A DNA stretch of 64,000 nucleotides from the NCBI GenBank assembly GCA_951406725.2, contig OX597814.1, positions 110,050,001 through 110,114,000 on the forward strand, in the 5' to 3' direction. This document shows, piece by piece, positions 1 through 64,000 of the stretch. The first letter of the stretch is position 1, and each line of letters opens with the position of its first letter. The position numbers were made by a program, and so were the translations under genes. A model generated the notes under the pieces. That model was not told the DNA's origin, made no database searches, and saw only the letters and a list, made by a program, of their open reading frames with translations. This DNA is from Octopus vulgaris. Lineage: Eukaryota.

Positions 1-289
1 ATGGAGAAGCCTTTGACTTTTGTATTTAAATTGAGGGAAAGAATAACTGTAATCCAGGCTGTCATCTTGTTAGTAGTTCATGTAGGAACCTGGCTCATGT
101 AGTATTCCATCGCTGAAGAAACATCAGTTATACTTCAATTGATTACAATGGGGAAAACTTTGCAGATCCAAGGTATAATGAAACAGGTTTATTTCAGGAG
201 TTGATTGCATTTCACATCATGATGCCTGAGGATGGGAAAGAACAATAATGATTCTTTTATTTTATTTTATTTTATTGCATTTATTGCTT

Positions 290-738
290 TGGCACGTAAA
301 AGGCACCATTCGAGTGTGATCGTTACCAGCGTCGCCTTTCTGGCACTCAAGCCCGGTGCTAGTAGAGTGCTAAGAGCACCATCTGAGCATGATCGTTGCC
401 AGAGCAGCCAACTGGCTTTCATGCCGGCGGCATGTAAAAGGCACCATTCGAGCGTGATCATTACCAGCATCACCTTACTGGCACCTGTGCTGGTGGTATG
501 TGTAAAAAGATTTGAGCGAGGTCGTTTCCAGTACCGCCTGAATGGCCCCGTGCTGGTGGCACATAAAAGCACCCACTACATTCTCGGAGTGGTTGGCATT
601 AGGAAGAGCATCCAGCTGTAGAAACTCTGCCAGATCAAGACTGGAGCCTGGTGCAGCCATCTGGTTCGCCAGCCCTCAGTCAAACCATCCAACCCATGCT
701 AGCATGGAAAGTGGACGTTAAACGATGATGATGATGAT
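290..738 (+). mobile_element. RTE-LINE 3' UTR-type repeat with internal tandem units and (GAT)n tail
   Basis: Contains GTTGGCATTAGGAAGAGCATCCAGCTGTAGAAA...AACCCATGCTAGCATGGAAAGTGGACGTTAAACGATGATGAT. The same body follows RTE-type RT coding sequence at 4655-5405. Other copies: ~1680-1878(+), 8535-8820(-), 12245-12480(-), 14965-15123(+), 27001-27153(-), 32300-32400(-), 47096-47361(-), 49839-50105(-), 59610-59750(-). Confidence 0.75.
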
Positions 739-898
739 TGTATAACTTTATATGTTGTATGGAATAAAAAGTGTTTGGTTATGGAAAGATTTTAACATCA
801 AAACTTTTGGGAACAATAATGGTTTATTGGGTTAGAAGGTTGTGGATTTTTTTCCGCATTGAAGGACAAGCTGAAAAAAATTATTTTATATTTCACAG

Positions 899-918
899 TT
901 GGCAACCAGGATTTCCAG
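899..918 (+). other. Candidate 20-nt micro-exon
   Basis: ttattttatatttcacag|TTGGCAACCAGGATTTCCAG|gtatgc shows a good acceptor and donor, but no partner exons were identified. Confidence 0.15.
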
Positions 919-1086
919 GTATGCGAATAGAAATCTAAGAGCTAAGGAATGGAGTAGATAAGATCTAGGCTACATATGTTTTATAGCAAGTGGAACCTCG
1001 GAAGTGGTAAATATCCAAGTCAGGTGTATACTGCAGGCTACTCATCAGGCCAAGTGTATCTTGATTCTATAAAGTTTAACTTGTCT

Positions 1087-1129
<43 letters not shown>

Positions 1130-1170
1130 GTATATATTTGTATGTATGTGTATATATATTTGTATGTATG

Positions 1171-1220
<50 letters not shown>

Positions 1221-1947
1221 TATGCATGTATTTTTTAATAACTAGAAATGCTTCTAGATCTGTTCCCATGATAAAATCAATAAGTTAAAGATGAAGAATG
1301 CAAAAAGAGAGAATTTCATGAAACTAAGAATTAATTTCAGAAGATTAATTTATTTGCACAGGAGGAAATCTGACCTTTGTTGGGAAGCTTGGATCCGTTA
1401 AGAGAAGAATTAACTCTCAAAATTGGTGCTTATATCTTTCAAATTATTCTTAACTTCTTGAAATATTTCCACAGGCAATATTTTACCATAACCACTGAGA
1501 TTATTATGAAGGATTCGAAATTTGGTAAAGTCTTCACTTTCAATATGGCAACCCCAAATTGATAATTTCTTTACAAATTATCTCAGACTGATAATAACAT
1601 GTCTGTTTGAGATATACAGCACATTTCTTTACCTAAGAAGACCTATCCTCTTCAATAGATTTGATACTCTTAAACCATAGTGCCATGTAAAAAGCACTGG
1701 TGATGGTGTCATTTAAATAGCATTTGGTACACTTTCTAAAGTGAATGGCATTAGGAAGGGCATCCAGCTGTAGGATCCAAGCCAAAACAGACTGTAGAAC
1801 CTGGTGTGGCTCCTGGCCTTGCCAGCTGCTGTCTACTATCCAACCCATGGAAAATGGACATTAAATGATGACGATGATAAGGATTCTCTCTATATTTTAA
1901 AAGTCCCTCCATTACTTCTTTAAAATTAGAAAGTGACTCTTTCTCAT

Positions 1948-2175
1948 TTCTTTATTGTCCACAAGGGGCTAAACATAGAGGGGACAAACAAGGACAGACA
2001 AGGGGATTAAGTCAATTACATCGACCCAGTGCGTAACTGGTACTTAATTTATCGACCCTGAAAGGATGAAAGGCAAAGTTGACCTCAGCGGAATTTGAAC
2101 TCAGAACGTAAAGACAGACGAAAAACTGCTAAGCATTTCGCCTGGCATGCTAACATTTCTGCCAGCTCGCCACCT
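1948..2175 (-). mobile_element. tRNA-derived SINE with Meta-domain-like core
   Basis: The reverse complement has head AAGGTGGCGAGCTGGCAGAA, B-box GAGTTCAAATTCC and core GCCTTTCATCCTTTCAGGGTCGATAAATTAAGTACCAG. About 20 copies occur, e.g. 6030-6240(-), 7386-7615(-), 9612-9828(-), 9875-10080(-), 10908-11121(-), 25090-25305(-), 25675-25870(-), 32115-32290(+), 50750-50955(+), 53630-53845(+), 53968-54187(-), 54256-54460(+), 61700-61897(-). Confidence 0.8.
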
Positions 2176-3424
2176 TATTTGTACAGCGGGGTTCACCACT
2201 CTCCACCCCCGCTGGAGCCTCGTTAAGCTTAGGTGTTTTTGCTCAATAAATACTCACAATGCACAGTCTGGGAATCGAAACTGCGTTCTTACGACTGCGA
2301 GTCTGCTCCCCTAACCACTCTTCATTGTACTAAGTTATGGGGATGTAAACGCATCAACATCAGTTATCAAACTGTGGTGGGAGACAAACACACACACACA
2401 CATGATGTACTTCTTTCAGCTTCTGTCTACCAAATCCACTCACAAGGCTTTGTCAGTCAGTGGCTGTAATAGAAGATGCTTGCCCAAGGTGCCATGCAGT
2501 GGGACTGAACCTGGAGTCATATGATTGAGAAGCAAGCTTCTTACTGCACTGTCACACGTGTTAAGACTGAAAATACACAAAAATTATTTAGCGTCTAACC
2601 CCAACTACACCAGCATTTTAACTGACAGCACCCTGGGTAGCAACATTGCCACACTTTCAGATAGCAATTATTGTAAAAATTCTCCAAATTATTATTTGCT
2701 CAACAGAATTACTATACACCATTATAGAAACATGAAACCATTAAAGTAGAGACCCATACCCTAGCTTTTGATCCTCATACCCACAAGTGGTACGGCTGCC
2801 ACCCACAGTTAAGATCAGCTAGTCTAATTCCTCAGAAATTCTTCACTGCAGGCCATCGTAATTCAGTTTTGGATGTGTACATTCTATAAATTTCATTTCA
2901 CTTCGTTATCAAAGACGCAGATGTAATCGTTGAACTTCAAATGTAGCCGTTTGTTGAATGAAAGAGAAAAAGAAAGAAAGAAAGAAAGTAAAAAATGGTT
3001 ATCTTTTGACCTTTTACCCTTGAATTTGTTACTCTGATGAAGCTGTTATGAAATATGTTTGTGCATATTTATTAACGTGTGTGTGCATATGTTTGATAAT
3101 TTCCAGTTCATTCTATCAAAACGTACACAAGTTTCCTGTTTGCCATTGATAAGAAGACACCAAAAGTAGAGAACGGCGATAAAAGTACAAGTTTTGCCGG
3201 AGCTCATTATCTTAATGAGAAAGATATTACTGTTGTTTTTTTACTTCCAAGCACATCGTGAATATAAAACTACTGAGATAAACTCAGGTAAGCAGTCTAG
3301 ATTATATATGGCGAAATGTAACTAAAGCCAGCTGAAAAGAAAAAAAAATCTTTGCTTTTTGCATTGAAAGGAAGAAAATCAATGAGTCTTTTCTTTGGAT
3401 TTGTTTTTTGGTAACAGCTGGCTT

Positions 3425-3458
<34 letters not shown>

Positions 3459-3877
3459 CGATCATCATCATCATCGTCATCATCATCATTTTAATGCTTG
3501 CTTTACCATGCTTGTAATGCATTGGATGGAATTTGTCAAGGCAGATTTTCCAAGCATGTGGTCTTGGGTTCAGTTACATTGTGTGGCACCTTGGGTATGT
3601 GCGTTCTATAGCTCTGAGCAAACAAAGCCTTGTCAGGGGATATGGCAGATGGAAACTGAAAGAAGCCTGGTTTGTGTGAGTGTGTTAGTGTACCCGTCTT
3701 GACATTGCATGATAATCGTAAACAAATATCACTGTCATACAAGCAGTATTCATCACTTCCCAGTCTTCCTTGCAAAATGTGACTGGCCATGGAGACATCT
3801 TACCTTACTGGGAGCCTTGTTAAAGGCACCAGAATTTAGTATGGTATTATCCATATAATTCAAAATGGGGTGATTAC

Positions 3878-4023
3878 AATCAAAATAAGCAACAAGGATA
3901 TCCAGAGGTAATGCAGTCCGATCGTTTCATGCGACTCCATTTAATTGATTGTTCAGTTAAATGGAGTCGTATGAAACGATTGTACTGCATTATTTCTGGA
4001 TATCCTTGTTGCTTATTTTGATT
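3878..4023. repeat. Long hairpin: 71-bp arms, 4-nt loop, abutting a (TA)n tract
   Basis: 3878-3948 is the reverse complement of 3953-4023 with 6 mismatches. Confidence 0.92.
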
Positions 4024-4047
4024 ATATATATATATATATATATATAC

Positions 4048-4620
4048 CATCATCATCGTTTAGCGTCTGCTTTCCATGCTAGCATGGGTTGGACAGTTCA
4101 ACTAGGGTCTGGGAAGCCAGAAGGCTGCACCCGGCCCAGTCTGATCTGGCAGTGTTTCTACGGCTGGATGCCTTTCCTAACGCCAACCAATCCGTGAGTG
4201 TAGTGGGTGTTTTTTACGTGCCACCGGCACAGGTGCCAGACAAGGCTGGCAAACGGCCACGATCAGATGGTGCTTTTTACGTGCCACCGGCATGGGGGCC
4301 AGGCGAGGCTTGCAACGGCCACGATCAGATGGTGCTTTTTACGTACCACCGGCACGGAGGCCAGTTGGGGTGGCGCTGGCAACGGCCATGTTCAGATGGT
4401 TCTCTTACGTACCACCAGCACTGGTATCACAGCTACAATTTCCATTGATGTTGATCGATTTTGATTTTGATTTTGATTTTCACTTGCCTCAACAGGTCTT
4501 CACAAGTGTCCCAAGAAGGAAAAGTATGTATAAGTGGACTAGCACATCCCAGGTAGACGCCACGAGTTATGGTCTCATTTGTCCTGCCGGGTCTTCTCAC
4601 GCACAGCATACTTCCAAAGG
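4048..4620 (-). mobile_element. RTE-LINE 3' UTR-type repeat with ~60-bp internal tandem units
   Basis: Starts with (CAT)n CGTTTAGCGTCTGCTTTCCATGCTAGCATGGG and contains repeated GGTGCTTTTTACGTGCCACCGGCAC units. Confidence 0.75.
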
Positions 4621-4651
<31 letters not shown>

Positions 4652-4654
4652 GTA

Positions 4655-5405
4655 AGCAGCCATGCTACATGGCAGTGAAACATGGGCTGTGATTGCTGAG
4701 GCCATGCATAAACTTCAAAGAAATGAAGCCAGTATGCTTCGTTGGATGTGCAATATCAGTGTGCATGCATGACAGAGTGTAAGCATCTTGAGGGAAAAGT
4801 TGGGCATAAGATGTGATGCATATAGATGTGGACAGTTGTGTGATGAAGTGCTGATCTCTACCAGTGGAAGGAAACTGTGGAAGAGGGAGACCCAGGAAGA
4901 CATAGGATGAGGAGGTGAAGCATGATCTTCAAAAGTTGGGTATCACAGTGGCAATGACAAATGACCAGTACCTTTGGCATTATGCCGGGCTTGAGAAGAC
5001 CTGTCAAAACAAGTGAAATCATAACTGTGGTCATTGTCAGTGTCACGGAATTGGCACCTGTGCTGGTGGAATGTAAAAAACACCTTTCGAGTGCTGGGCC
5101 TCACGAAGGCAATGACAAATGACCGAGACCTTTGACAATAAGCTGTGCTTTAGAAGGAAGATCCATCAAACCGAGTGACATCATAGTTGTGACAGATACT
5201 GGTGTCATGGAACTGGCACTCATGCTGGTGGCACATAAAAAGCACCCATTACACTGTTGGAATGGTTGGTGTTAAGAAGGGCATCCAGCCATAGAAACCA
5301 TGCCAAATTACACTGGAATCTGGTGCAGCCCCTCGGCTTACCAGCCCTGGTCAAACTGTCCAACCCTTGCCAGCATGGACAACGGATGTTAAATGATGAT
5401 GATGA
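4655..5405 (+). mobile_element. RTE-clade LINE 3' fragment (decayed RT C-terminus, 3' UTR, GAT tail)
   Basis: Translates AMLHGSETWAV...EASMLRWMCNISV*...LREKLGI and RGRPRKT*, which are typical RTE C-terminal motifs; has in-frame stops. Confidence 0.8.
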
Positions 5406-5707
5406 GATGTGTGTGTACTCATGCCATGCTGGTTGCCCAAGGGAGTTTATACATCCATATCGGTTAGCGGTTATTTTCAATACTTTTCTTGCTGGATTAA
5501 GTGTTCGTTTCTCTTTCTGTCTTCTGCAATTTTATTTTTGGATCTTCTCTATATGTAAAGAATTTCCCTCTGTCTGCCTGTTTTTCTCTCTGCAAAATGA
5601 GGATTTGCATTATGGAACTGTTATTTTAACGACATTTTTTATTTATTTATCACCCAACGAGATACATCCGCACTGCTGGATGCTCCTGTACCAGTTTTTG
5701 TGTGTTC

Positions 5708-5750
5708 CACAAGAGGAGTCGATGCTGAATGTATCGAAACAATTGTTGTG
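5708..5750 (+). ncRNA. Degenerate minimal hammerhead-like motif in a Penelope-like 3' remnant (~5470-5800)
   Basis: cac-aaGAGGA-gtc-gatgc(tgaat)gtatc-GAAA-CAATTG-T-T-gtg. Stem II and palindromic helix III are intact, the CU of the core is lost, and the remnant ends in (TA)n. Confidence 0.4.
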
Positions 5751-5813
5751 ATTAATAATATATTCTCGTATATTCCATCTTCTGTCTTTCATTTGTTATA
5801 TATATATACATAC

Positions 5814-5934
5814 ACGTCTGGCATAAAAATAGGCATGCTGTTCTGGCCAAATATCTGAAGCGTTATCAATATTGTCAAGTGCAATAACCAGTGTGAAACC
5901 AACAGAAACATTATGATCTTCTGTCTGCCAAAAC
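5814..5934 (-). other. Candidate exon, possibly encoding a signal-peptide-like N-terminus
   Basis: ttttacag|GTTTTGG...GACGT|gtatgt. Two frames are open; ATG at 5911 gives MFLLVSHWLLHLTILITLQIFGQNSMPIFMPD. The donor lies at a TA-repeat edge. Confidence 0.2.
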
Positions 5935-6308
5935 CTGTAAAATATTGATCAACAGTATATTAAAATATAACCACACTATTTCCCATATTGTGGTTTTTCT
6001 GACTTATAAGTAACTAGTAATAATTCTTTCTAATTTTGGTGCAAAGCCAGCAGCTATCCAGGAAAATAGCAAATTGATTACATCAACCTCAGTACTTGAC
6101 TGGTATTTTATTTTATTGACCCTAAAATGGATGGAAGGCAAGACTGACACCAGCAAGATTTGAACTCAGAGTAAAAAGAGCCAGAAGAAATACCACTAAA
6201 CCATTTTGTCTGAAATGCTCATGATTCTGCAAGCCCACTGCTTTTTCACCTAACTACCCAACTAACTAACCAACTAGCTCAATCACTTACTAACTAATAA
6301 CAATGATA

Positions 6309-6372
<64 letters not shown>

Positions 6373-6394
6373 TGATGATAGTAGTAGTAGTAGT

Positions 6395-6863
6395 AAGGCA
6401 TCATCGAAAATGATAATGCAAAGATCCTGTGGGATTTTATGATTCAGTGCAATCATGAGATAGAGAATAGTAAACCAGACATGTTGCTCATTGAGAAAGA
6501 AAGCAAATGATGCTGGATCATAGATATAGCATGCCCAGCTGACAACAAGGTATGTGACAAGGAAGAAAGAAAAGTCGGATATGACAGGTTAGCTTGGGAG
6601 GTTAAGCAGTTGTGGTCAATGAAAAAGGTGGTAGTAGTACCAATAATTGTTGGAGCCCTAGGAACAGTGAGTAAAAATCTTGAGAAGTACATGGAACAAA
6701 TAGGGGCTGCAATAAAGTTGGAGTACTTGCAGAAAACAGCACTGCTTGGAACTGCTCAAGTACTCCAGATGGCGCTCGAAAAATAAGGGGTGTTACCTTA
6801 GTTCACTGGTAGTGAACAGCTGACACCATAGTACATCTCCAGCATTAGAAGTTGTGCAAAGAC
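6395..6863 (+). mobile_element. R4/Dong-type RLE retrotransposon 3' fragment, subfamily A
   Basis: ILWDF...KPD...IIDIACP...DRLAWEVKQLWSMKKVVVVPIIVGALG; begins just after a (TAA)n tract and ends in AAT repeats. Confidence 0.8.
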
Positions 6864-6919
6864 AATAAATCATAATAATAATAATGGTGGTCAATGAAGA
6901 GAGGAGAGGAAACACAAAG

Positions 6920-7200
6920 TCTTTTCGGATCCTTCCATCTGGCATGCGATGAACATGACTGAGCCAACACAAGTGACACTCTGGGAGCAAGTTGTGTATG
7001 CTGAGTATCTTGGCTCGATTGAGGACTTCAGTGTTGGTGATGTGGTTGGTCCACTTGATGTGCAAAATGCGTCTTAAATTATAAAGATGAAAGACATTGA
7101 GACACCGCTCCTGTCTAGAGCAGAGGCTCCACGTCCCACTGCCATTAAAGTAGCGTACTTAGAATGCACACCTTTATGACAACAATTTTGATCTTTGCAG
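6920..7200 (-). mobile_element. RTE (BovB-like) LINE fragment
   Basis: ILHIKWTNHITNTEVLNRAKILSIHNLL...WLSHVHRMPDGRIRKD matches the RTE RT C-terminal pattern. Confidence 0.75.
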
Positions 7201-7221
7201 CCAGTTTTTTATATGTATATA

Positions 7222-7676
7222 CAGGGTGTTCAAAAAGTCTCTCCGCAGTGAATTTTTTCCTCCAAGATGTATTTCAAAACATGTGTAGAAGAGTCAACTT
7301 ATGTATTGAAAATGAAGGACAACACTTTCAACACCTCTTATAAAGTTTTGTAAAGTCTAATATATTCTTTTGTAGTCTTATACCTATTTCTTTACTACCC
7401 ACAAGGGGCTAAACACAGAGGGGACAAACAAGGACAGACAAACGGATTAAGTCGATTATATCAACCCCAGTGCATAACTGGTACTTAATTTATCGACCCC
7501 GAAAGGATGAAAGGCAAAGTCGACCTCAGCGGAATTTGAACTCAGAACATAACGCCAGACAAAATATGGCTACACATTTTGCCTGGCGTGCTAACGATTC
7601 TGCCAGTTTGCCGCCTCTGATAAATATTTCTTTTGCAATAAAATACTTACTGCAGAGAGACTTTTTGAACAACCTT
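7222..7676. mobile_element. Tc1/mariner-type MITE with a nested SINE (7386-7615)
   Basis: TIRs CAGGGTGTTCAAAAAGTCTCTCCGCAGT / ACTGCAGAGAGACTTTTTGAACAACCTT with TA flanks. Confidence 0.7.
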
Positions 7677-8992
7677 ATATATAATCAAGAAGAACGGAAA
7701 ATTATACATCTTCAAAATTTATTTTATTAACATATTTTATTCTCTGTTCTTCTTTATGATGTCTTGATTTATATCCTCCATATGTTTCACGCAATCCAAA
7801 GAAATGAACTCAGGTCTTACTTATTGAGTGTAGTACAATCTTAAATGATTCTGTCTGTTTCTTTGCATTCAATGTGGTTAGCCATATCTGGATTATTTCA
7901 GACTGCTTATAAAGTACCTGCCCAGATTCCAAATCTCAATTCCTTTGTGTTATTTATATATATATACACAGGCACATATACATATACACATATATGTATA
8001 TACATACTCATATGCACACAAACTCACATGCATATACACATATGCACATATATATGTATACAAACAAAAATGTATATATATATATATACACACGGTATTT
8101 TCAAATACTTTGATTGAAGCTTTGTATTTCAGCTGATGAACACAAAAGCTGAAGACAAGAAACGAGATTTTGGTGCAAAACATGAAATGAGAAGCAACTG
8201 ACATCACTTCAATATGGCAGTGATGAGGATGAGTATGAGGAGAGTGTAGAGAGAGAGAGAGAGAGAGAGGAAGAAGAGGAGAGACAGGGTGAGGAGAAGA
8301 AGATAAAGACGATGGAAGAACAACAACAGAAGATTTAGAGCAGAGTAAAGAGGAGGAAGGGAGAGGAGATGGAGGAGGAAGAGGAGGTGGAGAAAGAAGG
8401 TGGCTGGCGATGAGGAAGATGGGCAGTATTTTCAGTGCAGCACAGCTACTGCATCGTCTATTGATCGTCAAGAATGGCACTTAGAGAACTCTTGTTCATT
8501 TGCTTATGGTGTGGAAATATTTCATTTCAGATGGCATCATCATCATCGTCGTTGTCATCATCACCATCATCATTATCATCATCATCATTATCATCATCAT
8601 CCTTTAATGTTCGTTTTCCATGCTGGCATGGGTCAGACGGTCTGACAGGAACTGGTCAGCTGGAGAGCTGCCCAGGCTCCGATTGTCAGTTTTGGCATGG
8701 TTTCTCTAGCTGGATGCCCTTCTTGATGCCAACCATTTTACAGAGTGAACTGGGTGTTTCTATACACCACCAGTGTGGGTGCATTTACGTTGCACTGGCA
8801 TGGATGCATTTTACATGGCAAAAGTGGAATATAAAGGAAATTAGAATAGAGTGCCCAGTAGAACTGTTACAAAAGGTTTGCCTCCATGGCATAACCAGAA
8901 TAACCAGGAGAGTATTAGATAGTTGAAAAGAACAGATAGCAAGCCCACTATACATGCAAGACTCCAGGAGCTCCAGCAAAACATGAGTTAAA

Positions 8993-9048
<56 letters not shown>

Positions 9049-9587
9049 GGAATATATTTGCAGACATGATAGAGTTGGGACCTATTATACACTGAAAGCT
9101 GTACCAACACTATGGAATAACAACAGAAAAAGGATGGTATAGACACACACCAGTAAAGGTCACAAAAAATGAGAAAGCAACCATACTCTGGGATATGCCA
9201 ATACACACAGATAGAGAAATTAAGGCCACTAGGCTGGATATAGTTGTCAAAGATCATCAAGAAGAAAAACTGTTTTCTAACTGATATATCAATATCAACA
9301 GACCTGGAAACAGAGATAACTTGAATGTGGAGCCTAAAAACAGAAACAATTCCTATCATAGTCGGTGCTTTAGGTATGATAAAAAAAACATTCAAATATA
9401 TAACCCAAACACCAGGATTTACAAGTATATATAACATATAAAAAATAGCACTACCAGGCACTGCACACATAAAACACTTTCAATGCAGTAAAAATAAGAA
9501 CATCACAACAAACCATAACACATATCCACGGCACAGAGCTGTGCTCAGTAGTGCAGTGAAAGCATGTGATAAAATCAAGACTACTGA
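9049..9587 (+). mobile_element. R4/Dong-type 3' fragment, subfamily B, decayed
   Basis: RHDRVG...ENEKATILWDMPIHTDREIKA...IPIIVGALG with frameshifts; bounded by (TAA)n on both sides. Confidence 0.8.
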
Positions 9588-10100
9588 ATAATAATATTAA
9601 TAATAATAGTAATCCTTTCTGCTATAAGCACAAAGCCTGGAATTTAAAGGGAGGGGGATAGTCAATTACATTGACCTCCAGTACTCAACTGGTACTTATT
9701 TTATCGATCCTAAAAGAATGAAAGGCAAAGTCGACTCTAGCAGCATTTGAACTCAAAACATGGAGACAGATAAAAGACCACTAAGCATTTTGTCCAACGT
9801 GCCAAAGATTCTGCCAGCTTGCTGCCTTAATAATAATAATAAGAAGAAGAATAATAATAATAATAATAATAATCTTTTCTGCAGAAGGCCTGAAATTTAA
9901 GGGAGGGAGCAGGTTAATTACATTGATCCCAGAGACCAACTGGTCCTTATTTCATTGACCCCAAAAGGATAATAGGTTAAATTTGACTTCAGCAGAATTT
10001 GACCCCAGAATACAAAGATGGATGAGATGCTGCTAAGAATTTTATCCTGTGTGGTAACAATTCTGCGAGCTTTCCACTTTAATGATGATGATAATAATAA

Positions 10101-10884
10101 GATAAGACGAACAGAGAAAAAGTTGGCTGTGGATGACTAAAAGTGATTTAAAACCGGAAACAGAGGCTCTAATCTGTGCTGCCCAAGACCAAGCACTAAG
10201 AACAAACTACATAAAATACAGAATAGACAACACACCAGGAAGTGATAAGTGCAGAATTTGTGGACAAAATGGTGAAATTGTATGGCATATAACTAGCCAA
10301 TGTATGCCACTAGCCCAGAAGGAATATAAAAGATGCCACAACAATATAGCCAGGCTTGTCCATTGGACACTTTGCAACAAGTATGGACTTGACAGAGCAA
10401 AAAATTGGTACAAGGCATTGTCGAAAATGGAACTGCAAAGATCCTACAGGATTTTATGATTCAGTGCGACCATGAGATAGAGAATAGGAAGCCAGATATG
10501 GTGTTAATTGAGAAAGAAAGCAAACTATGCTGGATCATAGATATAGCATGCCCAGCTGACAACAAGGTATGTGACAAGGAAGAAAGAAAAGTCGGTAGAT
10601 ATGACAGGTTAGCTTGGGAAGTTAAGCAGTTGTGGTCGATGAAAAAGATGGTTGTAGTACCAATAATTGTTGGAGCCCTGGGAACAGTGAGCAAAAATCT
10701 CAAAGAAGTACATGGAACAAATAGGGGGTGCAATAAGGGTGGAGCACTTGCAGAAAACAGCACTGCTTGGAACCGCTTGAATAATCCGGAAGGCACTCAA
10801 AAAATAAGAGGTGTTACCTTAGATCACTGGTAGTGAACAGCTGACACCATAGTACATCTCCAGTGTTAGAAGCTGTGCAAAGGC
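10101..10884 (+). mobile_element. R4/Dong-type 3' fragment, subfamily A (zinc knuckle plus RLE)
   Basis: ORFs 10133-10459 and 10405-10833: ETEALICAAQDQALRT, CRICGQNGEIVWHITSQC (CCHC), KPDMV...IIDIACP; frameshifted; TAA flanks. Confidence 0.85.
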
Positions 10885-11155
10885 AATAATAATAAATAAT
10901 AATAATCCATTCAACTAAAGCACAAGGCTTGAAGTTTTGTGGGCAGGTGGGTCTGGTCAATTACATTGATCCCAGTACTTGAGTGGTATGTATTTTATTG
11001 GCCCTGAAACGATCAAAGGCAAAATCACCTTCAGTGAAATTTGAACTCAGGACATAAAGACAGTTGAAATGTTGCTAAGCAATTTGTCTAGTACACTAAG
11101 GATTCCGTCAGCTCACTGCCATTATAATGATGATAGTAATAATGATAATAACAAT

Positions 11156-11473
11156 GATATAAGGACCTGGAAATTGAAATACAAAAGATGTGGCATTTTA
11201 AAGCAAGAACATTTCCTGTTATTGTGGGTGCCCTAGTTATGATAAGAAAGGGATGTCAGAAACATCTAGAGAAATCCAAAAAGATTGTGCTGACAAATAC
11301 TGCCCACATTTAAAAAAAAACCCCACTGATTTAAATGTTTGTGTTGTATTACCTTAAGATATTCTCCTCCTCAAACTGTCAGTCATGCTGTAACATCTCT
11401 TATCCTTCACTTGCCTTAGGATGCTGGGTGTGTCTCAGCAAGTGATTGTAACAAACATGCAGATTAAAAGTAA
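11156..11473 (+). mobile_element. R4/Dong-type short 3' fragment, subfamily D
   Basis: YKDLEIEIQKMWHFKARTFPVIVGAL followed by a 3' UTR and (TAA)n. Confidence 0.65.
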
Positions 11474-11499
11474 ATAATAATAATAATAATAATAATAAA

Positions 11500-11750
11500 T
11501 GCCATGATGCAGTACCAGGCAGTAGTTCTCATGGCTTCTGATCTTAACTGACTGGAAGTGTTATCATGTACGTTGTTTTACCTTGGTATAATAGATGGGC
11601 TACAGTAAATATTCTGCTCAGTACCACAGATTTGCTTGTCGGTTGTTTGACTTTAACCAGTTGAGCATGTCCCTTGGTGGTTGACGATATGTGCATCTCT
11701 GATCACGAGCAGAAGTAGTGAGGGAGCATCATAGCCATGACTCTGTAGTT
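11500..11750 (+). mobile_element. Fragment of a TAA-tailed non-LTR 3' repeat (same family as 63520-64000)
   Basis: 11593-11740 matches the reverse complement of ~63835-63985; starts directly after (TAA)n. Confidence 0.65.
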
Positions 11751-12699
11751 GAGAGAAAGGCCTATTATTGTTATTCTCCTGAATGTTTTTTTGTGATTCT
11801 GTTCATTAGTTTGCTGTGTAAGCAGCTGTTTCATTTTTTAGCTCAGGAGCCCAGGTCTGAGACGGTTACTATTCTATATAACCTTGTTATGTTAGTCTCA
11901 ATGTGTGTACAAGTATTACATTTTTGACAAGCACAACTATGGACTGAAACCAAAGACATAAATTATTTTATATAATGAAGATCTGTGAATTTATTCATCA
12001 AAACAAGAATTAGGACATTTTTTCTGGCAGTTATTTAAAACACTGCTAGACACATTCCAGTCTTATTAAAAACTCATCAACAAAACATAGACTTCACCAA
12101 TGTGAGAAGCACTTGCTGTAGGAGTAGGTGTGATGAGAGAATCATTAAGTAAATGGTAAATATATATGCTTGTACATTAACTGGAATACAATATCGGCAG
12201 ATTTTAAAGAAAAAAAAATTCTCAAAGAATGAATTTCTCATGCAGCATTATCAACATCATCATTATTTAATGACTATGTTCTATATTGGGATGGGATGGA
12301 TGTTTCAATCAGCTCTTACAAGTCAGAGCACTTCGTTGAACTTCAGTGTCTACTTTGACATGGTTTCTCTGGCTGGATACCTTTTCTAACACCAACCACT
12401 TTACATTGTGTATTGGGTGCTTTTTCCATGACAGCAGCACTGTTCAAGTGACCCAGTAACTCACAAGACAAGACCTTTTGACTGAGAGGTGGTGGTGGTG
12501 GGTTATTGAGAGAGGTGGAGTTTTTTTGCCAGAGTAAGGTATTTGGTTCATAAGATGATTGTTGGGAATAAAGACTTATATGTGATACACTGGTGGAAAA
12601 AGAAAAGCAGGAAAGAGGACATTTTATTCTGCAATTCATTTCTATTCCTTCAACAACTAGAAATTGTATATTTGAAATGATAGAATCCATTTTTAATGA

Positions 12700-13660
12700 A
12701 GACAAGTTAAGCTGTATTAAGCATTTTAGCAGAGATACTGAGCTATAATTAGAGTTAGTAGAGGTTTGCGGTAAAGTAAGGGAGATAATTCTCACATTAA
12801 AGAGTTCTACTACTTTTCTTCACAGAGAAAATCTTGTTTCAGAAAATAGATAATCATTGGAATTCGATATCACTACAAATGACATTGCTCAGATTGCGAA
12901 CTTTATGAAGTCAAAATCTCTCAATAATAGATTCTTCAGTAATTTTTGTTCTTTAATCAGATTTGAAATCGAACATTTACAATATTATTACATGATCAGA
13001 TAACAATTTGATCTTCAGGAAAGTTCTGTTGTGAACTATGTCACAATGAAGTGAAGTAGACATTTTTTTTTTACCATATGAAAAAACAACAAAAATAATC
13101 ATTCTTCAGCACCAATATTTTCAGATTCTAAGTGGGTGCTTCAATTAGCTTTTCTTTCCAATATTTTTTTCCAACTTGGATGACTTAGTTATCTTTCTTC
13201 AATACTCCGATCATACAATTATTGGTTTAATGGACAAAATAAAAGAATTTCAAGAAAAACTATTTTGTAGAATAGGAAAATTGAGCAAAAGAATAAAAAA
13301 AAAAGTTCCATTTTTTTCCCCCCAGAATTCACTCTACTAAGAGAAAATTACAATAATAAATTTAATGGCGTACAAAATATTATCTTGGAACCATGTAAGA
13401 AAATTGATAACGGAATTCAATTATTACATTCCAACAGGGGAGACTGAGGAATACAACTGGATGAGAATTGCATTAAGTGTCAACGATAATGATTTGCTCG
13501 AAGATTTCGTGAAACATTAATAAATTTTGAGAATTGTTTAGTGAAATTTTAAAATGATCAGATACTTGTAATTTCAATAAAAAGTCAAATCTATTAATGC
13601 ATTCTGGAAAGAAAAGAAAAACAATTGTTCAAAATGAAGCATTGCTACTAAACATATAAG
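12700..13660 (+). pseudogene. Highly decayed hAT (Buster/Charlie-like) transposase
   Basis: Collinear peptide remnants FLHRENL, NFMKSKSLNNRFFSNFC, EHLQ-LLH, GKVL, FSDSKWVLQLAFLSNIF, MDKIKEFQEKL and FNYYIP...NWMR resemble the Buster-type catalytic and insertion domains; many stops and frameshifts; absent from the ORF track. Confidence 0.7.
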
Positions 13661-13670
13661 TATAAAATAT

Positions 13671-14475
13671 TATTCAATAAGCACAATATATGTTTTCATC
13701 TGCTACTTTTAGTTTCATGTGCTGAAAGCATGCCAGACAGTATTTTTTAACATGTCTGGTGTCCTAGCACAACCATCAAGCACTGCCCACATAGCATAAT
13801 GAACCAAAAATGGGTTGATAGGATGTGAGAAAAAGTGAGAAAAGGTGAGAAAGAAGCAGATATATAACACACTGCTGAATTCTAGATCCAAAATTTTCAG
13901 TGGTTGTAAGCATATGGTTAAGGTCCTGTTGATGAATTGGAAAATGCCACCCTCTCTGAATTGGACAACTATACCACAAACTCTAAGCCACTATCCTTTC
14001 AGCCTTATATTTTATGGTTTAAGGGGAAATAAGTTAAACCCCACCCCCCATTTGCTTCTTTCTGTTTTCTTTTTCTTTTATATCTACTTCTTTCTCACCC
14101 TTTTTCACTTTTTCTGTCATCCTATCATCCCATTTTTAGTTCATTATGCCATGTGGGCAGTGCCTGATGATTGTGATAGGACACCAGACATGGTAAAAAA
14201 TACTGTCTGACATGCACTCAGCACATGAAACTAATAATAGCACATAAAACTGTATATTGTGTTTATTAAATAATATTATATATTTAATAAACATAATATG
14301 TATTTATGTGCTACTATTAGTTTCATGTGCTGAGAACAAGCCAAACACTGCTTTAAAACATTTTTGGTGTTCCAGTACAATCATCAGGCACTGCTCACAT
14401 AGCATAACGAATTTGTTCACAGTACATGAAACTAATAGCAGTACATAAAAATATATGCTGTGTTTATTAAATAAT
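13671..14475. mobile_element. Alternating forward/reverse repeat array (F-R-F-R), Penelope-like pLTR remnant
   Basis: 13671-13865 is inverted relative to 14078-14272. 14281-14410 is a third (direct) copy and 14420-14475 a fourth (inverted, partial) copy. The unit carries a decayed CTGATGA hammerhead motif at 14156-14207. Confidence 0.7.
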
Positions 14476-14561
14476 ATTTATTTCTCACCAGATGAAGTAC
14501 TTTTTTTGTTGACCTTACCATCATGGAGCAGTATACTATATATATATATAAATATATGGAT

Positions 14562-14815
14562 GTGGAGGCACGTGGCTTAGTCGTTAGGGTGTTAGCATCA
14601 TGATCATATGATTGTGGTTTCAATTCCTGGACCGAGTGACGCATTGTGTTCTTGAGCAAAACGCTTCATTTTCACATTGCTCCAGTCCACTCAGCTGGCA
14701 AAAATGTGTAAAGCTGTGATGGACTGGTGTCACACCCAGCTGGGGAACATATACGCCATAGAAACTGAGAAACCAGGCTCATGAGCCTGGCTCGGCTTTA
14801 AAAGGGCGCATTTAT
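14562..14815 (+). mobile_element. tRNA-headed SINE
   Basis: A-box TGGCTTAGTCG, B-box GGTTTCAATTCC, body GTGTTCTTGAGCAAAACGCTTCAT, (ATTT)n tail; a related copy lies at 21060-21330. Confidence 0.7.
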
Positions 14816-15447
14816 TTATTTTTTTATTATATATATGAGAGTAAAAGAATTTATAAACACACACATACATACATAAAATATACATACATGCATATATGTA
14901 TCATTATCAACATCATCATTTGATGTCTATTTTCCAAGTTGGACCAATGGCATATATATATGTGCATTCTGTAAAGTAGTTGGCATTAGGGAGGGCATCC
15001 AGTTGTAGAAACCATGCCAAAAACGAACAGCTGGATCCTGGTGCAGCCCTCCAGCTTGCCAGATTCTGTCAAACTGTCCAACCCATGTCACTATCGAAAA
15101 CGCATTAAATTATGATGATGATGCTATATGTGTATATATGTGTGTGTGTATGTATTTGTGTGTATGTGTGTGTGTGTAGTAAAGACTGAAGGATTATGTT
15201 CGTTCGATACTTTGAACATAATTTCTCCTTGTTTATTTCTAATAATAATAAACTCCTGGATTAATACACTAAAATACTAATTGGTAATAAACTTCAGATT
15301 TACAGTTTGCACCTGGCACATGGGATTTAACAATCTGTCTGGATTATTATAATCTTGATTGGACATCCTGTTAACCTGGTTTTGTTTACACAGAGTACAT
15401 TCAGAGGCATTTGCCTGGATTTACTTAATCCCTCTTTTCTTACTTAT

Positions 15448-15478
<31 letters not shown>

Positions 15479-15489
15479 CAAATATATCA

Positions 15490-16030
15490 AAATCAAATTC
15501 GATGACTGGCATTTGTGCTAGCGGGGTGCAAAGAGCACCATACGAGTGTGATCGTTGACAGAGTGGCTAACTGGCTTCCATGCCAGTGGCACATAAAAGG
15601 CACCATTTGAGTATGATCGTTACCAGCATCATCTTACTGGCAGTTGTGCCCGTGCTAGTAGGGTGCCAAAGAGCGCCATCTGAGCGTGATCATTGCCAGA
15701 GTGGTTAACTGGCTTCCGTGCCGGTGGCATGTAAAAGGCACCATTTGAGCATGATCGTTACCAGCGTCGCCTTATTGGCACCTGTACCAGTGGCATGTCT
15801 AAAAAGATTCAAGTGAGGTCGTTGCCAGTACCGCCTGACTGGCTCCCGTGCCAGTGGCACATAAAAGCATCCACTACACTCTCAGAATGGTTGGCATTAG
15901 GAAGGGCATCCAGCTGGAGAAACTCTGCCAGATCAAGATTGGAGCCTGGTGCAGCCATCTGGTTCACCAGCCCTCAGTCAAATCATCCAACCCATGCTAG
16001 CATGGAAAGCGGACGTTAAACGATGATGAT
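15490..16030 (+). mobile_element. RTE-LINE 3' UTR-type repeat
   Basis: Closely similar to 290-738, including tandem subunits and the GAT tail. Confidence 0.75.
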
Positions 16031-16133
16031 ATATGTATATATACATATAGTGAGAATTTACAAAAAAAAACACAAAGGCAGGTGTGTAAACAACAAACAG
16101 ATGTATTAGTTCAACGGTCAGGAAGTGAGAAAG

Positions 16134-16171
16134 TCTTTTACATTTCGAGCCTATGCTCTTCGACAGAAAGA
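16134..16171 (-). ncRNA. Variant minimal hammerhead-like motif in a TA-flanked repeat (~16050-16200)
   Basis: tcttt-CTGTCGA-a-gagc(atag)gctc-GAAA-tg-T-A-aaaga. Stems I and II pair; core position A6 is U. Confidence 0.5.
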
Positions 16172-16209
16172 AACACAGAAATAAATAGTGAGAGAAAAAA
16201 TATATATAT

Positions 16210-17258
16210 ATGAGGAACAGTTTTTCTCTTAATATATGACTGCATTCAAGTTTTTTTTTTATTATTTTAGATTTTTTGCATTTTCTTATTAGTTTTCTTA
16301 CAATTGGTTTGGAACATTAAAGTTGCTAATTTCATATTTGACATTTCCAGATCTTCACATTCGCATTTTCAAGAAATGAATACATTTTGCATCTGTATTG
16401 TTTCTTATATTCTGATTGAATTCATTTAGACTTCCCTGGCAAAGGATTTTTTTGACCATTAGCTCCATATATCAGCAGTCATGTGTTGATTTGTTTGTTG
16501 TGGTCAAAATTTTTATCATTATATTTTTATGTTAGTAACCACAAGTTAAATTTTTTAAGCATATATTTTTGGTTTCTTGATTTTTGCATTGTGATATGGA
16601 TAAGGTTCCCCTAATTAGTCTTCTGTTCTTGTGAAGAATTTCATAAGATAAATTCAACCAAAACGACACAGGCATAAAATATATTCAATTCTTGAAAATG
16701 AGACTATGATTATCTAGAAACATTGAATATAGGCGTAGGAGTGGCTGTGTGGTAAGTAGCTTGCTTACCAACCACATGGTTCCAGGTTCAGTCCCACTGC
16801 GTGGCACCTTGGGCAAGTGTCTTCTACTATAGCCTCAGCCTGACCAAAGCCTTGTGAGTGGATTTGGTAGATGAAAACTGAAAGAAGCCCGTTGTATATA
16901 TGTATATATATATGTGTGTGTGTCAGTGTTTTTCCACCCCACCCCACCCCAACATTGCTTGACAACCGCTGCTGGTGTGTCTATGTCCCCGTAACTTAGC
17001 AGTTTGGCAAAAGAGACCGATAGAATAAGTACTAAGCTGACAAAGAATAAGTCCTGGGGTCGATTTGCTCAACTAAAGGTGGTGCTCCAGCATGACCACA
17101 GTCACATTACTGAAACAAGTAAAAGAGTAAAGAGAGTATTAATTTAGGAACTTTATTGCTTCAAACCAACTGTAAAAATCTAATAAGAAAAAATGAAAAA
17201 TCTAAAATAAAAAGGATAACTCAAATACAGTCATGTATTTAATGGAACAGAAAACATG
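16210..17258. repeat. Diverged ~120-bp inverted repeat pair (16210-16330 / 17140-17258)
   Basis: TGACTGCATTCAAG...TTTTAGATTTTT...TTGGTTTGG pairs with TCAAACCAA...AAAAATCTAAAA...CTCAAATACAGTCA; a SINE is inserted between the arms. Confidence 0.6.
16732..17138 (+). mobile_element. Full-length tRNA/CORE-like SINE
   Basis: GGCGTAGGAGTGGCTGTGTGGTAAG head, GGTTCAGTCCC B-box, CACCTTGGGCAAGTGTCTT core, internal TA/TG tract, AGTAAAAGAG tail. Other copies: 2325-2555(-), 3545-3810(+), 39665-40000(+), 48385-48720(+), 57085-57436(-), 60480-60828(-), 61490-61680(+). Confidence 0.8.
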
Positions 17259-17322
17259 TAGATATAATGTAGTAAGGTTGATAAAAAGAATTCAGTGAAC
17301 TGCCGTGAGGTGTGTAAGTGTA

Positions 17323-17361
17323 AAATCCAACATTTCAGACAGTGTCCTTCTTCGGGAAAAT
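17323..17361 (-). ncRNA. Degenerate minimal hammerhead-like motif
   Basis: ttc-CCGAAGA-a-ggac(act)gtct-GAAA-tg-T-T-gga; U4 is C and stem I is weak. Confidence 0.4.
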
Positions 17362-17471
17362 GTTGAAAGGAAAGAAATAACTGAGAAATGGCAGGTTTTT
17401 ATTGATTTTACTATACCATAAAAGTCTTCCCAATGCAGACCAACGCCAGCCTCTTTGGAGTCTGTTTCATC

Positions 17472-17502
<31 letters not shown>

Positions 17503-17512
<10 letters not shown>

Positions 17513-17699
17513 ATTTAGAGATAGAAGTCCCCATGCAATTCATCAAATCCTAATATACATCACACCATATAATAGAAGAATTTTATTTTAATACTTACTA
17601 AATTTAGAATTTAGAAATGATTAGTAAGTATTAAAACAAAATTCTATTATTAGGATTTGATGAATTGCATGGGGACTTCTATCTCTAAATAACATATAT
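17503..17699. repeat. Long hairpin next to (TA)n
   Basis: ATATATGTTATTTAGAGATAGAAGTCCCCATGCAATTCATCAAATCCTAATA is exactly inverted at ~17648-17699; an inner ~25-bp stem continues after a bulge. Confidence 0.9.
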
Positions 17700-18055
17700 T
17701 TCCTCATTGAGAATAATTAATTTTATTTGAATCCCTGTAACGCTGGAATTTTTATTCCCTAAAAAATAAAATAATATATATATATATCTGCGTGAATTGG
17801 GCTGACTTTCACAAATACACAAATTGAACTAAGAAACCAGTTGCAGTTGAAATATTAAAAAACTAGAAGAACTTGAAAAATTTTGTAAAGCTTTTCAAAA
17901 ATCAAGGTCCTCTTAAAATAGCATAAATGTTTATATAGTTTGATGTATGGTGAGTCAAGAGTTCTGGAACGTTACTCTAAAATTGGTGGGTAGGGTGGGG
18001 AATGAGGGGCAAGTACAGAGCATTCGTAGAGACTGATACTTAGAAAGTTATGTAC

Positions 18056-18243
18056 CTGGCTGCTTTATAATGAATATTACTAAATCTTGGCATAGTTCAA
18101 CAGACATTTCCAGATGCAATGCTTGAACACATCATAAGCATTGTAATCTGGAGTCATTGATGTTTCAGGTCTTGTAACATAAACCTCCTCCAACTGGTCT
18201 GACTTAAGCTGATCAAACCTATCCCTGTGCCCAAGAGGTACAT
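18056..18243 (-). other. Candidate exon (188 nt)
   Basis: A ~50-nt U-rich tract ending aag| precedes it and CAG|gtacat ends it. One frame is open for VPLGHRDRFDQLKSDQLEEVYVTRPETSMTPDY...AKI before TAG. Confidence 0.3.
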
Positions 18244-18731
18244 CTTTGTAATGAAATAACAAAAATATAGAAATAAAATGAAATAAAATAAAAAATGTCA
18301 TTTCATGTACACTGCATTAAAATAAGCCATGAGCACATGGTTTGTTCTGATTTTCAGTATCCTGATTGCCAATTAGAATAAATCATGGGCTCAGAGCCTG
18401 GAGATTGCTTGAAGACATGAGGCACATTATAAAAACCTACCTAACCCTGTACCTTTTTGGCAAAAAAACTATCAGTAGCTCTTATTTTAATGTAGTGAAT
18501 ATTAAATGCTATTTATCTCTCACTAGACGGAATACATTTTTTGTCCGTCTTACCTTAACACGACAGTAAACTAAAATAAAATTTTAAAAAATTATATACT
18601 AAATCTCTTCTTCCTTGGTCTTCGATTTAAAATTCAAATTCCTAATTTTGCCAATATTCATCTAAAAATGATTATCTCCCTTACAATAACTGACCACCAG
18701 GGCACACCACATGTTCCAAATCTTTATATAA

Positions 18732-19114
18732 TCTACATATATAAAGCTGAAGTTGTCTGTGTATGGCAGGTTTGGTAGCCTTCAACTAAAACTATCTCCT
18801 CCGAGACCCTGCAGCGCGAGTTGACCAAAATTGAGAGTATGATAGAAGAAGGCTTGCTCTTCATTCCGTAGTAGATAAAATCCAAATCAGACCATGTTAA
18901 CACCAAAAATTATTTACATCAAAAAGGTGTAAAAAAAATCCCTATTTTTTTACGATTTTTTTATTACCGTGTCGTCATTTTTCGGTGTATTTCAACCAGA
19001 AAAATGTTCACTTAAAGAAAATAAGAAGCTACATAATGCAAAATTTTTACTTTTCAAAAATTCCAATTCTAAAGGGTTGAAACACACCTGAGCAACGCCA
19101 GGTGATACTGCTAG
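18732..19114 (+). mobile_element. Non-autonomous Helitron
   Basis: A|TCTACATATATAAAG 5' end; subterminal hairpin CACCTG-AGCAACGC-CAGGTG (19085-19104); CTAG|T 3' end; no TSD. Confidence 0.8.
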
Positions 19115-19996
19115 TATTCTATAATTCTGTAACTTTCTTCTTACAATAATCAACATAATTCCATTGAAGTAAGTCAAGTTTTTATTTTTTGTTAAATAAA
19201 TTTAGTAAATCACTTTATTTGTATAAAATTAATTGCTTACTCACAGTTACACATGCAGTTTTCAAGCAATAAAATTTATTTTCAATATTTGGTAGATTTA
19301 TGGATAAAAACAGCCAAAATTATCTACCATTTTCCAATTTTATAAATACTAAATCAACTTTTCTTCCTTAATTAAATATTAAATTAGTTTTCACTATATT
19401 TACTTTTAAATTAAATATTCAAAATAAATGATTCTACAGTGAATAAGATACAGTATGGCTGAATGGTTAAGTACTTCACTTTGCAATCCCAAAGTCCCAG
19501 GTTCAATCACATTGCAAAGCATCAAGGAAAAGTATTTTTTACCATAGCATCAGGTTACAAGTGAAATCAAGTAAATGGAAACTGTATGGAAGCCTTCTGG
19601 ATTGATGGTACCTGTAATTCAAAGATTCAGACTTGTTATGCTGATTGCAATTGAGAATTACATTAAGGGTACACATAACTGTGGAATACTCAGCCACTTA
19701 CACATTAAATTCTATGAGCTGAATAGTTTGGTTGATTGAACAACTGAATATTCACCACTGAAACTGATATAAACCCTTTCCATTTAGGGGAAAATGACAA
19801 ATGCAACTTATTAAGGATTTCATTTCTGTTAAAAGATATTCATTGCAAAGTTTTGGTTCCTATTTTAAAATCCAAACATAATTTGGGTCACTATTTAAAA
19901 ACAAGTAATTGAAACCAACTGGAAAAGGAAACATAGTTATGGTTCTTCACTTGTCAGTGGTGGTGGTGGTGGTGGTGGTGGTGGTTAGCTCATAGC

Positions 19997-20383
19997 TGTT
20001 GTTCTCGTTGTGGCACTCAGTCGGTTATGACGACAAGGGTTCCAGTTGATCCAATCAACGGAACAGCCTGCTCATGAAATTAACGTGTAAGTGGCTGAGC
20101 ACTCCACAGACACGTGTGCCCTTAACATAGTTCTTAGAGAGATTCAGCATAATACAAAGTGTGACAAGGCTGGACTCTTTGAAATACAGATACAACAGAA
20201 ATAAGAAGAAAGGGTGAGAGAAAGTTGTGGTGAAAGAGGACAGCAGGGTTCACCACCACCCCCTGCCAAAACCTCACGGAGCTTTAGGTGTTTTCACTCA
20301 ATAAACACCCGGTCTGGGGATCGAAACCACAATCCCACGACTGCGAGTTCGCTGCTCTAACCACTGGGCCATTGCGCCTCCAC
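19997..20383 (-). mobile_element. tRNA-headed SINE with 11-bp TSD
   Basis: Head GGAGGCGCAATGGCCCAGTGGTTAGAGCAG...GGTTTCGATCCC; TSD TAGCTCATAGC at 19986-19996 and 20384-20394. Related bodies occur at 19450-19770(+) and 53285-53590(-). Confidence 0.85.
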
Positions 20384-20419
20384 TAGCTCATAGCACTACA
20401 TCAATGATTCTCTATATTT

Positions 20420-20518
20420 ATTTCTTTATTGCCCACAAGGGGCTAAACATAGAGGGGACAAACAAGGACAGACAAATGGATTAAGTCAATTACATCGACC
20501 CTAGTGTGTAACTGGTAC
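20420..20518 (-). mobile_element. 5'-truncated Meta-like SINE with 15-bp TSD
   Basis: TGATTCTCTATATTT at 20405-20419 and 20519-20533. Confidence 0.85.
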
Positions 20519-21651
20519 TGATTCTCTATATTTTGTAATTCAGGGATCCCTTTCAACAAACAGTATTTTACAGACACCCTTTCCCTGCATTTGGCAAGAG
20601 AAACAGAAGCTAATTCTATACAAATGTTTATAAACCATATTCCATAATTTTATTTAATTGAGGCAGAAATATGAGCACACTAGACAAAATGTTTTGCAGT
20701 TCTTCCAGCTTTATGTTTTGAGTTCAAATGCGCCAAGGTTGACTATACTTTTTAAAAGTATTCTATAATTCTCCAACTTTCTTCTTGCAATAATCAACAT
20801 AATTCTATTGAAGTAAGTCAAGTTTTTATTTTTTGTTAAAAAAGGACCAGTTGAGCACTGGGGTCAATGTAATGGACTTACCCTCTCCTTTGAAAACTAG
20901 CTGACTTTGTGCTAAAATTTGAAACCATCACAGCATATAATCCAGAATGTGCCCCCTTTCGGATACTTGTGGGGATTAGCTAAATTTATACTAAATTTTT
21001 ATGCAGATTACAAAAGAAGGTGAAATCATATGTAAGGAAATTACATTGGATCTTGGTATGAAGGCCTAGTGATTGGGTGTGCTGCACTCACAATCATATC
21101 ATGGTTTCAATTCCCAGACTGGCTGTTCGGTGTGTTCTTGAGCAAAACACTTCATTTCATGTTGCTCCAGTTCACTCAGTTGTAAATGGCCCACCCTGTG
21201 ACAGAATGGTCTTCTGATCAGGGGAAATGTTGACCTGCTTGCCTGGCCAACAGGGTGGAATCATTCAAAAACTAAAACAATGCAAAGTGCATTGTGACCA
21301 TTGATGTATAACATCTGATAGTCCCAGCATTTTCCCAGCATGCCTTCATGCTTGCATGAAATTGGTCCCAGTGACGGAGTTGATTATGCTCAAATCTTTG
21401 AACCAAGGAGAAGCAGGATTGGCACCAGGTCCTACATTCTGATGCTATGTTTTTCCAGGAAGAAAAGGGAATGTTGCACATTTCAGATTGTCTTTGAAGT
21501 GCAAGAGTGGCCTTCCTGTATGTATATATATATGACCATGGGGAAATATTACCTTGCTTGGAAACAGATGAGGGTTGGAGACTGTAAGAGCACCCAACCA
21601 TAGAAATATTTGCCTGAACAAATTCTGGCTGACTTGTGCAAGCATAGAAAA

Positions 21652-22105
21652 TCATCATCATCATCATTTAACGTCCATTTTCCGTGCTCGCACAGGTTGG
21701 ACGGTTCGACTGGGGTCTGGGAAGCCAGGAGGCTGCACCAAGCTCCAGTCTGATCTGGCAGAGTTTCTGCAGCTGGATGCCCTTCCTAAAGCCAACCACT
21801 CTGTGAGTGTAGTGGGTGCTTTTTACGTGCCACCGGCACAGAAGCCGCTCAAGGCAGTGCTGGTATCGGCCACATTCAGACAGTGCTTTTTACTTGCCAC
21901 CAGCACAGGTATCACAACTACAATTTCCATTTGATTTTCATTTTGATGTTGATGTACTTGACTTAATAGGTCTCCTCAAGCACAGTAGGTCATGTTCCAC
22001 TGGCAGAGAAGCCAGTCAAGGCGGCGCTGGCATCAGCCACGTTCGGATGGTGCTTTTTACGTGCCACCAGCACAGATATTGTAACTACAATTTCCATTTG
22101 ATAAC
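21652..22105 (-). mobile_element. RTE-LINE 3' UTR-type repeat
   Basis: Same body as 4048-4620, with a (CAT)n end. Confidence 0.75.
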
Positions 22106-22363
22106 GATGATGATGATGATGATTTATTTTGATATTGATGTCAAATGGAAAGTGGATGTTAAATGACGATGATTAAAAGAATTTTGTTTTGAGGCATTTG
22201 AAACACGAAGCAAACACTATAATCAAATGTGTGTTGATCTACAGATTGTATATATGGAAAGACTAGACCCATGACATTTACGGGCCTTCCCATTCTGGTG
22301 AGATTGATGTGGTCAATATTTAACTAATATATGAATAAGTAAATTGATCTGTTATCTTTCATT

Positions 22364-22975
22364 TTTTACTTGTTTCAGTCATTAGATTGCGGCCATGCTG
22401 GAGCATCACCTTGAGGAATTTTAGTTGAACAAATCAACCCTGATCTGTACTTTTTTGTTGAATCTGATACTTATTCTATCAGTCTCTTTGCTGAACTGCT
22501 AAGTTATGGGAGCATAAACACATTAGCATTAGTTGTCAAGTGGTGGACAAGCAAAGACACACACACATGCATGCACACACACACATACATATGATAGGCT
22601 TCTTTCAGTTTCTGTCTGCCAAATCTGCTGACAAGTCTTCGGTTGGCCCAAGGCTATATTAAGGTGGCGAGCTGGCAGAATCATTAGCACGCCGGACGAA
22701 ATGCTTAGCAATATTTCGTCTGCCTTTACATTCTGAGTTCAAATTCCACCGAGCTCGACTTTGCCTTTCATCCTTTCAGGGTCAATAAATTAAGTACCAG
22801 TTACACACTGGGGTTGATGTAATCGACTTAATCCCTTTGTCTGTCATTGTTTGTCCCCTCTATGTTTAGCCCCTTGTGGGCAATAAAGAAATAAAGCTAT
22901 ATTAGGAGACACTTGCCTGAGGTGCCATGCAGTGGGACTGAACCCAGAATCATGTGGTTGGGGAGCAAGCTATCT
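22364..22975 (-). mobile_element. CORE-like SINE interrupted by a Meta-like SINE (+, 22662-22895)
   Basis: The nested copy is flanked by TSD GCTATATTA (22653-22661 and 22896-22904). Confidence 0.8.
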
Positions 22976-23154
22976 GCTGGAAAATTGTAGAAGTTCTGGT
23001 CAGCATGGCTGCAACGAATATAATGCATTCTGCTGATTGTCCATAAGGGTCAGGTTGTGAGTTTATTGAACTGGACAACGAACTACTCCAGAAAATACTT
23101 CTTATTTCCTTTGTCTTCCTTGCTGTCGTTGTTGTTGCTACTGCACTCATTGTT

Positions 23155-23325
23155 GTATCATCATCACCATCGTTATTGATACCATTTCCATCATACCTTG
23201 TTGACGTCATTATCATTATCATAATCACTAATTCTGCCATCACCGCAACCATTGTGATTATCACTCTTCTGGTCAATACCATCACCACCACCATCATCAT
23301 CACCATCATCATCATCATCGCCATG

Positions 23326-23356
<31 letters not shown>

Positions 23357-23690
23357 TCATTACCATCCTCCACTTCCTCCTCCTAATCATCATCATCATC
23401 ATCATCACCATCACCATCATCATCATTGCCATCATCGTCATCATCATCACCATTGCCATCCTCCTCCTCCTCATCATCATCACTGCTACTGCCACTGCCT
23501 CCACTACTGCCCCCACCATCAAAGCTGTTGTCATTGTCATCATCACCATCATCATCATAATCTTCATCCTCATCACCATCACCACCACAACTACCTCTAC
23601 CATAATCATCACCATCATCATAATCACCACCATCAAAGCTGCTGTCATCACTGACATCATCATCACCATCATCATCATCATTAGCAATAT
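23155..23690. repeat. Degenerate (CAT/CAC)n trinucleotide tract
   Basis: Direct reading; explains the poly-Met and poly-Ile ORFs. Confidence 0.9.
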
Positions 23691-23898
23691 AACCTCAGCA
23701 GCCATAGGTCTTTATTGAAGTAGTTCTGTTAAGTATGACTTAGCTGGAACCAAAATTACTAACAACGATGTATTAATAATGTCAGTCCATCACACACACA
23801 CATGACACACATCACTGACCTTCCGCAGAAGAAAACGAAACTAAGTTCCAGATCTTTCTATCATGTTTTATTACTTACTGCAATGGCTGTAGATTGCC

Positions 23899-23912
23899 GT
23901 TGTCATGGGAAC
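23899..23912. promoter_or_regulatory. RFX X-box match
   Basis: GTTGTCATGGGAAC fits RTHNYYWTRRNRAC. It lies in a locally CpG-retaining unique stretch, 20 nt from a - strand CA|GTAAGT donor (23879/23878). Confidence 0.45.
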
Positions 23913-24294
23913 TCATTTGAACTCATTTAAAATAATTAATTGCCCTGTCGGATGATATGAAAGTTGTATAGAAGAAAATCGCTGAGACGTTAACGGAATA
24001 AATCTTTTACCGGTTTATTGTATACAGTTGATATTCACTCTGACCATTTTGCTTATTTCAGCTCCATACAAATTTACAGAATTTGTAAGTCATGTGATTA
24101 ACAAGTTCATTTTAATAATGAACTTATTGTATACAGAGCTTGGGTGTGCTACAATTCATCAGGAAAAGTAACCAAAACTGCATGAATGATGCATAGAATA
24201 ATAATGCACAGGAAGTGAACAGTGAATGAGGCATAAAAAAAAAGGGAAGAAGAAACAGGTGAGGGACAGCAGGTGTACTGTTAGGGGAAGAAAT

Positions 24295-24600
24295 AGGGAT
24301 GAAGGACATCAGGTGTGCAGGGATGAAGGACATCAGGTGTACAGGGATGAAGGATATCAGGTGTATGGGGATGAAGGATATCAGGTGTACAGAGATGGAC
24401 ATCCCTGCATCAAGTGTGCAGGGATGAAGCACATAAGGTGTACAGAGATGGACATCAGGTGTACAGAAATGGACATCAGGTGTGCAGGGATGAATGACAT
24501 CAGGTATGCAGGTATGGAGGACATAAGGTGTACAGAAATGGTCATCAGGTGTGCAGAGATGAAGGACATCAGGTTTACAGGGATGAAGGACATCAGGTGT
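24295..24600. repeat. Minisatellite with 24/21-bp units (AGGGATGAAGGACATCAGGTGTRC)
   Basis: About 13 diverged tandem units. Confidence 0.9.
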
Positions 24601-26689
24601 AATTTCAGGAAGCATGAAAGTTTTGAAGGCTGTAGTGTTTCAATAGCTAACAACTGATGCAGGTAGTTTATTCCATAGTTCAGCAATTCTGACTGTGAAA
24701 AAATCCTGTGTAATCTGTTGTCGCCTATTTTGATTGTAATATGTACTACTTTTTGGTAAGGGTCTCATTCCATCAAAGCCTCAAGTCATCTTAGGTCTTG
24801 CGAGTGAAATTTGATAAACAGAATCTCTGTGGTTGTCAGTCAGGGTGCACCAGTTCAGCTTGTGGGACGGCTTCAGAGGGAGTTCATTCTATTGCAAATT
24901 TTTAGCCCAAGCCTCCAGATGTATTGCTTCCAACTGCAACAAAACATGGGTTAAAGGTCCATTCTTAACAAAAGTCCAGCCCGAAAAAGGAAAAATAAAA
25001 AGATATGGACCCAACTTTTGTTCCTCTAAGCAAACAATAAAAAAAAGCAAAAGGTTTTTAAATAGCAACAGAAGCAGTATTAATATGAGTTTCAAAATTT
25101 GGCACAAGGCCAGCAACTTTTTTGATGAGGGAGGAAAAGTTGATTATATTGACCCCAGTAGTCAACTGGTACTTATTTTATCGACTCTGTAAAGGATGAT
25201 AGACAGAGCTGACCTCAGCTGGATTTAAACTCAGAACATAAAGATGGACAAAATGCCGCTGAGCATTTTGCCCAGCATGCTAACAATTCTGTCTGCTCGT
25301 TGCATTATAAACAGCATTAATTCCAAAAGGTAATATTTATCCCCAATTAAAAGGGAATGTTATGTTAGAACACAGAATACTGCTGCTGTAGTTGCCATGA
25401 GAGAACCTCTCATATAGACTTATGGTGCATATAAACACTTTTGTTCATATCACTAGTGAAAGATAACCAGTGCCAGGACTACCAGATCACATGATTTCAG
25501 CCTTCCTTGGTTTTGTCTATGGTAGATGCCCAAAAGCTAGAGATAGCAGTGATTCCACCTCTAGTGGTGAACCATATTGTTAGGGCAGGTGTGAGAGACC
25601 AGATCTGGTCAGTTTGAAAATAAAACAATATTTTGGCTGGAGATGGCCAGTTTAAATGCTAAAGAGTTAAAGGTTTCTGATTTAGGTACCATACCAACAA
25701 ATTTGAGTGGAAGTTGGGCAGCCAATACCATTGACCTTTGTAGCTGACTGGTTCTTTCTTTTATTCATTCCAAAAGGATAAAAGGCAAAGTTAACTTTGG
25801 CAGGATTTGAACTCAGAATGTAAAGAGCTGGAAGAAACACTGCAACATTAACAATTCTGCCAGCTTCCCAATTTCTCCCTAATCAACAGAAAACGATGTT
25901 GTTTAGTTTATTATTTCTCTCCTTGTATTCTAACGGAATGGGAATGTTATGACAAACATCAGAAACTGGAACTAGGAAATAGTTATTTATATTTACTGCC
26001 ATGTCACATAAAGCAAGGACAAAGGTCAATCAAAAAATGAGAAAAAAATAAAAAATAAAACACTGATTAACACACATTAATCATGTGCTGCTCAATATTT
26101 TTTTTATTAATTCAGTGACTGTAAGCCAGCTATCTTGTTGTACAAGGCTTTTCCAAAATGGTTGCTTATCAAATCTGATGATCAAAAACAGCTGATAAAT
26201 TTACGTGAACTTTGAACTGTGAATTAGCAATTACACCTGAATATAAACCAAGACACTATCATGCACAGATAGATTAATTAATTAATTAAATAATTGATTT
26301 AACAGTTTGGTTTCATTATGGGTTTATGATTGGTCTAGATTTCATGTTAACATTTATCACTGTGGTCTCTTGTAATAATTGATGTGTTTCTTCCTTGATA
26401 AACTCTTCCGATTCTATAACGAGGTAATCAATGATGTAACAGATGTTGCACACTAATCACGGCCCAATCAACTATCACCATTAGACCCTATCAAAAGCAA
26501 AACCAGCAGATTTGTTAAATCGAACATCATATCAGGCCAAATCCTTATTAACTTTGGAGATGCTTGTCTTTCAAAAAAACTCTTCCACCACAATAAACGC
26601 TTTTATTTGTAAGATTCAAATGATTTGCTGAAATGGCAGTGGGATTTCAAAGAAAAGATAAACTAATTCCACTGTTTCATTCTGCCCTC

Positions 26690-26750
<61 letters not shown>

Positions 26751-26757
<7 letters not shown>

Positions 26758-26855
26758 AATTTACTTGAAAGAGAATGCATGGCGTTCAATCATATAATAA
26801 TATAAATAATATATATGTATATATGTGTATATATGTATATATATGTATATATATG

Positions 26856-26909
<54 letters not shown>

Positions 26910-27001
26910 ATATTATTATATATACATATATATACATATATATTATTTATATTATTATATGACTGAATTCCATGCATTCTCTTCCAAGTAAATTTTATCT
27001 C
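26751..27001. repeat. Inverted repeat centred on a (TA)n tract
   Basis: GAGATAAAATTTACTTGAAAGAGAATGCATGG...ATAATAATATAAATAATA is inverted at ~26930-27001. Confidence 0.88.
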
Positions 27002-27150
27002 ATTATCATCATCATCATTGTTTAACATCCACTTTCTATGCTGGCATGGGTTGGACGATTTGACTGAGGACTGGCAAGCCAGATAGCTGCACCAGGCTCC
27101 AATCTGATCTGGCAGAGTTTCTACTGCTGGATGCCCTTCATAATACCAAC

Positions 27151-27208
<58 letters not shown>

Positions 27209-27209
27209 C

Positions 27210-27426
27210 TGAGGGGGTGCTAAAAAGTTCCTGGCTTTGGGTAAAAGAAAATAGAGGAGGATCAGTCAATTATGATTTTATACAACATATACCCCTCTCA
27301 GATTCACACACTTATTGAAGTGGTCCTTCAGTTTTTCTAAGTGTTGTAAAAGAACTTCGAAGCTTGGGCCTCCAACCAGGCCTTTCACAATACTCTTAAA
27401 GCCAGGAACTTTTCAGCACCCCCTTG
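27210..27426. mobile_element. Mariner-type MITE
   Basis: TIRs GAGGGGGTGCTAAAAAGTTCCTGGCTTT / AAAGCCAGGAACTTTTCAGCACCCCCTT next to a (TA)n tract. Confidence 0.8.
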
Positions 27427-27852
27427 TGTGTGTGTATGATGATGATTGCCTCATTTTGTCAGTTCACAGCTTTTGTCACTGAATTTAATTGACAAAAGCT
27501 TTTACAACACTTTTGCCGCTCTCTCAAACTAGAGATGGTCATAAAGGAATTTGAGCTTGCTGGAATTTGAACTCAGAGACCCAGGATGAATGTCACTGGT
27601 CATTCTCTCTCCAATGGCTCTGATGCAGATAGTTTATTCCAATGACTCTACCATACCACCACCTTGTCCATCACACCAGACGTCCAGGTACTCTAACTTA
27701 CAGTCTCTACAATTTCCTTAAACTTCTCTAATTTCTCTAAAATTACCTTCATTTTTCCAGCATCAACTGATTTAGTCTCTCATCACATTCATTGTTCCAA
27801 AGGATTAAATGCAAAACCAAAGAAGCCCCCTAAAATTCACTCCATAATTGCC

Positions 27853-27930
27853 CACGGGAATATGGCGTAGTGGTTAAGAGCGTGGGCTACTAACCCCAAA
27901 ATTCCGAGTTTGATTCCAGCAGTGACCTGG
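27853..27930 (+). mobile_element. Short tRNA-derived SINE head running directly into (TAA)n
   Basis: TGGCGTAGTGG A-box, GGCTACTAACC anticodon-arm-like segment, GAGTTTGATTCC B-box; the acceptor stem does not close. Confidence 0.65.
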
Positions 27931-27965
<35 letters not shown>

Positions 27966-27966
<1 letters not shown>

Positions 27967-28740
27967 TGATGTAAAAATGGAGCAGAACCAAAATGCCGAT
28001 TCTGCAACGACATGATTGAAACAGTGGACCACCTAATCTCTGGATGTAAAGTCTTAGCACCAGTGGAGTATAAATTAAGACATGACAGAGTTGGCCAATA
28101 TCTCCACTGGCTAATAAGTCGGCATTACAATATCAAAACTGCCGACAAGTGGTATAATCACCACCCTGAGGCTGTAACTGAAGGAGAAAATGTAACGATT
28201 CTGTGGGACTTTCCAGTACATACAGACCGAACCATCAAAGCCAATAAACCAGATATTGTTGTGAAAGACCAAAACAATAAAGTTTGCTTATTGATCGACA
28301 TGAGCATCCCCTGTGATCATAATATCTCAGCGAAAGAGTTTGACAAGCTCAGAAAATATAAAGACCTACTCATTGAAATTGAGAAAATGTGGCATCTCAA
28401 GGTGGTTACAATACCAGTGATCGTAGGAGCACTAGGAATGATCAAGAAGGGAACCGAAAATTATATGAGAATGATCCCTGGCTTACCATCCCTGCAAGAA
28501 GTGCAAAAGATTGTCTTAACTGGTACATCACACGTATTGAGAAGAGCATTGTCGATGTGAGAACTGTTGCTGCTCATGTATTTTAATTTAACTTTAAGAA
28601 AAAAAAAAAAAAGAATAAACGAACGAACTACTGAGTTTGGTTTAATGGCCTACCAATATATACTATGAGTTTCTTTGCCCTAGGAGTCGGGAAGACACTC
28701 GGCAAGAAATGGAAGCAAATTTGAAAGAAGAAAAAAAAAA
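27966..28740 (+). mobile_element. R4/Dong-type 3' fragment, subfamily C, with an uninterrupted ORF end
   Basis: KCRFCNDMIETVDHLISGC (CCHC), RHDRVG, KPDIV...LIDMSIP, KLRKYKDL (PD-(D/E)xK RLE); stop at 28560; the 3' UTR is repeated at 29432-29538; TAA flanks. Confidence 0.88.
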
Positions 28741-28775
28741 GTAATAATAATAAAAGAATAATAATAATAATAATG

Positions 28776-28823
<48 letters not shown>

Positions 28824-28824
<1 letters not shown>

Positions 28825-29345
28825 GGTCACAGAAAACGAGAAAGGTCACAGAAAAGGTCACAGAAAACGAGAAAGCAACCATACTCTGGGATATGCCAAT
28901 ACACACAGATAGAGAAATTAAGGCCAACAGACCAGATATAGTTGTCAGAGATCATGAAGAAAAAAAATGCTTTCTAATTGATGTATCAATACCGGCAGAT
29001 GACAATGTGTCTCTAAAAGAAATGGAGAAACTCTCAAAATACAAAGACCTGGAAATAGAGGTAACTAGAATGTGGAATCTGAAAACAGAAACAATTCCTA
29101 TCATAGTAGGTGCATTAGGCATGATAAAAAAATATTCAGACAAATACATAACAAAAACACCAGGACTTACAAACACATATAACATACAGAAAATTGCACT
29201 ACTAGGCACTGCACACATCCTACGCAGAACACTTTCCATACAATAACCATCAGAGCATCACAACAAATCACAGCACATACCCAAGGCACACAGAACTGCG
29301 CTCGGTAGTGAAGTGAAAGCACGCTATAAAAATAAAACTACTGAA
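28824..29345 (+). mobile_element. R4/Dong-type 3' fragment, subfamily B, young
   Basis: ILWDMPIHTDREIKANRPDIV...LIDVSIP...KLSKYKDLEIE; open to the stop at 29246; TAA on both sides. Confidence 0.88.
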
Positions 29346-29347
29346 TA

Positions 29348-29432
<85 letters not shown>

Positions 29433-29618
29433 GTTTGGTTTAATGGCCTACCAATGTATACTATGAGTTTCTTTGCCCTAGGAGTTGGGAAGATGCTCGG
29501 CAAGAAATGGAAGCAAATTTGAAAGAAGAAAAAAAAAAATAATAATAATAATAATAATAACAACAACAATATTGAAAAATACCTTAGGAATGAGAACCCA
29601 GGTTCGAAATTCCCCCAA

Positions 29619-29654
29619 GACACCTGATGAAGGCTGGAGCCGAAATATTGTGTT
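29619..29654 (+). ncRNA. Minimal type I hammerhead ribozyme motif in a ~150-bp repeat (29570-29723)
   Basis: gacac-CTGATGA-a-ggc(tgga)gcc-GAAA-TA-T-T-gtgtt. The core is intact, stems I and II pair, and helix III is the palindrome AATATT. Confidence 0.65.
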
Positions 29655-30034
29655 AACAACAAACAAGAGGAGGACAAATATCCGTCAAATGTAAATAATT
29701 CCTCTTCTCTTAAATATAGAACTGCAAAGAAATGGAATTGTCTCTGCCCAAGTTTGAACTCATGATGTTGAGATATGTAACTCAATGATGAAATTCCTTT
29801 AACCTGATACATTTCTATATCTACTCCTCTACCTTGAATCATTTTAGGAATTAATGAGAATCCCTTGATATCTACTACTCGTCTTTCTTGAGAATGTTAA
29901 GAAATATAAATAAGATGAAATACGTCTCTAATTAAAATTGATTGGTTTGAGGCTTTAACACGGCAGGTTATTAAATTATATCTATGGTGTCCCTTACAAC
30001 CTGTATTAGTGATTCAGTTGACACTTTCTCTCAC

Positions 30035-30191
30035 CTGCTTTATTAACCTTATTTTCCATCTAATCATACAAATAACGTGCTGCAGACATCTGTCGAGTGA
30101 CATGGCTGTCATTTTTTTTTCACCAAATGTGGAAATTTTCACATTTCTTTTCCCTTTTAGCTTTGTCATTACACTTGTCATTTGATTTCTG
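30035..30191 (-). other. Candidate exon
   Basis: aatttccaag|cag acceptor and a strong CAG|gtgaga donor. One frame is open throughout (MTSVMTKLKGKRNVKISTFGEKKMTAMSLDRCLQHVICMIRWKIRLIKQ). Confidence 0.22.
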
Positions 30192-30371
30192 CTTGGAAAT
30201 TTATTAAAAATCTATTATTATTATTATCATTGTTATGTTTATTATTCACTGAGGTCAACTTTGCCTTTCATCCTTTTGGGGTCAATAAATTGAATACCAG
30301 TGAAACACTGGGTTTGATGTGATCAACTAGTCCCCGTGCCCCAGATTTCATGCCTTGTGCCTTTAGTAGAA

Positions 30372-30404
<33 letters not shown>

Positions 30405-30422
30405 GAGTGAGAGAGCAGTGAA

Positions 30423-30458
<36 letters not shown>

Positions 30459-30481
30459 CATCGTCATCATCATCATCATCA

Positions 30482-30512
<31 letters not shown>

Positions 30513-30516
<4 letters not shown>

Positions 30517-30748
30517 TAGTTTTATTTTTATAGCGTGCTTTCACTTCACTACCGAGCGCAGCTCTGTGTGCCTTGGGTATGTGCTGTGATTTGTTGTGAT
30601 GCTCTGATGGTTATTGTATGGAAAGTGTTCTGCGTAGGATGTGTGCAGTGCCTAGTAGTGCAATTTTCTGTATGTTATATGTGTTTGTAAGTCCTGGTGT
30701 TTTTGTTATGTATTTGTCTGAATATTTTTTTATCATGCCTAATGCACC
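30513..30748 (-). mobile_element. R4/Dong-type 3' fragment, subfamily B
   Basis: Reverse complement of 29110-29345 with one visible mismatch; lies within (TTA)n. Confidence 0.88.
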
Positions 30749-30786
<38 letters not shown>

Positions 30787-30796
30787 GTTATTATTA

Positions 30797-30828
<32 letters not shown>

Positions 30829-30831
30829 GTT

Positions 30832-31222
30832 AAGGCGATGAGCTGGCAGAATCTTTTGCATGCTGGGCGAAATGCTTATCGGTATTTTGTCTGCCGCTAA
30901 GTTCTGAGTTCAAATTCCGACGCGGTTGACTTTGCCTTTCATCCTTTCAGGGTCGATTAAATAAGTACCAGTTACGCACTGGGGTCGATATAATCGACTT
31001 AATCCGTTTGTCTGTCCTTGTTTGTCCCCTCTATGTTTAGCCCCTTGTGGGCAGTAAGGAAATAGGTATTTCACCTGTCACTACATTGTGAGTTCAAATT
31101 CCACCGAGGTCGACTTTGCCTTTCCTCCTTTTGGGGTCAATAAATCAAGTACCAGTTGTGTACTAGGGGCAAATGTCCCCCTCCCCCAAATTTCAGGCCT
31201 TGTGCCTATAGGAGAAAGGATT
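30832..31222 (+). mobile_element. Two adjacent or nested Meta-like SINEs
   Basis: A full copy at 30832-31064 is followed by a second B-box, core and tail. Confidence 0.75.
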
Positions 31223-31234
31223 CTTCATCTTCTT

Positions 31235-31322
<88 letters not shown>

Positions 31323-31357
31323 TTATTATTATCCTCATCATCATCATTATTATCATT

Positions 31358-32009
31358 ACCTTTGCACAGCTTCTAATGCTGGAGATGTATTACAGTGTCA
31401 GCTGTTCACTACCAGTGAACTAAGGTAACACTTCTTATCTTTTGAGCACCTTCCGGAGTTTTTGAGAAGTTCCAAACAGTGCTGTTTTCAAGTGCTCCAC
31501 CCTTATTGCAGCCCCTATTTGTTCCAAGTACTTCTCAAGATTTTTGCTCACTGTTCCCAGGGCTCGGACAATTATTGGTAGTGCTACCATCTTTTACATT
31601 GACCACAACTGCTTAACTTCCCAAGCTAACCTGTCATATCTATCGACTTTTCTTTTTTCCTTATCGCATATCTAGTTGTTAGCTGGGCATGCTATGTCTA
31701 TGATGCAGCCTAGTTTGTTTTCTTTCTCAATTAAAACTATATCTGGCTTCCGATTCTCTATCTCATGGTCGCACTGAATCATAAAATACCATAGGATCTT
31801 TGCATTTCTATTTTCAATGATGCCTTCAGGTTTGTGGTCGTACCAATTTTTTACTCTGTCAAGTCCATACTTGTTGCAAAGTGTCTAATGGACAAGCCTG
31901 GCTATATTGTTGTGGCGTCTCTTATATTCTTTCTGGGCTAGTGGCGTACATTGGCTGGTAATATGCCATATGGTTTCACCGTTTTATCAACAGATTCTGC
32001 ACTTACCAC

Positions 32010-32011
<2 letters not shown>
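31358..32011 (-). mobile_element. R4/Dong-type 3' fragment, subfamily A
   Basis: Reverse complement is collinear with 10240-10884; lies within (TTA)n. Confidence 0.85.
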
Positions 32012-32054
<43 letters not shown>

Positions 32055-34647
32055 GTTATTATTGTTATTATTATTATTATCATTATCATCATCATCATCA
32101 TCATCATCAAAGTTGTAAGCTGGCAGAACTGTTAGCATGCTGGGAAAAATGCTTAGTGGCATTTCATCTGTGTTTATGTTCTGAGTTCAAGTTCTGCTGA
32201 GTCTGACGTTGCCTTTCATCCTTTTGGGGTGATAAAATAAGTACCAGTCATGTACAGGGGAGGCGGGGGGGAGTCGATGTAATCAGCTTATTCCCGTTAG
32301 GAAGGATGCCCTTCCTAATGCCAACCACTCCCTAAGTGTAGTGGGTGCTTTTTACTTGCCACCGGCATGGGCCAGAGGAGGCTGGCAATGGCCTCGGCTG
32401 GCAGAATATTATTTGTTAAACAGAATTAAAGAGTGTGGCAAGAAAACCTCCCAGATTCACCATTCTTGATCCGTGTTTCAACAAATCTTCAACGTGCATA
32501 AATTGAAACCATAATAACTTTTTTTAAAAAATAACAAAAAGATGGAGGAAACATTAGCTACATGAAGACATCATTATCATCTGCCTAACTTCACTGGTAC
32601 GACAACAATAGCCGTATCGAATATGGGAGGTTTTTTCTGTCTCATCCTGTATTAAATGCAAAAATTGACACACTACTGGCAGAGTTGCTCCAGAGTTCTT
32701 AGCAAAAGTACTTTAAGCTCAGGCTAAAACATATCAAATCAAGTACACTATGTTAAAAAACACATGGAAACTTCAACAAACTTGTTGTGTATTATGAAAC
32801 AACAAAAAAATGCTGTATTTGGTAATTTTCTTTCATCTTGCTTTGCAAGTTTTTCAGTTGGATTTGCACACGGTACAGTCGTTGTTTGTCACTCATTCTT
32901 TTGTGAACAAAACTACACTAAATGTAGGGATTTTCAGTGAATAGCAAATTTCTTAACACTATTATTATTAATCAGAGCAGAAAATATCGTATTATTTACA
33001 ACAAAAGAGTAATTTAATAAGTCCAGTTCATTCATTAACTTGGTTGACAATAACGGAATCTAATCCTTCCCTTTTCTTGAGAAATGTTGAAACAAAACAA
33101 TGATGTATCTGTTCATTCTTAATATGTTTCTGGTAGAATCAAATGCGAGTATCTGATGGCTGTTGTTTTCCATAATTGGAAAACATCTCCCACTGTTAGA
33201 TCATATACTACGTTCATTACACCCATGATTCTTAACATCAATCAAATTTCTACATTCTGATCTGCCAGAAGATATTAAGAATGAATAGATTCATTATGGT
33301 TTAGATTCTTGGTGTTCTCTGTCCAATTCACGAATTATTATCTGTTTGACAAGCATCGGCACATATAAGCAAATAATTTGCTGATTTCTATAAACAAGAG
33401 CTAGCAGACTTCCTATTTTTGTTTCTTAGAACATGACTTCAAAAAAAAGAAAAACAAGGAAACACTGTATATGTCCACACAATCTCCAATCACTCCAACT
33501 ATATTTAGAAATATGGTAGCAACTTATCCTCCAATATTGTAATTGCCAATAAAACAGCCCTCTACTTTAAGGAGAAGCTTGCCAGGAGACGTTTTGCTTC
33601 GAAGTTAGTTTGTATGGAGAATCTCTGATCCCCTTTACATTCAAGGAGAATTAAGAAGCAGCAAAGAATCTCATTCACACTCACAAACACATATCCCATT
33701 AACTTAAACATCACTACAAATAAAGCAAGGGAGTTTCTATCTCACGGAAAGAGCCATTTTCTGATTACACAAATACTATATACGCTTTAACACATACATC
33801 GTTAATGTTAGCTACTCTTGCCTAAACAATATCACTTCCAACATCACACGAACAAGTTTCCATGTCAAAATCAAGCCACTACTTTGTTTAGGAGATTCTG
33901 TCTTTCCACAGCCTTGGTATATCAATAAACCCTCACTCTACTAGAGCAATATGGGGGCTTACTGCTAATGACTTCTAGAAACAGCACAGCCAGCATCTGC
34001 ACTCCATTAGGAATAGAAACAGGGTAAACTCTACTTCACTGTCTTGTTTTGTCTGGGATATCATGAGAACTTTTCTAACTTTCTAACTTGGAACATTGTT
34101 GATAAAGCTCCTCTTTGGTCTAATTATTTGTGTAATTACAGATTCTGCCTGGTTAAGAAACTGTATATACTAAAAGAAGCCAAGGTATTCATCAACAGAT
34201 GCAGCTCGGAATTTTGTCAGTGAATAGGTCACAGTCTCAAAGCAACAAAAATACTTTGGCAAATTAAATTTAAATGTTGAAGTGAATCTAACGGTTTTTG
34301 TGTGTTTCTTAAATGGCTTATAAACACCTTCCACACTGCAATTGTTTTTGTTCCAGCACATGATCTCAGATCAGGTCACTTGCTATGCAAGTACATCTCC
34401 GTAACATTTTCAAGTGATTGACTTGGAAAATTATGCCAGTCAACGATTGCAATGTAGAAGAGTAATGCAAGATAGACTCCTTGCTAAAGAATTTTGAACC
34501 TGTTGCTTCTCTTACAACCTACTAGTTTTCTATGGTGTCATATATAAATAGCCCGTGGCAGTTCTCACCATGAAGCCTGCTTTGGCAAATGGAAGCCAAA
34601 TTTACCAGCTCTCAGTTTGGATCTGCCTTTCAAGTCATAGGTAGCTA

Positions 34648-34862
34648 AAATTTTACTCTGTTTCTGACTCACGAGTCATAACTGTCTATCAAATTTTACT
34701 CCATTTCTGACTCATGAGTCATAACTGTCCATTTTTTTGGTCATAACTATCCATCAAATTTTACTCCATTTTTGACTCATGAGTCATAACTGTCCATCTT
34801 TTTTTGTCATAACTATCCATCAAATTTTATTCCATTTCTGACTCATGAGTCATAACTGTCCA
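34648..34862. repeat. Tandem repeat of four 43-66-bp units carrying TGACTCAYGAGTCA
   Basis: Unit AAATTTTACTCCATTTCTGACTCATGAGTCATAACTGTCC. Confidence 0.9.
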
Positions 34863-34911
34863 GCTTCAAACTTAAACTGGACACATTGTACTGAGTATTC
34901 CTTTCATTTGT

Positions 34912-35674
34912 ATGCTGGTAGAATGTGTTTATAAAACATCATTTTCTCTTGGCTTTATTGAGAAAATTCTATAGGTTGTAACATATTTCGTCTAAAATTT
35001 CTTGCATTTCGGCAATTTTAACCAATCAGTTACCTCCATTGACGTAAATGACATTCTGTGCATAATGAATATGTCCCTCCTTTAAGAAACAGATTGGGTT
35101 TATTTACATTTGTGAAGAAAAATGATACCCTTCCCCCACCCCTAACCCTAACCCTAACCCTAACTCTAACCCTAAATCTAAAATAGATTGAAATGCAATA
35201 GATCGATACTAGGGTTATAATTATGGGTGACAATTTCATACGACACCGCTACGGAAAATGGGATTTTTTCTAGCGGTGTCAAATGAAAATGTCACCCATA
35301 ATTATGGCCCTAGTATCGATCTATTGCATTTCAATCTATTTTAGATTTAGGCTTAGGGTTAGGGTTAGGGTTAGGGGTTGGGGAAGGGTATCTTTTTTTC
35401 TTCACAAATGTAAATAAACCCAATCTGTTTCTTAAAGGAGGGACATATTCATTATGCACAGAATGTTATTTACGTCAATGGAGGTAATTGATTGGTTAAA
35501 ATTGCCGAAATGCAAGAAATTTTAGACGAAATATGTTACAACCTTTAGAATTTTCTCAATAAAGCCAAGAGAAAATGATGTTTTATAAACACATTCTACC
35601 AGTATTCGAAGTTTAAAACTTTTTAGTTACCTAGAAATTATGTTACAAAGTGCCGTTCAAAAGGAAAAGATCCG
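34912..35674. mobile_element. Large foldback (MITE-like) element with internal telomeric repeats
   Basis: 34912-35258 is inverted at ~35263-35605. (CCCTAA)n lies at ~35140-35175 and (TTAGGG)n at ~35347-35385. The extension to ...AAAAGATCCG (35674) is the presumed right end, so the left end looks truncated. Confidence 0.88.
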
Positions 35675-35739
35675 ATGCTCCTAAACGCTCAAGGTTCCCC
35701 TAGACGTAGTAGATAGTTTATGTTACATAAGAGACTTAA

Positions 35740-38340
35740 TTAGCTGTAATTAACACTTCTGCTTGGCGTTGTTTACCCCCACCACTGTACTACCTTCAAG
35801 ACACCTTTTTGACATCCTCATTGCTGCATCTATAATAACAGCCACCTATATTTTCATCGTCGGCGATTTCTGTTAACCAGAGATTGATTGGGAAACCTTT
35901 TACTGGACACAGAGCGCAAATTATTTCCCTGATTTAGAGTTGGATTCAAACCAGTCCCAAGGAGTTACCACCCCGACAAGAGGTAACAACACTTTGGATC
36001 TGCAGTTCACCCTGACTACAGAAACTGTTACTGGCGTCTTTATTGGGAAACCGTTCGATCACGTTATGATTATTGCCAACCTGTGTCTTATGGACAGAGT
36101 GAAAAAAAAAACCCACCACCTCCAAACGGCTCACTTTGATTGAAACAAAACTGACTGGAATTCCTATTGTACTGAATTAGAACACCTTATCTGATTTAAC
36201 ATTTACGAGTCTGAAGATGCCAGAACCATCCTTCAGCACATTCTTCATCCAACCTGGGCCGCATACGAACCACCGATACGACGTTTGGAACCCACGAATG
36301 TGCAATATGGAAAGCTGAAGCAGTCCGACTTACTAGGAAAGACTGACAGGATGTTGAACGTGGATACAGGTTATGCAGAACATAGGAAAATAGAAAAAGG
36401 CGCAACAGCGCGTCCAGTCATATCAAGCCGGCTAAGAAGACATTACTTAAAATTTAACAATGCAGAACAGCCAACCAGGATAGTAAAGTGTTCTGGAAAT
36501 ATTTGCGTTCGAAACAGAGGCCTCATTATCCAATAAGCTCTGTTCACAATCCCAACACAAATCAGATTACTGAAGATCTCAAAGAGTGTGTAGATCTTAT
36601 TTTCGAATGCTATGCTAGCACTTTCGTTGTTGAAAATCCAAACGTTCTAGCTTCACTGCTTTAGGTACCAAATCCCATAACATTTGTTGAATTTCCTCCT
36701 GTAATTCAGCGACACCACAAGTGTGTGCGCAACTATGTCTCCAATGGTCTTTATAATGTCGCTCATTTCGCTTCTCAAACGCGGTGGTCTCTTTCTGCTG
36801 CATCAGCTCTCACTATCTTTCTCGTAATTCCGTTTTAATAACTGCGTTACTCCCAAACAATGGAAAATTGCCAGAGAGGATAACCTCATGTGACCTGTCA
36901 ATTACCGTGTAGTCAGTCTCACAAGCTGTATTGCTAAATTGATGGAATCCTGTCTGAGAGATAACCTGCAACTTCTTGAAAAATTGTAACCTTATTCGCC
37001 CCTCACAAATACGATGTTCGTAATTGCAGATGTTGTGGCCAACTTATCGAATTTCTTGAAACCCCAATCACAAACGACTACAGTGAAACTTCCTGCAATG
37101 CGCATGGGGGTTAATCTTTATAACTTGTTGAAATCCTTCGTTCTCGATTGAAAAGAGATAGTCACAATAATAGGACAACATTCTGGACCTTAATCGATGA
37201 CATCTGGTGTCCTGTAGGGATCTGTTTTTAGACCCCTGTTATTTGTTGCATACATTAATGATATAGATGCCAACTTGGATCATTACGCAGACGACATTAA
37301 GCTGTACCTTGAGATGAAAACGACGAATACTGTGTGTAATAGATCTTTTCTGTAATCTGATCTGGAAACAACTCTGCAAAGGATTGGCAACTGACAACTC
37401 AAGCAGGCTGGCGACACCTTCAGATAGGAAAAACCCGGAATTTACCTGCTCTATTCATAAAATCAACCTTAAGAAGGCTGCAGTTGAACGGGAATGAAGT
37501 ATTGTTGTTGTTGTTGTTTGTTCCTTTTCGAGCCACGCCTGGCTCATTAGGGCTGGCTTCCCGGTTTCCTTGGCGTATAGGTTCCCCACCTGGACGGGAC
37601 GCAGGTCCGTCGCAGGTGAGCTACAAGATGCAGGAGGAAAGAGTGAGAGAAAGTTGTGGCGAAAGAGTCAGTAGAAGTTCGCCATTTCCATCTGCCAGAG
37701 CCGCGTGGAGCTTAGGTGTTTCGCTCATAAGCACACACATCGCCCGGTCTGAGATTCGAACCCGCGATCCCCCGACCGCGAGTCCGCTGCTCTAACCACT
37801 AGATCATGTGCCTCCACGAAGTATTATAGTTAACGATCATTTATGTTGGACGTACGACTTCTCTAAAATCATCAAAAAAGGCCGAGTTATCCTAGCATTA
37901 CTTAGTAAGACCTTTGTCAGCCACTCAGTAGCTTTCTATTTAAAGCTGGTCACCACACATCTCAAGTCTGGAACCCCTATTTTATTCAGAATATCGATCT
38001 GCTGGAACCTGTCCAGAGACGTGCAACCAAACGAATACCTTCTGTCAGTCACTTACCAAATCTCAAATGTAATTGCCTCTCTGGGCATTGACACACTACG
38101 GTTTCGATATATAGAAGCTGACTTGGCAGAAACCCACAACATTTTCCATCTTCCCAACAATTTTGATCATCTTTTTAACTGAATATCTCTACCATTCTGC
38201 ATACTTGTAGAATAAAATAAAAACAGTGCAGCACCCTTGACTTTGGAAGCATTTGTTTTCACGGTCAGAATTGTCAGGTCATGGAATAAACGACGCATAT
38301 CAGTTCTGTCAGGACATTGCCTCCTTCAAACATTCCACAC
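35740..38340 (+). pseudogene. Decayed CR1-clade LINE ORF2 (APE endonuclease plus RT)
   Basis: Ordered remnants IVGDF, PTRGNNTLDL, NYRVVSLTSCIAKLMES, SGVL*GSV..PLLFVAYINDI, YADDIKLY, LEPVQRRATKRIP, FTVRIVRSWNK; many stops and frameshifts. Confidence 0.85.
37502..37817 (-). mobile_element. tRNA-headed SINE with (CAA)n tail inserted in the LINE
   Basis: Head TGGAGGCACATGATCTAGTGGTTAGAGCAGCGG...GGTTCGAATCTC; CpGs retained. Confidence 0.8.
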
Positions 38341-38582
38341 TTCCTGAAAATTGCCAACATTCCTCCTGATGTATTAATCTACACTTTCTTCTTTTAAGAC
38401 TCTTTTAATGTTCATTTTTCTATCTTTTTCTTTTATATTCTGCATATTGCGTATGTATTTCTTAGCTTTCGTTGCTGTCTTTCCCGTCTTGACTTACACG
38501 TCTGCTTTCTGTCTCTTTTAACCTTTTTCTGACGAACTGAACGCTCCTATGTTCATTATTATACATACAATCTATACACGAT

Positions 38583-38613
<31 letters not shown>

Positions 38614-38835
38614 TTACTCTTTTATTTGTTTCAGTCATTTGACTGTGGCCATGCTGGAGCACTGCCTTTAGTCGAGCAAATCGACCCCAGGACTTATTCT
38701 TTGTAAGCCTAGTACTTATTCTTTCGATCTCTTTTGCCGAACCGCTAAGTTACGGGGACGTAAACACACCAGCATCGGTTGTCAAGCGATGCTGGGGGGA
38801 AGTGGACAAACACAAACGTATACACACACACATAC

Positions 38836-38916
<81 letters not shown>

Positions 38917-39038
38917 TACTTGGAAGAAAAGAAACGAAACGATGCGAGAGCGCTCAGTCATATAATAATTTAATAAATAAAATATATGCATACATACATA
39001 CATATATGTACGTACCTACATCTATATGTATATATACA

Positions 39039-39087
<49 letters not shown>

Positions 39088-39090
<3 letters not shown>

Positions 39091-39276
39091 TACAGGACAC
39101 CACAAATAAACGTAGAAACGAAAACATAAAAACAAACTAGGAAACGGACTTTTTTTAACAACGAAAAAACAAGTACAAGACAAACAATTCAAGGAATATT
39201 TCCCTTCATCAGCTGTTCCTGGTTCGACTCAATGCGTGTCGTTGTGTTCTACGTTTATTTCTGGTGTCCTGTACTC
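39088..39276. repeat. TA-flanked element with 30-bp inverted ends (Penelope-like end structure)
   Basis: GAGTACAGGACACCACAAATAAACGTAGAA / TTCTACGTTTATTTCTGGTGTCCTGTACTC; a - strand CTGATGAAGGG lies inside. Confidence 0.7.
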
Positions 39277-39300
39277 ATATATATATGAGTACACTGTCAT

Positions 39301-39420
39301 GCTTTTAGTTGTCAGAAGTGAAAGTAGAAAAATCTGACGTCAGACGTCAACTTCGAAGGTGGACGAGTGACGTCAAATTGACGTCACACTTTTTCTACTT
39401 TCCTCCTGACAACTAAAAGC
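39301..39420. repeat. Foldback with ~42-bp arms containing three perfect CRE octamers
   Basis: TGACGTCA at 39335, 39368 and 39379, plus AGACGTCA at 39342. Confidence 0.85.
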
Positions 39421-40097
39421 CGGGCTTCTTTCAGTTTCCGTCTACCAAATCCACTCACAAGGCTTTGGTCGGTCCGAGGTTATAGTAGAAGACACTTGCT
39501 TAAAGTGCCACACAGTTGGACTGAACCCGGAATCAAGCAAGCTACTTACCACACAGCCACTCCTGCGCCTATACCTACATATATATATTTACACACTAAC
39601 ATGTGTTAGTGTATAACCATACATACACATAACATACAACTCATACATGCACCCCACACACACATGTGCATGGCTGTGTGGTTAAGAAGCTCGTTTACAG
39701 CCACGTGCTTTCGGGTTCAATCCCACTTGACGGAACCTTCGGTAAATGTATCCTGCTAGATAGAGTCCCGGGCCGGCTAATGACTTGCGAATAAATTTTT
39801 TCGACGGAAAATATAAGTGTGTGTACGTGTACCGTTGTGCTTTTGATAACCGGTGCTGGTTTGTTTACGCCCTCGGAACCGAACTGTCCAGCAAATGACA
39901 CTGTTAGGATAAGTATCAGACTTAAAAATTACTGGGGTTGATCTGTTCAACCAAAACTTTTCAGGATGGTGCCCCAGCATGGCCGCGATCTTAAGACTCA
40001 AACGAGATAAAGATACATACATACATATGCATAGGTACACGAAAATGAATATATAAGTGTTCGTCCCTCCAGGTGTGTGTGTGTGTACGTGTGTGTG

Positions 40098-40380
<283 letters not shown>

Positions 40381-41490
40381 CCCCACATCTATACACGAAT
40401 GCATATGTAGATATAGATTAGAAGATCTATAAATACATTCTGCCTGTTCTTTCAATAATCTCCCTAACTCCCTCTTTCATCGTATTTCCTCGACCTTGAT
40501 CCTACTCCGAACCCTTTTAATTCCGAATACATTCCCTTAAAAATGTCACGAAGCCTCATTTTCATTTCATAGCTATTCCAGGTGTATTATGTATCATAGG
40601 TTCCTCAATTAGTCAAAAGCACTCTCTTGCAGAGCTACCCTATTTTTGCTAATTACCATTCTAATTAAACAGGGGTGGTCTTTTAATATTCCTTATTACT
40701 CAATACAAAGATTAGTCAACATTCAAGGGAGACAACCGGTAAGAGCATTTTAGCGAGGCTTTGAAACAGCGAGAAATTTCAAAATATCGATTATTACTTC
40801 CTTGTCGATCAGGCTTCTTATAGTTCGAATGCTTTCAGCAGCAGCGTTTTTATTTAAGACTGTCTTTATATTACATTACACGATTATTTGTTCGCTAATA
40901 TCTACACACGATGTGTCGTGTATCAACGTTTACCGAGGACGGAATGAAAAGGTTATTAGAATCTAACATATCATAGGTAGGTATGTTTGTGTATGTACCT
41001 ATGTATGTCTATATATGTGTATATGTATCTATATTTATGTATATAATCAGTGTAACAACACATGATCTGCACGCACTCACACACGTCCTATATAATTGGT
41101 TATCACTTCCAATATCGAGAGAATATTCTCTATTCTCTGGTGTTCTTTGCGAACTCCCTAATTTATCATCATGGTTAAATCGATTTGTCCCTTTTCTTAC
41201 AGTACAGGACCCACTTGTTTTCAGGAATATAATTTCTCGTTGATAAATGTTTCGTTTTGGTTTTACTTTTTTTTATTCTATTCTTGCGGTGGGTGAGTGG
41301 ACGAGCAATGAGCTTCTCACAGAGACACACCATACACACAACACGTGTTTCTCTGTACAAAGTAAAACAGGAAGAGCAAAGACAACACACAATAAACACA
41401 CTCTGATGAATGAGAAAGAACGAACGACGAGCGAAATAGAAAGAGAAAATATATAAAGAGAAACCAGATTAGGTTAGATAATATATATAG

Positions 41491-41537
<47 letters not shown>

Positions 41538-41772
41538 CTACTTAATACATGTGTACTACTGGATACGTGTGTGTGTGTGTATATTTAAAATATATTTACT
41601 ATATATGTAAATAAATTATATGTATTACTATATTTATATTATACATGTATGTTATATATGTAAGTATATTCATAATAGATACGATCTATATATTTATATA
41701 ATATATATATTAAATTATGTATATATAAAATTATGTATATATAAATTATATAATATATATACATATACACAC

Positions 41773-41840
<68 letters not shown>

Positions 41841-41974
41841 TACACACACACTATATATATATACACACACACACACTATATATATATATATATATATATA
41901 CATACATACACTATATACATATATATATATATATATATATTGTTTGTGTTTGAGCGAAAGAGAGACAGACAGAG

Positions 41975-42152
41975 AGAGCGCGGAGGGTGGTGCTCCACCT
42001 TTGTTGATTACTTAGCGACTCCGTTGTATAACAGCCACCATCGTAATCACTCGCTGCTGCCAACATGTAAACACATACACGCGCTCGCAAACACACACGT
42101 AGTTTTATTTGCACTCCTTCAAAATTACTACAACTTCTCTGAGACGACGTGG
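41975..42152 (+). promoter_or_regulatory. Probable promoter / non-coding first exon
   Basis: CpG-rich unique island after long TA/GA tracts; ends GG|gtaagc; contains a start-stop uORF (caacATGTAA, 42065-42070). The start coordinate is approximate. Confidence 0.5.
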
Positions 42153-42207
42153 GTAAGCAATACAAAACAATAACACAGTGTCGTAGAATACACATACTAC
42201 TATATAC

Positions 42208-42248
<41 letters not shown>

Positions 42249-42862
42249 GAATATCTGCCGTTGAAATCGGTGGGTGAGATGAGGTGCGGAAGCATATTTA
42301 GTTTGATCAGGGATTAAAAATATTTTAAAGAAAAGGCACGAGGATTTTAGATTTTAGTTTTATTTCATGGATATTTTTCTAAGAAGGAAAAAATAGAAAT
42401 AGGGACGAATAGCTAAAACGAAGAGAAAATAACGAAAGCCGGGTGGACACGTTTTTTGAAGCAGGTGCTTTTTGTCTTGTGATTCGGCGTCGTTTACGAT
42501 TTGAAAAGTTTATATATATATATATATATAAATATATTTGGTGTTTTTGTTTGGGGATTTTTCTGTTTTAATTTAACTTTTACTTCTTCAGTTTCTCTTT
42601 TCGATGGAAAATCTGTATTCCACTTTCTTTCTTCATTTGTTTTGAAACTGTTGTATATCAAATCTAATTTTCTCTAATCTAAAGTATAAAAAAACAAACA
42701 AAAATCGATAAGATTTAAAAAAAGAGAAATAATCCGTATATTTGTGTTTAATATTCATTTCATGTAACTAAAACTAGACTGAGATTTAGAGAAAAAACAA
42801 GAAACAACATTTAAAAAAGGTTGGAAGTGATTTCTTTCTGCCTGCCCACCGTCGTCTTCCTC

Positions 42863-42902
<40 letters not shown>

Positions 42903-42999
42903 TATATATATATATACACGCACGCACGCACACAAGCACATATATACGTATGCACACACACACGCGTATATGCTCGTATATTTTTATTTATTATGTGTT

Positions 43000-43223
43000 G
43001 AGGCTAGACACACAACGTTAACGGCATCGCGTGTCTCTCCACGATAACAAGGTCACGGCCGACCTCGGAATTTTGTCAACAACAGATTCTACTCCAAAAC
43101 AAAAACACAACAAAAAAAAATCTGTTTTATTTTTGTTGTTGTTATTTTGATTATTATTTTAAAAACTCTGACCAGTTATTTCTGTGTCCACATTTTTCCA
43201 AGAAAAAAAAACAAAGCATTGCA
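43000..43223 (+). other. Possible alternative first exon
   Basis: A CpG-rich stretch at 43000-43070 is followed by a GCA|gtaagt donor at 43223/43224. Confidence 0.25.
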
Positions 43224-43595
43224 GTAAGTCTAATTTTTTCTATTTTTTCTTACATTCTTCAATGAAATTATTCGTTCTGTAACAACTATGCCATTTATTT
43301 CTCCTCCTTTGCTGAAGGAACCAAAAGAAAAAAGAAAAATTCCTTTTTGTTGTTCTTTATTTATCTTTTTTCATACAAACTACTTTCTCTCATTCCGTTT
43401 ATTTCCAATGCCATAAACACTTGCAATACATTTCCTCACTTCTTTTTAAAGGATAGAAAAATACAAACTTTGTTTACTTTTAATTAAATTTCTTATATAA
43501 CTTTGCCGAGTTTTTTTTTCGTCCACCCAAACTTTCTGTAGACGTTAGCATAATTTCTGAAACTCTTTTTGTTGTTGTTTTCGTTAGTCATTCAG

Positions 43596-43644
43596 AGCCG
43601 AGAAAAGGCGCACACTCCGCGGTAAACATGGCTAAGTCGTCCAC
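43596..43644 (+). other. Short exon or alternative first exon with ATG (MAKSST...)
   Basis: U-rich tract ending ttcag|, overlapping an Inr-like TCATTC; aaacATGG at 43628; AC|gtatgc donor; CpG-rich. Confidence 0.4.
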
Positions 43645-44163
43645 GTATGCCCTCGAAACTCGCCTCTATTTCCCAAGCCGTTGTTGCAGTGTTTATGTAT
43701 GTTGCTATGTAGCACTAATAATTTTAATATTCGAAAATAAGAATAAGAGAGGAAGTATATAAATATATTTACACACATAAGTTTTAGGGGCATTTTAAAG
43801 GAGCAATAAAACCAGCAATATGTTTGATGGTTGTTTACTGTACCTTACAAATATTTATTCATTTTGAAAGAAAATATAAAAACTTGTTTATATTTTTAGA
43901 TAATAAAGCTATTTAAATACTCCGTCTCAAACTAGGTACTTTAAATTTATTTTTTCTGTTTCAATACCTGACTGACTAGGGTCAAATTAAGTTATATTTA
44001 GTTGTTTTCCCATCTTAATTTCTTTCCAATAGTCATTTAATAACATCAATTTGCACCACGTTCCTTTGACAAGAGAGGGAGAGAAACAAGGAATTCGATT
44101 TTCCGGGGGCTGTCTGGCTTCCTTCTAAAATGGAAATATTATTCAGAAATTAGTCATACTGAC

Positions 44164-44203
<40 letters not shown>

Positions 44204-46651
44204 GAGGTTAGGGGTCACTCTGGAAATTATTATTATTGTTGTTGTTATGTGCCTTTTTCACTTTTTGAATTGAATGGTAATACAAGATGTGTGAACCTTT
44301 CGCATAATTCTGAATGTTAATGTGAAGTGCTTGCTATGCACTCAGTCACATCAACGGATGAAAGTTATACTTTATATATCTACATCTACATATTTATATA
44401 ATATATCTCTATATCTACACATGACAAGTATAGAATACGTGGAACATTCTCTCCTTTAACCCAGGGCCTTCTCTCAGAGTCACTTTACAGCTGGTAGAAT
44501 TATCTTACGCCCGGCTGACACCAAAATAGCGACCTTCACACGTCCTTGACATTTTTATAGAATTTTGGAACATATTTAATTTACTATCAACTTTTCTTTC
44601 CACTGGATTTTCTGCTGTTTTTTCTTTTATTTTACATTGTTTGAAGATGTGTTTGCGTTAGATCTTCAAAACACTTCATGTTATATTTTTTAAAAGAAAT
44701 TATTCGTTGACTTATTTTTTAAAAATAATTTACTAATTTTTAAATCCTATTTTAATGCTTATTGGCAGTTTTTAATTACTTTTTTTTGTAGATTACATAA
44801 TAAATAAATCTTATTTTCTATGTTAACAATCGACTCATATTTTTAAATTCTATTTTTGTTCCTTCTGATAACTGAATTTAAGAATATTTGACTTTTGTGA
44901 GATATTCTTCACACTATCAGTCGGTGTTTTTAAGGTCAAGGTGACTGTTCTGTTTAATAGTGATATCTGCCTTATATTTTATCATTATTTAATTACTAAT
45001 AAATTATAATTACTTTTTTTAAATGAGGATATGCCTTAATAGTGCTTTTAACCTTTTATATTCTTTAATTATCTGTAATTAGTGACCAACATTATTATAT
45101 TTCAAAATTTACTTTATTTGATGAGTGTTTTCTTTATTTGTAGTTATTTGTATCGTTTTTTTTTTTAAAAACGAGGCCTAGAAATGAAATGAAACTAACT
45201 GATAATTAATATAGACTGTAGGATCGAAAGTATATATACCAATTATTACTCTCTCTTTTACTAATTAACACCTTTCATTAAGGCAATAATTATCACAAAG
45301 TATGAGTTAATTAACATTGTTTGAATATTTCTGTCCAGGTGACTTAGTCACACCTGCTTTAAGAACAGATGTTTTTAACCTGACAATTTCATTTTTTTTA
45401 ACCGAATCGTCATCATCCTCGTCACTTTTCTGTTAAATAGTTTTTCATTATTACAGAATTTAATTTTTCAATCTTAATATTTAAATTTTTCCATAAAGAT
45501 TTTTCTCGCGTTTTTACTCCTAATGCAAATAAACCTTAACAATGTTAGGTTAAAGAAGTTTGACGTGTGGCTGGGGGGGGGGGGGTCAGTTTTATTTGCT
45601 TTTATGGCGAGTTTGTTAAATAATCACACAAGTTTTGTCACATGCCGTCAACCTAACGACATGGCCGTCTGATCTGCTACACTGGTTCTTTCCCAACTTT
45701 CCCCGTTAACGCTTCCATGCCACCACACAGCACTATGCCATCGTATTGATTAATACTTCTGCACCGTGGTCGAAATGTTTCTATAAAAAATTCTATCGAT
45801 ATTCAATACATATCAAGCTGTCATCATTTTTCGTGATTGAGCCGTGTAGAGTAGAGGTCAATTGTCAAGGATGCCAGTTCGCTTCTCGGCCTGAATCGTT
45901 TTGTCACATTTACATATTTAATGACCCGGAAAGGAAATTAGACATTACAGCAGGCTGTTTCTCGTCCTTTACGAAACTGGCTTTCTAAATTATGTAACAT
46001 GACCTGTTCCCGCTTTAGTGGCCGTGGCAGCGGTTAGTGCAGAGAAGTGTATTAAATTACTTAGAATATCTACTCAAATACCACACTGATTTTTTTTAAA
46101 CGTTTTTTTTTTTATTCAATTGAGTTTTGCTTGGTTGCCTTTGCCACGATCTCACCCATATGAAATAAATACCAGTAATCTATCAAGGTGGAAACAATTA
46201 GCTACTCCTCACATTTCCTATAATAAACAACAAAACATACTTTGTACTGAAAAAACAAAGCACTATTATATTCATCCTAAATCATCGTAATCGTTTTAAC
46301 GTCTACTTTCCCAAGCTTGCATGGGTCAGACGGAATTTGTTGAGGCAGATTTTTTTCCTGCTGCTGGATGCCCTTCCAGTCGCTAATTTTCAACTGTTCC
46401 TCATCAAAGTAATACTTCATGGAAGATTGGAAATAAATAATCCCGCTTGTATGACAGTGATGCTTGTTTACAACCATCATCTAGTATCAAGGCAAAGATA
46501 TGATGGGTTCAAATTTTCAAGGTGATGTCCCGGCATGACCACAGTCCAATGACTGAAAAAAGTAAAAATAAATCTCGTAAGTCTGAATATTTGAGATGAA
46601 ATATTATTATTCTTGACAAAAACATATTTCAGACCATTAATCATTGTATTC

Positions 46652-47074
46652 ACCATATATACTATAAAACGCTCTTGAATATAAGACGCACCCCCGACTT
46701 ATAAGGTTTGAATCGGGAATTTTATCATTTACTCGACTGTAAATTTGCAGCAAATTTCACGATGCTGGAGAGCAAAGTTTGATTAGGAATCGCGCCGACA
46801 TAGTTGTTGTTTGGTAACCAGGCTTTCAGTAAGCTGAAGATTACTTACAACAACTGTTATCTCATTAAGTCCATGCGTTTTTAGAAACCATTGTTTATAA
46901 TGTAAAATTTTATCCTTTTTGGTTATTCCAAATGTCAGAACTTCAAACATGGCTTCTAACTTGAAAATATCTGAAAATTTTTTTATAGGATGCACTTATA
47001 AGTCGAACCCCCCACCAACTTTAGGTGTGAATTTCAGGGAAAGATGTATGACTTATAGCTGAGCATATATGGTA
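46652..47074. mobile_element. pogo/Tigger-like deletion derivative
   Basis: Ends CACCATATATACT...TATAAGACGCACCCCC and GACTTATAGCTGAGCATATATGGTA, plus an internal TATAAGTCGAACCCC subrepeat. Confidence 0.5.
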
Positions 47075-47972
47075 TTTAATATATATATATATATATCATC
47101 ATTATCGTTTAACGTCCATTTTCCGTGCTAGCATGGGGTGGACGGTTCGACTGGGGTCTGGGAAGCCAGGAGGCTGCACGAGGCTCCAGTCTGATCTGGC
47201 AGTGTTTCTATGGCTGGATGCCCTTCCTAACGCCAACCACTCCGTGAGTGTAGTGGGTGCTTTTTACGTGCCACCGGCAGAGGTGCCAGGGGAGGCTAGC
47301 AACCCCCACGATCGGTTGGTGGTTTTTTCGTGCCACCGGCACGGAAGCCAGCCAAGGCGGCATATCATGTGGTCATTTAACAGGATGTTATCAAGCTTGA
47401 GGCTATGAATAAACAAACACAATCAGAATAGATAATCAATGATTTCTGTAAGTGTTGGGGTCGATTTCTTCAACTAAACTCTTAAAAGCAGTACTCCAGC
47501 ATGGCCACATGCTAATAATTGAAACAAGTGAAAGGATATTGTTAATTAATGAAGCTCTAATAAGTCTGGGATGCATCCTGTCTTGGTTTATTATTAGTTA
47601 CTGCTTTGTCACTGAAAACATAAGTGTTCAGGTTTGTGTACTATTAATTGCTGTTAATTACTCATTAAGCATTCTTTTAATTGTAAAAGTGGATGAAAAT
47701 AGAAACTTTTTAATTAAGTCAGGGTGTGAAGGAGACATTGCAGGTGCCTTTCAAATGGGAAAGAATTAATAAAAAAATATGTAATAAAAAAACTGAGCCT
47801 CAAATTCTTCTCAAAGTTAGTTGTAACATTATTTACACCATTTAAAATGTTGTCCTTTGTAGGACGGACACGCTCTGTTGGCAAATAAACTTTACACCAT
47901 GTCACCTTCAGAAAAAATACCTGTTGACCCCTTTGTTACCATATAGGCACAAGTGTCCACCCCATGCTAGCA

Positions 47973-48382
47973 CATCATCATCATCATTGTTATCATTGTC
48001 GTTTAACAAGCCGCTTTCCATGCGGTTTGACTGAGGACTGGTGAGCCAGAAGGCTGCACCAGGCTCCAATTCGATCTGGTAAGGTTTCTACAGCTGGATG
48101 CCCTTCCTAATGCCAACCACCCTGAGAGTGTAGTGGGTGCCTTTTACGTGCCACCAGCATGAGGGCCAGTTAGGCGGTACTGGCATCAGCCACACTTGAA
48201 TGGTGCTTTTTACGTGCCACCGGCACAGGAGCCAGTCAGGTGGGACTGGCAATGACCACACTTGAATGGTGCTTTTTACATTCTACCATCACGGGAGCCA
48301 GTCAGGTGGCACTGGCATTGACCATGCTTGAATGGTGATTTTTATGTGCCACCGGCACAGGAGTCAGTCAGGTGGCACTGGC
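47973..48382 (-). mobile_element. RTE-LINE 3' UTR-type repeat with four ~61-bp tandem units
   Basis: Same family body; tandem GGTGCTTTTTACGTGCCACCGGCACAGGAGCCAGTCAGG units. Confidence 0.75.
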
Positions 48383-49077
48383 AGAAACTTGTTTCCTAAC
48401 CATGTGGCTTCGGATTCAGTCCTGAGCCCTGAGACAAGTGTTTTCTACTATTGTTGTAAGTGGATTTAGTTAACAGAATCTGAAAGAAGTGTGTGTGTCC
48501 GCCTTTGTGTTGACATCACATGGTGATTGTAAATGAGCATCATTGTCATACAAGCGAGGTTGTTTATTTTGAGTCTTCCAAGTAAAAAAAAATGTCTGGC
48601 CAAGAGGAGATAAAGGCTGGTGACAGGAAGGGCATCTGGCCTCTGTAGAAAATCTGCCTCAGCAAAATCTGTCTGATCCTTGCAATCATGGGAAAGTGGA
48701 TGTTAAATGATAAGGATGATGATGGTTTCTATTGAAATTACACTGGTTTTGTTTCATTGAATTTTGAAAAATGATAAAGAATTTAATTAAGTAACTTTGT
48801 CATCATTAAACTTGTGTTTGAAATGTAGTAAATTAACATGAAATATTATGGAAGGTTTTAATTTCAGTCATTTTAAAACTAGAAAATAGTTATCATAGAA
48901 TGAAGAGCCGTGCTGGACAGGTTGGTATCGAAAGTGGTTAATGCCAGCCAACTCAAGACTGTCATGAATCTAAAATACAAACTGCTTGTTTTAAAGTGTG
49001 CTAATTAAGTCTCTCATAAAAGTTTAATGTTAATTTAATGCCCAAATACCATTTTGATAATAACCTACTTCTAGCTG

Positions 49078-49138
49078 AACAATTATTCTGTGCTGATGAA
49101 GGGAAATAACCCAGAAATCGCGATACACAGATATTGTT
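49078..49138 (+). ncRNA. Minimal type I hammerhead ribozyme motif
   Basis: aacaat-tat-tctgtg-CTGATGA-a-ggg(aaataa)ccc-a-GAAA-TCGCGA-T-A-cacaga-t-attgtt. Both core boxes and the UH triplet are present, stem I is extended, and helix III is palindromic. Predicted cleavage is after 49125. Confidence 0.72.
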
Positions 49139-49628
49139 TTGAGCTGAGTGGGAGTACTAAATGCCCTTGTTCAAAAATATAAGGACACAGATTGTGTTGT
49201 ATAGCCAGCTGGAGACGATGTCTCCTGGGACTAAATTACAGCAGCATTTGTCCTAAACCAGGACTGCCATGTTATGTAGGCAAATAATCTTTACTCTAGA
49301 GTATTGTTGCTGAATATCTCTCGTTGAGAGATTTACAAGTAGTAATTTTCTACTAATGTTTTGTTTTCATAGGTTTTGAATTAAAATCCTCCACCAAACC
49401 TTAGTCACAATTAATGTTCCTAACACTAGCTTAATAACTAAGTTATTTTACTAAATTCTTTGTTATATTTAAAATTAATTGAAAGAAACACAGTGTATTT
49501 CAACAGAAATATGGTAACAAAAGTATTAAAGTGATCTAAATTAACACCTATCAAAATTTCACATTAATTCATGTTCCAAACACCTGTTTAATAATGACAG
49601 TTATTTTACTAAATCCTTCTTCGTTTAA

Positions 49629-49829
49629 GCCTTTAGCATTTAAACTGGTCATATCTGGCCATAATATTCTACCTGCTTTATGCTCCACCTGGCCAGAACT
49701 GACTACTCACACCTACCCTACAATTGCACCGTCAATTCTTGAAGTTGTGAGATAATGTCTAATTGATTCAAATCAATGTGAATAAATAGCATTACATTGG
49801 ACAGAGGAGTAATTGTGAATGCTAAAGAG
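49629..49829. mobile_element. piggyBac-like MITE
   Basis: TTAA|GCCTTTAGCATT ... AATGCTAAAGAG|TTAC; a related end lies at 25590-25670. Fragments of a second TTAA-type MITE lie at 48750-48941, 48985-49070 and 49345-49625. Confidence 0.6.
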
Positions 49830-51541
49830 TTACGGCAGTCATCATCATCACCATCATTGTCCATGCTGGCATGGGTTGGACGGTTTGACCGGGCTGGTAA
49901 GCTGGAAGGCTGTATTGGACTCCAGTCTGATTTGGCATGGTGTTCTATGGTTGGTTGCTCTTCCTAATGCCAACAATTCCGAGAGTATAATGGGTGCTTT
50001 TACATGTCACCAGCAAGGGTGCCATTTGCATGACACTGGGGGTGCTTTTACGTGCCACTGGCACAGGTGCCATTTGCATGACACTGGGGTGCTTTAACGT
50101 GCCACTAGATGATAACAAAAGAGTTAATAGTAATGACAAAGTTATTTTACTAAATTCTTCGTTATTTTCAAAGTTTCTGAAAGTTCTTGGCTCTAAGGAA
50201 ATGGTATTGGTCACTGCTGAGAAGGGAGCGAGAGTCAAAGAGTTGCAGAAAGTGATTGCCACCAATTGCTTTCATTACTTTTTGAGATGGAAATGTGTCA
50301 GGTATGGTTTTCTTTCATGTGGATGGAACACACAGAAGAGTTGTTTGTAACGATCTAATTAGCATCGTTGTTAGGTGTCATCTACTCTTAGCAGATTGAA
50401 TATCAAGGATCTCCATTTGGGTAGATCTAAGATCCATGATTTAGTATGGGCATGGGCACAAGAACACCCACTAGAATTTTTGATTTTAGAAATTTTGATT
50501 CTGCACCCCTACTTTTCTCAGCCTTAGAAAACAGTGAATAAAAAGCGATCTGTAAAAATTAGCTCAAAGTTAGATTTCTTCTCAAAAAACAAAAATAAAT
50601 TAAAACCAAAACAATAAAACCTTGTGTGTAATAATTTTTGGATCCCCTATGCAAATTTTGTTCCCGAGCCAGTGAGTATGGGTGCAGTTGGTAACAATCA
50701 CACTTGAATGGTGCTTTTTACATGCCACTGGCACAGAAGCCAGTTAGCTGTCAAGTTGGAAGAATTCTTGCTGTGCTTGGGAAAAATGCTTTGCAACATT
50801 TCGTCTGGTTTTACATTCTGAGTTCAAACTCATTCAAGGTTGACTCTGCCTTTTGTCCTTTTAGAGTCAATAAGTATTGATTGAGTACTGGGGTCAATGT
50901 AATTCCCTTACTCCCTACCCAAAACTTGCTGCCCTTGTAGCAAAATTCGAAACCAACTTTATTATTTTACATTGATGGATGTCAGAATAAATAGAATGAT
51001 TAGACAAAATGGTTCTGGGTTCAGTTTAATCAACTCCCCAGTTTCCCAAATCTAAGCCACCCTCTCACCCCAGTTCTTTTTTCTGTTACATAAATGTAAG
51101 ACAGAATCGGTGGAGCATTAACTTTTAGATAAAACATCTTACAATATTCAATTACATTTTTTTACCTTCAAACTTCAAGTTCCTTTAAGGTCAACTTTGC
51201 CTTTTGTGCTCCCTTGGTCGATAAAGAAACTACCTGTAATATACTAGGTTTGATTTAATCAACTCTTCCAGTCCCTCAAATTTTTGGGCTTTCATCTGAT
51301 TATTTTACCTTCATTGAGGTGAACTTATTGCAGAATGTCAGGCTTTGTGCATCCATGTTTGGACATTGTCCAAGACTGTCTGTCATTTGTTTTTAGGATC
51401 AGTTTGATAAATGCCATAATTATATTAGTTTTGATTCAATAGACATCAGTGTATTCTTTGCAAAATTTGCTTTCTACTTAATCATATTTATATATGAAAT
51501 GTGTGTGTGTGTGTGTGCGCATATATACATACACACACATA

Positions 51542-52847
51542 CAGTCTGCAAAAAAAAATGTATACATACTTTGAGAAAAGAAAAATGTGTAGAAATATTT
51601 TGATACTAAATTCATTCAGACATTATGAGAATAATGCAAGTTACATTTAACCTCTACAATTACAAAAGATGCTCAAAGTGGTGGCCTTTAGCTTACAATC
51701 ACTTATTAGAATGGCAAGCTGCTGCTTGGGCAACATTGGTCAAAGTGTCCAATGGGATTGCTGCATATGCAGTTTCAGTTTCTTCCCAAAGGGCCATCAA
51801 TGTAGCTGGTTTTCTGCAATACATGATATCCTTTAACCTTTGGCACACTGTAGGTGCATAATATCACTGTATGAGTTTTCTCACCTGTAATAACAGGACA
51901 GTGGCAGGGGAAATAATTCTAGAGAAAATGCTGTGTGCTAAAGATTAAGATGTTCCATGAGTAAAAGTCTGCAGGTGTTAAATAAGAAAAACATGCAAGG
52001 AACTCAACTGCACCTCTTTGTCCTATCCAGTGTCCTTGAAAATTCTCTTCCTGGTAAGCTCACATGTCTCTATAGTGTGGAAGTTCACCGTCTGGTCCAT
52101 GAAGTGCATGTGTGGCTGCTAAAATGGACAAGCATAGCATATCTAGGTATGCTTGACTAGTATCAGTACCTTCAAAGAAAAATGGTCCTATAAAACCTCT
52201 TGAGGACACTCCACACCAGACATTTACCCCCCACCAGTAACTTGACTGTTTTGTTCACATATCAAAGAAAAAAGGCAAAAAGAGTTAAAAATAACTTGTA
52301 TTAACCTTGTAATCATCATCATCATTTGTCTGTTTTCCATGCTGGCATGGGTTACAGTTTGACTGGGGACTGGAAAGCCAGGAGGCTGCACCAGGCTTCA
52401 ATCTGATCTGGTAAGGTTTCTACAGCTGGATGCCCTTCCTAGTGCCAACCACTCCAAGAGTGTAGAGGGTGCTTTTTACATACCACCAGCATTGGAGCCA
52501 GACAGGCAGTACTGGCAATGACCTACGCGTGAATGGTGCTTATTGCATACCACTAGCACAAGAGCTAGTCAGGTGGCACTGGCATCAGCCACAACTACAA
52601 TTTCCATTTTTTAATGTGATTTTATTTTTGATTTTATTTGACTCAGTAGGTCTCCTCAAGTGCTGCATGTTGCCTGATGATTCAAAGGCACTTTTTAAAT
52701 GGGTTGGTTATGCGACACTGGTATAGGCTACAGCAGTGATCTTGCCGGGTCTTCTCAATCACAGACGTCTGAATAAATTTCACGTTAAGATATTCCTACA
52801 TGTTTTTATTTAACTGAAGTGTGTATACATTTTTTTGACAGACTCTG
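51542..52847 (-). mobile_element. Decayed Tc1/mariner transposon with an RTE-repeat insertion (52313-52765)
   Basis: ~30-bp TIRs (CAGTCTGCAAAAAAAAATGTATACATACTT) with TA flanks; - strand remnants IGPFFFEG...AYLDML and KDIMYCRKPATL...IPLDTLTNV...GHHFEHLL*. Confidence 0.8.
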
Positions 52848-54529
52848 TATATATAAGCATAGACATGACTGTGGAACCTTGAACAAGAACAAATATCTTC
52901 TATTATAGCCCTGGGCCAACCAAAGTCTTGTGGGTGGGTTTGGTTGACAGGAACTGAAACTTGTGTGTGTTACTAAGTCATTTGGGAACATTTGTTGTAT
53001 TTCATGACATTGTCTATGGAGGAAGCTTTATATTAGTCATGGTTGTTGGTGGTGGTATGATTGACTAATTCCTGGTCAGCTGTGATTGACTAATCTGTTG
53101 CTACACAACTAATCACACGAATGACTAAGAGTAACCCAGTAATCCACAGGCCTGTTATAACTCTAACAAGATGAGGGTCATATGGCACACCCTGGTTTGC
53201 TGTGGGTATGGCGTAGTGTAACAGTGTAGGCATGGTCTTTATATAGTTGTTAGCACTGCCATTTGTATCTTAGTATAAAGTAACTGGCACTCCGTTGGCT
53301 ATGATCCGATCATTGGAACATGCTGCTTGTGAAATTGATGTGCATGTGGCTGAGTACTCCACAGACACATGTCCCCTTAGAGTGGATCGCAGGGAGATTC
53401 AACGTGACACTGAATGTGACAAGGCCGGACCTTTGAGATACAGGTCCAACTCATTTTTGCCAGCTGATTAGACTGGAGCACCATGAAATAAAGTGTCTTG
53501 CTCAAGGACATGATACACCACTCAGAATTGAACTCCTGACCTCATGATTGCGAGCTGAATACCCTAAACACTAAGCTGAATGCTTTCACTGTGATATAAA
53601 GTAGTTCTTAATATTTTGTACTGTAGGGGGAGGTGGTGAGCTGGCAGAATCGTTAGCACATCAGGGAAAATGACTAATGGTGTTTCATACATCTTTACAT
53701 TCTGGGTTCAAACCCCACCTGAGTCGACTTTGCCTTTCACCCTTCTGGAGTCGATAAAATAAGTACCAGTTGAGCCCTGGGGTCAGTATGATTGACTTAT
53801 CTGCTTCTCCGATCTTGCTGGCCTTTTGCCAAAATTTGAAGTCAGTATTGTATCATAGAGCTGAGTTTGAATTCCACCAAGGTCCACTTCCCTTTCATAC
53901 TTTCAAGATCGAGGAAATAAGTACCAGTTAAATACTGGGGTCGATGTAATTGCCTAACCCTCTTCTTATTTCTTTATTGCCCACAAGGGGCCAAACGTAG
54001 AGGGGACAAACAAGGGGATTAAGTCAATTACATTGACTGCAGTGCGTAACTGGTACTTAATTCATCGACCCCAAAAGGATGAAAGGCAAAGTCGACCTCA
54101 GCGGAATTTGAACTCAGAACATAAAAACAGACGAGATATCAATAAGCATTTCGACCAGCTTGCTAACGTTTCTGCCACCTCACTGCCGAGCCCCCTTCTA
54201 CTCCCAAATACCTGGCCCTATGGCTAGAGTAGAAAAGAATATTATATTGTACAGCAGGGTGGTGGATTGGCAGAATTAGCAAAGCATTTGACGAAATGCT
54301 TGCGAAGTATAGATACAGCCCTTTATGTTGTGAGTTCAATCCTTGCTGAAGTCAATTTTGCCTTTTCACCATTTGTGGTTGATAAAATAAAGCACCAGGC
54401 AAGTGTTGCGGTTGATTTAATCTGCTAACCCATCCCCACCAAATTCTTGGCCTTCTGCCATTCTTAAAAATTTTAGAACAGAAATAGGATTGGTAACAAT
54501 AGAGCATCATATTAAACTGTTGTTAATAT

Positions 54530-54910
54530 TGTAGTAGTAGTAGCAGCAGCAGCAACAATGACAGTGATGGTGGTAGTAGCAATAACAGAATTAGTAGTAA
54601 TAGCAACAGCAGTGGTGATGGTGGTAGTAGTAGTAGTAGTAGTGGCAGTGATGGTAGTAGTAGTAATGGTGGTACCGATAGTAGTAGTAGTTGTGGTAGT
54701 AGTAGTAATGATGGTGGTGGCAATAGTAGTAGTAGCAGCGGTGGTGGTTGTTGTAGTAGTAGTAGCGGTGGTGATAGTAATGATGGTAGTGGTTGTAGTA
54801 GAAGCAGCAGCAATAGTAGTAGCGGTGGTGGTGGTGGTTGTTGTTGTAGTAGTAGTAATGATGGTAGTAGTAGTAGCAGTAGTGGTGGTGGTGGTGGTGG
54901 TGGTGGTGGC
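54530..54910. repeat. Degenerate (GTA/GTG/GCA)n trinucleotide tract
   Basis: Direct reading; source of the poly-T, poly-V and poly-H/Y ORFs. Confidence 0.9.
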
Positions 54911-56727
54911 TGTCTGCATTGATCACCTTTTTTGTCTATTATTCTTCTGGGATGATTCAATCATTGTATTTCTTCTGATCATCATCAATTCCACAAAGAA
55001 CATTGATTCTTTGATCAAAGCATTCATTCTCTCTCTTCTATCTGCAGTGCAACCAAATAAATGTTTCCAATCGAAAAATACACTTGGAGTTGGTCCCGCA
55101 GTTTGATTTTTTTTTATTTATTGAAAGTCTCATTTGCTCAGCACTGGCAGACGCTAACTCGTTTGAAACCAACTTGTCTGAAGCACTCCTGGTTCTTCAG
55201 CATCAACCTCCTGTTTAAAATAATCTTTATGTTCCAAATATTATCTTAATAAAGACAAGTTATTTTACTAAATTCTTTATGATTTTCAAAATTATTTCAA
55301 ACAAGGTGGGGTGTAACCGGCCCACTTATGAGTAGCCCTTATTCATTGCTTGTGAAGACCCATTGAGGCAAGTGAAATCAAATCAAAATCGCTGACATGG
55401 CCAATAATAGTACCACCTGATTGGCACTCGTGCCAGTGGAATGTTAAAAGCACTCTAATGATGCTTTTTATGTGCCACCGGCACAGGAGCCAGACAGGCA
55501 GCACTGGCATTGACCATGCTCAAATGGTTCTTTTTACATACATATGTATTTAACATAGACAGGCTTTCAGTTCCCATCTGCCAAATCCACTATAACAAGG
55601 GTTTGGTCTCCTGGAGCTATAATGGAAGACACTTACTCAAGGCATCATCTGGGCCTGAACCCAAAACCACAAGATCAGGAAGCAGACTTCTTAACACACA
55701 GCCAAATCTTCCCTGTAGAATCCTACCTGAAATCAATTCCTGTCCAAGCTGTGCTAGCATGGAGAAATGGACGTCGGACAAAACAAATGTCTTTTAAACG
55801 GCAATAAATCTGTTCCAGATATTATCTTTATTTTTCTCTGTTGATGTTGAAATTATAGGTTTTGAATTTTAAAGTCCAGATTCATGACATTTGCTACTCT
55901 CTTGGTGTGTGTTATGACAGTCACTGCCGTCGTACATGCTGGTTGTTTTAGAAAAACAAGTGCTTAATTCCAAGCCATATTTCTACAGTTTTATTGACAG
56001 ATGGCTCTTTAAATATGCATTATTCTGAATGATTCCTGATATTAGGATTTCTTCCTGGCTATTATATTGGTATAAAAGACGCGTTGATTTTCACGAAGCA
56101 TCACCATGCTGTCAGCTACTATTAAATGGTTACATTCACACACGCAACTCTAAAATTATGCACACATACGTATACATACTTATGCCCCTATACACAAACA
56201 TGCCTCGACACGCAAACACACATACGTATCTATACACCTATGCACATACAAACAAACATATAGCTATACAACTATACACACATACATATATATATATTTA
56301 TACACCTACCTATACACACACACATGCACTCCTACATTTATATAGACACAGACTTACATGATTTGTCACATGAGACAGCCCATACCGCCTTCCTCTTGGA
56401 AAATATAACTATCAGTGACATTTTAGTCAATGAATTTCTTATGAGAAAATTATCTCAGCCATTTTGCTCTAATGTATATTTATTATGATGTAATCTTCTA
56501 GCTTCACTTTATTTTATTTTATTTTATTTCATTTCTCTTATCTTCTGGTGTTCAGAATTTTGGCTGCTGGAAGTATAATGGTAGCTCATTCATATTTGGG
56601 ATGTGTGTGTATATAACATATACATATATATATATACATACATGCACACACATCCATTTACATAAATACAATAAATACATAGATATTTACATGTACACAC
56701 ACATATTGGCTTATACATGTGTAATGT

Positions 56728-56763
<36 letters not shown>

Positions 56764-57685
56764 GATAGATAGATAGATATATAAACAAATTTTAGGTTAT
56801 TTAAAATATGTTTGTGGCATATTTTAACTTCTAAAGGCAAATTCATTGCAATTACCGTGAAGAAAAAATTCTTTCTTCTGGTAAAAGGTATAAAAACCCC
56901 GTATCTGCTCTATGCTTCCCTCTTGTGGTTTCCCAGACGCATGTTTCTAGCTCTTTAACCTTCACCAATGAGAAATACGGAAATGAGGTAACTCTGATAT
57001 CAGAAACGTATTCTAATTAACTTAAAGTTTGCTTATTCCTCATCACTGCTTGGTGTTGATGCTGCTATATATATATATATATCCTTTTACTTGTTTCACT
57101 TATTAGACTGATGCTCATGCTGGAGCACTGTCTTGAAGAATTTCAGTCAAATGAATTGACCCCAGTGCTTATTACTTTTTGGTAAAACCAGGTACTTATT
57201 CAATTGATCTTGTTTGCCAAACCACTAAGTCACAGGGATGTAAACACACACTCACTTATAGATGTATACATGCAACAGCTTCTCTTAGTTTCTATCAGTC
57301 AAATCCACTCACAAGGCTTTGGTCAGCCTGAGACTGGAGAAGAAGACACTTGCTCGAGGTGCCATGCTGTGGGACTGAACTTGGAACCATGTGTTTGAAA
57401 AGCAAACTTCTTACCACACAACCACACCTGCACCTACATATGTATACACACACACAGATCATGTTGACTGGGACAGTAATTTTGACTACTGTCGGTTAAG
57501 AGCCATTCCAACAGTAAATGCTCATTTGTTAGTTTTAAAATTGCTTTCAGGTGACATTATTTAACACACAATATATGTGTGTATATATATTTATATATGT
57601 ATGTATATTAATATATATATGTGTGTGTGTATGCATATATATATATGTATATATGGGCGTAGGAGTGGCTGTGTGTATACATATA

Positions 57686-58127
57686 GGCGTAGGAGTGGCT
57701 GTGTGGTAAGTAGCTTGCTTACGAACCACATGGTTTCGGGTTCAGTCCCACTGCATGGCACCTTGGGCAAGTGTCTTCTACTATAGCCTTGGGCCGACCA
57801 AAGCCTTGTGAGTGGATTTGGTAGATGGAAACTGAAAGAAGCCCGTCGTATATATATATATATATATATTTATATATGTGTGTGTGTGTGTGCTTGTGTG
57901 CGTGCGTGTTTGTCTGTGTTTGTCCCCCCGACATCGCTTGACAATCGATGCTGGTGTGTTTACGTCCCCATAACTTAGCGGTTCGGCAAAAAAGAGACCG
58001 ATAAAATAAGTACTAGGCTTACAAAGAATAAGTCCTGGGGTCAATTTGATCGACTAAAGGTGGTGCTCCAGCATGGCCACAGTCACATGACTGAAGCAAG
58101 TAAATGAGTAAAAGAGAGTAAAAGAGT
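57686..58127 (+). mobile_element. Full-length, little-diverged tRNA/CORE-like SINE
   Basis: Same structure as 16732-17138 with more CpGs retained; the head 19-mer is duplicated at ~57657. Confidence 0.85.
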
Positions 58128-58364
58128 ATATCCAGTCATTTTTTGCTAGTTCTATTTTATCTTTTTGTCTTCTCTCCTTGTGCTGTATGAACATTTAATG
58201 TGGTTTTACAGTCAGATTTTGGGTGCTATTTTCAGCATGGCAGTATCTTGTAGATACCCTAAATTATAATTTTAATAATAATTATTACCTTTGAAGGTTT
58301 TTATTTCCATGCTGGCCACTTGATAAGATCGTTATTTAATTTAAATTAACAATCTTATCCATAT

Positions 58365-58403
<39 letters not shown>

Positions 58404-58407
<4 letters not shown>

Positions 58408-58646
58408 GTTGGTGCATAATTATTGCGGCTTTTTTCAACAAATTTTATTCAACAAAATCAATGACAATATTTAACAAAAATATCTTTAAATGATGGTCTG
58501 ACCGTCTGCCAAGCAAATGGGAAGCATTAATTGAAGTAGATGGTGAATATGCTCTGGAATAATCATTTAAAGATGTTTTTGTTACATGTCATTGTTTTTG
58601 TTAAATAAAATTTGTTGAAAAAATGTCGCAATAATTATGCACCAAC

Positions 58647-58650
<4 letters not shown>
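58404..58650 (+). mobile_element. Mariner deletion-derivative MITE in (TA)n
   Basis: ~52-bp TIRs (TTGTGTTGGTGCATAATTATTGCG...); the internal RLPSKWEALIEVDGEYALE* resembles a mariner transposase C-terminus. Confidence 0.85.
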
Positions 58651-58700
<50 letters not shown>

Positions 58701-61278
58701 AAAAAAATACAAACTGGGACAAGAACGCAAAACATTTAGAAGGCGATACAAAAAACACGGACGGGACATTTGAAGCCTTCAATCTTCAGTCAAGAACCGG
58801 ATCATCCTCGCAATTTCGGCTGATTAATCTATATATATACATATATATATATATATATGTATGTCTACGTATGTATATGTATATTTATGAAAGTAGTAGT
58901 AGTTTGTGACGATTGGAGATGAACAATGAGCGCTGGTTTATTACCTTTCACTTCTTTGGTTATTTCTTCTTAAATTGTTCCATGCCACATTACAGGATCT
59001 TGTTTTATTATTTCTTGAACATCCATTTACTTATTGCCAGCGTATTTAATTACACAGTTGCCAATCTATAATTGCTGTAATTATATTTAACTGATCTCTA
59101 AACTAACCCATCTCAAATATTTTGATTGATTTTTAATTTATTTCTTTACCAGAACCGAAGCCATACAAACTCATTTTCACCGTTTATTGTTCGTAATAAA
59201 TGACTTTGAATATTTCAAACATGGCCGTTTATTTTAGAAATGTGTCTGCTAGTTTAATACATCTGCTTCTGTTTGCCAGTCGACAACAAATGAATATTTA
59301 AAGTTTGCATGCTTTTATTTTTTTAATAATAATTTTGTCTCATGTTTGTTTGCTTACGGTTTGTTTTTCTTTTTTTTTTACCTTTTCATCTTTTGGTTCT
59401 TTCTATTTCGGACGTATCTCCATCTCTTCCTCCTCTGCACCAACATCTATGGTCTTCTGTGGTCCAACCCTGGCCATCCTCCTCCATCACTTCCTCATAA
59501 CCTGACGTCCACCAATCATCTTATTTCTGCTTGACTCTTTCATTCAAACTATTTCAAACCATACACTCTGAAAGTGTTGTCTGTGTGTCTGTGCTTTCAT
59601 CTTTGTTGTCATCATCATCACCATCACTTAACGTCTGTTATCCATGCAGGCACAAGTCAGATGGTTCAACAGGAAATGGCAAAGCGAGAGTACTGAATAG
59701 AGCTCTCTTGTCTACTTCAGCACGGTTTCCACAACTGGATGCCCTTCCTATTGTAACACTATGTCGCATACATATGGTTGTGATGCATGTGCCTGGTGTA
59801 CCCTTATCAAACATGTAGTCATGATGGGTATACTGGGCTTCATATATTTTACCCCAGTGTCATTTTGATGGCATGCACTGCTCTCTCACTCAATAATAAA
59901 ATAATAATAATGCTTGCAAATACTACAAAATTAAATCCCATGATAAGTGGTACAGGCACCATACAGAGGTTGTAATAAATGGTGCTTTATTGTGCTTTAT
60001 ATGTGGCACCAGCACCTGTGAGCTCGCGTGACAAGGACCTCTCAGCTGAGAGAGGGAGTGGAACCGAGAGATTAGAGCTTACATAGAATCAATAACTGTT
60101 ACTACCCCTCTCATGTTACCGTTACCTTCTCACTACCCACTTGCTACCTCGACCTCCCTCTGTCTGTGCGTCATAAATCCCTTGGAAACAGTGTTACTCA
60201 CTTCCAAACATGTCTTCAACAATGGGGCTGCTCTCTGTTTCCAGCAAACCCACTCACAAGGCTTTGGTTGACCTGGGGTTACAGAAGACACCTGTCTATA
60301 GTACCACACCATGGGATTGAACCTGAGACCACATGCTTGCGAAGTAAACTTCTTGACCATACAGATATTCCAGCACCTGTTGTCGATTAGGCCTTATTAT
60401 CCAGTTTGCTCCATCTTTGATCATTACCATGGAATGGTTAGATTGTCAATAGGGGAGACATGTATCTATTTTTTTTAGATTGTGACCATGCTGGGGCACC
60501 ACCTCGAAGAATTTTAGTTGAAATAATTGACCCTCCCCTCCAGCACTTATTTTTTCTAAAGCTTGGTACTTATTCTATCAATCTCTTCTACTGAACTGCT
60601 AAGTTACAGGGAAATAAACACACAAACACCACTTGTCAAGTAGTGGCAGGGGACAGACACACACACACACACAATGACAGGTTATTTCAGTTTCCGTCTA
60701 TCAAATTCACTTTGACCATCCTCAATCTATCGTAGAAGATACTTGCCAAAGGTGCCATGCAGTGGGTTTGAACCCAGAACCATGTGATTGGAAAGCAAAC
60801 GTCTTACCACACAGCCACACCTGCACCTATATAAACTATTTCTCCAATGAGAATTAAAACCTGTCCCATCTATATTTGCATGAAAAAGAAGAAAAAATAA
60901 AACAGAAAAGATGGCTGCTTAAAAAGAAAGAACACCCCTCACCCCCACCCTGAAAATAACTGAATAAAGAAAGAGAGAAGCCAAGCAAATAAATAGTGGT
61001 CATTGGTCATAAATTACATTATTTGACATGTATTTGGTCATTTTCAGTGCTTGTTGATAGATAATAAGAGCTGATGTCCATTAATTCCAAATAATGATTA
61101 TAAATCTAAACTGGTTTCTTATTGTTTGATGGGTTTGTTTTCATATCCAGTTACATTCTGACTATTTCCAGAGATCATCTGGTTTCACCAACAAGTGTAT
61201 AGACTAAGAGGAAATAGTCAGCTTTGATAGCTGACTGATTTATCATCAGCAGGTCTCTTTAATGTCTTCTTTCTGTAG

Positions 61279-61356
61279 GCTGCTGCCGCTGATGGAAGGC
61301 GGCGAAGCTTAGCTGACAGTAAAACAGACTTGGTGCTACTGGTTCTCTAAGAACGA
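61279..61356 (+). other. Candidate 5' UTR exon (alternative donor at 61383)
   Basis: tttaatgtcttctttctgtag| acceptor; abrupt GC/CpG rise; donors GA|gtaaga (61357) and GG|gtaatg (61384); stops in all three frames. Confidence 0.45.
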
Positions 61357-62472
61357 GTAAGAACGAAGTAGTGATAATATCGGGTAATGCTTAGAAAATG
61401 TTTGTAAAAGAGGAGGCAGTCGTTCTCAATGGAAATTGTGGTTATTTAGATATTCTTCGGCAGAAATTGTTGTTGCAAATATACAACAGACAGGTATTAC
61501 TGTGTGATGAAGAAGTTTACTTCCTAACCACATAGTTTTGAGTTCAGTCCCATTATGCAGCATCTTGGGCAAATATATTCTACTACAGCCCTGGGCTGGA
61601 CAAATGCTTGTGAGGGGATTTGGTAGATGGAAACTGAAAGAAGCCTGTCACATGTATGTGTGTATGCTTATGTGTATGTATATAAATTGTGTTATCAGTT
61701 AATCCTTTCTACTATAGGCACGAGGCCTGAAATTGATTACATTATAGTTGATTACATTGATTCCCCCCCAGTACTCAACTGGTACTTAATTTGTTGACCC
61801 CAAAAGGATGAAAGGTAAAGTTGACCTTGGCGGAATTTGAACTCAGAACATAACAACGGGCGAAATGCCACCAATCATTTCATTCAGTGTGCTAACCTAT
61901 GTAAGATTAGAAAAATGAATGTTAAAACGATGATGATGAAATGGAAGATGGGAAATAAAAAGACAAGACAGATTTTTACAATTTGAGATTTATTATATCA
62001 AATATTTGTTTATCTTCATTCATTTCACTATTATTATTATTAGTATTTTTTCTTCCATCACTGTCAATAGTTGTAAGCTTTCTTTGATAAGCCTAAATTC
62101 TAAAATAGAACTATTTTTTGTCATATTTCAACTGTGATTACTAATAGAAATGGATAAACTACTCTACTCTGACAGTTGATTCCAGGGAATTTTATTATTT
62201 GTTGCTAATATCGTTAGCAATGAATAATAATGAATGAGGCAGCAGATAGAGTAGAGCCAGAAGCATAAGTGTGGCTGAGATGCTTGCTTGCCAACCATGC
62301 TGAGCAGCTGTCTTTGGTCTCTTTTGAGGTGGGGGTCGATAAAATAACTACAAGTTGAACTCTAAGGTGAATGTCATTGACTCACCTCTTCTCCTGAAAG
62401 TGCTGGCCTTGTGCCAAAACTTGAAATCATCATCATCATCATAGTTATTATTATCATTATTATTATTATTAT

Positions 62473-62976
62473 TTTTGCATGGCTTCTGACATTGGAGATG
62501 TACTACGGTGCCAGCTGTTCACTACCAGTGAGCTAAGGTAACACCTCTTATTTTTCGAGCGGCTCTAAGCAGTGCTGTTTTCTGCAAGTGCCCCAGCCTT
62601 ATTGCAGCCCTTATTTGTCCCATGAACTTCTCAAGATTTTTACTCACTGTTCCCAGAGCTCTGATAATTATTGGTACTACTACCATCTTCTTCATTGACC
62701 ACAACTGCTTTACCTCCCAAGCTAACCTGTCATATCTATCGACTTTCCTTTCTTCCTTATGGCATACCTTGTTGTCAGCTGGGCATGCTATATCTGTGAT
62801 CCAGCATAGTTTGTTTTCTTTCTCAATTAAGACTATGTCTGGCTTCTTCTCCTCTATCTCATGGTCGCACTGAATCATAAAATCCCGTAGGGTATTTGCA
62901 TTATCATTTTCAATGATGCCTTCGGGTTTATGTTCATACCACTTTTTTGCTCTGTCTAGTCCATACTTGTTGCAAT
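62473..62976 (-). mobile_element. R4/Dong-type 3' fragment, subfamily A
   Basis: ORF 62522-63004: WYEHKPEG...KPDIV...TDIACP...DRLAWEVKQLW; TTA flanks. Confidence 0.85.
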
Positions 62977-63020
62977 AATGATAATTGTTACAACTTTGCA
63001 ACAATTATTATTATTATTAT

Positions 63021-63468
63021 TTATGGTTTCCTTTCATTATAACGTAGTATGTGGGTTGTACTCAAGGTTATCATTTGTAGTTCACAGAAATTGGAGTTAC
63101 CAGGGAATTGCTTATTATACTTCTCAGCTCCCTTCTTTATCATTCCCAACACACCAGTTATTACTGATATCATCATAGTCCTAAGCTTCCCCATATTTGT
63201 GATTTCAATTTGCAGATCTTTATAGTGAGAAAGCTTTTCATATTCTTTTCTTGAGACATTTTGATCTTGTGGGACAAATATATCAATTAACAGACAAGTT
63301 CCTCTATTGTAGTCTTTGATCACAATGTCCGGTCGATTGGAGTCAATTTTTCTGTCTGTTTGTATTGGGAAGTTCCAAGGGATGGTGACACCCTCAACAT
63401 TTATTACAACCTCTGGATGATGCCTGTACCACTTATCATGGGATTTAATTTTGTAGTATTTGCGAGCA
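63021..63468 (-). mobile_element. R4/Dong-type fragment, subfamily E
   Basis: KYYKIKSHDKWYRHHPEVV...WNFPIQTDRKIDSNRPDIV...LLIDIFVP...KLSHYKDLQIEI. Confidence 0.8.
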
Positions 63469-63519
63469 TCATCATCATCATCATCATCATTATTATTATT
63501 ATTATTATATTATTATTAT

Positions 63520-64000
63520 TGAGTGAGACAGCAGTGCACGCCATCAAAGTGACACTGGGGTAAAATATACGAAGCCCAGTATACCCATCATGACTACTCG
63601 TCTGATAAGGGTACACCAGGCACATGCATCACAACCATATGTGTGCGACATAGTGATCTCATATCAAGATAAACAGCACATGACCTTGCAGGTGGGGCCC
63701 AGTTAGAATTTTCTTCAGGTTGAGTAGCCCACCTCACTCAAAAGGTCCCTGAATAAGGTTTGTTTAAAGGATATTGATAATTCAACCATTTTTCCAAAGG
63801 TGAATTATTCAAACCCCAAAGAATCCCTCTCAACACATGGTTATGATGCTCCCCCACTACTTCTACTCGTGATCAGAGATGCACATATCGTCAGCCACTA
63901 AGGGACATGCTCAACTGGTTAAAATCAAACAACTGACAAGCAAATCTGTGGTATTGAGCAGAATATTTGCTGTAGCCCATCTTTTATACCAAGACAAAAC
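63520..64000 (-). mobile_element. TAA-tailed non-LTR 3' repeat, running off the window
   Basis: Ends ...GCACTGCTGTCTCACTCAATAATAAT; fragments also occur at 11500-11750, 30405-30420 and 59757-59892. Confidence 0.7.

Follow-up and report, generated by a model that had tools for sequence, protein, structure and literature searches.

The hammerhead motif and its setting

The window analysed here is a stretch of 64,000 nt from Octopus vulgaris (OX597814.1, positions 110,050,001-110,114,000, forward strand), within which all coordinates below are counted unless they are given as unit positions. At 49078-49138 it carries a type I hammerhead motif, which sits inside a single-arm insertion of a repeat that we call family A, with copies of a TTAA-type MITE on either side. 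The features of the locus, all on the plus strand, are listed below; the GAAA box, stem I and the outer stem are read directly from the sequence, while the cleavage point is placed by hammerhead numbering.

48969-49064 (+), left flank: old fragment of the same MITE family as the right flank
49067-49352 (+), family A single-arm insertion, 5′-truncated, unit positions 68-353, 92.7% identical to the family majority
49078-49138 (+), type I hammerhead motif: outer stem, stem I, core boxes, 3-bp stem II and palindromic helix III
49078-49083 / 49133-49138 (+), outer stem
49087-49092 / 49126-49131 (+), stem I
49093-49099 (+), core box CTGATGA, C3-A9, site of the U3-A8 double change in sister family B
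49100-49113 (+), stem II segment, three G-C pairs with a 6-nt loop, A-A closed: A49100, GGG 49101-49103, CCC 49110-49112, A49113
49114-49117 (+), GAAA box
49117-49124 (+), self-complementary helix III, palindrome ATCGCGAT, predicted only between two molecules
49125/49126 (+), predicted cleavage point after the AUA triplet, unit 126/127
49202-49233 (+), two-tier hairpin with compensatory changes in the sister families, a candidate protein-binding element
49295-49298 (+), end site of 'short' arms, unit ~296-299 (65 of 158 arms end at unit 292-310), putative second start of reverse transcription
49299-49352 (+), ~55-nt 'tail' running to the family's fixed 3′ end (reached by 70 of 158 arms)
49351-49529 (+), right flank: younger TTAA-type MITE copy without its first 48 nt, directly 3′ of the insertion

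The motif contains the CUGANGA and GAAA boxes and an NUH triplet in the right order, and every part that the initial annotation had listed in calling it a minimal type I hammerhead is present at this place. Stems I and II are predicted to fold with a probability of 0.84-0.99 in contexts from 61 to 501 nt. A descriptor that asks for the core boxes, 5 bp in stem I, 3 bp in stem II and a palindrome for helix III matches the window twice, at this motif and at an unrelated one at 29624, and matches none of 300 order-2 Markov simulations. The simulations speak against the hammerhead being a chance look-alike inside an ordinary repeat. That idea could appeal to the Rfam scan proposed with the initial annotation, in which no hammerhead model matched at E<=10 over the 2.5 kb scanned, and to the lack of a compensatory signal within family A, but it is also contradicted by the covariation of four families described below, including a C3-G8 to U3-A8 exchange, and we regard it as scarcely credible.

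Helix III is of the dimer type, as had been recognised at the outset: in the monomer it is predicted to form with P=1e-4, and the self-duplex of the 8-nt palindrome has a predicted energy of -10.1 kcal/mol. These fold energies, together with the accessible text of two earlier studies (PMC4209133; PMC6765202), suggest that the hammerhead would cut only as a dimer.

The window holds further elements. Another hammerhead-like motif, unrelated to the first and shortened in stem II, lies at 29618-29655 (+), and similar motifs in three other loci (L020, L076 and L083) mark it as a member of another abundant family. Fragments at 10106-10833, 27970-28560, 28725-29246, 62522-63004 and 63021-63509 resemble the C-terminal part of non-LTR retrotransposons, with its zinc knuckle and restriction-like endonuclease.

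The insertion had originally been bounded at 49063-49338 and described as an orphan, a whole monomer that splits one MITE. Its limits are now corrected to 49067-49352, and what they enclose is a 5′-truncated piece (unit 68-353 of 353). The right flank corresponds to bases 49-229 of a 229-bp TTAA-bounded MITE at 94% identity and the left flank to bases 42-139 at 64% identity; because the two overlap in MITE coordinates and differ in age, they are separate copies, and the insertion does not simply split one MITE. A terminal-repeat reading of the left flank was discarded as weaker than the 96-nt internal match. No target duplication is seen around the insertion, and no other family A copy lies in the 64-kb window.

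Some observations concern the MITE itself. An inverted pair of its copies, 48726-48941 (-) and 49351-49529 (+), brackets the insertion. In the left MITE arm, one low-depth contig has two A>G differences, which could be editing or alleles; one T>C difference occurs in a single low-depth contig, and the A>G and T>C changes give no strand call. Elsewhere, the 229-bp MITE is found in tandem at L078 and L105, with a period of ~253-256 bp. The MITE also occurs at L117.

Family A and its sister families

The family A majority unit is 353 bp long and non-coding. Its longest stop-free stretch is 48 aa in the sense direction, it contains no long ORF, and the reverse transcriptase (RT) and GIY-YIG ORF is absent from it. 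Taken from cut to cut, the unit is strongly self-paired, with a fold z of -8.0 against 100 dinucleotide shuffles. A search of the genome with 49063-49338 gave 69 matches from the best 40 of 3,487 first-look candidates, the best being ~90% identical, and exact 35-nt patterns have 319 genome-wide matches in the case of the ribozyme and 983 in the case of the 3′ part, which removes the label of orphan; reversed control patterns gave 0 matches. Scaling the exact matches by the share of sampled arms in which the pattern is exact (13 of 47 for the ribozyme, 22 of 52 for the 3′ part) yields an estimate of at least ~1,150 arms with the ribozyme and ~2,300 3′ ends, both probably underestimates. Non-CpG divergence within the family is 4.0% per site.

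Three sister families accompany it in the genome, of which B came from a chance match in one locus and C and D from two further matches. Sister B (L191:4627-4990 and L142-L171; 2,734 first-look candidates) is a closed unit of 362 bp, 1.4% diverged, with the same two end sites as family A and a unit fold z of -7.3, while C and D (L192-L211 and L212-L231) have a stem I and palindromes of their own. Additional relatives lie at L094:3322-3409 and, inside the window, at 47861-47899. Families A and B are 57% identical and have in common a long stem I extension and two hairpins. Their joint fold contains 18 double and 6 single compensatory pairs of 74, a count that leans high since the fold was fitted to the A and B sequences themselves.

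Between families, with stem pairs read by eye because the alignments place some gaps wrongly, stem I next to the core is CTGTG/CACAG, CTGCA/TGCAG, CCAGA/TCTGG and ACACG/CGTGT in A to D, respectively, and helix III is ATCGCGAT, ACATGT, ACTAGT and ACTCGAGT. In the core of sister B, U3-A8 replaces C3-G8 in nearly all sampled copies, and stem II covaries even among copies of sister C, as GGG/CCC and GAG/CTC. The stem covariation called for by the initial annotation is therefore present between the four families, the C3-G8 to U3-A8 exchange included, and absent among the copies of family A, where compensatory changes give no signal. The families also differ at two further positions: the pair closing stem II is A-G in the family A ancestor and A-U in sisters B and C, and the cleavage triplet is AUA in family A and GUC in B and C, on which grounds the family A ribozyme may be weak. 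Sister B, younger at 1.4% divergence, is the better test object.

Decay after insertion and the state of the window copy

Once inserted, family A copies decay almost neutrally. The two CpGs of helix III, intact in 30 of 64 and 39 of 63 copies, are lost like the other 11 CpGs of the family, for which the intact share ranges from 0.39 to 0.61. Core changes number 20 versus 26.9 expected (p=0.10); for core and stems together the figures are 54 versus 71.8 (p=0.015), a weak deficit at most, which leaves fully neutral decay unproven. Among 45 complete ribozyme copies, the core is kept in 33, a perfect palindrome in 17 and both in 10. Set beside the covariation between families, this near-neutral decay within the family indicates that the ribozyme was under selection in source elements, and not in the inserted copies.

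The window copy had been singled out as well preserved, a distinction that it loses within its family: of the 45 copies, drawn blind to the ribozyme, 11 keep ATCGCGAT and 10 keep the core and a perfect palindrome. Four of its ten CpGs are kept and six have decayed, with the stem II closing CpG among those lost. At this closing position, family A copies have CG, CA and TG variants, the mark of CpG decay, which makes A-G the ancestral state and the A-A mismatch a lesion acquired by the window copy.

It had also been proposed that the ribozyme could cut host pre-mRNA. Here, the window copy would be an active or co-opted intronic ribozyme that cuts the plus-strand pre-mRNA of a host gene, either alone or in trans with family transcripts, and its intact core and palindrome, the predicted folding of stems I and II in their local context and a palindrome that would permit trans pairing with other transcripts are all in keeping with this. 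Against it, the copy is alone in the window, its helix III is predicted with a probability of only 1e-4 in a single molecule, 10 of 45 randomly drawn copies are equally intact, six of its ten CpGs including the one closing stem II have decayed, in line with the near-neutral decay of the family, and minimal hammerheads of metazoans cut poorly, dimers included, according to the accessible part of PMC4209133. Nor was a host gene identified: neither the 14 window ORFs nor 140 ORFs selected among 228 filtered candidates in the 100 kb to either side have a Pfam match over the cut-off, a screen that short exons would escape. The putative plus-strand intron of the initial annotation found no confirmation in this screen. 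We consider host cutting very improbable, and the window copy is most likely inert today.

Assembled contigs from four runs guessed to be RNA cover 48514-51486 piecewise in two runs of one study. No splice joint is found among the 15 joints shown of 135, and as the runs are only guessed to be RNA, these contigs are no firm guide to strand or expression. One of them begins precisely at 49126 but was rejected as a cleavage end: its first 31 letters stop at a private variant at 49156, so that a graph branch suffices to produce this start, assuming 31-letter words. A loose end at 43248 was dismissed as a splice when it mapped 25 Mb away.

Architecture of family A insertions

Insertion architecture was read from 80 loci on two contigs, drawn from the 100 places that head the list of 3′ pattern matches and chosen regardless of the ribozyme; neighbouring places were merged, and three previously sampled loci and the last five were left out. 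These loci hold 158 arms, of which 70 have their 3′ end at the unit end (345-353/1-10), 65 at unit 292-310 and 23 elsewhere, so that the family has two fixed 3′ sites ~55 nt apart. In 55 loci, a tail arm and a short arm stand head to head, 14 have a tail arm only, which is the type that the window copy matches, 6 have a short arm only and 5 are of other kinds. The arms of head-to-head pairs are 5′-truncated. Target duplications of 8-15 nt, with a mode of 10, are present in 34 of 53 scored pairs, where ~0.5 would be expected from shuffled pairings; the measure may take in a few bases common to the element end. AT content is 72-74% in the flanks versus 62% for the loci.

The 5′ ends of the arms are scattered, with no pile-up at unit 127. 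Six arms do begin at unit 124-127, but similar clusters at 115-116, 146 and 159-160 deprive this group of value as a signal of the cut site. Of all 158 arms, 51 cross the cut site, 22 cross the unit junction and 14 are longer than one unit. Two same-strand ribozymes occur in only 3 of 80 loci, and family A is accordingly not a classic long tandem array. Fixed 3′ ends with an optional tail, 5′ truncation and an inverted 5′ copy are traits of non-autonomous Penelope-like elements, and all are present here. Together with the 353-bp unit and the lack of a long ORF, this Penelope footprint upholds the initial view of a small non-coding retroelement of the Penelope or retrozyme type.

The window copy would then be one tail arm, whose partner arm, along with the first 48 nt of the MITE, was either never made or later deleted. 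A later deletion of the short arm and these 48 nt would explain the missing target duplication.

A probable Penelope-type partner

Intact 781-aa RT and GIY-YIG ORFs exist in the genome. No autonomous element with family A sequence was found in 30 GIY-YIG loci (3 kb) and 20 regions (9 kb), a sample that is a small part of 6,136 first-look candidates, and the 3′ ends of the sampled Penelope-like copies show no similarity beyond independent insertions of families A-D.

Since this partner search was small, one may ask whether the copies are mere stumps, the pseudo-LTR ends of an autonomous Penelope-like element (PLE), with no independent small unit, given that a tail, an inverted 5′ copy and 5′ truncation are described as standard in autonomous elements in the accessible part of PMC8557442. 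However, 22 of 158 arms pass over the junction and re-enter the family A unit directly, and sister B has a similarly closed unit of 362 bp. When 180 family loci were compared with two PLE proteins, 6 had a match, one of which was the query's own locus, and no match took the place of an ORF between two units. This makes the stump explanation improbable, and an independent small unit is the preferred reading.

Autonomous elements were observed alongside. A young Penelope-like family (L172, L173 and L174) has many 781-aa RT and GIY-YIG frames in a two-frame layout, the other frame lying upstream, overlapping, reaching up to 479 aa and having no Pfam match over the cut-off. Within these autonomous elements, one subfamily (L191:5598 (-), L036, L038, L040, L041, L049 and L055) carries a hammerhead near its 3′ end, followed by TA repeats. 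The hammerhead has a U3-A8 core and a CATG palindrome, the same core variant as sister B in otherwise unrelated sequence.

A model for the mobilisation of family A

Our main reading, to which we assign a probability of roughly 80%, is that the motif lies in a 5′-truncated, near-neutrally decaying copy of a 353-bp family, and that this family probably owes its spread to a Penelope-type RT-endonuclease acting in trans on an RNA template, in which the hammerhead is expected to need a dimer for cutting. In the first step, a source locus longer than one unit would be transcribed, and two hammerheads would pair via the helix III palindrome and cut. The cut-to-cut monomer may then be closed into a circle, a step that we favour at slightly better than even odds: a ribozyme that selection has preserved should work on the very molecules that are copied, yet the cDNA arms show no stop at its cut. 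In the third step, which the genomic footprint records, an AT-rich target is cut with a stagger of 8-15 nt, and two arms run outward from a head-to-head joint, one reaching the tail end and the other stopping ~55 nt short of it, presumably because each 3′-OH starts cDNA synthesis from one of two sites within the RNA. Finally, the inserted copies decay almost like neutral DNA.

With the same element and enzyme, the template could instead be an uncut linear multimer transcribed from a tandem locus, with no circle involved. Tandem loci of family A do exist, and arms that read through the cut site fit a linear multimer equally well. Uncut RNA was the dominant substrate of the Anolis element in vitro, where ribozyme mutants had no effect on insertion (PMC11167929, accessible part), a result that favours a linear template. 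What a linear multimer leaves unexplained is a pairing-perfect, dimer-competent ribozyme kept through compensatory changes in four families, and its tandem sources are rare (3 of 80 loci). In favour of the main reading, derived variants are common to opposite arms in 11% of cases versus 5.6% in unrelated loci (31% versus 7% in sister B). Tandem units within one arm share 29-31%; as some of these units look like later local duplications, their sharing does not separate circle from multimer. The linear template is thus a serious contender, which we place somewhat short of even odds, and the circle is kept in the preferred reading.

A bolder extension, which we advance tentatively and hold to be possible but not probable, is that at least four non-coding circular RNAs of ~350 nt radiate in this genome in a viroid-like manner, with a conserved fold, a covarying hammerhead and a shared protein-binding hairpin, and would be written into DNA by a Penelope enzyme dimer, with the two strands of a staggered cut serving as primers at two fixed positions of a single circle. 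If this were true, thousands of insertions would document two-ended Penelope integration as it happens in vivo, and a minimal RNA substrate would be available for testing it.

The window copy itself is ordinary repeat debris, and the family-level footprint and the sisters are worth more than the locus. The two fixed ends, the 8-15-nt duplications and the four-way covariation provide concrete substrates for questions about the Penelope enzyme, namely its requirements for RNA elements, the use of one or both strands as primers and the circular or other form of its template.

Comparison with known systems

The comparisons that follow draw on the accessible portions of the cited sources. In these, the movement of animal retrozymes is so far a proposal, and the purpose of the Penelope hammerhead is called unclear. 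Animal retrozyme repeats have been argued to derive from Penelope pseudo-LTRs, and dimer cleavage was seen in 1 of 9 tested (bioRxiv 10.64898/2026.07.22.740005). Like metazoan non-LTR retrozymes (PMC7229834; bioRxiv 10.64898/2026.07.22.740005), family A has a non-coding unit of ~350 bp, a type I hammerhead with a weak palindromic helix III, strong self-pairing, many solo derivatives and co-occurrence with Penelope-like elements. Unlike them, its long arrays are rare, and its insertions are mostly two-armed fold-backs with a tail and a target duplication. A loose definition of non-LTR retrozymes fits, as the 353-bp unit falls within 150-450 bp and stands head to tail (22 of 158 arms cross the junction). 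By the preprint's criterion for an active retrozyme (bioRxiv 10.64898/2026.07.22.740005), the window copy, being single, does not count as one, and 3 of 80 family loci qualify by position. Xenopus families are matched by 21 Repbase Penelope-like elements, whereas for family A no matching autonomous pseudo-LTR was found among the 30 and 20 loci sampled.

With hammerhead-bearing Penelope-like elements (PMC4209133; PMC8557442), family A shares 5′ truncation, an inverted 5′ copy, an optional tail, partial tandems and a palindromic helix III, and differs from them in having no RT/endonuclease ORF and a tail of ~55 nt, as opposed to 30-40. Its 3-bp stem II and a stem I extended to a long rod reverse the arrangement in Schistosoma, where helix II has 7-8 bp and helix I 4-5 bp, while the U3-A8 core of sister B is also reported for Schistosoma Cercyon (PMC4209133). 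In vitro, the Anolis element nicks both strands and extends them, starting at two internal positions of the RNA that delimit the tail (PMC11167929). Like this Poseidon element of Anolis carolinensis, family A has two internal 3′ ends at fixed places downstream of its hammerhead, AT-rich targets and arms on both strands; Poseidon is autonomous and was studied in vitro, whereas the family A footprint is genomic and lies on a non-coding passenger (PMC11167929). A small non-coding passenger of the Penelope type with head-to-tail copies is also known as MRC1 in Chlamys (PMC8557442). The Chlamys elements, in contrast, are similar to their autonomous partners at the 3′ end, and canonical hammerheads went undetected in most of them (PMC8557442). 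We did not find family A described in the accessible literature on octopus and cephalopod hammerheads with Penelope elements, although Repbase, Dfam or the supplements of these papers may list such families. Taken together, family A is a non-autonomous Penelope-like element, or non-LTR retrozyme, of a known kind and a new family.
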